This document shows positions 1 to 64,000 of a stretch of DNA of 64,000 nucleotides, piece by piece (positions within the stretch are counted from its first letter, which is position 1; each line of letters opens with the position of its first letter). Made by a program: the position numbers and the translations under genes. The stretch is from contig JBMNFY010000016.1 in the NCBI GenBank assembly GCA_050949565.1, positions 32,001 to 96,000 of the forward strand, in the 5' to 3' direction. Below the pieces are notes generated by a model. It saw only the letters and a list, made by a program, of their open reading frames with translations, did no database searches and had not been told where the DNA came from. This DNA comes from Kiritimatiellia bacterium (GTDB taxonomy: Bacteria > Verrucomicrobiota > Kiritimatiellia > RFP12 > UBA1067).

Positions 1-947
1 TGACGGACAGCGAACGGGACGCGCTGGTCGCCGCCGAACCCGGCGCGAAGCAATACCTGCGGCGCTACACAGGGGCGGAAGAATTCATCAACGGCAACAT
101 GCGCTGGTGCCTCTGGCTCGAAGGCGCCGACCCGGGCAGTCTGCGCGCACTGCCGCTGGTTATGGAGCGCGTGGAGAAGGTGCGCGAGTTCCGGGAAAAG
201 AGTACGGCCGCTCCCACCCGCAAAGCGGCGAAGACACCGGGGCTGTTCTTCTACCGCTCGCAGCCGACCACCGATTACATCCTTATTCCCGAGGTTTCCT
301 CGGAACGGCGGCATTACATCCCGATCGGCATCGCGAGCCCGTCGCTCGTTCCGAGCAACACGTGTTTTGTACTTCCGACAACCGACCTCTATCTATTCGG
401 CGTGCTGACCTCCGCCATGCACATGGCGTGGATGCGTCAGGTCGGCGGACGGTTGGAGTCGCGGTACCGCTACTCGCGCACGATGGTTTACAATACCTTC
501 CCGTGGCCGCGGCTCGATCTGCCGATCCAGGAGGGTGACGCCTGTGTCCGGGAGGCGGCGTCACGGCTCTATTGGTCGTCGTATCACGAAGGCGGGGAGT
601 ACGAAAACGCCCCGCGTCCGCAACCGGGGGAACCCCGGTCTGTCCGCCTGACCGGCGACGCGCGGAAGAAGGCCGCCGTTGAGGCCAAGGCAAAGGCCGT
701 GCTCGATGCGCGGGCGAGATATCCGCTCTCGACGCTGGCTGACCTCTACGATCCCCTGACCATGCCCGCCGATCTGGTGAAGGCGCATGCCGACCTCGAC
801 CGCGCGGTAGACCGTTGCTACCGCTCCCAGCCTTTCACCTCCGAACGCCAGCGCGTGGAGTTTCTCTTCGCCCTCTACGAGAGCTACACCGCGCCGTTGC
901 TTCCGGCGGAGAAGACGAGAAGGCGTCGGGGACGCAGAAGTCCGTAA
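1..947 (+). CDS. MmeI-like Type IIL/IIG restriction-modification enzyme, C-terminal target-recognition region (5' part outside window)
   Basis: Motifs SSERRHYIPIG, GVLTSAMHMAW..GGRLESRYRYS..VYNTFPWP and LADLYDPLTMP..L.KAH..LDRAVD are typical of MmeI-family C-termini; frame appears open to the window edge. Confidence 0.88.
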   Translation, partial: TDSERDALVAAEPGAKQYLRRYTGAEEFINGNMRWCLWLEGADPGSLRALPLVMERVEKVREFREKSTAAPTRKAAKTPGLFFYRSQPTTDYILIPEVSSERRHYIPIGIASPSLVPSNTCFVLPTTDLYLFGVLTSAMHMAWMRQVGGRLESRYRYSRTMVYNTFPWPRLDLPIQEGDACVREAASRLYWSSYHEGGEYENAPRPQPGEPRSVRLTGDARKKAAVEAKAKAVLDARARYPLSTLADLYDPLTMPADLVKAHADLDRAVDRCYRSQPFTSERQRVEFLFALYESYTAPLLPAEKTRRRRGRRSP

Positions 948-970
948 AGTGCAGTTAAGAGGAATAACGC

Positions 971-2143
971 ATGAAAGAGAAATCTCATAGCGAACGTCTG
1001 ATGTCGTTGGATGCGTTGCGGGGCGCAGACATGCTTTTCATCATGGGCTTTTCCGGTGCGATCGTAGCGCTTTGCGAGGTCTGCGGCTTCGGGCGCGATT
1101 GTTGGCTGGCAACGCAGATGACGCATGTTGCTTGGCATGGTTTTCGGCACCATGATACGATCTTCCCCCTATTCCTGTTTCTCGCCGGGGTGTCCTGGCC
1201 GTTTTCCTATGCGAAACAGGTCGCGATGGGACGTTCAAAGGCACAGATCGTCCGGAAGATCCTTTTGCGTGCGTTTTGTCTGTTTGCGATTGGATTGATG
1301 TGGTCGGATCTGTTTAGCTTCAACTGGCGGATGTACCGGTGGGATTCCGTTCTGGCGCATATCGGCATTTGCTGGGCTGGCGCGGCATTGATCTTCATGT
1401 TCGTCAAGAATTGGCGTGTACGGCTGGGGCTGGCGGCGGTGATACTCGTTGGTTATTGGCTGATGCTTGTCTGTTTCCGCGCGCCGGACGCAGAGGCGCT
1501 GCTCGCGTCGACAGATCCAGGGGTGATGAAGAAGGTTGCCTCTTACGCGACCTACGGTACAGATAACTTCTCGTTTACGGGGAACATCGTTGGGTGGTTC
1601 GACCGGACGTTCATGCCCGGGCGCCTCCATGAAGGAATTTTCGATCCGGATGGGCTCTTATGCAAGTTGACCGGCCTAGTGACGGCGATGCTCGGCACGT
1701 TCGCCGGTGAACTGTTGCGGCGCACGGACTTGTCCGGCAATCGCAAGACCCTGATCCTGTTGGGGGCGGGGGTGGTTTCGTTGCTCGTGTGCCTTGTCTG
1801 GATGCCTTGGTGCCCGGTCAACAAGAAGATCTGGACGCCGACGTTTGTTCTGGCTGCCGGCTCTTATTCCTTCATCGCTTTGGCTGTTTTTTATTGGATA
1901 ATCGATGTCAGAGGATGGCGTCGTTGGTCATTCTTCTTTCAGGTTATCGGTATGAATGCCATCACCATCTATGTGATTCGTAGAGTCGTTCCTCTGCGTC
2001 CCATCGGAGAGTTCTTCCTCAAGGGTGTTGCATCCAGGGGTGATGCCGCGTGGAGTTCGCTCGTCCTCTCGATGGGCGAGGTTGCCGTTGGATGGCTGAT
2101 ACTCTGGTTCCTCTATCGCAAAAAGGTGTTTCTCAAGGTCTGA
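971..2143 (+). CDS. Membrane acyltransferase, heparan-alpha-glucosaminide N-acetyltransferase-like (NagX/DUF5009)
   Basis: RLMSLDALRGADM, W.GF..HDTIFPLFLF, DPDGLL, PVNKKIWTPTF, IGMNAITIY motifs; multiple TM segments; AGAGG RBS. Confidence 0.85.
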   Translation: MKEKSHSERLMSLDALRGADMLFIMGFSGAIVALCEVCGFGRDCWLATQMTHVAWHGFRHHDTIFPLFLFLAGVSWPFSYAKQVAMGRSKAQIVRKILLRAFCLFAIGLMWSDLFSFNWRMYRWDSVLAHIGICWAGAALIFMFVKNWRVRLGLAAVILVGYWLMLVCFRAPDAEALLASTDPGVMKKVASYATYGTDNFSFTGNIVGWFDRTFMPGRLHEGIFDPDGLLCKLTGLVTAMLGTFAGELLRRTDLSGNRKTLILLGAGVVSLLVCLVWMPWCPVNKKIWTPTFVLAAGSYSFIALAVFYWIIDVRGWRRWSFFFQVIGMNAITIYVIRRVVPLRPIGEFFLKGVASRGDAAWSSLVLSMGEVAVGWLILWFLYRKKVFLKV

Positions 2144-2145
2144 AT

Positions 2146-3804
2146 ATGAAAAGAAAAACAACAGGATTCGTTGCCGCGGCCGTTGCGCTTGCGGCGGGTA
2201 TTAACGCGGCTGAACTGCCGCCGCTCATGATGATTCGTCTGCGGGCACCGCATACGGCGGATGACGCGCAGTGGGCAAAGACGCGCACCGTGCTCGTCGC
2301 AAACCGCGGCGCGTGCGATGAGGTATGGTTCTCGACGGGCATCGGCGTGCCGACGCTTGCCTGGCACGCTGCGCATGCAGAGCGTCTCGCGCGGTACGCC
2401 GCTGAACTGCGCGCGGCCGGCATCGTGCCGAGCTTGCAAGTACAGGCGACGCTCGGCCATTCCGACGAACTCTCCGCGCTTGAAGGCACGCCTGCGAAGA
2501 CGTGGGGCGGTTTCACTGGACGCGGCGGTACGGAATGCCGTCACTGTAACTGTCCGCGTCAGCCCGATTTCCTTGCCTACGTGCGCGAGATGTCGCGGCT
2601 CTATGCGTCGTTCAAGCCTAGGAGCGTGTGGATCGATGACGATCTGCGTGTCGCCGGGCACGCGCCTGGGTCACCGTGGGGCAAGGTCAAGGACGGCTGG
2701 ATCGGCTGTTGGTGCCCAACATGTCTCGCGGCGTTCAACGCTGAGATGAAGACGAACTGGACGCGCGAAACGTTAGACGCCGCGATGGCGAAGGATACAA
2801 AGCTTTTCGACCGTTGGGAGGCGTTTTCGTTCGCAGGTATCGCCGCCGTTGCACGCGCGATCGCTGAGGAGTTTCACAAGGTTTCGCCGACGACGCGTCT
2901 CGCCTATCAGCACGGCGATTACCGCAACGATTCGCTGCTCGCCGTCTTCCGTGCGCTGCACGAGGCGACGGGACTTCCGGTCGGGTCGCGTCCCGGGGGC
3001 GGCGCGTACTACGACCAGAACCCCAATCTGCAGATGATCAAAGCGTTCGGCGCGGCGTACACTCGGAAACAGTTGGGAAATCCCGACTGGATCGATACAT
3101 GGTGTCCCGAAGTCGAGACGTATCCGCGCGCATTCGCAAGCCGGACGGCGCAGGGCATCATGAACGAGGCGTTTGTCAATCTCGCGCTCGGCATGAACAC
3201 CGTGAGCTTGCTGATTATGGACACGCGCTATGAAACCGACGCATGGTACGGCGAGTGCCTCCTTGCGCCGCTTGCGGCGGAACGGTCTGTGCTCGAGGGC
3301 TATCGCAAACACAACGAAGGGAGTGTTCCCGTGGGGCTGAAGGACGCGACAACAGTATCGAAGGGAAAGCTTTACGAGTTCGCGCTTGTGGGCGTCCCCG
3401 TCGTACCGGGCGTCGGAAAAACGTTCGGCGAAGTGACCAATGCCGATCTGTCGTTCAACCTCAGCGCGATGTCGTCGCGGCAGATCCTTGATCTTCGGCA
3501 ACGGATGGATACGCGCGCTGGCGGCAAGCTGCCCGTTATTGCCGAGACGCCGTCTGTCGGCCTTGTCATACCACGCATGGCGCCCGATGGCGTGCTTCGG
3601 AGCGTCGCATTCATCAACGCGCGCATCGATGTGCAGCCGCCGATTACGTTACGCCTCCGTGGCGTCGCGCCGGACAAGGCGTCCGCCACCTGGCATGCTT
3701 TGCGTGCCGCACCGGTGACGGTGCCGCTTGTTCGCGCCGATGGCGAAACGCGGGCGACCCTGCCGCCGCTTGCCGCATGGAATTGCGGTTGGCTGGAACT
3801 GTAG
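2146..3804 (+). CDS. Secreted hypothetical protein, glycoside hydrolase-like TIM barrel
   Basis: Signal peptide MKRKTTGFVAAAVALAAG from ATG 2146; NCP, VWIDDDLR, GCWCPTC and CPEVE motifs resemble GH42-like folds. Confidence 0.6.
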   Translation: MKRKTTGFVAAAVALAAGINAAELPPLMMIRLRAPHTADDAQWAKTRTVLVANRGACDEVWFSTGIGVPTLAWHAAHAERLARYAAELRAAGIVPSLQVQATLGHSDELSALEGTPAKTWGGFTGRGGTECRHCNCPRQPDFLAYVREMSRLYASFKPRSVWIDDDLRVAGHAPGSPWGKVKDGWIGCWCPTCLAAFNAEMKTNWTRETLDAAMAKDTKLFDRWEAFSFAGIAAVARAIAEEFHKVSPTTRLAYQHGDYRNDSLLAVFRALHEATGLPVGSRPGGGAYYDQNPNLQMIKAFGAAYTRKQLGNPDWIDTWCPEVETYPRAFASRTAQGIMNEAFVNLALGMNTVSLLIMDTRYETDAWYGECLLAPLAAERSVLEGYRKHNEGSVPVGLKDATTVSKGKLYEFALVGVPVVPGVGKTFGEVTNADLSFNLSAMSSRQILDLRQRMDTRAGGKLPVIAETPSVGLVIPRMAPDGVLRSVAFINARIDVQPPITLRLRGVAPDKASATWHALRAAPVTVPLVRADGETRATLPPLAAWNCGWLEL

Positions 3805-3808
3805 GACG

Positions 3809-5107
3809 CTACGTTCTCAGCTCTTGGATCACTGCGTGCAGATTGTCGAAGAGCGCATCAAGCTTGTCGCACGGCACGGATGAGAAAGCGATGCGGATCA
3901 AGCCCATCAGCACAATGACGCCAGTGCTGCGTGTAGCGAGCAGATGCTTGCGCACCGCTTCGGCATCGATGCCCAGCGGCTTGATGCACATGAAGTACCC
4001 AGAGTTGAAGGGCATCGGGACGAAGGAGTGCGCGTACTCTGGATGTGCGGCAAAGATCGCCTTGATGCGGTCATAGCGCCGCTTGAGCGTGTTAAATTTC
4101 TCCTGCTTCTGCACGGCGTACGCGGGGTTGCGGTAGGCATCCAGCAACAGGCTCTGGCCGATGTTGGTGACGCTGGAGATCGAACCGCGCACCACGCCGG
4201 CGGCCTTGGCTTCAAGCGCTTTGTACTGTGCCGGGGTCGCGTCTTTGCAACCAAAAGTCAGAAAGCCCACGCGGAGGCCCCATACGTAGTCCTCCTTGGT
4301 CGGGCCATCAAGCTTGACTGCCAGCAAGTTGGGGTGCAGGTCGCAGAGGACAGCGAAGAGCGACTCCTTGCTGACGCCCTCTTCATATACGAGGCCGAAA
4401 TAGGCGTCATCCAGAATGGCCACCACGCGCTTGCCGGCCTCAACGGCGCGTTGCAACGCGGCACAGATCGCCTTGGCGTCACTCTCGGTCGCGGTGTAGC
4501 CGGTCGGATTGTTGGGGAAGTTTAGGATCACTATTTTTTTATCACCGGGCGTCAGCAGCAGACGCTCCATGCCTGCCACATTAAAGCGGTCGCCCTCGAA
4601 CATCGGGAAGGGCGTGAGCGTGCCGCCGCACGCCTCTTCAAGTAGCAACTCATAATTGTCCCAGTAGAGATCAGGCAAGATCAGGGACTCGCCAGGATCG
4701 GTGAAAAGGTATCCAGCGACGCCGATTCCGTGGGTCAACGCATGCGTGACAATCGGCAGACTGAAGCTCTTGTCGGCCAGCGAGGGGTTCTTGGTCCGCA
4801 GCATGTCGCGCCAAGTTTCGCGCAACTCAGGTAGGCCGAAGCTCGGGGCATAAAGATAGGCGGTGGAGGGCAGGTTGACCAGCCCTTCGAGGCATTCGAG
4901 GCAGAGCGGGGTGCCATCCTCCTCAAAGGCGGTGCCGATGGTGGCATTGATGGCGGCACCTTTGGCCTCGGCACTTTGGCCGAGAATGCCGCGTGACGGG
5001 AAGAAAGCGCGCCGTCCCTTGGCCGAGAGCATGCTGAAAAGAGAACTACCGCCTGCCTGCAAATCAGCGTTTAGGGCCTGCGCCAATACGTGCGCCTGTT
5101 CCGTCAT
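3809..5107 (-). CDS. PLP-dependent aminotransferase class I/II
   Basis: LNFPNNPTGY, DDAYFGL and DGPTKEDYVWGLRVG (PLP lysine) motifs. Confidence 0.9.
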   Translation of the reverse strand: MTEQAHVLAQALNADLQAGGSSLFSMLSAKGRRAFFPSRGILGQSAEAKGAAINATIGTAFEEDGTPLCLECLEGLVNLPSTAYLYAPSFGLPELRETWRDMLRTKNPSLADKSFSLPIVTHALTHGIGVAGYLFTDPGESLILPDLYWDNYELLLEEACGGTLTPFPMFEGDRFNVAGMERLLLTPGDKKIVILNFPNNPTGYTATESDAKAICAALQRAVEAGKRVVAILDDAYFGLVYEEGVSKESLFAVLCDLHPNLLAVKLDGPTKEDYVWGLRVGFLTFGCKDATPAQYKALEAKAAGVVRGSISSVTNIGQSLLLDAYRNPAYAVQKQEKFNTLKRRYDRIKAIFAAHPEYAHSFVPMPFNSGYFMCIKPLGIDAEAVRKHLLATRSTGVIVLMGLIRIAFSSVPCDKLDALFDNLHAVIQELRT

Positions 5108-5261
5108 ACGATTCCTTCTGAAATTCTCAAATTCTTCCGTCGTTGTGCCGCACTATAACATAACCTGTTGCGTGCGTAAAATGTGAAAGTGTGATTGCGT
5201 AATCGGTGTTTACTTCCCTATCACCCCTGATTTATGATGGAAACGATTTAACGGAATACCC

Positions 5262-6659
5262 ATGACCTCTTTTTTTCAACGTTTGGCCGAACGCCGCCGT
5301 TTTGGCATGCGGCCTGGACTCGACATAATCAACCGCCTGACCGAACGCCTCGGTCATCCGGAGCGTGATCTGGCGGTCATCCATATCGCCGGCACGAACG
5401 GCAAAGGCGCAGTCGCCGCGCTCTGTGAATCGATCTTGCGTGCCGCCGGTTATCCGGTCGCCCGCTATACCTCGCCGCATCTGGTGCGCGTGCATGAGCG
5501 TTATCTGCTCAACGGTGCGCCAGTCGAGGATGCCATGCTGGAGGCCGCCTCGCGCGAGGTCGAAGAGGCCGTGCTCGCGCTGGAAGCGACGCCGGAAGCG
5601 CCTGAAGCCACCTTCTTTGAGTGCCTGACTGCCGTTGCGTTTGTCCTGTTCCGGCAGGCGGGCATTCGGCTGGCTGTGCTGGAAACCGGACTGGGCGGAC
5701 GGCTCGACGCCACCAACATCGTCACGCCGCTGGTCTCGGTGATCACGCGCATCGGGCTGGACCACTGCGATTGGCTGGGCGACACCCTTGAGCAGGTCGC
5801 GGCCGAAAAGGCCGGTATCATCAAGCCCGGACGCCCGGTGGTCTGCGCGGCAATGCCCGATGAGGCGCGTGCCGTGATCGCGGCCACCGCCGCGCGACAA
5901 GGCGCGCATTGCATTGACGCCGCCGACGCGGTCTCGGTCGCGGTTTCGCACAGTACGCTGGCGGGACAAACCTTGACGATCAGCACGCAGGAGCGCACCC
6001 TGCCGCCGACTCACGTGCCGCTCGCGGGAGCCTTTCAGGTTGAAAATGTCTGTACAGCCGTCGCGGCACTCGAGGCCGTCGTGGCCTGTGGCTTGACTGT
6101 ACCCGATACCGCATTTGTCACCGGCCTTGGCTCGGTCTGCTGGCCCGGACGATTTCAGTTGGTGACGGATGACCCGCCTGTGATTGTCGATGGCGCGCAC
6201 AATCCCGACGGTGCGCGTGCCGTGCGTCAAGCGTTGAAAAGCTGCAAGGTCAAAGCACCGGTCGCACTGATCGCGGGTTTCTGCGGCGACAAAGACGCGC
6301 TCGCCCATCTGCGCATTCTCGCTCCGGTGGTCAAGTGCGCGTGGGGCGTGGCCACCTCGAATCCGCGCTCGTTGAGTGCCGACCAGACCGCCGGTCTGTT
6401 GCGTATGGCGGGCATTGATGCAGTGGCGTCCTCATCAGATGTACGCGCAGCGCTCGACGCGGCCCGTGCTTGGGCGCGCGCCAACAACGGCGTGGTGCTG
6501 GTGTGTGGTTCACTCTTTTTAGCTGGCGATGCGTTGACGGCGCTGGATGCCTATCCGTGGCCGGCCGCGCGCCGCGACGACAATGAATGGCTTACTAACC
6601 CGGCCACAAATTATGCTGCAACTCTGGACAGCGCCCACAGCGTTCAAGTGGAACCATGA
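5262..6659 (+). CDS. folC: Folylpolyglutamate synthase/dihydrofolate synthase
   Basis: IHIAGTNGKG, YTSPHL, LETGLGGRLDATN, WPGRFQ, DGAHNP, GSLFLAG. Confidence 0.95.
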   Translation: MTSFFQRLAERRRFGMRPGLDIINRLTERLGHPERDLAVIHIAGTNGKGAVAALCESILRAAGYPVARYTSPHLVRVHERYLLNGAPVEDAMLEAASREVEEAVLALEATPEAPEATFFECLTAVAFVLFRQAGIRLAVLETGLGGRLDATNIVTPLVSVITRIGLDHCDWLGDTLEQVAAEKAGIIKPGRPVVCAAMPDEARAVIAATAARQGAHCIDAADAVSVAVSHSTLAGQTLTISTQERTLPPTHVPLAGAFQVENVCTAVAALEAVVACGLTVPDTAFVTGLGSVCWPGRFQLVTDDPPVIVDGAHNPDGARAVRQALKSCKVKAPVALIAGFCGDKDALAHLRILAPVVKCAWGVATSNPRSLSADQTAGLLRMAGIDAVASSSDVRAALDAARAWARANNGVVLVCGSLFLAGDALTALDAYPWPAARRDDNEWLTNPATNYAATLDSAHSVQVEP

Positions 6660-6683
6660 AACACATGAAACTTCATGAAAAAC
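6651..6683 (+). repeat. 9-bp-periodic repeat module GAACCATGAAACACATGAAACTTCATGAAAAAC
   Basis: Identical 33-mer at 19562-19594; here it contains the folC stop codon. Confidence 0.85.
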
Positions 6684-6740
6684 GGGGGCACCTTGGCGGT
6701 TTCGGAAAACGCTCAACTTTCAAGTAAGTGCGCAAAATTT

Positions 6741-6789
6741 GGAGTGCGGTGACAAGAACCGCGCTGCGCGCGGGTCGCGGCACCGCTTT
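6741..6789 (+). repeat. REP-like GGAGTGCGG...CGCTTT palindromic repeat (family A)
   Basis: Related copies at 10054, 10126, 10426, 10498, 17665, 36127, 39160, 39232. Confidence 0.8.
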
Positions 6790-6861
6790 TTCCCTCCGCG
6801 CTGTGCGCGGAGACACTCTTAGTCCGCACTCTTAGTCGAATACACTGCTAAGGAAACCGAT

Positions 6862-7317
6862 ATGAACAAACCTGCCTCAATTGAAGTGATCGCGCGTGGT
6901 GTCTGCATCGTGGACGACCACATTCTGCTCTGCCACGGCAAGCGCTCCACGCTCACCTATCTGCCGGGGGGCCACATTGAGTTTCGCGAGACCGCGCGGC
7001 AGGCGCTCGAACGTGAAATCGCCGAAGAACTGGGGCGGGCGTCGACAGCCGGCCGCTTTCTCGGCTGTTGCGAACACGCCTTCCTGCAGAACGGCGAGCC
7101 TCACGCCGAGATCAATCTGGTGTTCGAACTCACCATTCCGGGGCTTGCGCCCGGTGCGCCGGTGGAGGCCGCCGAGGCGTGGATCGGCTTCCGCTGGCAA
7201 CCGCTGGATGAACTACGCGCGGCACGGATGGAGCCCGCAGTGTTGTGCGATGCACTCGCCGTCTGGCTGCAACACCCCGGCGGGCATGTCGTTTCAGGCG
7301 ACGCGTGGGTGCCCTAA
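6862..7317 (+). CDS. NUDIX hydrolase
   Basis: Nudix box LPGGHIEFRETARQALEREIAEELG; AAGGA RBS. Confidence 0.9.
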   Translation: MNKPASIEVIARGVCIVDDHILLCHGKRSTLTYLPGGHIEFRETARQALEREIAEELGRASTAGRFLGCCEHAFLQNGEPHAEINLVFELTIPGLAPGAPVEAAEAWIGFRWQPLDELRAARMEPAVLCDALAVWLQHPGGHVVSGDAWVP

Positions 7318-7318
7318 G

Positions 7319-9922
7319 TCAGGGGCATTCGCGCTTAAAGAATTTTTGGCGACCCCGTGGCCATACGGCGTTGGTCGGAGACCACTCAGTATCCAAGCGT
7401 TCCCAGCGATCCGTTAGGCGGTCCTTACCGAACAGCACCGAGACAGGTGACGGCGTCGATGGCCACGCGAGGACAACGTCGTCTGCAGAGACGTTGATCG
7501 CGCCGATACCCGCAGGCGGCACGGGAGTTTGCTGCGGCTCATGACCGATGATGGTGCCATTGTTAATAAACGTGCCGTACACGACGATGGCTCCAAGGTT
7601 GGTGATGGTGCCGTTATTGATAAACGTTACGTTCTGCCCGATGATCAACTCTTGTCCATTCGTGACAATCAGAGACCTGTCCGCAGGAAGCGCTGTGTCA
7701 GCGGTCACGGCACTCGCGGCCCCGTACATCTGCCCGCCGTCCGGTGTGATAAGGACGCCGCGACGGAAATCGAGCCCGGCGACTGGTGTGTTGGCAAAGA
7801 CAAAGGCATTGCCTGAAATGTGTCCGGTCGCCGCTCCCCCGGAAGAACCTCCGCCGATCGCCTCCGCTCTGTAACTTCCCTGCGCCTCTATGACGCCGCC
7901 GTATAGGGTAACGACGCCACCGGTTCCAGCATGACCGCCGCCGATCCCAGCTCCTCCGTACTGGTATGCTGCGCCCCCGCCACGTGCTGTGACATGTCCA
8001 CCTGAAATCGTGACACACCCCGAAGATTCGTACAGGTGGCCCCCGATGCCAGCACTGCTTGCACTTCCCAGTGCCACCAATGCACCGTTCGTCGGACATG
8101 CCGCCACACCTGAGGCACAGTCTATAAACATCGCCGCCCCCTCTGGAACATGCATGCCGGCAGTCCTAGAACCACCAAGGAAGGTGTTGGTTCCTGCAAG
8201 GAAGAGATGCGCGCACGCCCCCGGATACACATCGAAAGCGCACACATCCCCGGCCGTCACGCGGACATTGACGTTTGAAAGAACCAAATCAACATCCGTA
8301 TCCCGAGCCACGCATATTCGGTTTGCTGTGGGCGCGCCTGTTCCGTAGAGCAGGTAGTGCCCTTTCCAACAGAAATTCAGGCATCCATCGGAAAACGTAA
8401 ATCCATAGCCATCGGTGGAAACCGTGTTGACATTGATCTCGATCGGATCGGCCGCACTGCCAGCCAGCCCGACTCCAACCGGCACGGCTCCCGTCACAAC
8501 TCCCGTCCCGCCGATGGGCAAGGCTGAGAAGGCTTGTCCGAAATTGACATATTCGCCGTCGACCGTGAACATGCCATAGACTCTGATGAGCCCGATGTTT
8601 TCAAGAACGCCGTCAACGGCAAGTGTTCCGTACACATTGATGGAACCCGCGTTGGTCACGACGGTCTCTGCGCCAATCGTCAGGGACTGTTCTGCGGCGA
8701 CATCAAACACCACATTTGAAGGTATGCATCAGGAATGGGGAATCGAGACGTGGTCACTGAGCAAGCGTCCCCGGCCATTCGTTGCGATCAGTCCTCCTTC
8801 GCAGGCGATGTTCGAATGGATGAGGTCTGTGATAACTACGGTGTTGCTTCCCGTTATACTCCCTGAACGGGGCAATAGCGTTGCAGTGGCGCGGGGAGGG
8901 GAACCAATGATGCCCGGTAACTGCTCATGAGCACCTACCGCATGAACGATACCGCCTGATATATTGACCGTCCAGCCGCCCTTGTAATTGTCGCCGCCGA
9001 TGGATGCCCCGCCCGAACTGCCACCCGCAGCGGTCACAATGCCGCCAGAGATCGAAATGTCCACCATCGACTCGGCACCGCCTTCACCACAGCCGATGCC
9101 CGCACCGCCATGACCGCCGAATGCCGTCACGTCGCCACCAGAGATGCTGATGGTGCCGCCGCCCGTGCCGCTCCCCGAGTATCCCGCCCCTCCGCCGATG
9201 CCCGCAGCTCCCGATGTTCCACCGTACGCGCGGATCGTTCCGCCGACGATCGTGATCGCTCCACAATTCTGCCCGTCGCACCCGCCGATGCCGGAGCCTG
9301 TTGTCTCACCGACTGCCGCAAGACTGCCGCCAGTCGGCACGGCATCGAAAACCACCGAGGCACCAGCGGGAACCTGAATCCCCGCAGCGTGATTGTAGGC
9401 TTCTCCATATTCTTTTTCTGTGTCAGAGTATATCGGGTGCCAACCGGTGATAAACGCATTGCTCCCCGCCAGCGTCACATAAACAGGGGGACCGTTTTCA
9501 AGGAGAAAGGGCGACAGGTCGGCTTGTCCCGACGTACTGACATAGACGTTGGACAGCATAACGTGCGTCATGCTGTCCTCGCCATACGAAATCGGCGGCG
9601 CAACCCGGATGGCGATGTTCGTCTTCTCGCCTGTTCCCAGAATCAGGTAATGCATGTTTTCGGTTGCAGGGGTCAACTCGACATGATCGCCATGAAACTG
9701 AAACCCTTCATAATAGGCATTTTCATCCAAGGCATTGATGTTAATCACGAACGGCTGATCCGCATCGCCTGGTTCGCCGAAGAGACTCGGTGCCGAACAC
9801 ACGTCCGCAAGGCAAAGCGCATACACGCACGCCTTCCCATTACGTCCAATATGCGATATTCCGGCTCCTGTCATATCCACCTGCTTTCTACGCCGCGCAT
9901 TACTTATGCGCAAAGCCCACAT
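7319..9922 (-). pseudogene. Gly-rich secreted protein with repeated carbohydrate-binding/beta-helix (Cthe_2159-like) domains, interrupted by one in-frame TGA at 8729-8731
   Basis: ORFs 8729-9922 and 7319-8713 share a frame with only one stop between them; both halves carry AGIGGG..G.ITISGG.V.A.G repeats; start uncertain. Confidence 0.7.
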
Positions 9923-10016
9923 GACTTGTTCAAAATGTCGTATATACTACTAGATCAACGCCCCTTCCGCCACCGGAGAAGTCGGGCGTCCTGTACGTTG
10001 CTAAATGCTTCGGACT

Positions 10017-10762
10017 AGCACTAAATACCTGTCCCTTAGTGCCTGAAAAATTTGGAGTGCGGCGGCAAGCGGTATTCCGCGCGACGCCGCTTTTTGAGCA
10101 GGAGTGCAGAGGCAAAGCGGCGCGCAAAGGCGGTGCCGCGACCCGCGCACAGCGCGGCTCTTGTCACCGCAAGATGAACACAGAGCAGCGCCTTTTCTCT
10201 CACGGTTGCGAGCCACTGCGACTGGCGACTGGCGACTCGCGGCTGGATCACCCCTCAAAAAACCTCTGCGTCTCTGCGCCTCTGCGTTAAAAAATCCCGA
10301 GCAGTGCCCCCAAAAATCCTTCGTGTTTCATGTGCGTTTCCTTTGGTGTCATGGGGCGGGGAAGAGGGTTGGGAGCAGGCTGCCGGTGAGCACTAAATAC
10401 CTGTCCCTTAGTGCCTGAAAAATTTGGAGTGCGGCGGCAAGCGGTATTCCGCGCGACGCCGCTTTTTGAGCAGGAGTGCAGAGGCAAAGCGGCGCGCAAA
10501 GGCGGTGCCGCGACCCGCGCACAGCGCGGCTCTTGTCACCGCAAGATGAACACAGAGCAGCGCCTTTTCTCTCACGGTTGCGAGCCACTGCGACTGGCGA
10601 CTGGCGACTCGCGGCTGGATCACCCCTCAAAAAACCTCTGCGTCTCTGCGCCTCTGCGTTAAAAAATCCCGAGCAGTGCCCCCAAAAATCCTTCGTGTTT
10701 CATGTGCGTTTCCTTTGGTGTCATGGGGCGGGGAAGAGGGTTGGGAGCAGGCTGCCGGTGAG
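10017..10762. repeat. Exact 372-bp tandem duplication (10017-10388 and 10389-10760)
   Basis: Both units start AGCACTAAATACCTGTCCC and end GGGAGCAGGCTGCCGGTG; identical ORFs at 372-bp offset in the ORF track. Confidence 0.95.
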
Positions 10763-12376
10763 TTCGTCGTCAACCGCGAAGAAGGCGAAGCCGGCGAGAC
10801 GGCGGCGGCGGGTTTCGGCGATCTGCAGCGCGGCGGTGACGGCATCGAACTGGCATTCGTCAGCGCCGCTGCCGAGACCGGGCACGAGTTTGTCCGCTGG
10901 CGCGGCGGCGAGGCACGCGGCGAGCTGTGCGTTGAAATCGGCCGGGCTTTCGGTGTAGATCATCGGGCAGGCGAAGTCGATCAGTCCGTCGCGCAGCCAT
11001 TCGGGCCAGGCTTGGCCGTGCGCGGCAGCGGCGGCGGGCGTGGGGAAGACGGCGGCTGAGAGCGAGACTTCGGGAGCGGCGTCGCGCAGGGCGGCGCGGA
11101 GTTCGCGGATGAAGGTGGTCATGGTGGCGCGGCGAAATTCGGCGAAGGGCGCGGCGAGCGCGCCGCCGGGCAGGACGTCGGCGGGCCAGGCGGCGACGGG
11201 CTGGCCGCGCGCGGCTTCGAAGGCCTTGCGGGTGGCGGGCGCGTAGCAGCCGGTGGTTCCGGGGTAGCGCACGTAGTCGAGGTGGATGCCGGCCACGCCG
11301 CGGCGGGCGAGGGTACGCAGGCTGTCGATCAGCAGGACGCGGTTTTCGGGCAGGGAGGGGCAGAGCCAGGGCAGTGTGTTGCCGGCGGCGTCGCGCATCA
11401 GGCGGTCTTCGCGGGTGAGGCGCGTAATCAGGGCGGGGGCGGCACCTTCGAGCGTCCAGCAGGTGACCCAGGCGTGAAGGGCGGTCTTGTGGCGGTCTGC
11501 GGCGGTGAGGGCTTCCGCCAGCGTATCGACAGAGGCGCGGCGACCGGACTGCGTATAGAGCGGGGTGGCGGCGCTTTGCCAGTGGACGAAAAGGGTGTTG
11601 ACGCGGTGCGCGGCGAGTTGGTCGAGTAGGCCTCGCCAGCCGCGCGGATGGCGGGCGGTCGGCAGCGGATTCCAAGCGGCGCGCATTTCGTTGGCGACGG
11701 TGGCGGCAGGGAGCGGAGCCGGGGCGGCCGGTGGCGGCAGGGGCGCCAGGCCGAGGTTGGGACAGAGGCTGCGGGCAAGGGTGTTCATCAGGGCGGCGGC
11801 GGAGGGGTAGGCCAGCGGCGGGACATGGGCGAACCAGACGCCGCGCGGGGTGAGCGCGCAGGCCGGAATGTCGGTATTGCGGCCGGTATCGTCGGCCCAG
11901 GTGGCCACGACGCGGGCGTCGGTGCCGGGACGGACGGAGGGAGGGATGATGCTGGTGGTGACGTGGGGGACGCGCGCCGGGGCACCGGGCAGGCGCGAGG
12001 GATCGCAGATCAGGGCGGACCAGGGCTGCGCGGGTTCGGAGCCTTGCCAGGTGCCGGGGCGCAGGCCGAGGCTGGCGGCGAGTTGGGGCGAGGCGTTGTA
12101 GAAGACGATAATGCGGCCGTTGCGGTCGACAAAGCGGGTGAGGCGGCTGAGTTGGCGTGAGGGGAGGGTGGGGGAGTAGGGCAGGAGCAGGAGCGTGTAG
12201 GGGTCGAGTGCGTCGAGCGAGTCGTCGATGACGGTGCAGGGGATGTCGGCTTTGGCGAGCAGGCGGACACAGCGGTCGGTGAGGGCGTCGGCGAGGGCGG
12301 TTTCGCCCGGTGCGGTGGTGTCGCTGGCGCGGACGATGGCGACGGCATCGGTGCGGGCGAGCGGGCTGAGCCACGT
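10721..12376 (-). pseudogene. Glycosyl hydrolase-like 10 (DUF187-type) protein, 5'-truncated
   Basis: EMRAAW, LHAW, WLCPS, GIHLDYVRYP, LSAAVF, FACPMIY motifs; the ORF extension to 12757 is antisense to the 12441 gene and no credible start is present. Confidence 0.65.
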
Positions 12377-12440
12377 GAGAGAATGGACGCAAGCTACAGT
12401 TGGTGAATGGCTTAACCAGCCGGAATAAGGAGTGATGTAA

Positions 12441-13148
12441 ATGACTAGACGAGTGATGATGACATGGATTGCGGGATGCATGCTCGCGGGAATGGCGGGG
12501 CTGTCGCATGCCGCCGAGGGAGCGCCGGTGTTGATGATCGGCGACTCCATGATGCGGCTTTTGGGGATCGCCATGGAGAAGGAATTGGCTGCGGCCGGCG
12601 TGACGCCCGCCACGTCCTTTTCCTCGCTGGGGTCGGGCTTGGCCCGTCTGGATGCGTTCGACTGGTTCGCGAAGGTTGACGAGCTGATGAAAGAGCACAA
12701 GCCGAAGACGGTGGTGGTGTCGCTCGGCGCGAACGACCGGCAGAAACTCAAGGACACGACCGGCCGCGTGGTGCCCTACGGCAAGCCGGAGTGGGAGCAT
12801 GAGTACGCCCTGCGCCTCGGGCGCATCATGGACGATCTGATCAAGGGCGGTGCCACGCGCGTGATCTGGCTGCTGCTACCGGACATGAAAGAGCCCGTGC
12901 ATCAGACGTATGCCCAGTCGCTTAACGATATCTTCAAGCGTTTGGCGCAGGAGGAGTCGCGCAAGGATAAGGTGGTGCTGTTTGACATGGCACCGTTGCT
13001 GACGCGCCGTCCCGGTACCTTCTCGCTCTATGTCATGGCGCCGAACGGTGCGCCGCTGACCGTCCGCGATGCCGACGGCGTCCATCTGACCAATGTCGGT
13101 GCTAAACGCGTCGCGCAGTCGCTCGTGCAGACCTATTGGAAGAAGTAG
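12441..13148 (+). CDS. SGNH/GDSL hydrolase, DUF459-like (possible polysaccharide O-acetylation protein)
   Basis: IGDSMM, GSGLAR.D.FDW, LGAND, R.ADGVHLT; signal peptide; AAGGAG RBS. Confidence 0.8.
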   Translation: MTRRVMMTWIAGCMLAGMAGLSHAAEGAPVLMIGDSMMRLLGIAMEKELAAAGVTPATSFSSLGSGLARLDAFDWFAKVDELMKEHKPKTVVVSLGANDRQKLKDTTGRVVPYGKPEWEHEYALRLGRIMDDLIKGGATRVIWLLLPDMKEPVHQTYAQSLNDIFKRLAQEESRKDKVVLFDMAPLLTRRPGTFSLYVMAPNGAPLTVRDADGVHLTNVGAKRVAQSLVQTYWKK

Positions 13149-13179
13149 AACGCTTTTACGGTGAGAGGATTGGGGATTT

Positions 13180-16100
13180 ATGAGACCGACATTTCGTTTT
13201 GGTGTGACGTTGTTGGGCACGGCGCTCACGGCGACCGTGCTGTTGGCGCAGCGCCCCCCTGCGAAGCCACCGGTCAAAAGCACGTTCCCGCTGGCCGAGA
13301 GCACGCTTGATCGTGAAGCCATGGAGCAGGCGATCGCCGAGGCGCGCGCGACGGACGTGTCGACGACAGTCCCCGCCGCCCTGCTGTACCGCGGCCTGAT
13401 GCTTTCGCAGGAGGAGAGGTACGCCGAAGCCGCCCCGTTCCTGGAAGAGGCGCTGCGGCAGGATCCTTCGCAGCAAGCCGGTTGGGAGGCACTGGGTTGG
13501 GCGTATATCCGCACCGATCGGAAAGAGCAGGCGTGGCAGTTGTGGGAGTATTTCCAGCAGCTCATGCCGAATGAGTGGATGCCCTACAACCTGCTGGCGC
13601 AGGGCGCGATCATGAAGCAGGACTGGCGTGCCGCCGATGTCCACTTCAAAAAAGCGCTTGAACTGAAGCCCGACCTCTTTGACCTGCGCTTCTGGTATGC
13701 GCGGAACCTGCTGCGCATCGGCGAGCCGGATGAAGCCGAGCAGGTTTTCCGGCAGTTGATCAAGGAGGAGCCGGATCGCCTGGACATCCAGATCGACCTC
13801 GCTAACCTGCTCACGCATAAACTCGAATATGACGAGGCCGTGGAGCTTTTCCGCCATATCAACGAGGAGTTGCCCGGCAACACCGGATTTATGATGGAGC
13901 AGGCGGTGCTGGAACTGCGGGTCGGCGAGTTGAAGCGCGCCGACCAACTGTGCCTGGATGTGCTGGAACTGGAGCCGGAAAACCCGCGCGCCATGGCGCT
14001 GCGCGCCGACATCGCCGAAATCGGGAACCTCGGCGACCGCAGTGTCGACCGCCTGAAGAAGGTCATCGACAACACGAAGGATCCCGTGCAGCGCGGCACA
14101 CTGCGTGTGCGCATGGCCAACCGCTGCCATATGCTTAACCAGCGTAGCCCCGGTTTGTTCTCGACACGCTTTATTCTGGATCAGATCCGGCAGGCGATCG
14201 ATGAAAACCCCGAGGATGTCGCCATCCGGACGCTGTACGCAGAGCGCCTTTTGCAGGCCCGCCGCTACGAGGAGTGCAAGGGCTGGGCCGTTGAGGTGCT
14301 TGAGAAATACAACCGGCACAATCTCCGCGCCAAGACACTGCTCTTTGAACTGGCCTTGGTCGAGCGGCGCTTCGAGGATGCCGAGCAGATCCTGCACGAC
14401 CGCTTTTCGAATTTCGACCCGACCGACCCGATGCGCTATTACTACGAGGCGCGCTTGCTCGTCGCGCAGGGCGCCTACCGCGAGGCACTCCAGCGGCTTG
14501 ATAAAATGGAGGCCGCGGCGGAGCAGGGCGCGGTCTTCACACTGCTCTACCATGACTTGACCGAAAGCGACTGGGTGCCGGCCACATCGGTGCGGCGGCT
14601 ACATGAGCACCTCTCCGCGTTGCAACGCGAGGGGTTCATCTTGATCTCCCCGACCGATATCCCCGCCGTCATCGGGCTACGACCGGGCGAGAGGCGTCAG
14701 GATCCGGAGTCTGAAGAGGAAGCGGTGCCTTGGACTGCGCGTTTGATCGATCATGTGCGCTACGGCGTCACGGGCGAAAAGAAATTCAAGTCAGGCAAAA
14801 AGATTCGCCCGCATAAGAGCCCGATGAAGGTCGTGGCGGTGACCTTTGACGATGCCTTGCGCTCCGCGTTCGCGCTCGGCTCGTCTGTCGCCGAGGATTT
14901 CGGCGTACCCTTTGGCATGTTTGCAATCACTCGGCCGCACAAGGAGTACGTGCCCTCCGTTGCCGGCTTGGAATGAGATGCGCGAATACGCCGCTTCCGG
15001 CAACTGGATCATCGGCAGCCATCTTTATGACGCACATTACAATCAGCCGATCGATAAAGAAGGCAAGTCCATGCGGGCAGTCCTGCCCAATCGGATCTGG
15101 GTGCCGGAAAAGAACCGCCTGGAGTCCATGAACGAGTGGGACCGGCGCATGCGCCGCGAGTTCCGGCTGAGTCATAAAGTCCTGCACGACGAGATGGGCG
15201 AGGAAGCACACCCGGTCGACATGGTGGCCTATCCGTTCGGCGATATCGGCCAAGAGAGCGCTTGTAATCTGGCTGTGCTCAAAAACCCGATGCAGAGTAT
15301 CATTTCCGAAGCGGCGCGCCACTATCAGGTCGGCTTTCTCCAGGGCATCAGCGGCTATACCGTGTCCGGCGACAATCTTATGCTGGTCCGCCGATACGAG
15401 CCGGACTGGGCTGACGAAGGGGCGGACGTTGTGCGCCATGCCTATGAGTACCATCCGGTCTTCATGGCGCGCCGCACGCGGGTCGAGATCGCCTTTCTTA
15501 TGAACAAGCCGCATCTGGCCGAGGAGATGCTGGATCTGCTCAAGCGCGACGGCTATCCCGAAGAGCTGTGCCGGAAGATTATCGTGGAAACCCGGGCGCA
15601 CTTCCGCAACCGCCCGCAGCGCGATGTCCGGCCACTCGTGTCAACTTCGATGGTGGCGGTCGAGAGCGCCGCTGGCGGCGGCCAGACCGCGCCGACCCAC
15701 AGTGCGCAAACGATGCAGGGTGCCCTTGAACGCGACCCGAACGCACCGATCGACCCCACTGCCCGCGAGGCAGTCGAAGGCCGTGAGTCGGAGTTCAAGG
15801 AACAAGAGGGCGTGGGTCATTATCAAGAGGGCAATCCCGATCCGTGGGTCTATCTCTCGCATCCGTTCATCGGCGGCGAAGTGTCGCACAGTAAGGCCAA
15901 CGACCAATTCGAGATCCTGCGCTACGGCGGGCGCGCCGGGCTTAATCTCAACCGCAACCTGCAACTCTCCGCAGAGTATTTCGAAAGCCGCATCGAGCAG
16001 CGCTTCCGTGCGCGTTGGAACGCCATCTCGTACGATCCCGACGACATGACCCGCTACCTCTTCAAGGCACTCAAGCGCGAGGCGCGCGCACGGCTCTCCT

Positions 16101-16855
16101 ACCGCACTGCCAGCGGCGCGACCCTTTCCGGGTCGCTCGGTGTCGCGAACCTTGATCCAGATTACGACGAAGACGATCTCTTCGACATCGATATGGAAGA
16201 CTACCCGGAAAGCGACGAATTCGATCCGGCCGATGATGATAACGAAATAATCGGCGATCTCTCCGCACACTGGGCTCCGCGCGACGACTTGACGCTGTTT
16301 GTCTACTATGCACGTGATCTGGTGACCTCGGCGGTGAAGTCGTTAACCTCGGATTCCGTTGGTGCTGTCGCACGCTGGAAGCCGAAGGACTCCTGGCATG
16401 TCAATCTGCGCAGCCAGTACTGGAGCTACGAGGACGACAACGCGCTCTTCTATATTCAGGGCGAGTCGTTCTGGGAGATCATGCCTGACGTCGGTGTCTG
16501 GGGTGGCCTCGACCTTTCGACCGTGACCTCCAGCAAAGCCAGCGACTATTACTGGACCCCGTATTGGGATCAGCGTCTGCTGGGCGTGTTGCGTTATCTG
16601 CAAGCGTGGCAGGGTTACACCTTCCGTCTTGACTTGCTCGGCGGCTTGCAACGTGAAGACGGACGTCCGCTACGACGTTCCGATGATGAGGACTTAGGTG
16701 GCGGCAAGAGCGATTGGGAACTGGTTTGGGGCACGTCAGCGACCTACAACAAGCGGTTGGGCAGCTATTTCGACCTGTTTGTCGACGGTAGCGTCATGGC
16801 CCTGCGCGATTACATCGACCACCGATTCCTCATCGGCTTCAACCTGGGGTTCTAG
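13180..16855 (+). CDS. TPR + polysaccharide deacetylase (NodB/PgaB-like) + outer-membrane beta-barrel protein, split by a 1-nt frameshift near 14968
   Basis: TPRs, LLYHDL and VAVTFDDA in ORF 13180; GSHLYDAH, AYPFG and a barrel ending GFNLGF in ORF 14846; removing one T from GGCTTGGAAT joins them (VAGWNEMREY). Confidence 0.75.
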
Positions 16856-17610
16856 TTCTCCGCAAGCTCTTTGATCCGAACGTTGCGGAAATAGATCGCC
16901 GCGTTGCCGTGCTTCCCTTGCAGGCCGATGCGTCCCTTTGTGGGCAGCTCGGCCCACGGGCGGCTCAGCCACGGCGGGATGTCGCTGCCATCGGGATTCT
17001 TCTTGGCTGACGTCCAAGCCGACAGGTCGGTATCTACCGTAATCTCCTCATTGACGAGTACCTTGACGCGCTTGCCCTGCGCGGTGATCGTCATGCGGTT
17101 CCATTCGCCGGCCGGCTTCGCGTTGTTGACCTTGGGCGGCAGATGTCCGTAGAGGCCGCCGTTTCTGGCGAAAGGCTGTTCTTTGCTCCAGTGCGGGTGA
17201 TTGTCGTCGAGGATCTGAATCTCGACAGTGTTAGGAATCCAGTTCGCCATATCGCTGCAATAGATCAGCACGCCGCTATTGGCCGCAGGGTCGCAACGGT
17301 ATTCAACATCGAGCATGAAGTTTTCATAATCGCGGTCGGTCCAGATCGCTTCATCCTTGTTGGCGGTCAAATGGCCTTGTGCATCGTAGAACCAGACGCC
17401 CTTGGTGAATACCGCGTTGCTGAGGTTCAGGTCGAAGAGCGAACGCCAGTTCCGCGAATCCGGATGCGCGCTCGGCGCAATCTGGACCGTACCCGCCGTG
17501 CAGGCCGCAACATCCGCCGTGTCACACGTTGCCGATTTGTCCCGCGAAAACATTGAGCATCCCGCCGTTACCATCACGCTGCCCGCCATCATCCACACAA
17601 CCGCTCGCAT
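16852..17610 (-). CDS. DUF1080 (3-keto-disaccharide hydrolase-like) lipoprotein
   Basis: Lipobox VTAGC; NSGV, EIQILD, GEWN, GRIGLQGKHG, FRNVRIKEL; AAGGAG RBS. Confidence 0.85.
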   Translation of the reverse strand: MRAVVWMMAGSVMVTAGCSMFSRDKSATCDTADVAACTAGTVQIAPSAHPDSRNWRSLFDLNLSNAVFTKGVWFYDAQGHLTANKDEAIWTDRDYENFMLDVEYRCDPAANSGVLIYCSDMANWIPNTVEIQILDDNHPHWSKEQPFARNGGLYGHLPPKVNNAKPAGEWNRMTITAQGKRVKVLVNEEITVDTDLSAWTSAKKNPDGSDIPPWLSRPWAELPTKGRIGLQGKHGNAAIYFRNVRIKELAEN

Positions 17611-17788
17611 GCTTATCTCCTTCAAAAGTTTGTTAGCTGATACGGTTGAAAGCTTACGAAATTTGGAGTGCGGTGACAAGAGACCAAAAAACCTCTGCGT
17701 CTCTGCGTTAAACCTAATGGGAACCACGAATGGACACGAATAAACACGAATTGTGTACGACAAAGGGACAGGTATTTAGACGACCCGC

Positions 17789-17929
17789 AGTCGGGAGCGC
17801 GGGCGTCCTCGCCCGCTCTGTGAAAGGTCGGCCGAGATTCCGATGCGCGGTTTAGTTTTCAAAGGAGGTGAGCGCATCAATCTTTTGCAAGACACGTTGT
17901 TGCGGGCGAGGACGCCCGCGCTCCCGACT
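17789..17929. repeat. REP-like doublet with perfect 28-bp inverted repeats
   Basis: AGTCGGGAGCGCGGGCGTCCTCGCCCGC at 17789-17816 and its reverse complement at 17902-17929. Confidence 0.9.
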
Positions 17930-18032
17930 CTCTGCTCGACCTTTCACCAGAAAACGCATGACCTTCGCCCCCCCCGTCGCTAACCGATTACGTCGTGTAA
18001 CCGACGGGCGTTAAAAGTTGAACGTTGGGCGT

Positions 18033-19286
18033 TCAAGTGCGCAAATGACCCAAGGATATGACATGGATGCCGTCTGGGCGGGTATAGCTCGTCTGTCCGC
18101 CCGTGACGACGCAAAACGCGGCAAGGTGCCCGAGTCTCCGATCCGTCAGGCGGGTGCGCAGCTTGCCGAAGTTCACAACGGCCTCCTCAATCGCCTTTTC
18201 TCCACCAAGTTTGACTTCAACGCCGATCCACGCGCCGTCGCGCCGCTCAACGATGGCATCAATCTCAAGCCCAGAGGAATCGCGATAGTGAAAGACTCTG
18301 GCGTCCACGATGTCGGCATATACCCGCAAATCCCTGACAACCATGGATTCGAACAACAAGCCCATCGCATTGAGATCTTCCAGCAAACGGTCGGCAGAAA
18401 TCCCGAGCGCGGCGGTGGCCAACGAGGGGTCGATGAAATGCCATTTGGGCTTAACCCGAGTCTGGATGCTTGACCGGATGTGCGGTTTCCATGCCGGCAG
18501 CTCTTCCAACACAAAAATCCGGGTCAGTTGATCCAGATATTTTCTGACCGTCGGCACAGAGAGGTTGCCCGAAGGGATTTCAGCCTCTGTAGCCAGCTTC
18601 TGGAGCGCGGCTTCCGTGGACGTGTTTCGTGCTAGAGCCCTCAATAAGGCGGTCATGCGAATGGGGTCGGGCCGGCCGTCCAGCGTTCGAAGGTCAACAT
18701 CCGCGAGGTTATCCACATAGTCTGTCAGTGCGTCCATCGCGGCGGTGGCGTTCAGCCTCTGCAACGCCGGCCAGCCGCCCTTAACGATGAGTTCGGCGTA
18801 TTCGGGCACCGTGGGGCCGCCCATGCCGCCAACGGAAATATCTTTTGAAAACAAATCGGTCAACCGGACCTGCCCGGTACTGACTGACTGTTCGAGCAGC
18901 GTCATCGGACGCAGCGTCAGACGCGCCATGCGTCCCGCTCCGGTATGCCGGGTCTGATCCTCAGTCGGCGCAGCAGAACCCGTGAGGATGAATTGGCCGG
19001 GCTGACCGCGTGCGTCGATCTCCGCCCGGATGGAATTCCAGATGGAGGGTGCCAGTTGCCACTCGTCAATCAATCGAGGCACCGGACCTGCCAAAAGCGT
19101 CTCGGGGGTCAGTTCAGCCGCGTGTATTAATTCTTGGCGCTGGTCCAGACGAACTGAACTCTTGGCGTGGTGCAATGCCGTGGTCGTCTTGCCAACAGCC
19201 CGCGGCCCCCGGAGCACAACGGCGCCGGTCGTCTGTAATTTCCTCGCGATTAAGGCGTCGAGCAACCTCGGTTTGTATGCGTTCAT
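18033..19286 (-). CDS. AAA family ATPase with C-terminal DUF4143 (PD-(D/E)XK-like) domain
   Basis: GPRAVGKTT, LIDEWQ, FILTGSA, FIDPSLA, GLLFES, YRDSSGLEIDAIVE..EVKLG. Confidence 0.9.
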   Translation of the reverse strand: MNAYKPRLLDALIARKLQTTGAVVLRGPRAVGKTTTALHHAKSSVRLDQRQELIHAAELTPETLLAGPVPRLIDEWQLAPSIWNSIRAEIDARGQPGQFILTGSAAPTEDQTRHTGAGRMARLTLRPMTLLEQSVSTGQVRLTDLFSKDISVGGMGGPTVPEYAELIVKGGWPALQRLNATAAMDALTDYVDNLADVDLRTLDGRPDPIRMTALLRALARNTSTEAALQKLATEAEIPSGNLSVPTVRKYLDQLTRIFVLEELPAWKPHIRSSIQTRVKPKWHFIDPSLATAALGISADRLLEDLNAMGLLFESMVVRDLRVYADIVDARVFHYRDSSGLEIDAIVERRDGAWIGVEVKLGGEKAIEEAVVNFGKLRTRLTDRRLGHLAAFCVVTGGQTSYTRPDGIHVISLGHLRT

Positions 19287-19313
19287 GTGCCCAAAGTATC
19301 ACACCGTTTTCGA

Positions 19314-19368
19314 TTTTGCAACACTTCGTGTTTGCGTTTTGCAATGCTTCGCGTTTGCGTTTTGCAAC
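19314..19368. repeat. 23-bp direct repeats (about 2.4 copies) upstream of the ATPase gene
   Basis: TTTTGCAACACTTCGTGTTTGCG / TTTTGCAATGCTTCGCGTTTGCG / TTTTGCAAC. Confidence 0.85.
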
Positions 19369-19397
19369 GAATGTTGAGCGTTGGGCTACCGTCTAAT

Positions 19398-19826
19398 GCG
19401 GGCGGAGCCCGCAACCCAAGTTAATTAGTGCATTAGTTAATTAGTGCATTAGTTTGTCCGGGAGTGCGTTCCCCCCCAAAAACCTCTGTGTTCTCTGTGG
19501 TTCCCAAAAACCCGCTCCATGTCTTTCCGTGTGTTCAGTGTATTCCGTGGTTCCAAAACCCGAACCATGAAACACATGAAACTTCATGAAAAACCATGCT
19601 TCCTTTTTGTGTATTCCGTGTATTTCGTGGTTAAATAAACCCGAACCATGCCATGCCGCCCCAAAACCTCTGTGTCCTCTGTGTTCTCTGTGGTTCCAAA
19701 ACCCGAGCAATGCCCCTCAAAAAACCTCTGCGTCTCTGCGCCTCTGCGTTAAACAAACAACTTGTTTTTTATCGTGCTTGTTGAGCCGTAAGGCACTAAT
19801 GAACTTGAGCCGCGGGCTCCGCCCGC
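19398..19826. mobile_element. Mosaic repeat element: array of 9-bp-periodic modules bounded by 34-bp imperfect inverted repeats
   Basis: IRs at 19398-19431 and 19793-19826 (30/34 match); about six internal modules, several separated by AAAACCCGA(A/G)C(C/A)ATG-like linkers. Confidence 0.7.
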
Positions 19827-19835
19827 GTCGAGCGG

Positions 19836-22800
19836 TCAATGCAGGAGTATGAGAGTGCCGCTTGAAACGATCCGTACGCTCAGCGTGTCGGCGCTCTGCG
19901 TGAGTGTTAGGCTGCCGGCCGGCGCGTCACCGCTGACGGCGAGCGTCCACGCCGCGAAGCCCGCGTCCGCGAAACTGCCGCAGGTGATCAGCGGGTAGAG
20001 CCCCGCCGGTGGCCGCGATGCAAAGTGCAGGTTGATCGTGCCGCTGTCGGCGACCCCGAGCGTGCCGGGGATCGCGAGCGACGGCGTGACGGCCGCTTGT
20101 CCAAGCGCGTTGGTGCCGATCGTGAAATCAAAGGCATCCGTTGAGAGTGCGACCGTGCCGGAGAAGGTGTCGGCAAAAGTCGGCAGGCGGTCGGGCGTGG
20201 TGGCGGCGACCGTGCCGGTGCCATCCACGCGGGCGCCGGAGAAGTCCGCGTAGCCGTCGCGTGCCTTGCCCAACCACTTGCACATCAGGTAGGCCTCGAT
20301 GTCGATACGCGTGGCATCGTCCAACTCGCTCTCGAAGAGGATGATCTCGCCGAGGCGTTCGGGGTTCTGATCGGTCGGCGACTCGCCAAGCGCGTAAAAG
20401 CCGAAATAGCCGGCCTGGAAGACGTCCGTCGCCGCGAAGGAGAGCAGCTCTTCCTTGCCGGTGAAGCCGCTGGTCGCGCCGTTGACCGGCTGGCCGTCGA
20501 GCCAGGTGGGCGCGTCACGGACGATGTTGGTGGTGCCGCTGCTCCAAATCGGCGAGTTGATGGAGCGCGGGTTGTCGCGCCAGACCACTTGGTTGGCGCC
20601 TACATTGTAGGTGATCGGTACGCCGCCGCCGCGCGAGCTGTCCAGCACGATAAAGCCGGTACGCACGTTGGTGACGACGCTTGAGGTGTCTCCCGAGCCG
20701 ATCTGTTTGGGGTTGCGTGCCATGCGCAGGGTGTTGCCCTTGGTGTCGTTCGGATAGAAGTCCTGATAGTCCAGCCAGAAGAGAGGCGTGCCCAGCGGTC
20801 CCGCGCGTTCGTCGAGCCAAGGGCGGCGGTCGTAGTCATTAATGCCCACGCCGCCACAGGTGCCCAGCAGGTAGAGCCCGTCCCATTCGCGGTCAAGCAG
20901 GCCGGCCACGGCCAGCGGGCGGGTGGGGGTGTACTCGATGCCCAACACGACGCGGTTGGTCTGGCTGGGGTCGAACCAAGCGGAACGTCCGGCGGCGGGC
21001 ACCACTTCCGGGCCGGGCGGCGCGGGCAGGTCCACGACGCGCAGCTCGCCGCCGGCGAGCTGCAGGGTGCCGCGGAAGAGTCCGCCAGGCGTGCAAACCG
21101 AGCTGTCCGCCAGGCTCACGGTGCCTTCGCCGTAGAGCTGGCCGACGGTGAAGCCCCGGCCGATCTCCAGCTCGGCGCCGGTCGCGACCGTGGCGGACGG
21201 CACATGCGCGTTGGCGTAGACCAGTGCCCATTTTTCGGACAGATAGGCCTCGGCAGTCATGCGCTCGAGGTCGGAGAGGGCGTTGGTGTAGACCAGCACT
21301 TCGCCGTAGTTCTGTCCGCCGGCGGTCTGATAGTCGGAGCGCCAGCCGAGCGCGTTGACGGTCTTGCCCTGCGTGTTGAGGGATCAGGATCTGGTAGCCG
21401 CCGCTGAAGCCGGTGTTGGTGGCGGTCACCTCCACGCCGTTGGTCCAGACCGGATGGAGGGCGGCCAGCATGGGCGTGGCCGGGTTGCGGTAGTCGGCTG
21501 CGGTCGACGCCGCCGCGCCGCAGATTCCCAGTCGCCGCCGACGACCGCCGCGCCGCCGCCGTGCTGGCTGCCGAACATCATCACGATGTACTGCGGGTTG
21601 AGGTCGGCGGAGAGCGGCAGGCGCCGTGCCTCCGGCAAAGAGCTGTTCTCATAGCCGGGTGGAAGCGCCCCTTGGTATGAGCCCATTGAAACCACCGGCA
21701 GTCCGTTCTGATTGTTGGTCATGACGTAGGGGTAAACCTGATGATTGTTGTCGCCGCGCCCGTTATAGCCGTAGTAGGGTGCGCCGGGCCGGCAGTCGTT
21801 CCACCGTTCGATGACCGTGAAGTTGTTGGTGAAGGTGTAGCTTCTGGTACTGGGTGAAGACGATCCGGCGCCGCAGCATCAAGCCAGAGGGCTGGCAGGT
21901 CACCGAGCACGCTGGCGGGATCGGGGGCGGCGAGGATCAACTTGCCCGCCTCGACATGCATGTCGGTGATCGAGCTGAACAGCACGTTTAGCGTTTCGGT
22001 CCCCTGCTTGATCAATGTGCCGGGGCCGCTGATCTGTTTGATTGTGGCCGCGCCGGAGACCGTGAACGCTCCGGCGTCTAGGTAGAGAGAGTCGAGGACG
22101 ATGACGTTGCCCGCAAACACGAGGGAGGTCTTGTCGCTCAACCGGACGGCGGCGTCCGGCTCGGCGGCACCGATGATCACGGTTGTCGTCTGATGCGTGG
22201 TGGCACTCAGGACTGCACCCGCCGCCAGCGTGCCCACACGCAACGTGCCAGGGCCGCGGACTGTGATGGTGCCTTCGAGCCGTTCGACCTCTATTGTCTG
22301 GAGGAGCGGGATGTACAGCACACCGCCGGTGCCGTCACCCACCAGTGTTTTAATGAAAGCGGTCGTCGGATCGGTTTGGTAGCCCGGAGGGTAGAAGACG
22401 ATTCCCGTGCCGTTCTGCACGGTCACGGTGTTGTTGGAATCGCCAGCCGTGACATGGTGAAAGGCAACGGCACTACCACCGCCGCAGATAACGTCGCCCA
22501 CGAAATCGCAGGGCTCCAGGAACTCCAAGCGGTTGCTGCCGGTCTTGCTCACGGTGCCGGTGCCGGTGATCGTGCCCTGCAGATAACACATCTGGCGAAC
22601 CGGGAAGAGGGCTGTCGAGTTGACGCCCTCCAGTGAGATGTCGTTCGTGATGGTCGCCTCCGTGCCGTACCATCCACCAAGGGCGTCCAATTGGCACGGT
22701 TTGATCGCGGCCGTGAGGTTGGTGCCCTGCACGCGGATCACAGCATCCTGCGTGACCGCCTCAGGTACGAGGACGGTGATGCTGTGGTTCGTCAGCACGA

Positions 22801-23812
22801 TATCGCTCGTACCGAGCAGGTTGGTACCGGCCAGCGCGAGCATGGCGTTGTCGGCGACGCGCCAAGTGCAGGAGGTGGGCCAGGCGTACAGTGTGACCAG
22901 GTCGCGGAAGGTCAGGCACGCTTCCGGTGTGGCGTTGCTGAAAGCCACGTCCAGATTAAAGGGCGGGTAGTCGATCTCCAAGCCGGTGGCTCCGAAAACG
23001 AGTTCATCCGCGCCGTCCACCACAAGCTGTGCCGCACCGGTCGTGTTCGTGAGTTGCATGAGGCCACCGGGCAACCGGAACGGTTGCGCCATGTCGTGGT
23101 CGGCGAGCTTTAGGACGACTGTGCCCTCGACCAGAGTCTTGGGGCCGATGTGCCCGTTGTGGGCGGCGCGTAGCACGCTGCCGTCGCCGGGATCGCAGAA
23201 GGCAAAGGCGTTGGCCTGGTTTTCAGCGCTGATCAAGTCGTTGCTGGGACTGTAAAGGATGCCACTCAGAAATCCACCGAGCACGCCGCCGCCGAACGCG
23301 CTGTTGAACACACGGATTTCAATGCCGTGCCAACCGGCCGCCAGCGGGATATCCTGCACGCATGTCGGCCTGTCCCACCGCATGTCCCTGAAGATCATCC
23401 GACCGTCGATACCGAGAGACGCATGGTCATCGATGCTTTCGCAGAAACTATACAGTCCGGCTTCGGGAATATACCAGCGTCCGGTGTAGATATACTCCGT
23501 GTAGGTTTCGGTAAACCTGTTGGACGCCCAGTAGGCGGAGTCGATGATGCGCGTGAAGTCACCGTAGGGGGAGATATAGGAAATTCCGCCAGACGTGACG
23601 TTGGTGAGGGTATATTCGTTAAAGCCCGCGACACCGGCTTCCGCTCCGGGGAACACGAGGGTGGTGCCGTCCTTGAGCTGCAGCAAGGAGGATCCAAGCT
23701 CCTCGCTGTTGGTGACGACAAGGGTGACATCGGGGCCAATGATCGTATCGGCGAGCGCACCGACGAACGAGTACCCACACACGATTGCAAGGACAAGGCC
23801 AAACCGTTTCAT
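19836..23812 (-). pseudogene. Large secreted protein (PA14-like domain, autotransporter-type beta-strand repeats, LamG-like WLDA domains) broken by several frameshifts at about 21380-21870
   Basis: Signal peptide MKRFGLVLAIVCG with AAAGGAG-like RBS; YSFCESIDD..L.IDG; GTGTVSKTG; WLDA/WFDP and EAYL..KW motifs spread over several frames; ends GTLILLH. Confidence 0.7.
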
Positions 23813-24091
23813 AATCCAATCTCCTTTATATGGGGGCCAGCAGCAATATGGAAAGCATACCACATAGGAAGGGGGTTGTCCCGCTCGATTGCGCAAAAAA
23901 AGATGCTCGGGGGTTTTTAACCACAGAGAACACAGAGGGCACAGAGTTTTTGGGGGGCAGTGCTCGGGTTTTCTAATCCACAGATTACGCAGATTTTTTT
24001 GGGGGCGCGGCTGCGCCGTGCAAAGTTTTAACCTCATCTTTGTAACCACTGGGTGGTCACAAAAAGTGGCTCGCGGGGGCGCTCAGCCCGT

Positions 24092-24121
24092 GAAACCCTG
24101 AAACCCTGAAACCCTGAAACC
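24092..24121. repeat. Octamer tandem repeat (GAAACCCT)n
   Basis: Three full copies plus a partial one; related octamers at 39541-39610. Confidence 0.85.
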
Positions 24122-24122
24122 G

Positions 24123-24145
24123 CCCTCCGCGCAACGCGCGGAGGG
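24123..24145 (-). terminator. GC-rich hairpin downstream of the permease gene
   Basis: CCCTCCGCGC-AAC-GCGCGGAGGG just after the stop; no clear U tract. Confidence 0.45.
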
Positions 24146-24151
24146 TACTAT

Positions 24152-25579
24152 TCATTCGCTCTGGGCCTCAGCCTGCGGGTAGGGCAGAACCGGCGTCTGG
24201 AATTTCGCCAGCAACGCGTAGATCACCGCGCCGGCGAAGAAGGCCAGGATCAGGCTCAGCGGCAGCGGCTTGCCGAGGGGCAGCCCCCAGGCAACAAGCT
24301 GCGGCTGTGCGCCGATCACGAAGCCGACCAACCAAGCGATCCAGCCCGCCGGGTTGAAGCCCGCGCGCGGACCGCTCCAGCGGCCCTTGTTGATAAAGTA
24401 CTCGGCGACCATCGCGCCGCAGATCGGCCCGAAGGAGGCACCGAAGAAGCCGAAGATCACCGGCAGCTTGAGCGCCACACCGGTCACGGCCAGAATAATG
24501 GCGATCACGCAGCCGATACCGCAAGAAACCCAAGGGTTGACTTTGGGCAGTGTGGTCTTGATGGCGTTGGCCGCGATCAGTGAAGAGAAGCAGCAACTCG
24601 GAAAGGCACAGATAGCCAACAGGAAGGCCAACACGCCACCTGCTTTGTCGCCGAACAGATTGGCCAGAAGCGCGACAGGATCCAATACCACCTTGCCTTG
24701 CGCCATCAGCTCTTTGCCGGCCGCCGTGCCGTAGAAGCCGGCGACGATCAGAGCCGCGACGCCAGCGGTCAGGACGATCGCTCCGAGGATGCCGACCAGA
24801 CCTCCCATCACCACGTCTTTTTTGTTGCGTGCGTTGGTTCCAAAGTCCACGCCTGCCGCGCCAGCGGTGGCGGTGAAGCCGACGATGTGCGTGATCAGCG
24901 CAAAGATAATTGCCGTGCCGCCCAACGCCGGCAGCGCATCCGGATTACCTGCCTTGGCCGCCGCCACGAATGCAGCCGCATCAAATGAGCCGAGCCCGCC
25001 GATGGTTTTAGCCAGTGCCGCGAGCAGGACCAAGGCTGGCACGATCGGCAGCCAGGTGGAGATCATCGCCACATACTTGATGCCCCTGAGCGCCATCACG
25101 ACGCTGCCCACACCCCACACGATCATGATCGCATAGAGCCACGGCGATCCGGCCGGCAACTTCAGGAAAAGGTTCAGTGCGTAGGCCGCCCCCGCGATAT
25201 TGACCGCCACCCAACCGAACTGCAACAGTCCCATCAAGAAGCCGGGCAGGAAAAATCCGCCCTTCGCACCGAAGGTTGAGGAGCCGACGATGTAGAGCGG
25301 CAGGCCGGTCTTCTGGCCCAAACAGCCGAAAACATGGTAAAAGAGCAGGTAGCAGATCGCGCCGCCCGCTATGATGCCGAGCAGAGCCACCGGCCAGCCG
25401 GCTGCGAAGATGCCGCCCGCGTGCCCGCCCAGAAGCGAGGCGGTTCCGGACCAGAAGACGAACCACAGGAAGACGCCTGCGTAAGACGGGGCGATATTCT
25501 TGTACCACGGCGCACGGTTGGTGGCCGGATTAGGTTGTGCGCACTCCAGATAGGCAGGCACAGAGTTCTTCTCGTTCAT
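24152..25579 (-). CDS. NCS1-family cytosine/purine permease-like transporter
   Basis: About 12 TM helices; GQKTGLP....SSTFG.KG, QFGWVAVN, GFNPAG motifs; AAGGAG RBS before ATG 25579. Confidence 0.8.
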   Translation of the reverse strand: MNEKNSVPAYLECAQPNPATNRAPWYKNIAPSYAGVFLWFVFWSGTASLLGGHAGGIFAAGWPVALLGIIAGGAICYLLFYHVFGCLGQKTGLPLYIVGSSTFGAKGGFFLPGFLMGLLQFGWVAVNIAGAAYALNLFLKLPAGSPWLYAIMIVWGVGSVVMALRGIKYVAMISTWLPIVPALVLLAALAKTIGGLGSFDAAAFVAAAKAGNPDALPALGGTAIIFALITHIVGFTATAGAAGVDFGTNARNKKDVVMGGLVGILGAIVLTAGVAALIVAGFYGTAAGKELMAQGKVVLDPVALLANLFGDKAGGVLAFLLAICAFPSCCFSSLIAANAIKTTLPKVNPWVSCGIGCVIAIILAVTGVALKLPVIFGFFGASFGPICGAMVAEYFINKGRWSGPRAGFNPAGWIAWLVGFVIGAQPQLVAWGLPLGKPLPLSLILAFFAGAVIYALLAKFQTPVLPYPQAEAQSE

Positions 25580-25652
25580 ACAAGACTCCTTTTCATGGTG
25601 ATGTCGGGTTTCTGCGGCGGACCTGCGCCGCACGCCTTCGCTTCCAGCGAAT

Positions 25653-25692
25653 GGTGACTTATAGCGTAGGCGATACGTCAAAACGGGTCAAG
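25653..25692 (-). promoter_or_regulatory. Sigma70-like promoter (TTGACC-N17-TACGCT), copy 1
   Basis: Minus strand reads TTGACCcgttttgacgtatcgccTACGCT; 35/40 identical to 30864-30903. Confidence 0.65.
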
Positions 25693-25709
25693 CGTTTCTG
25701 TGGTAACAC

Positions 25710-28700
25710 TCAAAGCTTACCGTTCAAATGTGTAAGCGAGATCAGGTTGGCAGGCGGCTCATAGATTTTTTCTAGGCTGACATCATCAAAGGCCGTCCAC
25801 GCGCCCGGCGACTGCTTGGGGGCCCCAAGAAGAATCAGGGCGGTGGCCGGTTGATTGGGTGCCGAAAAGATGACGCTGCATTTAACCCACTGGTTCTCAC
25901 ACTCCGGCGGATAGGCGACCGCTATCGCGCTACCGTGATCAAGCCAGCCGCTTTTGCCCTGCATGCGTACGCTCGCCGATCCCATGCCGAAGCCCTCGTC
26001 GCCCCGGTTGCGCCTGACCCAGAATGTCAGGCGGTAGCGACGGTTCGGTTGCAGCCCGACGTATGAGACGAGCGAGCCGCGGATTTGCAGTTCACCGATG
26101 GCACAAGAGGCCGCGCCGCTGTGCGCGGTTTCGGTGTTCAGGAAGAACCGGGTGGTCGAATTGGGGAAGGAGTCTGATGACCAGCCCGGCACGCCCTCAA
26201 GGCGGGTCGGGTAGGGGGGCTCGTGACCTGCTCCGGTGCCCTCTTCAAACGAGGGATTGCGCACCAGATTCGTAAGCGTGTTCTGGTGCATGTAGACTTG
26301 CGTGTACAGGGCGGCGCGGGCTCGCTTGTCCAAACAGGCCTGAGCGCGCTCCCGATAGAAAGCGGGTAAATCCTGTCCACTTGCCGAGAGATAGGCGCTG
26401 AGCCGCTCGAGGGCGGGTTCGCTGTGCAGCTCGAAGTTGGGTTGCGGCAAGAGGTAGGAAAAGGTTTTCAGCTTCTCCAGGCCGTTGTTTTCCGGGTCGA
26501 TGAAGACCAGGCTCTCCTCTTCGGCGCTCATGGTGTAGGCCTCGGAATCCGCGATGGTTTGATAGCCTTGTTTGACGAGATCGACCAGTCTTTCAGCCGT
26601 CGCATTTGAGTCGATGCTTTGTATGGCATCCAGTTCACGGGCTAAGATATTGCCCTGAATGCGCAGACTGGAAAAACGCCAGAGCTTCTTTAAGACATGG
26701 AGCCGTTGTTGGGGCAGCCCCTGCAGCGCGATCTGGCTGGCAGCTTCCAACTCCTGATCCAGAACTTGCAGGTCCTCCCGTGTGTACTCGTCCATCTGAG
26801 CGAATTTTTGCCATCCGCGCATCGGTGTTTTCCAATCCGTTTTACGCCAGTAGACCTGCTCGTGTCTGTCGAAGAAGCGCTTGACCGGTTGGGCCGCCTC
26901 TTGGTACATGCAGGTGAAGAAATCGTTCAGGAGTCCCTCGACATCGGCATTTATGTTCCATGCGATTTCATCGAGCACGTATTGTCTGGGCGCGTCGAAA
27001 ACGCCGGTGACCGGATAGAGTTCCATCCACATGGTCTGCAGGTTGTATTCTGCTTTGGCCTCCCGCCAGGCACTTGCCATGGCTCTGGGATAATATCGCG
27101 GCGTGACATAGCCGTTGCCAAACGTGTAGATGTAGTCGTAAAGCCCGAAGTTCGTGACGCTGCTATCACGCCAGGCCGGGAAGAGATTGAAGGCGCCCTC
27201 TTTGCCGATGCCGGTGATTTCCACGAGGATATTGGAGGCCATGGTGACACCTTGGGGCGCCTGGCTGGCTGCGGCGCTGTAGGCGATGAAGCTGATCAGC
27301 TTGCCCGGATGGCTGTTCGTCAACGCTGCGGCGGCCTCGTTATAGAATCTGGCGTACTGATTGCCGGTCTGCTCCAGTTCGGCCCTGCACCCCGGGCACT
27401 GGCAGTCGCCGGCACCGTCATTGACCCCCATGGGCAGTCCTATGCGGTCCGGATGCGCGCTAAAGTATGCGTTCGCATACTCAGCCACGAGTCCGGGCAG
27501 GTCAGGCCTGAGACTCGTTACGCAGGGATTCCAAGGGCCGTTAATCTTGCCATCAACCACCGCGACGCGCGCGCCGTTGATCATGGGGAAGTACTCGGGG
27601 TGCGACTCACCATATTTTGCCGGCGGCACCAGTTGATCTAACGCATGGGTGGCCTGGCAGGTCAAACGGGAGTTGCGTCCGAAAACTGCGGCACCACCGG
27701 CCCACGCTACGATGTAGGAGTGTATGGAGGGTTCTTCACGAAATTCCAATGTGGCGGGAAGCACGAGCGTCTGCTGCGCCGGGATGATTTCGTTCAGCGC
27801 CGGCGTACCGAGAAAGCGCCTGTAACCCAGATAGCGCTTGAGAAAATCGATCACGGCATAGTTCGTGCCGGCGTCGTTTTTTCCAGCCAGTACGAGGTTT
27901 TTGCCATCACGCATGACGATGTAATAGCCATAGGGATGCAGGGAATCGAAGTCCAAGCTCAGGCTGTTGACGTAGGCCGTTCGTCCGACGTGTATCAGCA
28001 GGTTGGTTCCGCCGATAATGGGGGCGAAATTGGTTGCCGTCAGCAACTGCGGCAACAGAGTATTCAGCGCCGAACTTCGGCTGTCCGATGCCAAGGCCAC
28101 ATGCATCACTTGGCCAGCGACGGTGGCGGCCTGATTATTGTCCGGCAAGGGGAAGAGACGATCTAGCTCGCTGGGTTGCAGCAGCGTGGTCAGTAACGTC
28201 CGGAGGGCCTCGGCATACTTGGGGTGGTCTACGGGAGCGTGGGCGGTATAAATCAGCGCTCCCGCGCCGATGCGGTTGACGCCCAGTTTGGCGACCGCTT
28301 CCGTACCCATTAAAACCGCCATGTTGGATAAATCACCTAGGCCCGGTTGGGCATACGGCAAGCCGACATACGGGTTGTGTTCTTCCGTGAACAGTTCCAG
28401 ACCCACACCGCGTAGCTCAGAATTGGGGTTGCCATACACATAGCTTTGAGCACCCAGCAAATCGGCGGCCGGACTCAGATCAAAGATATTCCCCTCTCGG
28501 TGAAAAGCCTGAGTAGGTGCACCCGCACAGAGGAAAAACAGACCCCCGTTCTGCACGAACTCAAGCAAGGTTTGAATATTTTCGGCTGACTGTGGGAAGT
28601 CTCCCCCTAGTTGGGACCAGACGATGATCTTCGTGCCTGCTGCCGGCAGGGTGAAATCATCATGTGAGGCAAATTCTGTGAAAAGCCCCGCAAAGGCAGT

Positions 28701-28817
28701 TTTGAACGCATCACAATTGCCCGAAAACTCAGCCTGCTCCAAAGCGAAACTGTGTATGACGCATGACAGAACGGAGATAAGAAAAACACGTCGCAACATG
28801 TCTGGTTTCTCGCTCAC
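25710..28817 (-). CDS. DUF4838-domain secreted protein (GH-like) with C-terminal carbohydrate-binding module
   Basis: GTNYAVIDFL..YLG, HPEYFPMING, GVNDG..CQCPGC, FIAYS, NLVRNPSFEEG; signal peptide. Confidence 0.75.
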   Translation of the reverse strand: MSEKPDMLRRVFLISVLSCVIHSFALEQAEFSGNCDAFKTAFAGLFTEFASHDDFTLPAAGTKIIVWSQLGGDFPQSAENIQTLLEFVQNGGLFFLCAGAPTQAFHREGNIFDLSPAADLLGAQSYVYGNPNSELRGVGLELFTEEHNPYVGLPYAQPGLGDLSNMAVLMGTEAVAKLGVNRIGAGALIYTAHAPVDHPKYAEALRTLLTTLLQPSELDRLFPLPDNNQAATVAGQVMHVALASDSRSSALNTLLPQLLTATNFAPIIGGTNLLIHVGRTAYVNSLSLDFDSLHPYGYYIVMRDGKNLVLAGKNDAGTNYAVIDFLKRYLGYRRFLGTPALNEIIPAQQTLVLPATLEFREEPSIHSYIVAWAGGAAVFGRNSRLTCQATHALDQLVPPAKYGESHPEYFPMINGARVAVVDGKINGPWNPCVTSLRPDLPGLVAEYANAYFSAHPDRIGLPMGVNDGAGDCQCPGCRAELEQTGNQYARFYNEAAAALTNSHPGKLISFIAYSAAASQAPQGVTMASNILVEITGIGKEGAFNLFPAWRDSSVTNFGLYDYIYTFGNGYVTPRYYPRAMASAWREAKAEYNLQTMWMELYPVTGVFDAPRQYVLDEIAWNINADVEGLLNDFFTCMYQEAAQPVKRFFDRHEQVYWRKTDWKTPMRGWQKFAQMDEYTREDLQVLDQELEAASQIALQGLPQQRLHVLKKLWRFSSLRIQGNILARELDAIQSIDSNATAERLVDLVKQGYQTIADSEAYTMSAEEESLVFIDPENNGLEKLKTFSYLLPQPNFELHSEPALERLSAYLSASGQDLPAFYRERAQACLDKRARAALYTQVYMHQNTLTNLVRNPSFEEGTGAGHEPPYPTRLEGVPGWSSDSFPNSTTRFFLNTETAHSGAASCAIGELQIRGSLVSYVGLQPNRRYRLTFWVRRNRGDEGFGMGSASVRMQGKSGWLDHGSAIAVAYPPECENQWVKCSVIFSAPNQPATALILLGAPKQSPGAWTAFDDVSLEKIYEPPANLISLTHLNGKL

Positions 28818-30826
28818 TGTTTCGTGAACCGGACGGTGAACCCTCCGCCGGGTGCCATGCGGAAAAGAATCCGGTCGCCTGCCCGTACGGACCGCGTCTC
28901 GCGCACAAACTTCGTCGGCTCCGCAACCGAATCGGGCGCGTCGCGGAAAATTTCCGCCGACCAGTTCCCCGCACCGAGAAAGCCGGTGTCGAGTTCAAAG
29001 TCATGCGCCGCCGCGCTTGAAATGCCAGCGGCGTACCAGACCTCGCCTTTCCGCCGTGCTACCGCCGCAAACGTTTCCGGTGTGCCGCCGAGTCCGACCG
29101 TATCGTCCCACACGACCGGAACCGCCGCCATGAAGCGGAAACACTCCATGTTCTTTTCGTAGCGGGTCGGGCTGTCGCAAAGCATCTGCAACGGTGCCTC
29201 GCAGAGCGTCATCATCGCCATCTGGCGGCTGCGTGTGCCCATCGATCCGGGATGCTTCCAGTCTCCCGTATACTTGCCGACCGGATAGTTGAGCATCGCC
29301 CCCGGCGTATAATCCATCGGTCCCGCCGTCAGCCGTCCGAAAAAGCTTTTCACGTCGTTTCCGAGAATATCCTGCCCCTTGTAGAACTTCATCTGTTCGA
29401 GCCCGTGAATCCCCTCGTAATTGAGCACGTTGGGATAAGCGCGGCTCATCCCCGTCGGACGGTGCACGCCGTGGTAATCGACCAACATCTGATTGCGCGC
29501 ACAGGCATCCGCGAACTTCCAGAGAAAACGCTCGGCCTCCGCATCACCGCGATCCATGAAGTCAACTTTGAATCCCTTCGCGCCGAGTTTCGCGAAATGT
29601 GATGCCACAAGGTCCTCTTTGCCGTAAATCTGAGCCCATGCCATCCACAGAATGATCCCCACGCCCTTTTTGTTCGCGTAGTCGATGAGATGCGGGACAT
29701 CCACGTCAGGATGAAACTTCCAGATGTTGAGCGCTTCGCTCCACCCCTCGTCGAAAATCACGTACTCGACACCGGTTCTCGCCGCGAAATCGATATAATA
29801 CTCGTAACTCTTCGTATTGCATCCCGCCTTGAACGGCACGCCTTCGAGATGCCAATCGTTCCACCAGTCCCAAGCGACCTTGCCCGGTTTTACCCAGGAA
29901 AACTCGCTGCCGGACGTTGCGGGACGCGCCAGCGCATAGACCAGATCCGCCTCGCAAAGCTGCGCGGGTTTGTCGGCAAGGACAAACGTACGCCACGGGA
30001 ATGGGCGCGTGCCGTCGGTTTCGACCAGATATCCGTCATGCTCAAGCACCTTGAGCCAGCGTCCACCCTCCTTGAGACCGTGATCCTCCGGTTTGCCCCC
30101 CCAGCCGCCAACGCGCTCCGTCCGCTTCGGCCAGCCGGCGAATACAGACTGGAACACCACCGGGACCGCCGTAGCATCGGCACGCTCAAAATTCCAGATG
30201 GGATAGTCAAATACGTCACTCTCGGTAATCGCGAGGGTTTTGCCGCGGACAGAACAAACCACGGGCAGATAGGCCACCTTCTTCCCTTTGCCGCCGGTCA
30301 CGACATCCTTCGCCGCCAGCGTTTCAGTGACGGTTTCCTCACACCCGAACGCATCGGTGAAATTCACCTGACACACGGCGGACGCTTCCGGAATGGTCAC
30401 ATACGCCTTTTCTCCGTCGACCCGGATCCGGCCGGGCATCGTGGTCTCGAACCGATAGGCCACGCCATCGTTCCGGGCGGCAAGCCGAACGCCCCACTTC
30501 CCGAAATCGACAAACGTCTCATTCCGCTCAAGGTTCACCGTCCCCTTCTTGTACACGGGTGACTTTTCAATCCCGGACACGGTTCCGGTCTTGACCTTCG
30601 GTGCCGCCCCTTTTCCGGCAAGGAGCACACCGTCCACTGTCATCCCGATTTCCGAAGGAGCGACCAGAACCTGCCCGTCCCGGAGCACGTCATAGGCAAG
30701 GGGTTCTAAATAGAGCCGGATCTGATTCCGCCCGTCGGGCGAAGAAGCCGTCGCAACTCTCTCCGCTGCTTTCGCGCAAACGCAACATCCCGCCACCATC
30801 GCCAGTATCACCGTGTTTCGTATCAT
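28814..30826 (-). CDS. Glycoside hydrolase family 97 (alpha-glucosidase/galactosidase)
   Basis: WVKPGKVAWDWWN, YIDFAA, FDEGW, GFKVDFMDR, YEGIHGLE, GPMDYTPG, PLQMLCDSP. Confidence 0.95.
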   Translation of the reverse strand: MIRNTVILAMVAGCCVCAKAAERVATASSPDGRNQIRLYLEPLAYDVLRDGQVLVAPSEIGMTVDGVLLAGKGAAPKVKTGTVSGIEKSPVYKKGTVNLERNETFVDFGKWGVRLAARNDGVAYRFETTMPGRIRVDGEKAYVTIPEASAVCQVNFTDAFGCEETVTETLAAKDVVTGGKGKKVAYLPVVCSVRGKTLAITESDVFDYPIWNFERADATAVPVVFQSVFAGWPKRTERVGGWGGKPEDHGLKEGGRWLKVLEHDGYLVETDGTRPFPWRTFVLADKPAQLCEADLVYALARPATSGSEFSWVKPGKVAWDWWNDWHLEGVPFKAGCNTKSYEYYIDFAARTGVEYVIFDEGWSEALNIWKFHPDVDVPHLIDYANKKGVGIILWMAWAQIYGKEDLVASHFAKLGAKGFKVDFMDRGDAEAERFLWKFADACARNQMLVDYHGVHRPTGMSRAYPNVLNYEGIHGLEQMKFYKGQDILGNDVKSFFGRLTAGPMDYTPGAMLNYPVGKYTGDWKHPGSMGTRSRQMAMMTLCEAPLQMLCDSPTRYEKNMECFRFMAAVPVVWDDTVGLGGTPETFAAVARRKGEVWYAAGISSAAAHDFELDTGFLGAGNWSAEIFRDAPDSVAEPTKFVRETRSVRAGDRILFRMAPGGGFTVRFTKQ

Positions 30827-30863
30827 TTCGTTTACTCCTTAAATCCGTCCCCATCGTTTTCTG

Positions 30864-30903
30864 GGTGGCCTATAGCGTAGGCGACATGTCAAAGCGGGTC
30901 AAG
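30864..30903 (-). promoter_or_regulatory. Sigma70-like promoter (TTGACC-N17-TACGCT), copy 2
   Basis: Minus strand reads TTGACCcgctttgacatgtcgccTACGCT upstream of GH97. Confidence 0.65.
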
Positions 30904-30998
30904 TGCGATTCAATTGCGATTCAACCGTTGCGAGACGCGCCCGACTCTAGTACCATGACGATCATTGATGACGGACGGTTGAGGAGACGGGTGAAAGC

Positions 30999-32651
30999 GT
31001 GTACGGCTTCAAGGATCTTTGGACGCGGGCGAAGACGAGCCTTTGGCGTTGGCTAGACCGCCAGCCGCTGTTGACGGCTACGGCGTGTCTGCTGGCCGGG
31101 ATCGTGTGCGGTTACCGGATCGACGCGCCGTGGGTCGCCATGGCCGCTGCCGCGTTGTTGTGCGTGTGCGCAGCGATCTTTATGCGTACCCCGCTGTGGC
31201 GCATCTTTGTCGCGCTCTGTATCTTGCTGGTCGGTTGGACACTGGCGACGCGCGACAAGGCCGGCCGCGACGACGAGGCGCACCGCTTTCGCGCGCTCGC
31301 TCAACCACAGACTTACGTCTGCCGCGTGGGGCCGGAGGTGACCGTCCAGCCGTTGCGCGGGCATGCGGCCAAACACACCTTTCGTGCCGAAAAATTGCGC
31401 ACCGAGGACGGTACCTTCGCCTGCCGTCATCTGCCGGCGGAGGTCACTTGGTTCGGCGCGGCAGAAGAGGCGACCGGCACGACGCCGCAACCCGGCGAGA
31501 TCTGGCGTATACGCGGTTCGGGGCGCGTGCGTAAGAAACGCAACGGTTTGCAATATCTGGCTCTCAACAGCGGCGAGGATCGCGCCACCCGACTGGCGGA
31601 GATCAGTCCGTCGGCCTGGCGCGCGCGTGTTGCGAACGCCCGCCGTACTGCGTCCCGGCGCGTGGTGATCGGCATCGAGACGTGGGGCGACATCCCGGCG
31701 CTGAATCAGGCGATGTTGCTGGGCAACCGCCATGTGATGCCGCCTGCGTTGCGCCGCGTCTTTGTGGATTCTGGCACGATCCATGTCTACTCCATCTCCG
31801 GCCTGCATATCGTTCTGGTGGCCACCGTGCTGAGCCTCGCCGTTTCTGCCTGCGGCATCCCACGTACCTACTGGGTCTTGGTGAGCGGCCCGCTTCTGAT
31901 CTTCTATACGGCGCTTACCGGTGCGCGGCCGCCTGCGGTGCGCGCCTGTCTGATGGCGTTGCTCTATCTGGCCGCGCCGCTGATTGGTCGCCGTCCGAAC
32001 GCTCTGATGGCGTTAGCGGGTACCGCGCTGATCGTGCATGCCCTCCAGCCTTGGTTGATCTTTGACATTGGCTGCGTGCTTTCGTTCACCGTGATGGGTG
32101 GACTGGTGGCCTTCTGTCGGCCCTTCTGTCAGGCGGGGCAGCGATTGTTCCGTGTCGCGCGTCTGACCGAACGCGCGAATCTGTCGCGGGCCGCCGGTGC
32201 GAAGGTGCACGCGCGCCGCCTGAACATGCTGGCGCATGCGGTCACGTGGTTGTCGAATTCGTTAGCCGTGTCGCTGGCGGCTTGGGTGGCGTCGCTTCCT
32301 TTGACAGCTCACTACTTTGGACGTTTCACGCCGGGTGGCGTTTTTGCGAATCTGGCGGTAGGGCCGTGTTCGTTTTTCATTGTTGTTGCGGGTTGTCTCG
32401 GTGTAGCAACAAGCACGGTGAGCGAGTGGGTGGCTAGTTGCTTCAATAACGCCGCTGGTTTTTTCACTTGGTTGATGGTTAAGTCCGCCCAGATAACGGC
32501 GGCCTTCCCTGGGGCGAACCTACGCATCAAGCCTTGGCCGCTCTGGGCGGTTTGGCTCTGGTTCGGTGTGTTGCTGGTGCTGGCGGTCTGGCTGCGCACG
32601 CGCAAACACCGTCCGGACGGGCTGGCATGGTTGACGGACGACGATCAATGA
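30999..32651 (+). CDS. comEC: ComEC/Rec2 competence membrane protein (no C-terminal MBL domain)
   Basis: AMLLG, SGTIHVYSISGLHI, TGARPPAVRA, GCVLSF motifs. Confidence 0.85.
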   Translation: MYGFKDLWTRAKTSLWRWLDRQPLLTATACLLAGIVCGYRIDAPWVAMAAAALLCVCAAIFMRTPLWRIFVALCILLVGWTLATRDKAGRDDEAHRFRALAQPQTYVCRVGPEVTVQPLRGHAAKHTFRAEKLRTEDGTFACRHLPAEVTWFGAAEEATGTTPQPGEIWRIRGSGRVRKKRNGLQYLALNSGEDRATRLAEISPSAWRARVANARRTASRRVVIGIETWGDIPALNQAMLLGNRHVMPPALRRVFVDSGTIHVYSISGLHIVLVATVLSLAVSACGIPRTYWVLVSGPLLIFYTALTGARPPAVRACLMALLYLAAPLIGRRPNALMALAGTALIVHALQPWLIFDIGCVLSFTVMGGLVAFCRPFCQAGQRLFRVARLTERANLSRAAGAKVHARRLNMLAHAVTWLSNSLAVSLAAWVASLPLTAHYFGRFTPGGVFANLAVGPCSFFIVVAGCLGVATSTVSEWVASCFNNAAGFFTWLMVKSAQITAAFPGANLRIKPWPLWAVWLWFGVLLVLAVWLRTRKHRPDGLAWLTDDDQ

Positions 32652-32675
32652 CAAAGGGAAAGTCTTGCAAAAAGT

Positions 32676-32727
32676 GTGGCACGGGCATCTTGCCCGTGTT
32701 TCCTGGGCGGGACGCCCATGCCACGAG
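32676..32727. repeat. REP-like palindrome GTGGCACGGGCATCTTGCCCGTG...GGGCGGGACGCCCATGCCAC
   Basis: Near-identical reverse copy at about 36255-36306. Confidence 0.8.
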
Positions 32728-32758
32728 ATTTTTTGCAAGCACCTCAAAGGAGCATGAC

Positions 32759-34060
32759 ATGCAGCGAGAGATTCATATTGCGGGTATCGGCGGTGTCGGG
32801 ATGAGCGCGTTGGCGCAGGCACTGCTGGATCAAGGCGAAAAGGTCAGTGGCTCGGATCGTCTGCTGGACGCGGGGGACGAGACCGGGGTGCTGACCTGCC
32901 TCGCGGCGCAGGGCGTGCGGCTCTGTCGGCAGGACGGAACGGGCATCACGCCGCAAACCGAGCGGTTGGTGATCAGCAGCGCGATCGAGTCAGACAACCC
33001 AGAGGTGTTGCGCGCGCAGGCGCTGGGGATCCCGGTCGTACACCGCGCGGCCGAACTGGCGCGGTTGACCGAGGGGCGACGCCTGATCGCCGTGACCGGC
33101 ACCAGTGGCAAGAGCACGGTGACGGCGATGCTGGGCAGCCTGCTGGAGGGCGTGGGGTTCGATCCGCTGGTGGTCAACGGCGCGGCGGTGGCGGGCTGGA
33201 GTGCGGACGGTACGCGCATCGGATCGGTCCGGAAAGGTGCGGGCGAGTGGGCGGTGATCGAAGCCGACGAATCCGACCGCTCGCTGATGGTCTTCAACCC
33301 TGAGCATGCGATCATCACCAACGCTTCGGCGGATCATTTCGGGCTGGATGAAACACTGGCGCTCTTCGCCTCCTTCCGTGCGCGGGTGCCGGGTACGGTG
33401 ATCGATGGACGCGGCGCTGGCGGCGGACCAGCCGAGGCGCGCACAGAAGGGTGGGGCGGCTCTTTCCAGTTCGAGGGCGTCACGTATCAAGTACCGATGC
33501 CCGGCCTGCACAACGTCCACAATGCGTGGCATGCGGTGCGCATGGCGCGTGCGCTGGGGGCGGCACCCGAGCGGCTGGTCGCCGCGTTGGCGGCGTTCGG
33601 TGGTGTCGAACGCCGCTTGCAGCGTGTGGGCCGTTGCGGCGCGGCGACAGTGGTCGATGACTACGCGCACAATCCCGAAAAACTCGCGGCCGCCTGGACG
33701 ACCCTCGCGACGGCCTTCCCGTCCGGCGTGTGCGCTGTCTGGCGGCCGCACGGCTATGCGCCGCTACGTAAAATGCTGGAGGGACTGGCGCAGGCATTCG
33801 CCGCTGTCTGTCGACCGCAGGACACGTTGCTGCTGTTGCCGGTCTATGACGCGGGCGGCACCGCCGATCGCTCGATCAACAGTGACGTTTTGGCTTCCAT
33901 GCTCCGCGAAAAAGGTGTTAAAGTGCTGTCCGTTGGAGGCATTGACGATGCGGAAGCCATCATGCGTGCCCAGGCGGACACAGCAGGTGTGTTGGTGACC
34001 TTGGGTGCGCGTGATCCCGGCTTGCCCCGCTTGGCGCGGCGGCTGGCTGTATCGGGGTAG
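32759..34060 (+). CDS. murC: UDP-N-acetylmuramate--L-alanine ligase (MurC/Mpl family)
   Basis: GIGGVGMSALA, AVTGTSGKST, EADESD, DDYAHNP; AAGGAG RBS before ATG 32759. Confidence 0.8.
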   Translation: MQREIHIAGIGGVGMSALAQALLDQGEKVSGSDRLLDAGDETGVLTCLAAQGVRLCRQDGTGITPQTERLVISSAIESDNPEVLRAQALGIPVVHRAAELARLTEGRRLIAVTGTSGKSTVTAMLGSLLEGVGFDPLVVNGAAVAGWSADGTRIGSVRKGAGEWAVIEADESDRSLMVFNPEHAIITNASADHFGLDETLALFASFRARVPGTVIDGRGAGGGPAEARTEGWGGSFQFEGVTYQVPMPGLHNVHNAWHAVRMARALGAAPERLVAALAAFGGVERRLQRVGRCGAATVVDDYAHNPEKLAAAWTTLATAFPSGVCAVWRPHGYAPLRKMLEGLAQAFAAVCRPQDTLLLLPVYDAGGTADRSINSDVLASMLREKGVKVLSVGGIDDAEAIMRAQADTAGVLVTLGARDPGLPRLARRLAVSG

Positions 34061-34101
34061 GCGGATGTGTCGGCACAAGTACGAAGCCGGGAGGAATAGG
34101 C

Positions 34102-34683
34102 ATGAAAAAGACCTTACTGATGACGTGTGCAGTGGCCATGGTTGTCGCCTGTGTGCAGGCGCAGTCTTGGTTGAAGAAGGAGAAGGAGCCTGAAAAGACT
34201 AAGGGCTGGATCGACAATTTCGAGCAGGCCCAAAAGGAAGCAGAAGCTTTCAAGCAGCCGATCTTCGCCTTCTTCACCGGCAGCGATTGGTGCGGTTGGT
34301 GCGTGCGTCTCAAGAAAGAAGCGCTCGACACCAAGGAGTTCGAGAAGTTTGCCGCCGACAACCTGATCCTGTTCGAGGCGGACTTCCCGCGGGCGAAGAA
34401 AATATCCGACAAAGTCAAAAAGCAAAACGACGAACTGGCATCCAAGTACGGCGTGCGCGGTTATCCCACAGTGTTTCTGCTCGATGCCGAGGGCAAACAG
34501 CTTGGCCGGACCGGATACAAGGCCGGCGGCGCTGAAGCCTACGTCAAGCACCTCAAAGAAATGCTCGAAACGGCGGGTGTTAAGACTGTGGAGAAACCCG
34601 AAGCAGCCAAACCACTTTCGGCGTACGAGAAAATGAAGGCTGAGCGGGCTGCTAAAGCGGCGCAGGACGCCGAGAAAAAATAA
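34102..34683 (+). CDS. Secreted thioredoxin-family protein
   Basis: FTGSDWCGWC, YGVRGYPT; signal peptide. Confidence 0.9.
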   Translation: MKKTLLMTCAVAMVVACVQAQSWLKKEKEPEKTKGWIDNFEQAQKEAEAFKQPIFAFFTGSDWCGWCVRLKKEALDTKEFEKFAADNLILFEADFPRAKKISDKVKKQNDELASKYGVRGYPTVFLLDAEGKQLGRTGYKAGGAEAYVKHLKEMLETAGVKTVEKPEAAKPLSAYEKMKAERAAKAAQDAEKK

Positions 34684-34704
34684 GCGGGAAGCGTAGGCGT
34701 TTTT

Positions 34705-35733
34705 ATGGAGTTCTCATATCCGCCCGGCAGGACGTTGCTGGGCGAGACTCAGGCGGTACGGCAAGCGATTGAGCGGTTTCACGCCCAACCCGTAGATCAA
34801 GTGATGCTATGCGAAGGCGACGCTGGCTACTCGCCGCGCCGCACGACGCTTAGCGGCAAACGCTCGGTGACCGGTCCCGGCACCTTTACCGGTCGTGTCC
34901 GGCGCACGTTGACCTTTGGTCCCTCGACCAATGCCGGCTGGTGGATTGACCGCACTGATCTCGACGAGCAACTCATGACGTACGTCTCGATCCGCAACGT
35001 GTGGACCTCCGCGCGTAACATCGTGTTGCGTAGCGGCAACCCGCACAACTATCTGCGTATGGTCGAGCATATCATTGCCCTGCGCTTGGGTATGGGTGTG
35101 GACGATGTGGTGATCAGCACCAACTCCGGTGATCCGCCGCTCTTTGACCGCAGCAGTGTCGATCTGGTCGAGGCGGTCGAGCAGTGCGAGATCATTGAGC
35201 GCGATGAGCCCGCGCAGTATGTGACTGTCAAGGAGCCGGTCACCTTCGGCGGCAACCGCGGCGACTTCCTGACTTTCCTGCCGCCCGAGAACGGCGAGAA
35301 GAAGTTGCGTTTGGATGTGGCGATCGACTTCAGTTCGGTCATCGGCCAGCAACGTATCGTCTTTGACGTTACACCGGACAGTTTCCGCCACGGTGCGTTT
35401 GCGCGCACCAACGCTTCGCACCGTCAGATGCTGATGGTCCGTCTGTTCGGCTTCCTTTTTGCGGATACACGTAACCTCGGTTACACGACCGACAACATCC
35501 TGATCCACGGCAAGCACAAATATTACGGCGAGCCGCGTTTCGTGCAAGAGGACAGCGGCAAGGCACTAGAGCCGGTTTGGCACCGCGCCACGCTCGACCT
35601 GCTGGCTGCGATCGCGCTGATCGACATCGGGCGCTTTGTCGGACGCGTGGTCTCTTATCGCGCTGGGCACACGCTTGATGTGCGCGCCGTCGGCCTGCTC
35701 TACAAACACAATCTGCTCGAACCGCTGGAGTAG
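34705..35733 (+). CDS. lpxC: UDP-3-O-acyl-N-acetylglucosamine deacetylase-like
   Basis: G.G.FTG, MVEHIIAL..G.GVDD, PPLFD.S, FART, EPVWHR..LDL, AGH. Confidence 0.8.
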   Translation: MEFSYPPGRTLLGETQAVRQAIERFHAQPVDQVMLCEGDAGYSPRRTTLSGKRSVTGPGTFTGRVRRTLTFGPSTNAGWWIDRTDLDEQLMTYVSIRNVWTSARNIVLRSGNPHNYLRMVEHIIALRLGMGVDDVVISTNSGDPPLFDRSSVDLVEAVEQCEIIERDEPAQYVTVKEPVTFGGNRGDFLTFLPPENGEKKLRLDVAIDFSSVIGQQRIVFDVTPDSFRHGAFARTNASHRQMLMVRLFGFLFADTRNLGYTTDNILIHGKHKYYGEPRFVQEDSGKALEPVWHRATLDLLAAIALIDIGRFVGRVVSYRAGHTLDVRAVGLLYKHNLLEPLE

Positions 35734-35744
35734 GGCGGGAACCA

Positions 35745-36113
35745 TTGGCGATAGACTGGTACAATCTGGCGGATCAAGAGGTGGCGGCGGTGTATGCGGC
35801 GCTGCCATCCGATCTGCGTGCTTGCCTCGCCAGTCTGGCGGTCACGCTGGAGTCGCGTCCTACGTCTGACGAGCAGTTGGAAGAGGGCGATGACGAGGAT
35901 CTTCTCGGGCTCTTCGTCGGTGCCAGTTTCGCCGAGGTTGCGGATGAGGCCGAACCGCTGCCGAGCGCGATTCGCCTGTTTGTCGAAAACCTTCGCGACG
36001 AGGCCGAAGACGACCCCGCCCGTTTCCGCCAAGAAGTGCGCGACACCTTGCTGCACGAGTTGGGGCATTACCTGGGGCTTGACGAAGACGGCCTGACCGA
36101 GCGCGGTCTGTGA
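35745..36113 (+). CDS. Zinicin-like metallopeptidase (DUF1025)
   Basis: LLGLFVG, TLLHELGHYLGLDE. Confidence 0.88.
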   Translation: MAIDWYNLADQEVAAVYAALPSDLRACLASLAVTLESRPTSDEQLEEGDDEDLLGLFVGASFAEVADEAEPLPSAIRLFVENLRDEAEDDPARFRQEVRDTLLHELGHYLGLDEDGLTERGL

Positions 36114-36126
36114 CGCGCCTCTGCTC

Positions 36127-36529
36127 AAAAAAGCGGCGTCGCGCGGGATACCGCTTGGTCTCTCTTAGTCCCCCACACTTAGTCGGCTACATTTAGTCTC
36201 CACACCTAGTCGATTGCGCCAGTGTTTGGACTAGGTGAGGCTCTTTCAAAACCCCTCGTGGCATGGGCGTCCCGCCCATGAAACACGGGCAAGATGCCCG
36301 TGCCACACCTCTGCGCCTCCGGGTTAAAAGACCCGAACCTCCAAAACCCTTTGCGTTCTATGTGTTCTTTGCGGCTATTACCGTAGTCATGCCATCCCAA
36401 AAAAAATCTGCGGCATCTGCGAAATCTGCGGATCAAAAAAACCGAGCCTTGCCAGAAACCAAAGAGCGGTGAAAGTTCAACTGCTCTTTTTAGGCTAAGT
36501 GTTTTCGACTAAGTGTATGGGACTAAGCG
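36127..36529. repeat. Nested intergenic repeat cluster (family-A REP fragment, 14-bp-periodic TAGTC/GACTA array, REP, 9-bp modules, MITE right end)
   Basis: TAGTC at 36166/36180/36194/36207; G(A/G)CTA at 36229/36493/36507/36521; 36452-36493 matches 39609-39650 at 39/42. Confidence 0.75.
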
Positions 36530-36576
36530 TAGACGACGAAGTGTCGCGCCATCGCACTTCGTGCGCTGTCGCTGCG

Positions 36577-38811
36577 CTAGATCAGCTCGCACGCGCCGCC
36601 GGCGCAGGCGACGGTCTGCGTGACGGTTGTGTTGTCTTGGCGCTCGATGAGCTGGGTGTAATCCACCGGCGTGTCGGTGCGGTTGAGGTCTTCCCACAGC
36701 TTGCAGGCATCAACGCGCTTGAGGCAACGCGTCATCTTCAACGTGTCGCCGCCGAAGTAGTTTTGGGCGAATTTGCGGGCGCGCCGCAACCAGTCCAGCT
36801 TCGCTTCGCGCACGCCTTCAATCGCCTCGTAAACGCGCTTGGGATAGATTTTGGCGGTCGGCTTTTCAAGGTTCTCGCCGCGACCGAGCACGCAATCGCA
36901 AGCAGCCCAGAGGTTGTCGTCGAAAGCTTGCAAGCCATCCACGATCAGGCCCGAGGCGAAGAGCGCACCCACGCCGTAGATCGCCACGATCTCGTCGTCG
37001 CTCAGCACTTCGCAGAAGGGGGCCTGCGGGTAGTCGAGGTCGCCGCCCTCCGGCAGTAGCGATACGCCAGCGAAGGCGTGACGGTTCTCGAAAATAAAGT
37101 CCTCGACCGACGCCCATTCGCTGTCCTTGACCGAGATGGTGTTTGAGACGTTGTGACTGAGCCAGGGCTGTGCGCAGAGCTCGGGACGCTTACCGGCGTC
37201 GATCCAGTTCTCTTTGGTGAGCTTGACTTTGCGCAGCAGTTCAACGGCATCGACATCGCGCTTGGTCAATGCATTGGGACTGGCCTGTATGCAGAAGGTG
37301 AGCACAACATCAGTGCCGTTGGGATTCCAGACCGACTTTTCGACAGCCTTGGGGTTCTGCGCACGGAAGAAATCGACGAGCAACTCGTCTTCATTCGCCT
37401 GTGCGCGGCGGAAGTAGCGCTTGGCGTGGTGGGGGTGGATGCCCGACGACGTGCCGAGGATGCTGCTCGTGGTGCCGGCCGGCTTGACGCAGGTGGTGCG
37501 GGCCGCCGGATTGATACCGATGCGCTTGGCCACCTGAGCGTTGACCTCAAGGATGAGCGCAGCCATCTCGCGTTGCAAGTCGGCATCGAACGCTACGTCA
37601 GGGTTCTCCATCATGCCGGTCATTGAGATGCCCAGCAACGCCTCGCGCTTGGCAATGCGTGTGCTGACCTCGCCGAGGTAGCCGAAGTCAGTGTAGTCGG
37701 CCTGCAGGGTGCCGAGGATCGCTGCCGCCCGGCAGGCGGCTTCAAACTTCTCCTTGTTGTCCACGATCCCCATGTTGATCTCGCAGAGGTTGCAGAAGGC
37801 GAAGCCCGACACGCCGTCGATCTGCGGATAGAGGCCGATCTCAGCGCACGGATTAAAGGTCATGTCCAGATGGTCGGTCCAGACAAAGCCCGGCTCGCCG
37901 AACTCTTTGACCGATTTCATGAGTTTGGCGAACTGCTCGCGCGGGGTCTTGTCGCGCAGCAGCATGGCGGAGTTGTTGGAGCGTGCGCGCTGCGGATTCT
38001 CGGTAAACCAGTTGCCGGTCTTGGCGGTTGCCATCTCATCGTCTTCCGGCGAGAAGAGACAGATCGTGGCGCTGCGGCGCACACCTCCCGAGAGCACGGC
38101 GTCGGAAGCGTGCATCAAGATGTCGTAAGCATCTATCGCCCGCAGGCGCGTGTGGCCTTCGGCCAGACGCTTATCAAGCAACTCGCGGATCTTTTCCAGA
38201 CTGCGGCGCAGCGGCTCAGGCCCCGGTGCGCGGCCCATGCCGGATGAGATCGGGCGTCCTTTAGGGCGGATCTGCGTGTAGTCGAACTGCACGGTCGTAC
38301 CTGCATACTCCGGGAAAGGCTGGCGCGTGGAGAAGTAGCTGGAGAGCAACACGCCCAAAGCGTCAGCCCACCCCTCGATCGTGTCCGGTATCACGTAGGT
38401 GGCATTCGCGGCGCCGGGCTTGGCGATGCCCGGGAGTTTGGTGATGTGATGCGTCTGCACCGAGAAACCCACACCGCAGCCGCATAACAACAGCCACAGT
38501 GCCTCTTGGAAAAACCGCGGGCGGTCGCAGTACGAGGTGGTGCAGTTGTAGATGCGCGCGTGCTTGCGCAGGATCGGCTCGCCGCCGAACTGCATCGCCC
38601 GCTGGCTGCCTAACACCATCTTCTGCTTCATCGCCTGCTCGCAGACTTGCAGCAGATCTTCGACATCGATCCCCTTCGACGCAAAGTGTCGGCGGTGCAT
38701 GTCGATCACACGCTCGACCGCCTCGGGGAAGGTCTCGCGCCGCATCTTTTCAGGGATGTACCGGCTATATTTCGAGGTGAATACATAGTCCTTCAACGCT
38801 TCAATACTCAT
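36577..38811 (-). CDS. nrdJ: Class II (adenosylcobalamin-dependent) ribonucleotide reductase, monomeric RTPR type
   Basis: YNC, GCGVGFS, GGVRRSA, NPCAEI, CNLCEIN, TCVKPAGT and C-terminal CAGGAC; no nrdB adjacent; NrdR boxes upstream. Confidence 0.88.
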   Translation of the reverse strand: MSIEALKDYVFTSKYSRYIPEKMRRETFPEAVERVIDMHRRHFASKGIDVEDLLQVCEQAMKQKMVLGSQRAMQFGGEPILRKHARIYNCTTSYCDRPRFFQEALWLLLCGCGVGFSVQTHHITKLPGIAKPGAANATYVIPDTIEGWADALGVLLSSYFSTRQPFPEYAGTTVQFDYTQIRPKGRPISSGMGRAPGPEPLRRSLEKIRELLDKRLAEGHTRLRAIDAYDILMHASDAVLSGGVRRSATICLFSPEDDEMATAKTGNWFTENPQRARSNNSAMLLRDKTPREQFAKLMKSVKEFGEPGFVWTDHLDMTFNPCAEIGLYPQIDGVSGFAFCNLCEINMGIVDNKEKFEAACRAAAILGTLQADYTDFGYLGEVSTRIAKREALLGISMTGMMENPDVAFDADLQREMAALILEVNAQVAKRIGINPAARTTCVKPAGTTSSILGTSSGIHPHHAKRYFRRAQANEDELLVDFFRAQNPKAVEKSVWNPNGTDVVLTFCIQASPNALTKRDVDAVELLRKVKLTKENWIDAGKRPELCAQPWLSHNVSNTISVKDSEWASVEDFIFENRHAFAGVSLLPEGGDLDYPQAPFCEVLSDDEIVAIYGVGALFASGLIVDGLQAFDDNLWAACDCVLGRGENLEKPTAKIYPKRVYEAIEGVREAKLDWLRRARKFAQNYFGGDTLKMTRCLKRVDACKLWEDLNRTDTPVDYTQLIERQDNTTVTQTVACAGGACELI

Positions 38812-38977
38812 GGTGCTTCCTCTGCGTGCGGGAATGGGAAAGTGTGTGACACGACGGTCTGCGGAGGGGCACGCATCTCCCCCGTGAAAAACCCTTAGCC
38901 GACCAACATTCGCACACTTCCGCCATCCGGAACACCCCAAGCTTGGCATCGGCGAAAATTGGGAGCCTTGTGAAACG

Positions 38978-39025
38978 TGTCTATGTATAGTAGTTCGCGC
39001 ATGGGATGTCCACTACATTTTGTGT
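38978..39025. promoter_or_regulatory. Tandem NrdR boxes
   Basis: TGTCTATGTATAGTAG (38978-38993) and CCACTACATTTTGTGT (39010-39025) fit acaCwAtATaTwGtgt, 32 bp apart, upstream of nrdJ. Confidence 0.8.
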
Positions 39026-39159
39026 TTTTTCGTAACCTGTTGCCTATCAACGAAATCCGTGAGCCATTTTTCGGCGTAATCGGTTAGTGACAGGGAGCAT
39101 GCGAGTTTAGTGCGTGGTTTGCGCCCATTTCGGTACTCGCAAGTCGGGCGAAAAGATAT

Positions 39160-39274
39160 GGAGTGCGGCGGCAAGCGGTATTCCGCGCGACGCCGCTTTT
39201 TAAGTACGAGTGTGAAGACAGGGTGGCGCGCAAAAGCGGTGCCGCGACCCGCGCACAGCACGGTTCTTGTCACC
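39160..39274. repeat. Family-A REP-like doublet
   Basis: Closely matches 10054-10171. Confidence 0.85.
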
Positions 39275-39321
39275 AAAATTTTCCGCCGCGCCAAGCGCGG
39301 ACGGCGGGCTAACCGATTACC

Positions 39322-39650
39322 CTAAAAAGAGCAGTTGAGCATGCAGATTTTGAGCAAAGCCCCGTAAACATTGGCTTCCGTTGAGATCCGCGCCGCACCT
39401 ATTTGGTGCAGAACGCCATTTCTGATTGGAACCACGGAACACACTAAACACACGGAAACAGAGCCATGCCTTTCCGTGTGTTCGGTGTGTTCCGTGGTTA
39501 AACAATCGATCCCGATAGCGATCCCGATCCCGATTTGGATGAAACCATGAAATCATGAAACCATGAAACCATGAAACCATGAAACCTTGAAACCTTGAAA
39601 CCTTGAAACCAGAAACCAAAGAGAGTTGAAGGTTCAACTGCTCTTTTTAG
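39322..39650. mobile_element. MITE-like non-autonomous element, 329 bp
   Basis: Perfect 17-bp TIRs CTAAAAAGAGCAGTTGA; GATTACC direct repeats at 39315-39321 and 39651-39657; no transposase. Confidence 0.85.
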
Positions 39651-39700
39651 GATTACCTTTTCGGCTTCCCTCGCGGTGGGTGACGGCGTAACATGTCCGC

Positions 39701-40699
39701 ATGACGCAAAACTTCAAGTCTGGCAGACTCCGCGGACGGCTCGCGCCCAGCCCCACTGGCGCGTTGCACCTCGGCAATGCCCGTACCTTCATGATCGCGT
39801 GGCTGAGTGTACGTAGCCGTAGCGGCACGCTGTTGCTGCGCATGGAGGACCTTGATCATCCCAAGAACAAGCCCGGCGCGGCCGACGCGGCGCTTGCGGA
39901 CCTGCGCTGGCTCGGTCTGGACTGGGACGAGGGGCCCGACATCGGCGGTCCGTACGCGCCCTACACGCAGACGCAACGGCGGATCCACTACGTTCGCGCC
40001 TTGGAGACGTTGCGTGCGCGCGGTCTTGCCTATCCCTGCGTCTGCTCGCGGCGTGATGTCGAGTGCGGCCAGTCCGCGCCTCACACCGAAGACGGCCTCT
40101 TCTACGCCGGTCTCTGCCGCGACCGCTTTGCGGACTACGAGGCCGCGCGGCGCGTCCTGCCCCCCGACCGCCTGCCCGCTTGGCGCTTCCGCGTGCCGCA
40201 GGGCGAGATCGTGCGTTTCGAGGATGGCTTCTGTGGCCTCTGCGAGCAGGAGGTCAGTGCAGTCAGTGGAGACTTCGTGCTCGCGCGCGACCCGGACGGC
40301 GCGGGCTATATGCTTGCCGTGGTCGTGGATGATGCCGCGATGGGTGTCACCGAGGTTGTGCGCGGCGATGACCTGCTGCCGGCCACCCCGCGTCAGTTGC
40401 TGCTCTATCGCGCGTTGGATCTCACGCCGCCCGTTTTCATCCATGTGCCGCTGGTGGTGAGCGAGGAGGGGCGGCGTCTCGCCAAACGTCACGGCGATAC
40501 CCGCATCAGCGCCCTGCGCGCGGCGGGCATCACCTCGGAACAGGTCATCGGTCTGCTTGCGTGGTGGTGCGGCTGGGCCGCATGGGGCGAAAGGCTTACG
40601 TTGCGCGACCTGCTGCCGCGTTTTGACCTTGCTACGCTGCGGCGCGAACCCGCCATGCTTACGCCGCAGGTCAAGGCGGCCATGAAGATTCAAGCCTAA
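39701..40699 (+). CDS. gluQ: Glutamyl-Q tRNA(Asp) synthetase
   Basis: RLAPSPTGALHLGN, LRMEDLD, YPCVCSR, VVRGDDL, RLAKRHG; no anticodon-binding domain. Confidence 0.9.
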   Translation: MTQNFKSGRLRGRLAPSPTGALHLGNARTFMIAWLSVRSRSGTLLLRMEDLDHPKNKPGAADAALADLRWLGLDWDEGPDIGGPYAPYTQTQRRIHYVRALETLRARGLAYPCVCSRRDVECGQSAPHTEDGLFYAGLCRDRFADYEAARRVLPPDRLPAWRFRVPQGEIVRFEDGFCGLCEQEVSAVSGDFVLARDPDGAGYMLAVVVDDAAMGVTEVVRGDDLLPATPRQLLLYRALDLTPPVFIHVPLVVSEEGRRLAKRHGDTRISALRAAGITSEQVIGLLAWWCGWAAWGERLTLRDLLPRFDLATLRREPAMLTPQVKAAMKIQA

Positions 40700-40705
40700 A
40701 AGACT

Positions 40706-42052
40706 TCAGGATTTCGCGTGACCGTCGGTGTTTGACGACCGGTCGTGGCGAGAGCGGGATGAAAAGGTTCTTTGCATGTCGGAGCGTAGGATGTTTGCGC
40801 TTTCGCTGACCATGAACTTGCGGGATTCACGCAGCTTCTGTTCGTCGAGAAGTTCGTCGGCACGGCGTTCGAGTTCGCGAGCCTCGTTTTCGAGCAGGGC
40901 GGGGGTTGAGGCGCCGGGGGCAAGTTCGCGCAGATGATCGCGGTTGGCTCTAAGCACACGGATGGCTGCGGCTGTGTCGCCGTTGTCCAACTCGCTGACG
41001 GCATCGAGGCGGGCCTTTGCGGCCTGCTGCAGGCCGATGTGGAGAATAACCTCGGGGTCGCCTGGGATGGCCGCTTCGATGGCATTGGCAACGCCGACGA
41101 TCAGGTTCCGCTTTTGGCTCTTGAGGTCGACCGCGCCCTCGCGGAGTTCGGCGTAGGTCATGCTCAGGCTTGCGAGGTGCATATCGGTCGGTTCGGCCAG
41201 AGCGGGCAACTGGACGGCAAGCAGGACGTGCTTGACTTGGGCGGCGTGGAAGTCGCTGAGCAACACGCGGTAGGAACTCTTTTCGGCCTTCCACGGGTGA
41301 CCGGTGAGCTGAGCCACGCCGATCACGCCATCGGTGAAGTCGAGAGAGACTTCGACGTTCTGCGTGACGGTGTCGAGCAGACCGCCGAGTTCTTCCTTGA
41401 AGACTTCGGGGGCGTGGTCGGGGCTTTCGATGTAGTAGAAGCGTCCGCCGGCAGCTTCGGAAACGCGCTTGAGAAGGTCTTCGTTGAAGTCGGCACCCAG
41501 GCCAAGGCAACTGGTACGGATGTTCTTGTCCTTGAGCACGTTCTGGCCTAGGGCGGTGAGCTGATCCGGGTTAACGATGCCAGCGTTGGCCTGCCCGTCG
41601 GTGAGCAGGAGCACGGCGTTGACACACTCCTCCGAGGCGTTGCGGCTGACGAGTTCTATGCTCTTGAGCCACCCTCCGCTCAGGTTGGTGCAGTTCCCGG
41701 CTTGGATACCTGCAATCGCGGCACTGAGTGCGGTCGGATCGGAGACCGTCGCGGACTCCACCAGGGGCTGGACCTCGTCGTCGAAGGTGACGAGCGAGAA
41801 GCGATCATCGGGGGCGAGCTGATCAAGAAGGAGCTGGGTGGATCGCTTGGCGTAGTCGAGCTTCTCACCGGCCATCGAGCCGCTACGGTCTAGGACGGCC
41901 GCGAGATTGAGCGCTGGTCTTTTCCTACCCGCCGGGGAGTCGGGGGCCGTGAGGGTAAGCAGGACGTGCACGACACTGGCCGTGCCTGTTGGAACGACGG
42001 TATGATCCATACGGGACTCGAGTTTCATGGGCGGCCTTTCTGTTGTGTCCAT
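40706..42052 (-). CDS. von Willebrand factor A domain protein (YfbK-like)
   Basis: MIDAS DRSGSM, TNLSGG, LLTDGQAN, GLGADFNEDLL. Confidence 0.9.
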   Translation of the reverse strand: MDTTERPPMKLESRMDHTVVPTGTASVVHVLLTLTAPDSPAGRKRPALNLAAVLDRSGSMAGEKLDYAKRSTQLLLDQLAPDDRFSLVTFDDEVQPLVESATVSDPTALSAAIAGIQAGNCTNLSGGWLKSIELVSRNASEECVNAVLLLTDGQANAGIVNPDQLTALGQNVLKDKNIRTSCLGLGADFNEDLLKRVSEAAGGRFYYIESPDHAPEVFKEELGGLLDTVTQNVEVSLDFTDGVIGVAQLTGHPWKAEKSSYRVLLSDFHAAQVKHVLLAVQLPALAEPTDMHLASLSMTYAELREGAVDLKSQKRNLIVGVANAIEAAIPGDPEVILHIGLQQAAKARLDAVSELDNGDTAAAIRVLRANRDHLRELAPGASTPALLENEARELERRADELLDEQKLRESRKFMVSESANILRSDMQRTFSSRSRHDRSSNTDGHAKS

Positions 42053-42075
42053 CTTGTGGATAAAAACCAGACAAA

Positions 42076-42152
42076 TGGCGCCCCTGGCAGGGCTCGAACC
42101 TGCGACCCACGGATTAGAAATCCGTTGCTCTATCCAACTGAGCTACAGGGGC
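42076..42152 (-). tRNA. tRNA-Arg (TCT)
   Basis: Reverse complement GCCCCTGTAGCTCAGTTGGATAGAGCAACGGATTTCTAATCCGTGGGTCGCAGGTTCGAGCCCTGCCAGGGGCGCCA forms a cloverleaf with TCT anticodon and CCA end. Confidence 0.96.
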
Positions 42153-42211
42153 GGAAAACGGCGGCATCATAGCAAACCGCCCGCGTGTTCTGCAACGCGA
42201 TAGACCGCTTT

Positions 42212-45202
<2,991 letters not shown>

Positions 45203-45245
45203 TGTGTTGATCTCAATCATGTCAATTACGCCAATCAGGTCAGCC

Positions 45246-46652
45246 ATGTCAAAAAAGATGACCATGAAAAAGATGTTTGCTGGAGTGTTTGTCGCCGTCG
45301 TGGCGCTAATGTCTGTCGCGGAGGCGGCGACGGTTTCCGTTGACTGGGATGATCCGGTCGGGATCGTGAAGCCCGTGAACGGTGTCGGGCAGCCGCCGAT
45401 GATCGGGGCGCCAACATCGTTTCCGATGATGCGCTATCTCAAGGAGGCGGGGATCCCTTACGCGCGGCTTCATGATGTCGGCGGGGTCTACGGACAGTTC
45501 CGCTATGTGGACATCCCGAACATCTTCCGCGATTTCGACGCGGACGAGACCGATCCGAAGAGCTACAGCTTCGCTTACACCGATGCACTGATGAAGGCAC
45601 TTGATGAGAATGGCGTTGAGCCGTTCTTCCGGTTGGGCGTGACGATCGACAATCCCGTCGGCGCCGGCTTCCCCGGCTACTTCATCGATCCACCGAAGGA
45701 CTTCGCGAAGTGGGCGCGGATTTGCGAACACGTGATCCGTCACTACACCGAAGGCTGGGCGGACGGCTTTCGCATGAAGGTCACCTACTGGGAGATCTGG
45801 AACGAACCCGACAATCAGCCGGACGCCAAGCAAAACCCGCTCTGGAACGCGCCGTTCTCAGAGTTCATCCGCCTCTACGGTGTCGCTGCGCCATACCTGA
45901 AGGCGAAGTTCCCTCACCTTAAAATCGGCGGCTACTCGAGTTGCGGTTTCTATGCGGGTGTCGGCGCGGAGCAGGTCGCTGCCGCGCACTCGTCACCGCG
46001 CATGGAGTATTTCATCGACTGCGCAACGAACTTTCTCGCCGCCGCGCAGCAGAACAGTTGGCCGCTCGACTTTTTCTCGTACCACTCCTACTCCCATCCA
46101 ACGGAAGCGCTTCGTCAAGTGCGCTACGCCGACGAGCTGCTCAACCGCTACGGATTCACGGCAGATAAGACCGAGCGCATCTTCAACGAGTGGCTGCCGT
46201 ACGTGAGCCACGATACGCTCGGCACGGCGAAGCAGGCGACCGGCATCGCCGCAGAGATGATCGGCCTCCAGAACGGTCCGTGCGACCTTGCCTGCATTTA
46301 CGACGCGCGCTGTAATGTCGGCAACTACTCGCCGCTTTTCAATCCGCTGACCTACAAGCCGCACAAAGCCTATTACGCCTTCACGGCGTTCAACGAACTC
46401 CGCAAGCTCGGCACGGCGGTCCGGGCGAAAGTTTCCGGTGCATCGTCACTCGTGGCGGCGGCCGCGAAAGGCACGGGCGGCGCGGCGGTGATGATCGCGA
46501 ACGATTCCAATGCGGAGGTGCCTCTCGTCTGTGATTTCGGCGGACGCGAGGTCGTCGCGTGCCGTCTCACGGACGATACGCACACGGATGCAAGCCTCCC
46601 GCTCCCGAAGACGCTCGCGCCGCGTGCCTTTGTTATCGTTCTCCTGAAGTGA
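45246..46652 (+). CDS. Glycoside hydrolase family 39-like protein
   Basis: ARLHD, YWEIWNEPD, DFFSYHSY, IFNEW; signal peptide; start uncertain (45246-45264). Confidence 0.85.
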   Translation: MSKKMTMKKMFAGVFVAVVALMSVAEAATVSVDWDDPVGIVKPVNGVGQPPMIGAPTSFPMMRYLKEAGIPYARLHDVGGVYGQFRYVDIPNIFRDFDADETDPKSYSFAYTDALMKALDENGVEPFFRLGVTIDNPVGAGFPGYFIDPPKDFAKWARICEHVIRHYTEGWADGFRMKVTYWEIWNEPDNQPDAKQNPLWNAPFSEFIRLYGVAAPYLKAKFPHLKIGGYSSCGFYAGVGAEQVAAAHSSPRMEYFIDCATNFLAAAQQNSWPLDFFSYHSYSHPTEALRQVRYADELLNRYGFTADKTERIFNEWLPYVSHDTLGTAKQATGIAAEMIGLQNGPCDLACIYDARCNVGNYSPLFNPLTYKPHKAYYAFTAFNELRKLGTAVRAKVSGASSLVAAAAKGTGGAAVMIANDSNAEVPLVCDFGGREVVACRLTDDTHTDASLPLPKTLAPRAFVIVLLK

Positions 46653-46699
46653 GGTTTTTGACGCAGAGTTTGGTTTCAAGATTTGTGAAGGGTGGTGCT

Positions 46700-49633
46700 A
46701 TGAAAAGAGAAATCGGTTTGACGGTGTGCGTGGCTCTTGCCGCTGGAATGGCGTTTGGTGCAACGGTCACGACGAACGGTGCGGGCGCCGTGACGATCGA
46801 CGTGCCTGCGGACGAGACGTACGTCTATCCCGCTCCGCTGGCAAACGACATCACAAGCGTGACGAAGACAGGCGCGGGCATCGTAAAGTTCTCGCAGGCT
46901 GCCAGTGGCTGTAGCGTCCGATCGACATTCAGGGCGGCTATGCGGATTTCACCGTTCCCAACGCTTACGGCACGGGTCCCATCAACGTGGCGAGCGGTGC
47001 GGCGTTGGTCGTCTCGCACGCCTCTGCGGGGCAATCGACCATTCAAGTGCAGGGCACCGTGACGATCGCGGGCAGCGGTCCGCAGAATGACGGCGCTCTC
47101 CAGTTCAAGGGAAGCGCTTATGCGGACCGGATGTTCAACAGGGTGGTTCTCGCCGCAGACGCGAGTTGGGGCGGGAATCGAGCGGGTGCCGTCGCGCTTG
47201 ATTTCGCGGGTTACACGCTGACATGGGTAGGCTCCACCCTGATGACGTTGAACGGCACTTGGAGCAACATGGGGACACTCGTCCACAAGGGCACGGCAGA
47301 CGTCTGCTTCCAGGGCGGCAATTTCGACGCGGCATCGGCGGGGAAGCCGCTTATCGTGGACGGCGGGTCTTATGTCTCGTCCTGGAACAATTCGACGCCC
47401 ATGCCGCTCGCGCTTACGGCGAAGAACGCGATGCGGCTGGTCGGCAACTGGGGCCGAGGAACCGGATTCAACATTTGGGCGGGCCCCATCACGATCGAAG
47501 AAGGGGTCGCGTTTCGCCTGGGATCTTCATGGCAGAACAGCATCGGAGCCTATGCCACGTTGCGTATCGCGGGTCCCATCAGCGGTCCCGGCGCGGTAAG
47601 CAACACCTATGGACACGTCTATATCGACAATGCAAACAACGCTTGGACGGGCGGCACCTACATCGGGGATGGCTACACCTTCTTCCCTGCGCCTGAAACG
47701 CTGCCGGGATGGGACAGTCCTGGCCGTGTGACGATTTCTGGTCTGGGTGCTCTAATGACGGTGGCTGGCGCGCCGATTCCCGGATTGAACGTGCAGGACA
47801 CTTGGACGGCGGATGAGATCCGCACAATGGCGCAAAATATGAGGATCGTCCAGGCAAATCACACGATGCCCGGTGTGGGGGTTTATGTGACAAAGGGTGC
47901 CTCGTTCGCCTACCCGTACGCGCTTATCACGAACTTCGTAAAATACGGCGAGGGTACGCTCACGATGTCGGGCACTTGGGACGGCCAGCCAGCCTCGTTC
48001 CGTGTGGAGCAGGGCACGGCCATCCTCGATGGCGACGCGGACCGCTCCGTGGCCTCGTTCTACGTGCGTGGCGAAAGAGCCACTTGTATCCACAAGACGG
48101 GCACCACGACCCAGAACGGCATGATCCGCTTCTCCAACAGCGGGCGGGGTGTCTATCGCCACCTTGGCGGCACGTATGATCAGGTGGGCGGAGACTGCTA
48201 CGTGAGCGAGACCGAGAATTCGTACTTCTCGTTCGAACTCTACGGCGGCACGTTCAAGCTGAATGGCTACGGGAATCCTCACTTCGCCCGTGGCAAAGGG
48301 GGCTGCGCCATCTTCAAGCAGGAGGGCGGTCAGTTCAATCTCAAGAGTTCCTCCTTCCAACTGGGTGAGTCGGGAGACGCCATGATGTACGTGGCGGGCG
48401 GCACGAATACGATGCGCTACAATGCTACGCAAGGCTCGGAGTGTATGCGCATGGGTACGGCGGAATACGGCAGTGCAACGCTCGCGATAACGGGGTCCAA
48501 TACCGTGTTTGATGCAGACTGTCTGGTCGTGGGTACGAGCCACACACCGCAGACGAACGTCGTATCCGTGATGAATGGCGGCACATTCCTGGCTTCGCGC
48601 TTCTATCAGGCCAGCGGAGATACGTGGCCGTTCACCAACAACTTCAACGTGGTGAGTGTGGACGGCGGTGTCATGTATCCGACCTTCGGCTGGGGCTGGG
48701 ATCACAAAGGAGAAAGCAACGACACGCGCGATTTCCACAAGTGGGTGCTCCACGAACATGGCATGATACTCGATACGTCCATGTGCCAGAGTTATGACTT
48801 TACGGCGGCCGCCCCGCACGAGAATCCATTCAATTTCAGCGACGCCACAGGCAAGGGTTTCGATTCGATTACGCTCCCCACGTCGGGTGCGTTCAAGCAG
48901 GAGGTGTATCTCGGCCCTGCCCGTATCCGCATCTTCGACGCCACGGGATGGGGGGGCCACGGCGTTTGCGGATTTCGATCCTGAGACGGGCACGCTGACC
49001 AACGTGGTGGTGACCTCGCGCGGGTGCGACTACTCCGACTCGCCCACGATCCTCGTGGATAACGCGTCTGGTACGGGAACGTATCCCTGCACATTCGCAC
49101 TGAGCGCGAACAAGGGTGGCGGCATCATGAAACGGGGGGCGCAGACTGCCCACCTCTACGGCGTGATGACGTACACGGGGCCGACGTGCGTGGAGGAGGG
49201 GACGCTGTTCCTGCGGACGGCGGCCAGTGTGCCCACGAATTCGCTCTTCCGTCCGCTCGGGAGCGGCATCGTGTCGCTGCCGGGGGCTTCGGTTCTGAGG
49301 TCCGTGGGCGGCACGGGCACGATTGCCAACGGTGCCGTGACGGCGACGGAGGGCGTGGAGGTCTACGCCGAGGATTTGAACACACTCACGCCAGTGAAGA
49401 TTTCAAGCGGCTCGCTCACGTTTCAGGCGGGCGCCAAGGTGAAGGTCTTCGATCCCGCGAACATCGAGAACGGGCCGGGCCACTGGCCGCTCGTGACGGC
49501 GCGCGATCCCATCGTGGGCACACCGGAGTTGGATAGGACGAACCTCAAACCGGCGTACAACCTCGCGTTTTCGGCTGATCGCAAGACGCTCTACCTCACG
49601 TTCCCGAACGGCACCATCCTCTTCCTCCGTTAG
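46700..49633 (+). pseudogene. Secreted autotransporter-associated beta-strand-repeat protein, two compensating frameshifts (about 46915 and G7 run 48950-48956)
   Basis: Signal peptide; VTKTGAG, NAWTGGT, VKYGEGTL, YTGPT.VEEGTL repeats over three ORFs; span is a multiple of 3; ends GTILFLR. Confidence 0.75.
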
Positions 49634-49831
49634 TGCGGCGCGTGGCGCGCGACCTTGAGTGTAAAAGTAACTCAATTAACGCAATCGTATCAGTCGCGTC
49701 AATCGCGTCAGTCATGTAAAATGGGACATTATGGCTCTGTTTCAAAAACGCAACCGAGCCTTATTGTCTCCTTTAAGGTGCCCTTAATGGCGGTCCGAAA
49801 TACTCGTAACTCCTTTATTATTAACATATTG

Positions 49832-49876
49832 CATCAATAACTTGCGCACAACTAAAGCATTGGCACGTCCTCTGCG
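49832..49876 (+). promoter_or_regulatory. Sigma54 promoter with upstream IHF-like site
   Basis: TTGGCACGTCCTCTGCG (GG-N10-GC) at 49860-49876; ATCAATAACTTG (ATCAA-N4-TTR) at 49833-49844. Confidence 0.65.
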
Positions 49877-49951
49877 AATATAATAGGCGGTTCCGGTAGA
49901 TTGGCCGGGGCCAATGAACCTAACTTTGAAAGTAAAGAAAGGAGAACAATC

Positions 49952-50350
49952 ATGAGAGCCTACCTGAACACCATTAACAACCCGTGGCGCGTGTTCGACG
50001 AGGTAATGGGTGATTTTCCCTTTGACCTGTTCGACACCGCACTGCGTACACGTGCCAGACGCTATCCCCGCGTCAATGTGTGGGAGAGCGAAGATGGCCT
50101 AGCGGTCCAAGCTGAAGTCGCGGGCGTGGAGCCCGACAAGCTGGACGTGGCGGTCGATGCCAATATCCTCACGATCAAGGGCGAGAGGGAGCAGGCGGAC
50201 GGAAGCCGCGCCGAATTTCAGCGTAGCTTTAACCTGCCGTTCGAGTTGGAGAACGATAAGATCAAGGCGACCATCAAGAACGGCCTGCTGACCGTGAAGA
50301 TCCCGCGCAAGCCGATCGAGAAGCGCAAGATCGCGATCGAGAAACTGTAA
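49952..50350 (+). CDS. Hsp20/alpha-crystallin small heat-shock protein
   Basis: YPRVNVWE, LTIKGER, FQRSFNLP, A.IKNGLLTV.IP; AAGGAG RBS. Confidence 0.92.
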   Translation: MRAYLNTINNPWRVFDEVMGDFPFDLFDTALRTRARRYPRVNVWESEDGLAVQAEVAGVEPDKLDVAVDANILTIKGEREQADGSRAEFQRSFNLPFELENDKIKATIKNGLLTVKIPRKPIEKRKIAIEKL

Positions 50351-50380
50351 TCGAAGCCTATATCGAAAAGGAGGGAAACC

Positions 50381-50761
50381 ATGAGCCTGACTAAGAAATC
50401 TGACCAACAAGACGTCCAGAAAGTGGACCGTGTTGAATTGACACCAGCCAGCCGTGTGGTGGAGTGCGAGAACGCTTACACCCTGACCGTTGAACTGCCC
50501 GGCGTGTCTGAGAAGGAGATCGAGCTGACCCTTGAGAACAGGGTGCTGTCGATCACCGCCGAGAACACGCTGGAGGTCTTCAAGGACTACACCCTGGTCT
50601 TGCACGAACTGCCCGAAGCGCGCTATCGCGCGGCGTTTGATCTGCCGGATCATGTAGATACAGCCGGCATCAAGGCGGCCACCAAGAACGGCCTCCTGGT
50701 TCTGACGCTGCCCAAGCGCGAGGAGGTTAAGCCGCGCCGCATCGCCGTTAAAGCCGGCTAG
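50381..50761 (+). CDS. Hsp20/alpha-crystallin small heat-shock protein
   Basis: ELPGV, A..KNGLLVLTLPK, PRRIAV; AAGGAGG RBS. Confidence 0.92.
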   Translation: MSLTKKSDQQDVQKVDRVELTPASRVVECENAYTLTVELPGVSEKEIELTLENRVLSITAENTLEVFKDYTLVLHELPEARYRAAFDLPDHVDTAGIKAATKNGLLVLTLPKREEVKPRRIAVKAG

Positions 50762-50807
50762 TAGCACGCGCAGCCCGAAAACGGGGTGAACACAGTAATG
50801 ACTAAAG

Positions 50808-50838
50808 AAGGGACGAGCGGTTTGCCCGTCCCTTTTTG
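50808..50838 (+). terminator. Probable rho-independent terminator
   Basis: AAGGGACGAGC-GGTTT-GCCCGTCCCTTTTTG hairpin with T tract after the hsp20 pair. Confidence 0.65.
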
Positions 50839-51069
50839 TAACGCGGAGGCGCGGAGGCGCAGAGACGCAGAGATTTTTATGGGGTAACGGCGTGACCGCC
50901 GCTGGGGAGGGACGAGCGTCTGCTCGTCCGCGGGCAAGTGACACTTACCCCTCCCGGCGCTCCGCAAACCTTCGTGTGAAAAACCGAGCAGTGCCATCCC
51001 CCAAAAAATCTGCGAAATCTGCGTCATTTGCGAATCAAAAAACCGAGCCATGCCAGAAGCCGAAGAGCG

Positions 51070-51097
51070 TTGACATCTGAGTATGGGTATGTATGAT
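51070..51097 (+). promoter_or_regulatory. Sigma70-like promoter of the TA operon
   Basis: TTGACA-N16-TATGAT. Confidence 0.55.
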
Positions 51098-51163
51098 AAT
51101 GACGTCGTTTGAATTGAACCGCGCGGAAGTTGATGTTGCACACGGAGCTTTCGGGAGGAACAC

Positions 51164-51559
51164 ATGTCGAAAACCGTTTTAGTTCAGGCGAGAATCTCGC
51201 CGGAAGTGAAAGCAGATGTCGAGAAGCTCTTTGAAGCTTGGGGCTTCGATATCTCGACCGCTTTCAGGATGTTCCTGAATAAGGTCAGCAGGGACAGAGC
51301 GATGCCGTTCGTTTTCGCTGAAGAGCAGCGGCCCACCGAGGAGGAACTTCACGACATGCGCGTCTTGGGGATCAAGAAATACGCGGACCTACTCAAGGCG
51401 TATCGCGAGATAGACGCTGCCCGGGCTGATTACGAAGCGGGACGTGGGGCTTCATTCGGCAATGTTGCCGAGATGTTCAAGGACACATTCGGAGAGCCGT
51501 ATGTTGACTCCCTATCGCACGGAGACGTTCAACGCGCAACTGAAGGCTCTGAGAAATAA
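51164..51559 (+). CDS. RelB/DinJ-family antitoxin
   Basis: VQARISPEVK..VEKLF...G.DISTAFRMFL......AMPF ribbon-helix-helix pattern; GGAGG RBS. Confidence 0.85.
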   Translation: MSKTVLVQARISPEVKADVEKLFEAWGFDISTAFRMFLNKVSRDRAMPFVFAEEQRPTEEELHDMRVLGIKKYADLLKAYREIDAARADYEAGRGASFGNVAEMFKDTFGEPYVDSLSHGDVQRATEGSEK

Positions 51560-51760
51560 TCAAGCTGTCGTAGCGAGGATATTTCGCCTGATTGTGCGGA
51601 TGCCTGCGAACATCCTTTCTCTGGCCTTGGGAAGCCTGAACCGCTTAAATACGGCAAGGCGGGATTGTGGTCGCGCCGTATCGATAAAAAGAACCGGCTC
51701 ATTTACAAAGTTGTGAAACCTGATCTGATTTTGTTTTCTTGCATCGGACATTACGACTAG
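51501..51760 (+). pseudogene. yoeB: YoeB/Txe-family toxin, frameshifted at about 51595
   Basis: First frame MLTPYRTETF..RIFRLI; shifted frame DACEHPFSGLGKPEPLKYGKAGLWSRRIDKKNRLIY..SCIGHYD*. Confidence 0.85.
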
Positions 51761-51776
51761 GGTGAACCTTCAACGC

Positions 51777-52205
51777 TCAGACGCCGGTCGAGCCGAAGCC
51801 GCCTTCGCCGCGGCAGGTCTCGCCGAGGGTTTCTGACTCCTCGACCGCCACGCGCAACACCGGCGCGATCACCATCTGCGCGATGCGCATGCCGGGCACG
51901 ACCTCGAACGGTTCTTGACCGAGATTGACAAGGATCACGCCGAGTTCGCCCCGGTAGCCTTCATCGATCGTGCCCGGTGTGTTGAGCAGTGTAATGCCGT
52001 GCTTGAGCGCCAAACCGCTGCGCGGCCGGAGCTGCGCCTCGGTGCCGGACGGCAGTTCCATGACCAACCCCGTGCGCACCAACCGGCGTTCGCCCGGCAG
52101 CAACGTCGCGGCTTCGCACGCGCAGAGATCCAGCCCTGCATCGCCGGGATGGGCATAGGCCGGTAGCACGGCGTCCGCGTGGACGCGCTTGAAGAGGACG
52201 GTCAT
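51777..52205 (-). CDS. dut: dUTP diphosphatase
   Basis: [37 protein letters not shown]. Confidence 0.97.
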
Positions 52206-52220
52206 CGCCCCTGTCAGCCT

Positions 52221-52946
52221 CTACTCCAGAACCTTGATCTTGATGTTCCGGTAGGAGACACGGTCGTTATGATCCTGCAGCAGGATATGTCCCGCCTCCT
52301 GCTCGCCCCAGTTGGGATGCTTGTTGAACTTGCTCAGGGCGACCGCCTTGCGGAACGTCTCCGAGCCGCGCTCAAACGTGAGCACCTTCTCGCCGTTCAG
52401 CCAGTGCTCGACCTGCTTGCCTTTGCTCACGATCATGGCACTGTTCCACTCGCCGGTCGGCTTCAGTTTCGCACCGACCGCCGGTAGCACGTCGTAGAGC
52501 GACGCGACCATACGGTTGCCGTCGCGCCCCTTCGTGGCGTCGGGGTGTTTGGTGTCGAGCACCTGATATTCCAACGTGGTGCCGCCATGGCGTTTGGGAT
52601 CGAAGAAATACTTGACGCCGCTGTTGGCCGCGTCCGTGAGCCGGAATTCCAGCTTGAGGATAAACGAAGAGTAGGTTTCGCGCGTGATGATATCCCCCGC
52701 GCCGCCGCCCGCGTTTTTGGGCAACACGGTCAACTCACCGTCCGCGATCTCCCATCCCCGCGCGGGGAAGCTGTCGGATCTGACACTGCGCCAGCCGTCG
52801 CCGCTCTTGCCGTCCCACAGCAACCGCCACCCATCCTGACGCTCCTTCGCCGTCAGCGTGTTCGCCGCTGTCGCGCAGCAAGCCTCATTGCCAAACAGCG
52901 CCACCGCGCTCATCATCACCGCCACCATACTCAACAGATGCTTCAT
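52221..52946 (-). CDS. DUF1080 domain secreted protein
   Basis: NSGVKY, EYQVLD, SLYD, GEWN, GHILLQDH, YRNIKIK; AGGAGG RBS. Confidence 0.88.
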   Translation of the reverse strand: MKHLLSMVAVMMSAVALFGNEACCATAANTLTAKERQDGWRLLWDGKSGDGWRSVRSDSFPARGWEIADGELTVLPKNAGGGAGDIITRETYSSFILKLEFRLTDAANSGVKYFFDPKRHGGTTLEYQVLDTKHPDATKGRDGNRMVASLYDVLPAVGAKLKPTGEWNSAMIVSKGKQVEHWLNGEKVLTFERGSETFRKAVALSKFNKHPNWGEQEAGHILLQDHNDRVSYRNIKIKVLE

Positions 52947-52992
52947 ACCTCGCCTCCTTGTTTCGTAATATGCACCAGCGCAGACCAGATTG

Positions 52993-53220
52993 TCAATGCA
53001 GTTCAATGGTTAATTCATCACGGGACAACTCGCAGTCGCGCAGGATCCGGGCCAGCAGACCACAGCCGATCGTCTCGCCACGATGAACCGGCACAACGGT
53101 ACAGCGTCCGTCAGGATGCCGAAGAAAATGATGACTCCCCTTGACACGTATGACCTCGAAGCCCAAACGTCGGAGAGCCTTGATCAGTCGGGAACCGCTG
53201 AATACCGGGAAGGTGCTCAT
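52993..53220 (-). CDS. hicA: HicA-family toxin
   Basis: LRRLGF..RVKGSH....HPDGR.TVVPVH; ATG 53220 overlaps the hicB stop. Confidence 0.9.
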   Translation of the reverse strand: MSTFPVFSGSRLIKALRRLGFEVIRVKGSHHFLRHPDGRCTVVPVHRGETIGCGLLARILRDCELSRDELTIELH

Positions 53221-53429
53221 ACCATGACCGCGACGCGCTGGACGCCGATGAACAGGTTGGACACTGGTTCGTCCTCCACTTCCAGGCACAGTGATATGGC
53301 TTCTTTGATGCGTTCCATCAGCACATCAAGAGACTTGGCCTGCGTATGGCAACCACGCAGGGCGGGCACAGACGCGATGAAATAACCGTCCTCATCCTGC
53401 TCGATCACAACACTGAATTCTCTCGACAT
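53217..53429 (-). CDS. hicB: HicB-family antitoxin (short, no DNA-binding domain)
   Basis: VIEQDEDGYFIASVPALRGCHTQAKSLD.L..RIKEAI. Confidence 0.9.
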   Translation of the reverse strand: MSREFSVVIEQDEDGYFIASVPALRGCHTQAKSLDVLMERIKEAISLCLEVEDEPVSNLFIGVQRVAVMV

Positions 53430-53521
53430 CACACATCTCCCTTTCGCCCGCATTTTAGCATCTTGTGTCGGCAACAGCCAAATCAATTAGTCGATGTTGA
53501 AAAGGGCGCATCACCGCACTG

Positions 53522-56365
53522 CTACCTTCCCTCAAGCGTGTACCCGGCGAAGCGCACAAAAATACCGCGCCAATCGTCCAGATACGCCATCAGAATCTCC
53601 CGCGCCAATCCTTCCGAATCGCCGCACCGGAAAAGCGCCGCCGCCGCGAACAGTTCGATCATCGCCCGAGAAAACTGCGCCGACTCCACACTTACGGGCT
53701 GCGTGCCGGTATCGCGGTGCCCCCGTACGCCGGGCTTGCGCAAAAACTCGGCCAGCGCGGGTGCCGCCGCCGGATCGCCGATGCGCCCGAGCGCCATCAG
53801 CACCGACCGCAACGTGTTGAAACTGGTTTCGGCGTGGCACTGCTGTAGCTTGCGGACCAGTGCGGCGGTGGCCCGCCGGTCGCGCGGGATGGCGGACACC
53901 CACATCGCGCCGTCCAGTTCGGGCACCGAGAGAAATCCCTCCCAATCGTAGGCGGGGCCGTCAGCGATCGGCGTCTCATCGATCCAAGCGGTCAGCAGCG
54001 GAACGCCTGCGGGGTCGCCCAGCAGACAGAGCGCCTTTGCCGTTGCCACGGTCGGATTACGGGCCAACGCATCGCGCAACGGCTGGCATGCGGCCTGTTC
54101 GCCACGCGCCAGCGTCAGCAAATTCGTGGGGTTCGCGGGGTCCTGCGCCGCATCCCGTAGCTCGGCATCCGTGGGCGGCGGCAGATCGCGCGTGAGTTCG
54201 CCGAGTTTGTCCGCTGGCAGAATATCGATCTCTGCCAGATGGCGCTGCAACGCATGGATATCCACCGTGCGCGGCGTGGTTCCGTTTTTGATACAGAGCG
54301 CCGCCGCATGACCGGCCGCATAGCCCAGATTCAGCACGTCGGGATTCATGCGCATGATGGCCTGTACGTCGTGCGTGGTGGAGTAGCAGCGCCCGACCGC
54401 CATGATGTTCTCCAAACCAGCGGGCAGAATCGCGCGCAGCGGCACGTACACCGTCAGGTCGCGATCACGCACATGTTTGGTCATCGGCATCAGTCCCGCG
54501 AATGAATAATCGCTGCTGTAGAAACCGTGCGGATCGAAGGCCGACGCCGACACCGCGATGACATCCCGGTAGGTACGCCCCGCATTCACGTCGCGCTCAT
54601 CGATCACCCAATCGCCTTTGATGCGGCGCGTTTCGCGGATCTGCGCCATCGGAAAGTTCTGCGTGCCGCCGCCGCGCGCGGCCAGCACATGGTGCATGGT
54701 GAAGCCTGCGATGTCGATCGGATCGGCGGGTAGCGAGTTGGCGTAGAGGTCGCGCCGGTCGCGCGTGTTCTTGCCGTCACTGCCGCTGCTGGCTCGTTTT
54801 TGGCCCATAAACGAGGCTTCTTCCAAACAAAGGTCGCCGTCGTTCAGGTAGAAGAACGTGGCACCGGCCGCCGCGCAGACATCGCCCTCGCCCGAAGCGT
54901 CGATCACCACTTTGCCGAGCGCCACGCCGCGTCCAAGCCAAGTCGCAACCTCGACTCCCGCCACCGTCTGACCGCGCATGACCGCGCCCATGGCCAGCGA
55001 GTGGTACCAGACATCGACTTTCGCCTCGCGCAACAACCGCGCATACTGCGGGTCGCCTTTGCCGCGCCACTCTTGGTTGAAGCCGTGACGGTAGCCGCGC
55101 CAGAATCCTTTGATGCCCAGCGCCACGTTGCCCCCGATGAAGCCCGCTTGTTCGATCATCAGCGTGCGCGCACCGCCACGCGCCGCCGCGATGGCCGCAG
55201 CATGACCGGCCGGTCCACTGCCGACCACGACCACGTCATACTCCGCCCAGACCGGAATCGCGTCGCGCGCTTGCGACACCGTCTCGCGTTGTCGCGCGCG
55301 GTAGGGTCGCTCGGCCTCGCTCAATTGACGAATGGCTAGCGCGGGCAGCGTGTCGGCCGTCGGCGCCGCAGTCTTGACCCGGACGGTTCCGGGCGTCGGC
55401 AGTGTGGCTGCACGCGCCTCCTGCAGCGCGGCCATTCCGACACGCTCCCCGATCTCCGACAGCGTCACGGGGTGCATCAGGGCGCGCGCCGCCTCGCGGC
55501 TGACCGACGCCGCCGAACTGAGCACGTAGAGCCGCTCCGTTCCTGCTGGCCGCAAGACGCCCAGATCGAGCTTGGCGGTTTTCGGCAACTCCGCGCCCTC
55601 CCATGTGGCCGATCCGACTAGCGCGGCGGGCAGAACAAAGTTCATGGCATGCGCAAAGGGCGGGTTGGCATACGTGTGCCATGTTTCGCGCAACGCATGC
55701 TCGGCACGGTTGATCGCCGCCCACGTTAAAGCCGTCATGGGGGCGTCCTGTTCGATCATCTCGCGCGTCTTGCGGTCGGCCGCACGGCGCGGACGCGACA
55801 CGCGCAGCGTCTCGACGCGCCACGGCTCGCGACGCGCACCGGCGGCTTCGGCGACTGCCCCTGCGGGCGTGGCGTCGATCACCACCTTAGCGATCACCGC
55901 CTGCAAGCCAGCCTTGTTGGCCGTCACCACACCGCACAAGCGGTTCTGATCATCGACCAACACACCGCCGTGACGCGTGTTGTAGAGAAACGTGACGCCG
56001 GCCTCCAGCAGCAGTTTCGCCGCGACCACCGGATAGCGTGATGCGCTGGTTTCGCGCAGGAGCGCTTTGCTGAACTCCGTTGTGGGTTTGGGTCCCTGCT
56101 GAAGTTCATCGAAGCGATCCTTGGTCATTACTTCGCCGCCAAGAAACGTGGTCTCGTTGAGCAGCATGACGCGCGCACCTTGACGCGCGGCGTTCCACGC
56201 CGCCGCCATGCCGCCTTCATTGCCGCCGACAACCACGATATCCACGCGGTCGATCACCGGTACCGTCCGCGCCGGTGCCTCCACATACCGTTCCTGCGCT
56301 CGACCCGTTGCTACCAGCATCGCCACAGCGAAAGCAATCCTCATGATTTTAATTTGCATCTTCAC
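53522..56365 (-). CDS. FAD-dependent oxidoreductase with duplicated FAD domains and C-terminal HEAT-like repeats
   Basis: DIVVVGG..GG and YDVVVVGSGPAG; two VIDA(T/S) motifs; RETRRI.G; signal peptide. Confidence 0.85.
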   Translation of the reverse strand: MKMQIKIMRIAFAVAMLVATGRAQERYVEAPARTVPVIDRVDIVVVGGNEGGMAAAWNAARQGARVMLLNETTFLGGEVMTKDRFDELQQGPKPTTEFSKALLRETSASRYPVVAAKLLLEAGVTFLYNTRHGGVLVDDQNRLCGVVTANKAGLQAVIAKVVIDATPAGAVAEAAGARREPWRVETLRVSRPRRAADRKTREMIEQDAPMTALTWAAINRAEHALRETWHTYANPPFAHAMNFVLPAALVGSATWEGAELPKTAKLDLGVLRPAGTERLYVLSSAASVSREAARALMHPVTLSEIGERVGMAALQEARAATLPTPGTVRVKTAAPTADTLPALAIRQLSEAERPYRARQRETVSQARDAIPVWAEYDVVVVGSGPAGHAAAIAAARGGARTLMIEQAGFIGGNVALGIKGFWRGYRHGFNQEWRGKGDPQYARLLREAKVDVWYHSLAMGAVMRGQTVAGVEVATWLGRGVALGKVVIDASGEGDVCAAAGATFFYLNDGDLCLEEASFMGQKRASSGSDGKNTRDRRDLYANSLPADPIDIAGFTMHHVLAARGGGTQNFPMAQIRETRRIKGDWVIDERDVNAGRTYRDVIAVSASAFDPHGFYSSDYSFAGLMPMTKHVRDRDLTVYVPLRAILPAGLENIMAVGRCYSTTHDVQAIMRMNPDVLNLGYAAGHAAALCIKNGTTPRTVDIHALQRHLAEIDILPADKLGELTRDLPPPTDAELRDAAQDPANPTNLLTLARGEQAACQPLRDALARNPTVATAKALCLLGDPAGVPLLTAWIDETPIADGPAYDWEGFLSVPELDGAMWVSAIPRDRRATAALVRKLQQCHAETSFNTLRSVLMALGRIGDPAAAPALAEFLRKPGVRGHRDTGTQPVSVESAQFSRAMIELFAAAALFRCGDSEGLAREILMAYLDDWRGIFVRFAGYTLEGR

Positions 56366-56585
56366 GCCCTCACATGAAACAACCGAGCAACGCTTTTACA
56401 CTCGCCGCTGCGCGCCACTGCGTGGTCGCAACAAAAAAGGTTGGCTTGCGCCTTGCGACCGGGGCGCCTTGCGGCTGGCGGGGACGCTCACTCCCCCCCC
56501 AAAAAAACTCTGCGTCTCTGCGCCTCTGCGTTAAACAAAAAGCTGAGCCATGCCAAAACAAACAACCTGTTTTTTGTTGAACTTA

Positions 56586-57362
56586 TCAAAACACAAGGCG
56601 CCGACTGACCTGCGTTTGGCTGAGGACATCCACGTGTACATCGGCGCGTCCGGCTTTGACAAGCGCCTGGCGCATGGTGTTGAATGCCAAGGCTGGCGTG
56701 TTGCACTCCCCGCTCAGATGCGCCAGCCAGAGCGTGTGCATCTGGCGGGGGATCGCGGCGCTCATCAACGCGGCCGCGTCGTCGTTGGAGAGGTGGCCGC
56801 TGCGGCCGGCGATGCGCGTCTTGAGCGACCACGGGCGGTCGGACTGCATCAGCATATCATAGTCGTGGTTGCTCTCGACAATCGCCACATGGCACCGCGC
56901 CAGCTTGGCGCGAACCAGCGGGGTGGCCTGTCCCAGATCGGTCACCACGCAGAGGCGCGAGGTCCCGTCGTCAAAGACAAACCCGACGGGATCGGCCGCG
57001 TCGTGCGACACCGTGAACGCCTCTACGCGCAGGTCGCCGACCTCGAAGGTTGAGGCGGTCTCAAAAATCTGCCACTGGAACACGCCCTTCGGACAGCGTG
57101 CTTCGATGCCAGAGGCGGTACCCTCGTTTGCGAACAGCGGCAATGCATGTTTGCGGCCGAGGATCTCAATGCCCCGGTAGTGGTCTTCGTGGTCGTGCGT
57201 CAGCAAGATGCCTCGGAGCGATCCCGGCGCAATACCAGCCGTGCGCAATCGGGCGGTCAACTCGCGCGCGGAAAGTCCGGCATCCACCAGCAGCGATGTG
57301 CCGCCGCCCGACACATAGATGCTGTTGCCCCTACTCCCACTCGCTAGTACGCAGACTTCCAT
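56586..57362 (-). CDS. MBL-fold metallo-hydrolase (YycJ/WalJ-like)
   Basis: LASGSRGN, THDHEDH, SHDA, ESNHD, GHLSN, LAHLS. Confidence 0.9.
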   Translation of the reverse strand: MEVCVLASGSRGNSIYVSGGGTSLLVDAGLSARELTARLRTAGIAPGSLRGILLTHDHEDHYRGIEILGRKHALPLFANEGTASGIEARCPKGVFQWQIFETASTFEVGDLRVEAFTVSHDAADPVGFVFDDGTSRLCVVTDLGQATPLVRAKLARCHVAIVESNHDYDMLMQSDRPWSLKTRIAGRSGHLSNDDAAALMSAAIPRQMHTLWLAHLSGECNTPALAFNTMRQALVKAGRADVHVDVLSQTQVSRRLVF

Positions 57363-57382
57363 ACGTTACCCCGTCCGGTGGA

Positions 57383-57874
57383 CTACTCCACAGTAGCGGT
57401 CGGACTCGAATCCATCACTAACCGATAATGCTTGAGGAAGGTGGCGATGACCTCCTGCGCCGTCACGTCGGTAATCCGGTAGTTATGCGGCTCTTCCCTA
57501 AACATGCTCTCGTATTTGACCAGGCGCGTGCCGCGGTTAAGGCGCACCTCGGCCTGCGGCAGGATGCCGGTCTGCACGAAATGCTTCATTACCCGGAAAC
57601 TGATCTCCTCTACGTCGCCCATCCGCACGCTCAACGTCACCGATGCCGGCGCACGGCGTACCTGCGCGAGGCGGCCGTGCTTACGGGACAATTCATCTGC
57701 GATCTCGTTCAGTGCCGGCAACGCCACGGCGTCGAGAAACGCCTCGAACTGCGCGTTCTCCTGTTCTGCGCGCGTTGCGCGGAGCCTTCCCTCCAAGATC
57801 TCGCCCAACTCATTCCGCCAGTCACTCATGTTCAGCCCCCGTTCTTTGTTGGTATCCGTTTTTCGTTCTGCCAT
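57383..57874 (-). CDS. Hypothetical protein
   Basis: ORF tightly coupled within a minus-strand operon; alternative start at 57829. Confidence 0.65.
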   Translation of the reverse strand: MAERKTDTNKERGLNMSDWRNELGEILEGRLRATRAEQENAQFEAFLDAVALPALNEIADELSRKHGRLAQVRRAPASVTLSVRMGDVEEISFRVMKHFVQTGILPQAEVRLNRGTRLVKYESMFREEPHNYRITDVTAQEVIATFLKHYRLVMDSSPTATVE

Positions 57875-58546
57875 CTATTTCGTCTTCACCCGCGACACCG
57901 CCTGCCGCAATGCGGGCAGCAGGCACAGCGCCACCTGTTCGTTGCCTGCACGGTTGGGATGGTCGGTCTCATCCCAGAAGGGCGGCAACCGGTTGGGCTT
58001 GACGTCGATCTGCATGTTCGGCACATACAGGCACTCGTACTCATCACATATCGCACGTTCCATGCGGGCGATCTGTTCAGCCAGTTCGAAGCGCGAAGCA
58101 TCAAACTCCGTACAGACCTCCTCCCAGAAATCGCGATCGCCAAAGCAGCTTGCCACGACCACCTGCATCCCGCGTCGGCGCGCCTCCTTCACCATCGCAC
58201 GTAGGTCGCCGCCCATCACCGAAACCGGACGCGAATTGCGCCAGAAATCATTAGCGCCGAGTGCGATCAGCACCACATCGGGGTTGTGCGCCAGCACGTC
58301 GCGGTCGTAACGTGCGCGCCCGCCGTCCAAAGTGTCGCCGCCGATCCCGGCATCAATCACCCGCACATCCGGCATAAGACGTTGCAACCAATGGCTAAAA
58401 TGACCGCCCGCCCCTCCGCAGGAGGTCAGGCTATCCCCCAGACAGACCAACACCGGGCGTCGGTCGCGTGCGCCCGCTATCACAAGGGCCGCCGCCAAGC
58501 AGACCCCCAAGACTGTCATCCCAATCAACACGGCTCGTTTCTTCAA
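57875..58546 (-). CDS. SGNH/GDSL lipase/esterase
   Basis: LGDSLT, AGIGGDT, LGAND, DHPN. Confidence 0.88.
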   Translation of the reverse strand: MKKRAVLIGMTVLGVCLAAALVIAGARDRRPVLVCLGDSLTSCGGAGGHFSHWLQRLMPDVRVIDAGIGGDTLDGGRARYDRDVLAHNPDVVLIALGANDFWRNSRPVSVMGGDLRAMVKEARRRGMQVVVASCFGDRDFWEEVCTEFDASRFELAEQIARMERAICDEYECLYVPNMQIDVKPNRLPPFWDETDHPNRAGNEQVALCLLPALRQAVSRVKTK

Positions 58547-58677
58547 ATGGATCGATCTCCCTTCATATCCTTAAAAAGACTCCGTTCTTTATATCACAAA
58601 CCCATGTCCGCAAAAAGCATGGTTTGTTGCCGGGCGGCTCCTCCTCAGCGGCGGCGCGTTACTTTGGACGATCTCCG

Positions 58678-59519
58678 CTAGTGGGAAATGCGGGCGGCGC
58701 GTTTTGCCCTGACGGCGGCAAGCCGCTCAGCATACCACGTCATCACGCCTTGGAACATCCGTTTCGAGAATGCGTCAAAGCGCGGCTCGATAATCTTCTC
58801 CGGATGGAACTGAACGCCGATCGCGTTCGTGCTCTCAATGGCTTCGACCACGCCATCGTGTGCCCGCGCCGTCACCCGGAAGCCCGGTGCGACAGCCTTG
58901 ACCGACTGATGGTGTGCGGACGGCGCATCGAACCGTTCGCCGCCCCATTTCGCCACCCAAGAGTCAGGTTCCGACACCACTTCATGCGGCACGGGAAAGC
59001 GTGTTTTCCCCTTGTAACCACGATGGCAGACCTCCGAATTCGGATAGTCGTGGGGAATGTCCTGATGCAGCGTGCCGCCGTGATAGACGTTCAAAAGCTG
59101 ACAGCCGCGGCAGATACCGAAAACCGGCATGTTGCGCTTCGCCGCCTCAGCGAGCAGCACCCATTCGAACGCATCACGATCGGGATTTGTTTCGCCCATC
59201 TGCGGTGTAAACGGTTCCCGGTAGCGCGCAGGATCAATGTCAGCTCCACCCGCGATGAGCAGAACGTCCACATGGTCGAGTGCTGCGCCAATCTCCTTCG
59301 CGTCAGTCGAGCGACCGATCAGAAAGGGCACGCCGCCCGCCCGCCGAATGGCACTCACGTAATTTGTTCCGAGAGATATGTGTTCGGGTCCGAAGTGCGG
59401 CAGATGTCTCCGATGCCCACAACGATATCCGCACCTGCGCTCAAAGCGATCGCCAAAGACAACGTGAAGGCGGCCAGACGGCTATTCTTCCGTGTACTAG
59501 AACCGTGTTCTTGCATCAT
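58678..59519 (-). CDS. Gamma-glutamyl-gamma-aminobutyrate hydrolase-like peptidase C26, frameshifted near 59372
   Basis: GGADIDP, GICRGCQ, SAHHQ, GVQFHPE; signal-peptide-like N-terminus from ATG 59519 (GGAG RBS) joins if one TC is removed from TATCTCTCGGA. Confidence 0.8.
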
Positions 59520-59704
59520 TCTCTCCATCTCCATTTGCTGATTGCAGTATCATAACGATAGTTGTCCGGGGCTGACAACAGACATCATCGCCAAGGCGAA
59601 TACGGAAAAAGCGAGATTCCGCTTGTCACTCACGGCGGATTCTCTTACGCTTAAATCAATGGAACGGCAAGCGGCTTAACTTTCACTCAGATGGCAAAAC
59701 GACA

Positions 59705-61972
59705 ATGAAGCACTTCCTCCTTGTGGCTAGGCTGATCGGCCTGACGGCCTGTATCATGGTTGCGGTACGCGCATGGGCGCAAGGCGGCGGCATGGTGCCG
59801 TTGCCGAAGCAGCCGGGCAACGATGGCCTCGAAATCACGGCAGACAAATTCGAGGTCGATCAAAAGAGCGGATGGACTACCGCCACGGGCAACGTACGCA
59901 TCAAAACCGGCGAGCACGAGATGAGCGCCGATCGCGTGCGCTTGCATCAGGAGAAGGGGGACGTCCAAGCACGCGGTAACGTGGTGTTGCGTCAGCGCGG
60001 ATTCGGCGCGTGGTCCGGCGATTACATTGAGTACAATTACAAGACGGGCAAAGGTCTCACCGGCCTCGGCGAACTGCGGGCCGGTGTCTACCACATTGGC
60101 GCCAAAGATGTGACCCGGCGCGAGGACGGCCGGTTCGACGCCCGCTACGCCGAAATCACCACCTGCACCAATGGTCCGGGCCACCGCCACTGGCGCATGA
60201 CCGGACACGTGCGCTACAAGGACAATGACTACATCGAGGTTTTCGATGCCGTGCCGTGGCTGTTCGGCGTACCCTTCGCCTACCTCCCGTATTGGTTCCG
60301 CGACCTCGACACGCACTACGGCTTCCGGCTGGTGCCCGGCTACACCTCGCGCTGGGGCGCCTACATGCTGGGCGGCTATGTCTACAACATCTACAGATCG
60401 CCGCATGAGAACGGCCCCAAGTTGGACGGCACCACACGCCTCGACTACCGCACCAAGCGCGGTGTGGCTGTTGGCCAGAACCTGCGCTGGGATCTCAAGG
60501 AGTACGGGCGCGGCAGATTCGAATCATACTACGCTTGGGACCAAGACCCGCCCGACAGGCGGCGCGACAGAAACTGGATGTCTGACGTAGACGACAACCG
60601 TTACCGTTTCCGCCTCTTCCATGAGGCCGATATCACGCCGCGCGATCAGTTTATTTTGCGTGGCACGGTCAACAGCGACTCCGAGATGCGCCACGATTTC
60701 TTCGAGAGAGAAAATCGTGGCGAAAGCACACCGATGAACTTCGTCTCGTTGGCGCACCGCGAGCACACGTGGGCTGCGGGCGCGATGGTGAGCGGTCCCC
60801 TCAATGATTTCTACGCCGGCGTGGCGCGCCTGCCCGAGGGCTGGTTGAACATCGTGCCGCAGCCGCTCTTTGGTACCGGCTTGAACTACGAGAGCCAGAC
60901 GCGCGCCGGCATTCTCAACCGCGACGCCGCCCGCTACGATCGCGCCCTGCCGAAATTCATGTACTATCCGGGTTCTTGGGCCGACTACGATCTGACGCGC
61001 GTCGACACTGCTCACCGCGTAACCGCGCCGGTAAAGATCGGTGATGCGGTCAGCGTCGTACCGCGTGCCGGTTATCGCGCTACTTGGTACTCGGACTCCG
61101 AATCCGACAGCAGCGTCGCTCGTCACAGTGCCGATCTCGGTGTTGAAGCTTCCACGCGCGCGACCGCCGACTTCGACAATGGCTACCGGCATGTTTTTGA
61201 GCCGTATCTCGATTACAGCTACCAGCCCACGCACTTCGATCTGGATAATGGACGCGCCTACACCTTCGACCGTTTCGACCGCTCGATCGAGTGGTTCGAT
61301 CAGTTCGGCATGGACGGCACATGGCTTCCTTATGATTGGCACGGTGTGCGGCCCGGTGTGCGCAACCTGCTTCAGACGCGCGACGAGAAGGGACGCATGC
61401 GCACGGTGGTCGATTGGGACGTCTACACCGCCTTCCAAATCGATGCCGACGGCCCGCTCGACGAGGGGGGCCTGCGCATGGCTGGCAGCCGGTTGCTTGT
61501 CAGTCCGGACGAAGCGCTCGATATCAAGGTACAAGGCGATTGGGACGTCGAAGAGGAAACCTTCGCCTACGTCGATCTGAGCGCCTTCTACAAGCTCAAC
61601 GAGAAAATCCGTTTCGGCGGCGGCTATCTTGCGCGCGACCACCAGTTGTACGACTACGATGTTTCACCGATCATGCAGTGGAACCGGGTCAAGGAGAGCT
61701 TGATATACGGCGGCTTCACGCACGACATTAACGATACATGGTCGTGGAGCCTCTACACGCGCTACGACCTGCGCTACAACGAGGTAGACGAGGTGGGGGG
61801 CTTCATCCAGTACAGCCTCGACTGCCTAGTCTTCCAACTCCGTGCGGCATACATCAACGACTTCGAGCGCATCGATCGCATCAGCGAGCGCGACAACGAC
61901 TTCCGCATCTCCATCATGATGTGGCTGCGCGCGCATGACCGCGCACCGGACGACGAGTGGCTGACCTGGTAG
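59705..61972 (+). CDS. lptD: LPS-assembly outer membrane protein LptD
   Basis: Signal peptide, OstA-like ITAD..ATGNV, ITTC, GVPFAYLPY, G...RWG, DYRTKRG, C-terminal barrel with YSLDC. Confidence 0.82.
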   Translation: MKHFLLVARLIGLTACIMVAVRAWAQGGGMVPLPKQPGNDGLEITADKFEVDQKSGWTTATGNVRIKTGEHEMSADRVRLHQEKGDVQARGNVVLRQRGFGAWSGDYIEYNYKTGKGLTGLGELRAGVYHIGAKDVTRREDGRFDARYAEITTCTNGPGHRHWRMTGHVRYKDNDYIEVFDAVPWLFGVPFAYLPYWFRDLDTHYGFRLVPGYTSRWGAYMLGGYVYNIYRSPHENGPKLDGTTRLDYRTKRGVAVGQNLRWDLKEYGRGRFESYYAWDQDPPDRRRDRNWMSDVDDNRYRFRLFHEADITPRDQFILRGTVNSDSEMRHDFFERENRGESTPMNFVSLAHREHTWAAGAMVSGPLNDFYAGVARLPEGWLNIVPQPLFGTGLNYESQTRAGILNRDAARYDRALPKFMYYPGSWADYDLTRVDTAHRVTAPVKIGDAVSVVPRAGYRATWYSDSESDSSVARHSADLGVEASTRATADFDNGYRHVFEPYLDYSYQPTHFDLDNGRAYTFDRFDRSIEWFDQFGMDGTWLPYDWHGVRPGVRNLLQTRDEKGRMRTVVDWDVYTAFQIDADGPLDEGGLRMAGSRLLVSPDEALDIKVQGDWDVEEETFAYVDLSAFYKLNEKIRFGGGYLARDHQLYDYDVSPIMQWNRVKESLIYGGFTHDINDTWSWSLYTRYDLRYNEVDEVGGFIQYSLDCLVFQLRAAYINDFERIDRISERDNDFRISIMMWLRAHDRAPDDEWLTW

Positions 61973-61976
61973 CCCC

Positions 61977-62011
61977 TCGGTTGCGATTCAACACGTTGAA
62001 TTGCAACCGAA
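61977..62011. terminator. Long hairpin after lptD
   Basis: TCGGTTGCGATTCAAC-AC-GTTGAATTGCAACCGA, one G-T pair; no U tract. Confidence 0.45.
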
Positions 62012-62154
62012 GGAGGAGTTAGCCTGCCGCTCGGCTTCGCCACGAAAAAACCATGGAGTAACTGCGACAAAATGTCCAAGTTGTAGGCAAGGAAGGAGTG
62101 TTTAGGTCTCAACACTCGAGGGCGGAGGGGGCATCCTGTTTGTGCCTCGCCTCA

Positions 62155-62303
62155 GGGTCACATATTCGAATATGTGACCCGGGCGGTGAGCAGTGAACAA
62201 AGGCTTTGCCGTGAGAGCTGACGGTCATCCGCTAGACCAATGCAGTGCGCGGCGTAGCGGGCGTGACGGGCGTCTTAGGGTCACATATTCGAATATGTGA
62301 CCC
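62155..62303. repeat. Palindrome block A: two copies of GGGTCACATATTCGAATATGTGACCC (62155-62180, 62278-62303)
   Basis: Perfect loop-less 26-bp palindromes, 97-bp spacer. Confidence 0.95.
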
Positions 62304-62320
62304 GGGGAGGAGCATGGAAA

Positions 62321-62896
62321 ATGAGAGAGGGAAAGAATGGGGCGAACTTGGCGCCAACCCTCTGGCGGACATGCCGGGTGCTGGCCAATCCCGACCGGTT
62401 GCGTTGCCTCAAGGCAGTGCTGGCGGTGCCGGGGCGGACCGTAGAGGACGTCGCCACCGTAGTTGGGCTGACAGAGCCTCAGACGAGCCTCGCTTTGCGG
62501 GCGTTGCAGTCGCGCGGCATTTTGTCGTCCCGCCGCAGGAGTCGATGGGCGCATTATTACCCAGAGGCAGATGCTTCGGTCGTGGCGGCCAGCCAGTTTT
62601 TGAGCGCCGCCAAAAGTGCCCTCATTGACAATCACATGTCCGAGCGGGAGATGAGCAATGCGATGCGAGCCTACACCCACCCGCGCCGCATCGCGATAGT
62701 GAGGGCGCTGGCGCACGAGGACAATCTTCAGCGGGACGAGATTGGCAGCATGTTGGGCATAAGCCGAGAGGCGATGATCCGCCACCTGCGTAAACTGAAG
62801 ACACTCGGTGTCGTCCGATTGAAAGACGAGACCTACTCCCTTGCCAAGCCCAGCTCGGGTCTCGCGGAATCCCTCCGCGCCATCATCCTCGCGTGA
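62321..62896 (+). CDS. Tandem (double) ArsR-like winged-helix DNA-binding protein
   Basis: Two wHTH units: LANPDRLRCL..TVEDVA....L.EP.TS..LR.L..RG and THPRRIAIV..L..DEI...LGISR.AM.RHLRKL...G; GGAGGAG RBS before ATG 62321. Confidence 0.82.
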   Translation: MREGKNGANLAPTLWRTCRVLANPDRLRCLKAVLAVPGRTVEDVATVVGLTEPQTSLALRALQSRGILSSRRRSRWAHYYPEADASVVAASQFLSAAKSALIDNHMSEREMSNAMRAYTHPRRIAIVRALAHEDNLQRDEIGSMLGISREAMIRHLRKLKTLGVVRLKDETYSLAKPSSGLAESLRAIILA

Positions 62897-62956
62897 CCCG
62901 CCCCGTCGACTGCCCGTCCGTCACTCTTCCCTCGCCATCCGCATTCCACCACCCCC

Positions 62957-63098
62957 GGGTCACATATTCGAATATGTGACCCGGGGGGACAAAGAGGGTT
63001 TTACCGTGAGAACCGACTGTGATCCACAGGGCTAAGGCGATACGGGGAGTGGTGGGTACGGCGGGTGTCGTAGGGTCACATATTCGAATATGTGACCC
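62957..63098. repeat. Palindrome block B: two copies of GGGTCACATATTCGAATATGTGACCC (62957-62982, 63073-63098)
   Basis: Identical palindromes; the 90-bp spacer is homologous to the block A spacer. Confidence 0.95.
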
Positions 63099-63282
63099 GG
63101 GCGTGGGAGCTTTGATTTCAGGTTTCATTGCTCGCCATTGGTTATCGCTGCCGGTCGTCTGTCGGTCTTCTGCTTGTACAATCACGCAGGGGCTCGCAGA
63201 AGCCACTACACTGTCCTTTGCGCTGTGCCCAGAGGTGGCAGTTGAGAGCCGGGGAGTTCCCAAACCTTGAGGGCAAGGAGGT

Positions 63283-64000
63283 TCAGTTCTCGTTCGAGTG
63301 CAGTCCGCCTGAACCGGCGTCGAACTCGATGTTGGCGCGTTCAGGATCGCCGGGCAGCGCCTTGGAGCAGCTCCAGATGCAGGCCCCGCAATGGACGCAC
63401 TTTTCGCGGTCGAACTCGGGCGGGGCGCCCTCTTCTCCAGGCATTAGAGCCTGCGCAGAACAAATCTCAATGCATGTGCGCTCTGTGCAGGAGGCGCAGA
63501 GTGCGGGATCGGCGAAGGTCACGTGATTGGCGAAGCCCGCCGCGGCTTGCACCTTGCCGCCCTTGAAGAGCGCGTCCTGATGCGACATCAACAATGTGCC
63601 GTCATACGGAATCTCGGGCCAGCCGGCCAGCGTCATGATTGCATCATGGAGCGGTTGCCGCGCCTTGGCGCAGGTCTCGACCGCTTCGCTGAGTGCGGCG
63701 GGCGCGATGCGTTCGCCGTAAACGCTCGCCAGCGTCGGAATACGCTGCGAAGGGGGGACGGAGTCGACCGAGAGGTTGAGCATGCCGCGGGTCATACCGG
63801 TCATGCCGGTGCCCATCATGCCAAGCATGAAGCCCTTGCCAAAGCCGTCGCGCGCCTTCTTAGCAGCTTGCAATTCGGCATTGAGCGGATCCTGACGTCG
63901 CCGCTGCACATACGCGCCGGTCAGCGCGGCCTTGGAAAAAGGCTGATCGCGCTTAAGCAGATCGATCACCCCTTCAGCCAACAGCACGCCGCTGCGCCAC
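63283..64000 (-). CDS. ETF-quinone oxidoreductase/FixC-FixX-like protein, C-terminal 4Fe-4S region (5' part outside window)
   Basis: C..C....CIEIC and FDREKCVHCGAC; G.GGL C-terminus. Confidence 0.7.
   Translation of the reverse strand, partial: WRSGVLLAEGVIDLLKRDQPFSKAALTGAYVQRRRQDPLNAELQAAKKARDGFGKGFMLGMMGTGMTGMTRGMLNLSVDSVPPSQRIPTLASVYGERIAPAALSEAVETCAKARQPLHDAIMTLAGWPEIPYDGTLLMSHQDALFKGGKVQAAAGFANHVTFADPALCASCTERTCIEICSAQALMPGEEGAPPEFDREKCVHCGACIWSCSKALPGDPERANIEFDAGSGGLHSNEN

Follow-up and report, generated by a model that had tools for sequence, protein, structure and literature searches.

The locus examined here lies in the last part of the window, that is, of the whole 64,000-nucleotide stretch of DNA that was analysed, and centres on a gene for a 191-aa protein made of two ArsR-type units in a single chain (plus strand, 62321..62896; ATG at 62321, stop at 62896), preceded by a GGAGGA ribosome-binding site (RBS; 62305-62310) and bracketed by four copies of a perfect 26-bp palindrome, P (GGGTCACATATTCGAATATGTGACCC). 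The neighbours on both sides are outside this unit: upstream, lptD (59705..61972, plus strand; 755 aa; Pfam LptD_N at 38 bits and LptD at 25.9 bits, both above cutoff) and, downstream, the 3′ part of a convergent gene for an ETF-QO-like Fe-S oxidoreductase (63283..64000, minus strand; 617 aa in the genome; Pfam ETFQO_UQ-bd and Fer4_6). The 1310-bp intergenic region between them (61973..63282), which contains the entire cassette, is lineage-specific and was found in the source genome, G000, and in G002 (loci L012 and L087). In two genomes of the same genus, G005 and G006, ~165 and 130 bp, respectively, separate the lptD stop codon from the convergent redox gene, and the place of the cassette is taken by ~130-165 bp of heptamer-type tracts. 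Just 5′ of the first P lies an unrelated high-copy repeat module (62014..62098), for which blastn detected 8 further copies with 84-96% identity on contigs C3, C8, C10, C11 and C17.

A search tolerating up to 3 mismatches located exactly 4 copies of P in the window, starting at positions 62155, 62278, 62957 and 63073, and no match in 100 dinucleotide shuffles. P1 (62155..62180), a predicted distal upstream operator copy, and P2 (62278..62303), the predicted proximal operator, which ends 1 nt 5′ of the RBS, enclose the 97-bp spacer 1 (62181..62277, plus strand), presumably the promoter region. Downstream of the gene, P3 grows to a perfect 36-bp palindrome with arms of 18 (62952..62987), a putative 3′ operator and transcript stop, and is followed by the 90-bp spacer 2 (62983..63072), a duplicate of spacer 1 that has diverged from it and points the same way, and by P4 (63073..63098), a predicted distal downstream operator copy. 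All four are exact matches to P, with GGG directly 3′ of each, so that the arrangement recorded in the earlier note (four identical palindromes around the gene, a common GGG, a third copy extended to 36 bp) is confirmed and agrees with contigs from sequencing runs. The two P-spacer-P blocks align over 155 bp at 75% identity (blastn). In the alignment of the spacers themselves, 59 columns are identical, 20 and 11 hold transitions and transversions, respectively, and 8 hold gaps; their last 70 columns, said to be gapless and to differ mostly by transitions, comprise 46 identities, 16 transitions and 7 transversions (16 of the 23 substitutions being transitions), and the single gap column among them stems from the third aligned row.

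Contigs of two public DNA runs break at each P. Every inter-P segment (62053-62183, 62156-62305, 62278-62981, 62958-63100 and 63074-63500) occurs in them with 0 differences, which supports the presence of four copies, a point that the earlier note had left to the reads. Across 14 DNA runs from 13 studies, 0.99 of the sampled words of the locus are present, and no deletion, excision or inversion joints appear in contigs assembled from 2 DNA runs and 2 RNA-library runs, although rare forms are dropped from contigs. Nor is any direct repeat that would represent a target duplication visible in the sequence around the cassette, outside P1 and P4. Thus, the proposal that the cassette is a new selfish element mobilised in trans found no sign of movement to rest on. 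Two minor features were noted in these data: summed contig depth increases in the bin 62005-62065, and one RNA-library contig carries a T>G difference at 62158, within P1.

A consensus scan of 61900-63400 returned neither sigma-70-like promoters nor a terminator call at any P. Folded as RNA, the palindromes give hairpins with energies of -22.9 kcal/mol and, for P3, -33.5 kcal/mol (z -5.66; z values overall from about -5.3 to -5.7); Rfam produced only two miRNA-hairpin matches, on P3, both far below the gathering score. RNA-library contigs from two studies end at 62942 and at 62980/62988, where DNA contigs continue, a weak hint of transcript ends; the stretches 62989-63135 (X15) and 62943-63286 (X18) are uncovered by RNA-library contigs, which cannot prove silence. 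One RNA-library contig spans from lptD into the double-ArsR gene.

The double-ArsR protein

Two stretches of the 191-aa protein match NF033788, the model of ArsR/SmtB metalloregulators (76.6 bits, cutoff 55). The protein also matches Pfam HTH_5 (35 bits, cutoff 22), HTH_20 (28 bits, cutoff 27) and others, and phmmer relates it to SmtB (1r22, E 6.5e-6). Its AlphaFold2 model (pLDDT 93.9, pTM 0.87) contains two units, each with helices alpha1 to alpha5 plus a wing, of which residues 6-106 superimpose on CzrA (4ggg_B; Z 12.1, rmsd 3.2, 91 aligned) and residues 102-191 on BigR (3pqk_B; Z 11.4, rmsd 2.2, 86 aligned). Judged by this model, the protein is a single-chain, internally duplicated winged helix of the ArsR/SmtB type with two complete folds. 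BLASTP gives no usable alignment between the halves (E 2.0), and their recognition helices differ. Neither Foldseek nor VIA-align retrieved a solved single-chain counterpart, every good match spanning one half only; the tandem winged-helix proteins SelB, RPC62 and ScpB were considered as the same arrangement and rejected at an rmsd of 13-15 A (Foldseek, PDB).

Named-sensor equivalog models stay far under cutoff (for example, CmtR at 28.9 bits against 150 and BigR at 27.4 against 155). Pfam and NCBIfam contain only winged-helix families among the matches, and no catalytic domain accompanies the two plain ArsR folds. PADLOC hits are limited to generic winged-helix matches (Csa3, CasR), so that we make no defence-system assignment. 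A prediction of a two-copy complex, run without controls, scored 0.00, a value that has no bearing on dimerisation either way.

Paralogues, orthologues and their palindromes

The double-ArsR paralogue family is confined to Kiritimatiellia, with up to 7 members per genome. In the source genome, all 3 paralogues possess a palindrome of their own, several copies of which adjoin each gene: P in the case of the window gene (paralogue A), TTCCACACCTTGAAAGGTGTGGAA for paralogue B (C17:684886) and GCCCACACCTTTCAAGGTGTGGGC for paralogue C (C17:33859). The B and C proteins are 84-86% identical, and their sites, which have a 20-bp core in common, differ in the outer two bases only. In the relative G027, 4 of 4 paralogues likewise have private palindromes. 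Orthologues of A that are 66-68% identical to it, in G139, G134 and G073, which belong to another taxonomic family, retain the same 20-bp core, TCACATATTCGAATATGTGA, and their spacers bear no similarity, as judged by eye, to those of the window. Hence the expectation that each homologue would come with its own flanking palindrome, changing along with the protein, is borne out, and, at the level of sequence, each protein lineage is shown to be paired with its own palindrome. Across 301 genomes, the P core is patchily distributed, being present in 21.

The placement of the palindrome is also retained. In the orthologues, the proximal copy sits between a sigma-70-like promoter and the RBS, in the same position relative to RBS and ATG; in the spacers of G134 and G139, an interval of 16-18 nt separates TTGCCC or TTGCTT from TAATAAT or AATAAT, and the palindrome follows shortly after. 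The gene of G073 has its palindromes ~320 bp upstream, and a palindrome-free promoter-like sequence lies nearer to it.

We extended the comparison to a census of 80 loci, the best 80 of 227 relatives, counting perfect palindromes only. A palindrome of the family type occurs upstream of the gene at 46 of these 80 loci, downstream at 26, on both sides at 22 and on either side at 50; the remaining 30 have no perfect palindrome of this type. Within these best 80 of 227, all 22 two-sided loci have the same half-site on both sides, and of the 46 loci that have a palindrome upstream, 24 lack one downstream. Palindrome density in the same loci is 1.86 per kb upstream, 1.06 downstream and 0.06 elsewhere. 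At the 46 loci, the upstream palindrome nearest the gene mostly stops 1-26 nt short of the tblastn match and, at several, extends up to or into the coding match; the downstream copies often have arms of 18-25, and one downstream copy bears flanking A4/T4 runs. Tandem palindrome arrays with a period of 100-170 bp also occur. No flanking ORF family is found beside the double-ArsR gene in more than 4 of the best 80 of 227 loci and the cassette itself encodes no recombinase or nuclease, in line with the description of a self-contained unit in the earlier note.

Among the best 80 of 227 loci, 55 have any perfect palindrome near the gene, and 51 of these 55 share a CA(C/T)AC box at positions -9 to -5 from the dyad. 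With the 4 loci whose palindromes are out of register left out, the strongest residue-base covariation, calculated ignoring relatedness, joins DNA position -7 to R75 in the wing of the first domain (D1; z 14.6), and, on the same basis, the recognition helix of the second (D2) covaries with positions -11, -9 and -5. These signals, which occur in both domains, are no more than suggestive and do not tell apart which domain would read the DNA.

Copies of P elsewhere in the genome

The source genome contains 11 copies of P, namely, the 4 at the window gene and 7 in remote intergenic DNA beside unrelated genes. P is therefore no genome-wide REP without a link to this gene family; that it might be one was among the outcomes that the earlier note had named as fatal to its proposal. 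The site families of the three source-genome paralogues number 11, 11 and 13 copies, and those of G027 number 4, 4, 6 and 9. The remote copies are exact replicas of 24-26 bp, which cannot have arisen one site at a time. They are interspersed with other high-copy modules of 30-90 bp, and the genes next to remote sites, which encode ArgRS, G6PD, PGK, ExbB, ABC ATPases, DnaJ, PrmA and glycosidases, share no functional theme. GFO/IDH-type oxidoreductases appear 4 times near sites, as a raw count. Approximate gene calls place 2 of the 7 remote copies of P between convergent genes.

Several remote copies form doublets with conserved spacing. A third doublet block, on C4, is homologous to spacer 1, lies ~145 bp upstream of a zinc-ribbon ORF and is oriented toward it as the window block is toward the regulator gene. 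Doublets of B sites ~205 bp in length recur in 3 copies, and G027 has doublets of 135 bp. The B doublets were considered as ends of a DDE transposase element on C7 and rejected, as they are direct rather than inverted repeats and the transposase is single-copy. On C20, an operon of two genes, for a GFO/IDH and a TIM-barrel protein, lies between two P copies that have flanks in common (85 bp at 96%); at this operon, the close strain G004 retains just the downstream copy, with one mismatch. The copy of P on C1 is contained in a 305-bp MITE-like element with 27-nt inverted ends, and G004 lacks a 362-bp block that includes it, with 8 bp in its place between flanks that are 94-98% identical. Thus, P need not itself be mobile, given that the polymorphic copy rides in the inverted repeats of another element. 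This passenger status is demonstrated for a single P copy, because the terminal motif of the carrier was not found, within 4 mismatches, near the others. The relevant G004 contigs are ~98.3-98.5% identical to G000 throughout, and the conservation of P in them is therefore uninformative on selection. In the strain comparison at C17:1315495 and at the C4 sites, contigs stop close to the repeats.

Variant forms of the sites also occur. Natural chimeric half-sites, B/C and A/B, are joined at the centre, the central GA/TC is flipped between homologous copies of a site, and the arm extensions change symmetrically (AGGG..CCCT, CCCCAGGG..CCCTGGGG, TGTG..CACA).

Discussion

ArsR/SmtB regulators typically function as homodimers of ~100-120-aa chains, commonly regulate their own genes and bind operators whose geometry is labelled 12-2-12. 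We consider it fairly likely that the cassette encodes a self-repressing single-chain ArsR regulator accompanied by a private operator, P. An autoregulated repressor with its operator is the simplest reading of the cassette, rather than a new type of mobile element, given that P has the size and dyad geometry of an ArsR/SmtB operator and sits between promoter and RBS in the orthologues. Each half of the protein belongs to the same HMM family and has the same fold as SmtB, CzrA, CadC, SqrR, BigR, HlyU and NolR, and a ~26-bp dyad, the size of their operators, lies at the presumed promoter region of the regulator's own gene, where it is predicted to be the binding site. A preprint on SqrR (10.64898/2026.05.15.721447) describes one homodimer per operator, with two winged-helix-turn-helix motifs in successive major grooves, an arrangement that one double chain would mimic. 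Unlike the homodimers, the present protein has two folds fused in one 191-aa chain; the sites are perfect palindromes, 2+2 around the gene, with no adjacent regulated cargo, and a genome can contain many paralogues, all of them with sites of their own.

From these data, we infer binding, repression, termination and a recombination history of the following kind. The two ArsR folds of one 191-aa chain would replace the usual homodimer. Bound at P2, between the spacer-1 promoter region and the RBS, and assisted by P1, the protein would switch off its own synthesis and also block read-through from lptD. It would bind, too, at P3, directly after the stop codon. A second role of this extended downstream copy is probably to end transcription: the GC-extended 36-bp palindrome forms a very stable RNA hairpin, such that transcripts would end there, before the convergent redox gene. 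Unequal recombination between identical P copies may have produced a tandem duplication of operator, promoter and gene, the second gene copy being subsequently lost; the spacers would then have drifted to 75% identity, with all four P preserved by the protein. The copies of P elsewhere could represent a small private set, seeded by copying as doublet blocks or MITE-like passengers, not by point mutation, and their numbers (4 to 13 per family in the two genomes) fit small regulons. Several observations speak against this regulator reading. Perfectly symmetric sites are unexpected from a fixed asymmetric pseudo-dimer, and the symmetric variation of the arm extensions also fits hairpin pairing. 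The neighbours of the remote sites are functionally unrelated, some copies lie between convergent genes, where a promoter is not expected, and exact remote replicas are the behaviour of repeat elements. The window cassette has no consensus sigma-70 promoter or canonical terminator, the palindromes of G073 are far upstream, and 30 of the best 80 of 227 loci have no perfect palindrome of the family type.

The repeat-like traits of P could alternatively reflect a partnership akin to that of REPINs and RAYTs, with P or the P-spacer-P block as a low-copy mobile or mobilised repeat and the double-ArsR protein as its cognate binding factor, a scenario that we regard as unlikely. It would explain why each paralogue gene lies amid a private repeat family, and also the exact replicas at unrelated intergenic loci, the doublets that recur remotely with conserved spacing (C4, the ~205-bp B doublets, the 135-bp doublets of G027) and the tandem arrays. 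The 362-bp block absent from G004, the half-site chimeras and central flips, the lineage-specific cassette at lptD with a patchy P core, and up to 7 paralogues per genome without a conserved neighbour point the same way. The factor might recruit host copying enzymes, or control or silence the repeats, with gene and repeats persisting as a semi-selfish lineage, and to this elaboration, too, we assign a low probability. Taken further, the double-ArsR genes and private palindromes of Kiritimatiellia would be self-perpetuating units, in which a non-catalytic DNA-binding protein and its copy-pasted sites (doublets, arrays and passengers of MITE-like carriers) multiply, acquire new specificities and spread through the genome afresh, a long-term REPIN/RAYT-like partnership with a repressor in the place of the transposase, wiring or insulating arbitrary genes at each landing point of a site; this bolder version appears no less doubtful. 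However, both halves of the protein are plain ArsR folds with no catalytic domain, copy numbers stay at 4-13, below the tens to hundreds of REPINs, the 14 DNA runs show a stable locus, the contigs of which contain no joints, the sole copy with a demonstrable indel polymorphism travels in the inverted repeats of another element, and the operator-like placement at the RBS is conserved. Quite improbable, in our estimate, is an architectural or insulator protein whose chains, bound to the left and right of a transcription unit, would associate and thereby loop out the unit, or would act as roadblocks, shielding it from transcription of its surroundings, with autoregulation as a by-product. Sites with the same half-site flank the gene on both sides at 22 of the best 80 of 227 loci, two P copies bracket the C20 operon, the window gene lies between co-directional and convergent genes with one RNA-library contig passing into it from lptD, and doublets and arrays suggest cooperative multi-site binding. 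Yet there is no evidence for self-association, 24 of the 46 upstream-site loci (best 80 of 227) have no downstream site, the remote sites are mostly single, and the C20 operon of G004 retains the downstream copy alone. The looping or nucleoid-organising option put forward in the earlier note is compatible with the data.

Two further explanations appear to us very improbable. Because P is palindromic, its copies are direct and inverted repeats simultaneously, and they could serve as recombination sites for a recombinase encoded elsewhere (integron attC-like, Xer/dif-module-like or an inverton), with either the gene as a cassette or the spacer as a promoter that can be inverted. Identical sites around one promoter-proximal gene, B/C and A/B chimeras that join at the centre and the missing cassette at the lptD locus of G005 and G006 would suit such an activity. 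But the site sequence follows the enclosed protein even among paralogues of the same genome, which a shared recombinase would not need; the contigs, which drop rare forms, contain no joints; and the B/C chimeras can be explained by ordinary homologous exchange, since B and C have a 20-bp core in common. Equally far-fetched seems an RNA-level element, with the palindromes as 5′ and 3′ mRNA hairpins controlling stability or translation and the winged-helix protein on RNA stems. The hairpins are indeed very stable, the upstream palindrome reaches or overlaps the coding-match start at several loci, the arm extensions vary symmetrically, and winged helices of SelB bound to SECIS RNA are in the Foldseek list, though at an rmsd of 13-15 A. 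Nevertheless, DNA-binding ArsR repressors match both halves far better (Z 11-12), copies between convergent genes or upstream of promoters may go untranscribed, and Rfam yields sub-threshold hairpin noise only.

If the reading as an autoregulated repressor with a private operator is correct, this would be the first described family of single-chain, covalently duplicated ArsR/SmtB repressors; full-text searching found no paper on such units of a double-ArsR gene and private palindromes. It would provide dozens of presumably orthogonal repressor-operator pairs, each comprising a 24-26-bp perfect palindrome and a ~190-aa one-chain protein, several of which coexist per cell without common sites and could form a toolkit for synthetic circuits. 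It would also offer a clean model of the co-divergence of protein and operator specificity after duplication, with B and C 85% identical, two outer bases apart and linked by natural chimeras. How an asymmetric two-domain chain selects perfectly symmetric sites is a structural puzzle, and the spread of binding sites by copying, as opposed to point mutation, is an evolutionary question that bears on regulon growth and on the boundary between regulatory sites and selfish repeats.

The layout can be compared with other systems in which a DNA-binding protein is encoded among its own sites. In the immunity region of phage lambda, cI lies between the OL and OR operator arrays, and long-range looping gives cooperative autoregulation. 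The cassette resembles it in that a putative repressor gene is bracketed by multiple copies of its own predicted dyad operator, and differs in the lack of divergent lytic promoters or phage genes, in the identical perfect palindromes and in the ArsR-type single chain; looping is hypothetical here. P is connected with the MITEs and mosaic repeats of the genome through at least one copy (C1), which lies within the 305-bp element bounded by 27-nt inverted repeats. Unlike MITEs, P spans no more than 26-38 bp, lacks terminal repeats of its own and is linked to a protein family, and the cassette does not correspond to the definition of a MITE (short and non-coding, with terminal inverted repeats and a target duplication), as it encodes a 191-aa protein. 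For REP/REPIN-RAYT systems, the literature describes a single-copy gene among its own extragenic palindromes, one repeat family per paralogue, spacer-separated doublets and scattered intergenic copies (PMC3337134, 10.1101/2022.05.22.493013, PMC3733652). The double-ArsR genes are similarly flanked by their own palindromes, one family per paralogue (3 of 3 in G000, 4 of 4 in G027; a perfect one on at least one side at 50 of the best 80 of 227 loci). By contrast, the partner is a winged-helix regulator without the HUH/Y1 (IS200/IS605-like) transposase domain of RAYTs, each palindrome family has 4-13 copies per genome rather than tens to hundreds, and the proximal copy has the location expected of an operator. 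REP palindromes are reported to have a conserved GTAG or CGTC head (PMC3733652), and the flanks of the 11 P copies contain no shared tetranucleotide. P4, alone among them, is preceded by GTA that runs into its own first G.

A double-ArsR gene boxed by identical palindromes

The gene at the center of this analysis (62321-62896; 191 aa; GGAGGA ten bases 5′ of the ATG) lies between lptD upstream and a convergent gene for an ETF-QO-like Fe-S oxidoreductase downstream, and is boxed by four copies of a 26-bp palindrome, P (GGGTCACATATTCGAATATGTGACCC). As the earlier note had described, these copies, P1-P4 (starts 62155, 62278, 62957 and 63073), match exactly and all four have GGG directly 3′, with P3 being part of a perfect 36-bp palindrome (62952-62987); dinucleotide shuffles of the window yielded no match to P. 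Aligned to each other, the 97- and 90-bp spacers within the two pairs agree in 59 columns and differ by 20 transitions and 11 transversions; over the last 70 columns, which contain no real gap, the claimed excess of transitions holds as well (16 versus 7 transversions, 46 columns being identical). Contigs from two public DNA runs break at each P and contain all inter-P segments with 0 differences, so that four copies of P are supported. In run X18, a contig of the RNA library has T>G at 62158, within P1, a change that allowed it to assemble through the repeat; it represents a strain variant whose distal operator is imperfect. A high-copy repeat module of 80-90 bp unrelated to P (62014-62098) separates P1 from the terminator hairpin of lptD; summed contig depth peaks there, and the module has 8 further copies on five contigs (84-96% identity).

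The protein yields two matches to the ArsR/SmtB model NF033788, in addition to several winged-helix Pfam families. Its AlphaFold2 model, built from a 48-sequence alignment, is a single body (pLDDT 93.9, pTM 0.87) with two full α1-α5-plus-wing units: in superpositions, residues 6-106 match complete chains of CzrA, SqrR, HlyU and CadC (Z about 11-12), and residues 102-191 match BigR, HlyU and an SmtB from a mycobacterium (Z about 11). A structure search with the model retrieved no solved chain in which both halves are matched and arranged alike; the tandem winged-helix proteins, considered as a structural counterpart, match only at an rmsd of 13-15 Å. The N- and C-terminal halves are not alignable by BLASTP (E 2.0), which implies an old duplication or fusion. 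According to a preprint (10.64898/2026.05.15.721447), ArsR proteins of the canonical kind act as homodimers, one dimer per operator, and the two-fold chain is therefore plausible as a covalent substitute for such a homodimer.

The family, essentially limited to Kiritimatiellia-type MAGs and Pontiella, is annotated at the source merely as "ArsR family transcriptional regulator". A full-text literature search turned up neither a double-ArsR chain nor regulator genes enclosed by private palindromes; the nearest described architectures are ordinary ArsR/SmtB autoregulation, the lambda immunity region and REPIN/RAYT. A codon-usage-based gene caller scored the gene low (20.2 for 199 codons) and missed two paralogues in the same genome (C17:684886-685395 and C17:33859-34395), a hint that family members have unusual codon usage.

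Pairing of protein lineages with private palindromes

The central test proposed in the earlier note, namely, whether homologues have their own flanking palindromes, came out positive. Of the three double-ArsR paralogues in the genome, the window gene (A) has P, B (C17:684886) is preceded by TTCCACACCTTGAAAGGTGTGGAA, in two perfect copies and a third, hybrid one, and C (C17:33859-34395) has six copies of GCCCACACCTTTCAAGGTGTGGGC around it; proteins B and C share 84-86% identity, and the only differences between their sites are at the outer two bases. The identical 20-bp core, TCACATATTCGAATATGTGA, flanks the genes for orthologues of the window protein (66-68% identity) in a different taxonomic family, and their spacers, by eye, bear no similarity to those in the window. 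In a single-contig relative (G027), all 4 paralogues have a private palindrome.

This pairing was surveyed across 80 loci from the genome collection (the best 80 of 227 relatives) by counting perfect palindromes of the family type within 450 bp on each side of the gene. Such palindromes occur upstream at 46 loci, downstream at 26, on both sides at 22 and on either side at 50, with the two sides sharing a half-site at all 22 two-sided loci; their density per kb is 1.86 upstream and 1.06 downstream versus 0.06 elsewhere in the loci. Some perfect palindrome lies near the gene at 55 of the 80 loci, and 51 of these 55 share a half-site register in which a CA(C/T)AC box sits 5-9 bases away from the dyad. 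No flanking ORF family recurs at more than 4 of the 80 loci, the palindrome being the only constant partner of the gene.

The sites hold characteristic positions. P2 abuts the ribosome-binding site, and at most surveyed loci the proximal upstream copy ends 1-26 nt ahead of the start of the protein match. In two relatives (G134 and G139), the sequence separating the two upstream copies can be read as a sigma-70-type promoter, and a palindrome follows just downstream; a consensus scan of the window cassette found no such promoter. The downstream copy usually begins no more than 60 nt after the stop codon; GC-rich arms often extend it to 18-25 bp, and one such copy is flanked by A and T runs. As RNA, P3 has a folding energy of -33.5 kcal/mol. 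In two studies, contigs from RNA libraries stop at 62942 and 62980/62988, where DNA contigs go on, which hints weakly that transcripts end at P3; a further contig of this type extends without a break from lptD into the double-ArsR gene.

Palindromes at remote loci

The 4.66-Mb assembly contains 10 exact copies of P, one with two symmetric changes and none with 1 or 3-6 mismatches; P is not a genome-wide REP, a possibility that the earlier note had raised. Perfect copies number 11 for family B and 13 for family C, and the four palindromes of G027 number 4, 4, 6 and 9, of which 2, 2, 2 and 4 are at the cognate gene. Remote palindromes lie in long intergenic regions alongside unrelated genes, with 2 of the 7 remote P copies between convergent genes (by rough gene calls). 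Similarity among remote P copies mostly ends 5-10 bp beyond the palindrome, the exceptions being the upstream and downstream blocks at the window locus (155 bp at 75%), a C4 block compared with the window downstream block (145 bp at 69%) and a pair of P copies on C20 (85 bp at 96%). Because exact replicas of 24-26 bp at unrelated loci cannot come from point mutation, the sites must have spread by copying. One visible route of this spread is a 305-bp element on C1 that has 27-nt inverted ends and carries a copy of P; it lies within a 362-bp block present in this genome and in a relative (G002), and replaced by 8 bp in another (G004), with flanks 94-98% identical.

Natural chimeras (B/C and A-like/B halves) and central GA/TC dinucleotides flipped between otherwise homologous copies are signs of exchange. 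Hybrid or chimeric sites are found at C17:684795, C6:159435, C7:153211, C7:156583 and C8:214738, and also at C2:86493, C17:904767 and C8:214906, the asymmetric hybrids having a left half that is A-like, CCACATATT, and a right half of type B; half-sites behave as exchangeable modules.

Several remote sites have distinctive settings. P copies at C20:70383 and C20:73230 bracket a two-gene operon (GFO/IDH/MocA oxidoreductase and a xylose-isomerase-like TIM barrel), mirroring the bracket around the double-ArsR gene; G004 has the downstream copy alone, with one mismatch. GFO/IDH/MocA-type oxidoreductase genes adjoin remote palindromes four times, as a raw count, in two genomes (C20:70617 and C17:835851; L188 and L190 in G027). 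A third [P-spacer-P] block (C4:21393-21519), with a degenerate second P, precedes by about 145 bp an uncalled ORF of 191 aa that has CxxC zinc-ribbon motifs (L033:1366-1941; no PADLOC match), and is oriented as at the double-ArsR gene. At C17:478308-479008, A-variant, C-type and B-like palindromes all precede one 1261-aa Laminin_G_3 gene, the last by 14 bp, and, judging from this arrangement, the gene may be a convergence point of three regulators. At C7:153208-156784, two directly oriented family B doublets of about 205 bp flank a single-copy DDE_Tnp_1 transposase gene.

A probable private operator and its alternatives

We infer binding, repression, termination and the history of the cassette from these patterns, and the protein is probably a self-repressing single-chain ArsR regulator with P as its private operator. 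P2, aided by P1, would control the gene and block read-through from lptD, and P3 would serve both as a 3′ operator and as a transcript stop. The 2+2 layout could have resulted from unequal recombination between identical P copies followed by loss of the second gene copy, after which the spacers would have drifted while selection for binding kept P intact. The main puzzle is the perfect symmetry of the sites, which are faced by two recognition helices that differ from each other; the chain might bind in two degenerate orientations, two chains might occupy each site, or hairpin or cruciform pairing might contribute.

The copying of sites to unrelated loci brings to mind a REPIN/RAYT-like repeat partnership that lacks a transposase, which, at the modest copy number of P, appears unlikely. 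An insulating or looping role, compatible with sites on both sides of a gene, is less probable still. RNA-hairpin binding is very improbable. Equally remote is a function of the paired copies as recombination sites or an inverton, given that the contigs examined contain no deletion or inversion joint at the cassette.

The earlier suggestion of a moving element likewise finds no sign of ongoing movement, as there are no such joints, 0.99 of the words sampled from the locus are present in 14 DNA runs (13 studies), and the cassette shows no target duplication. In two genomes of the same genus (G005 and G006), only about 165 and 130 bp, respectively, separate lptD from the redox gene, with neither the regulator gene nor P, so the 1310-bp cassette region is lineage-specific; the first ~170 bp after lptD in these genomes (L051, L052) consist of TCCTAAAT-like heptamer tracts. 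The C-terminal part of the G004 LptD is only 87% identical at the protein level (L055, L085, L086), and other G004 contigs have 98.3-98.5% DNA identity to the window genome, reflecting either a hypervariable lptD region or a MAG of mixed strains.
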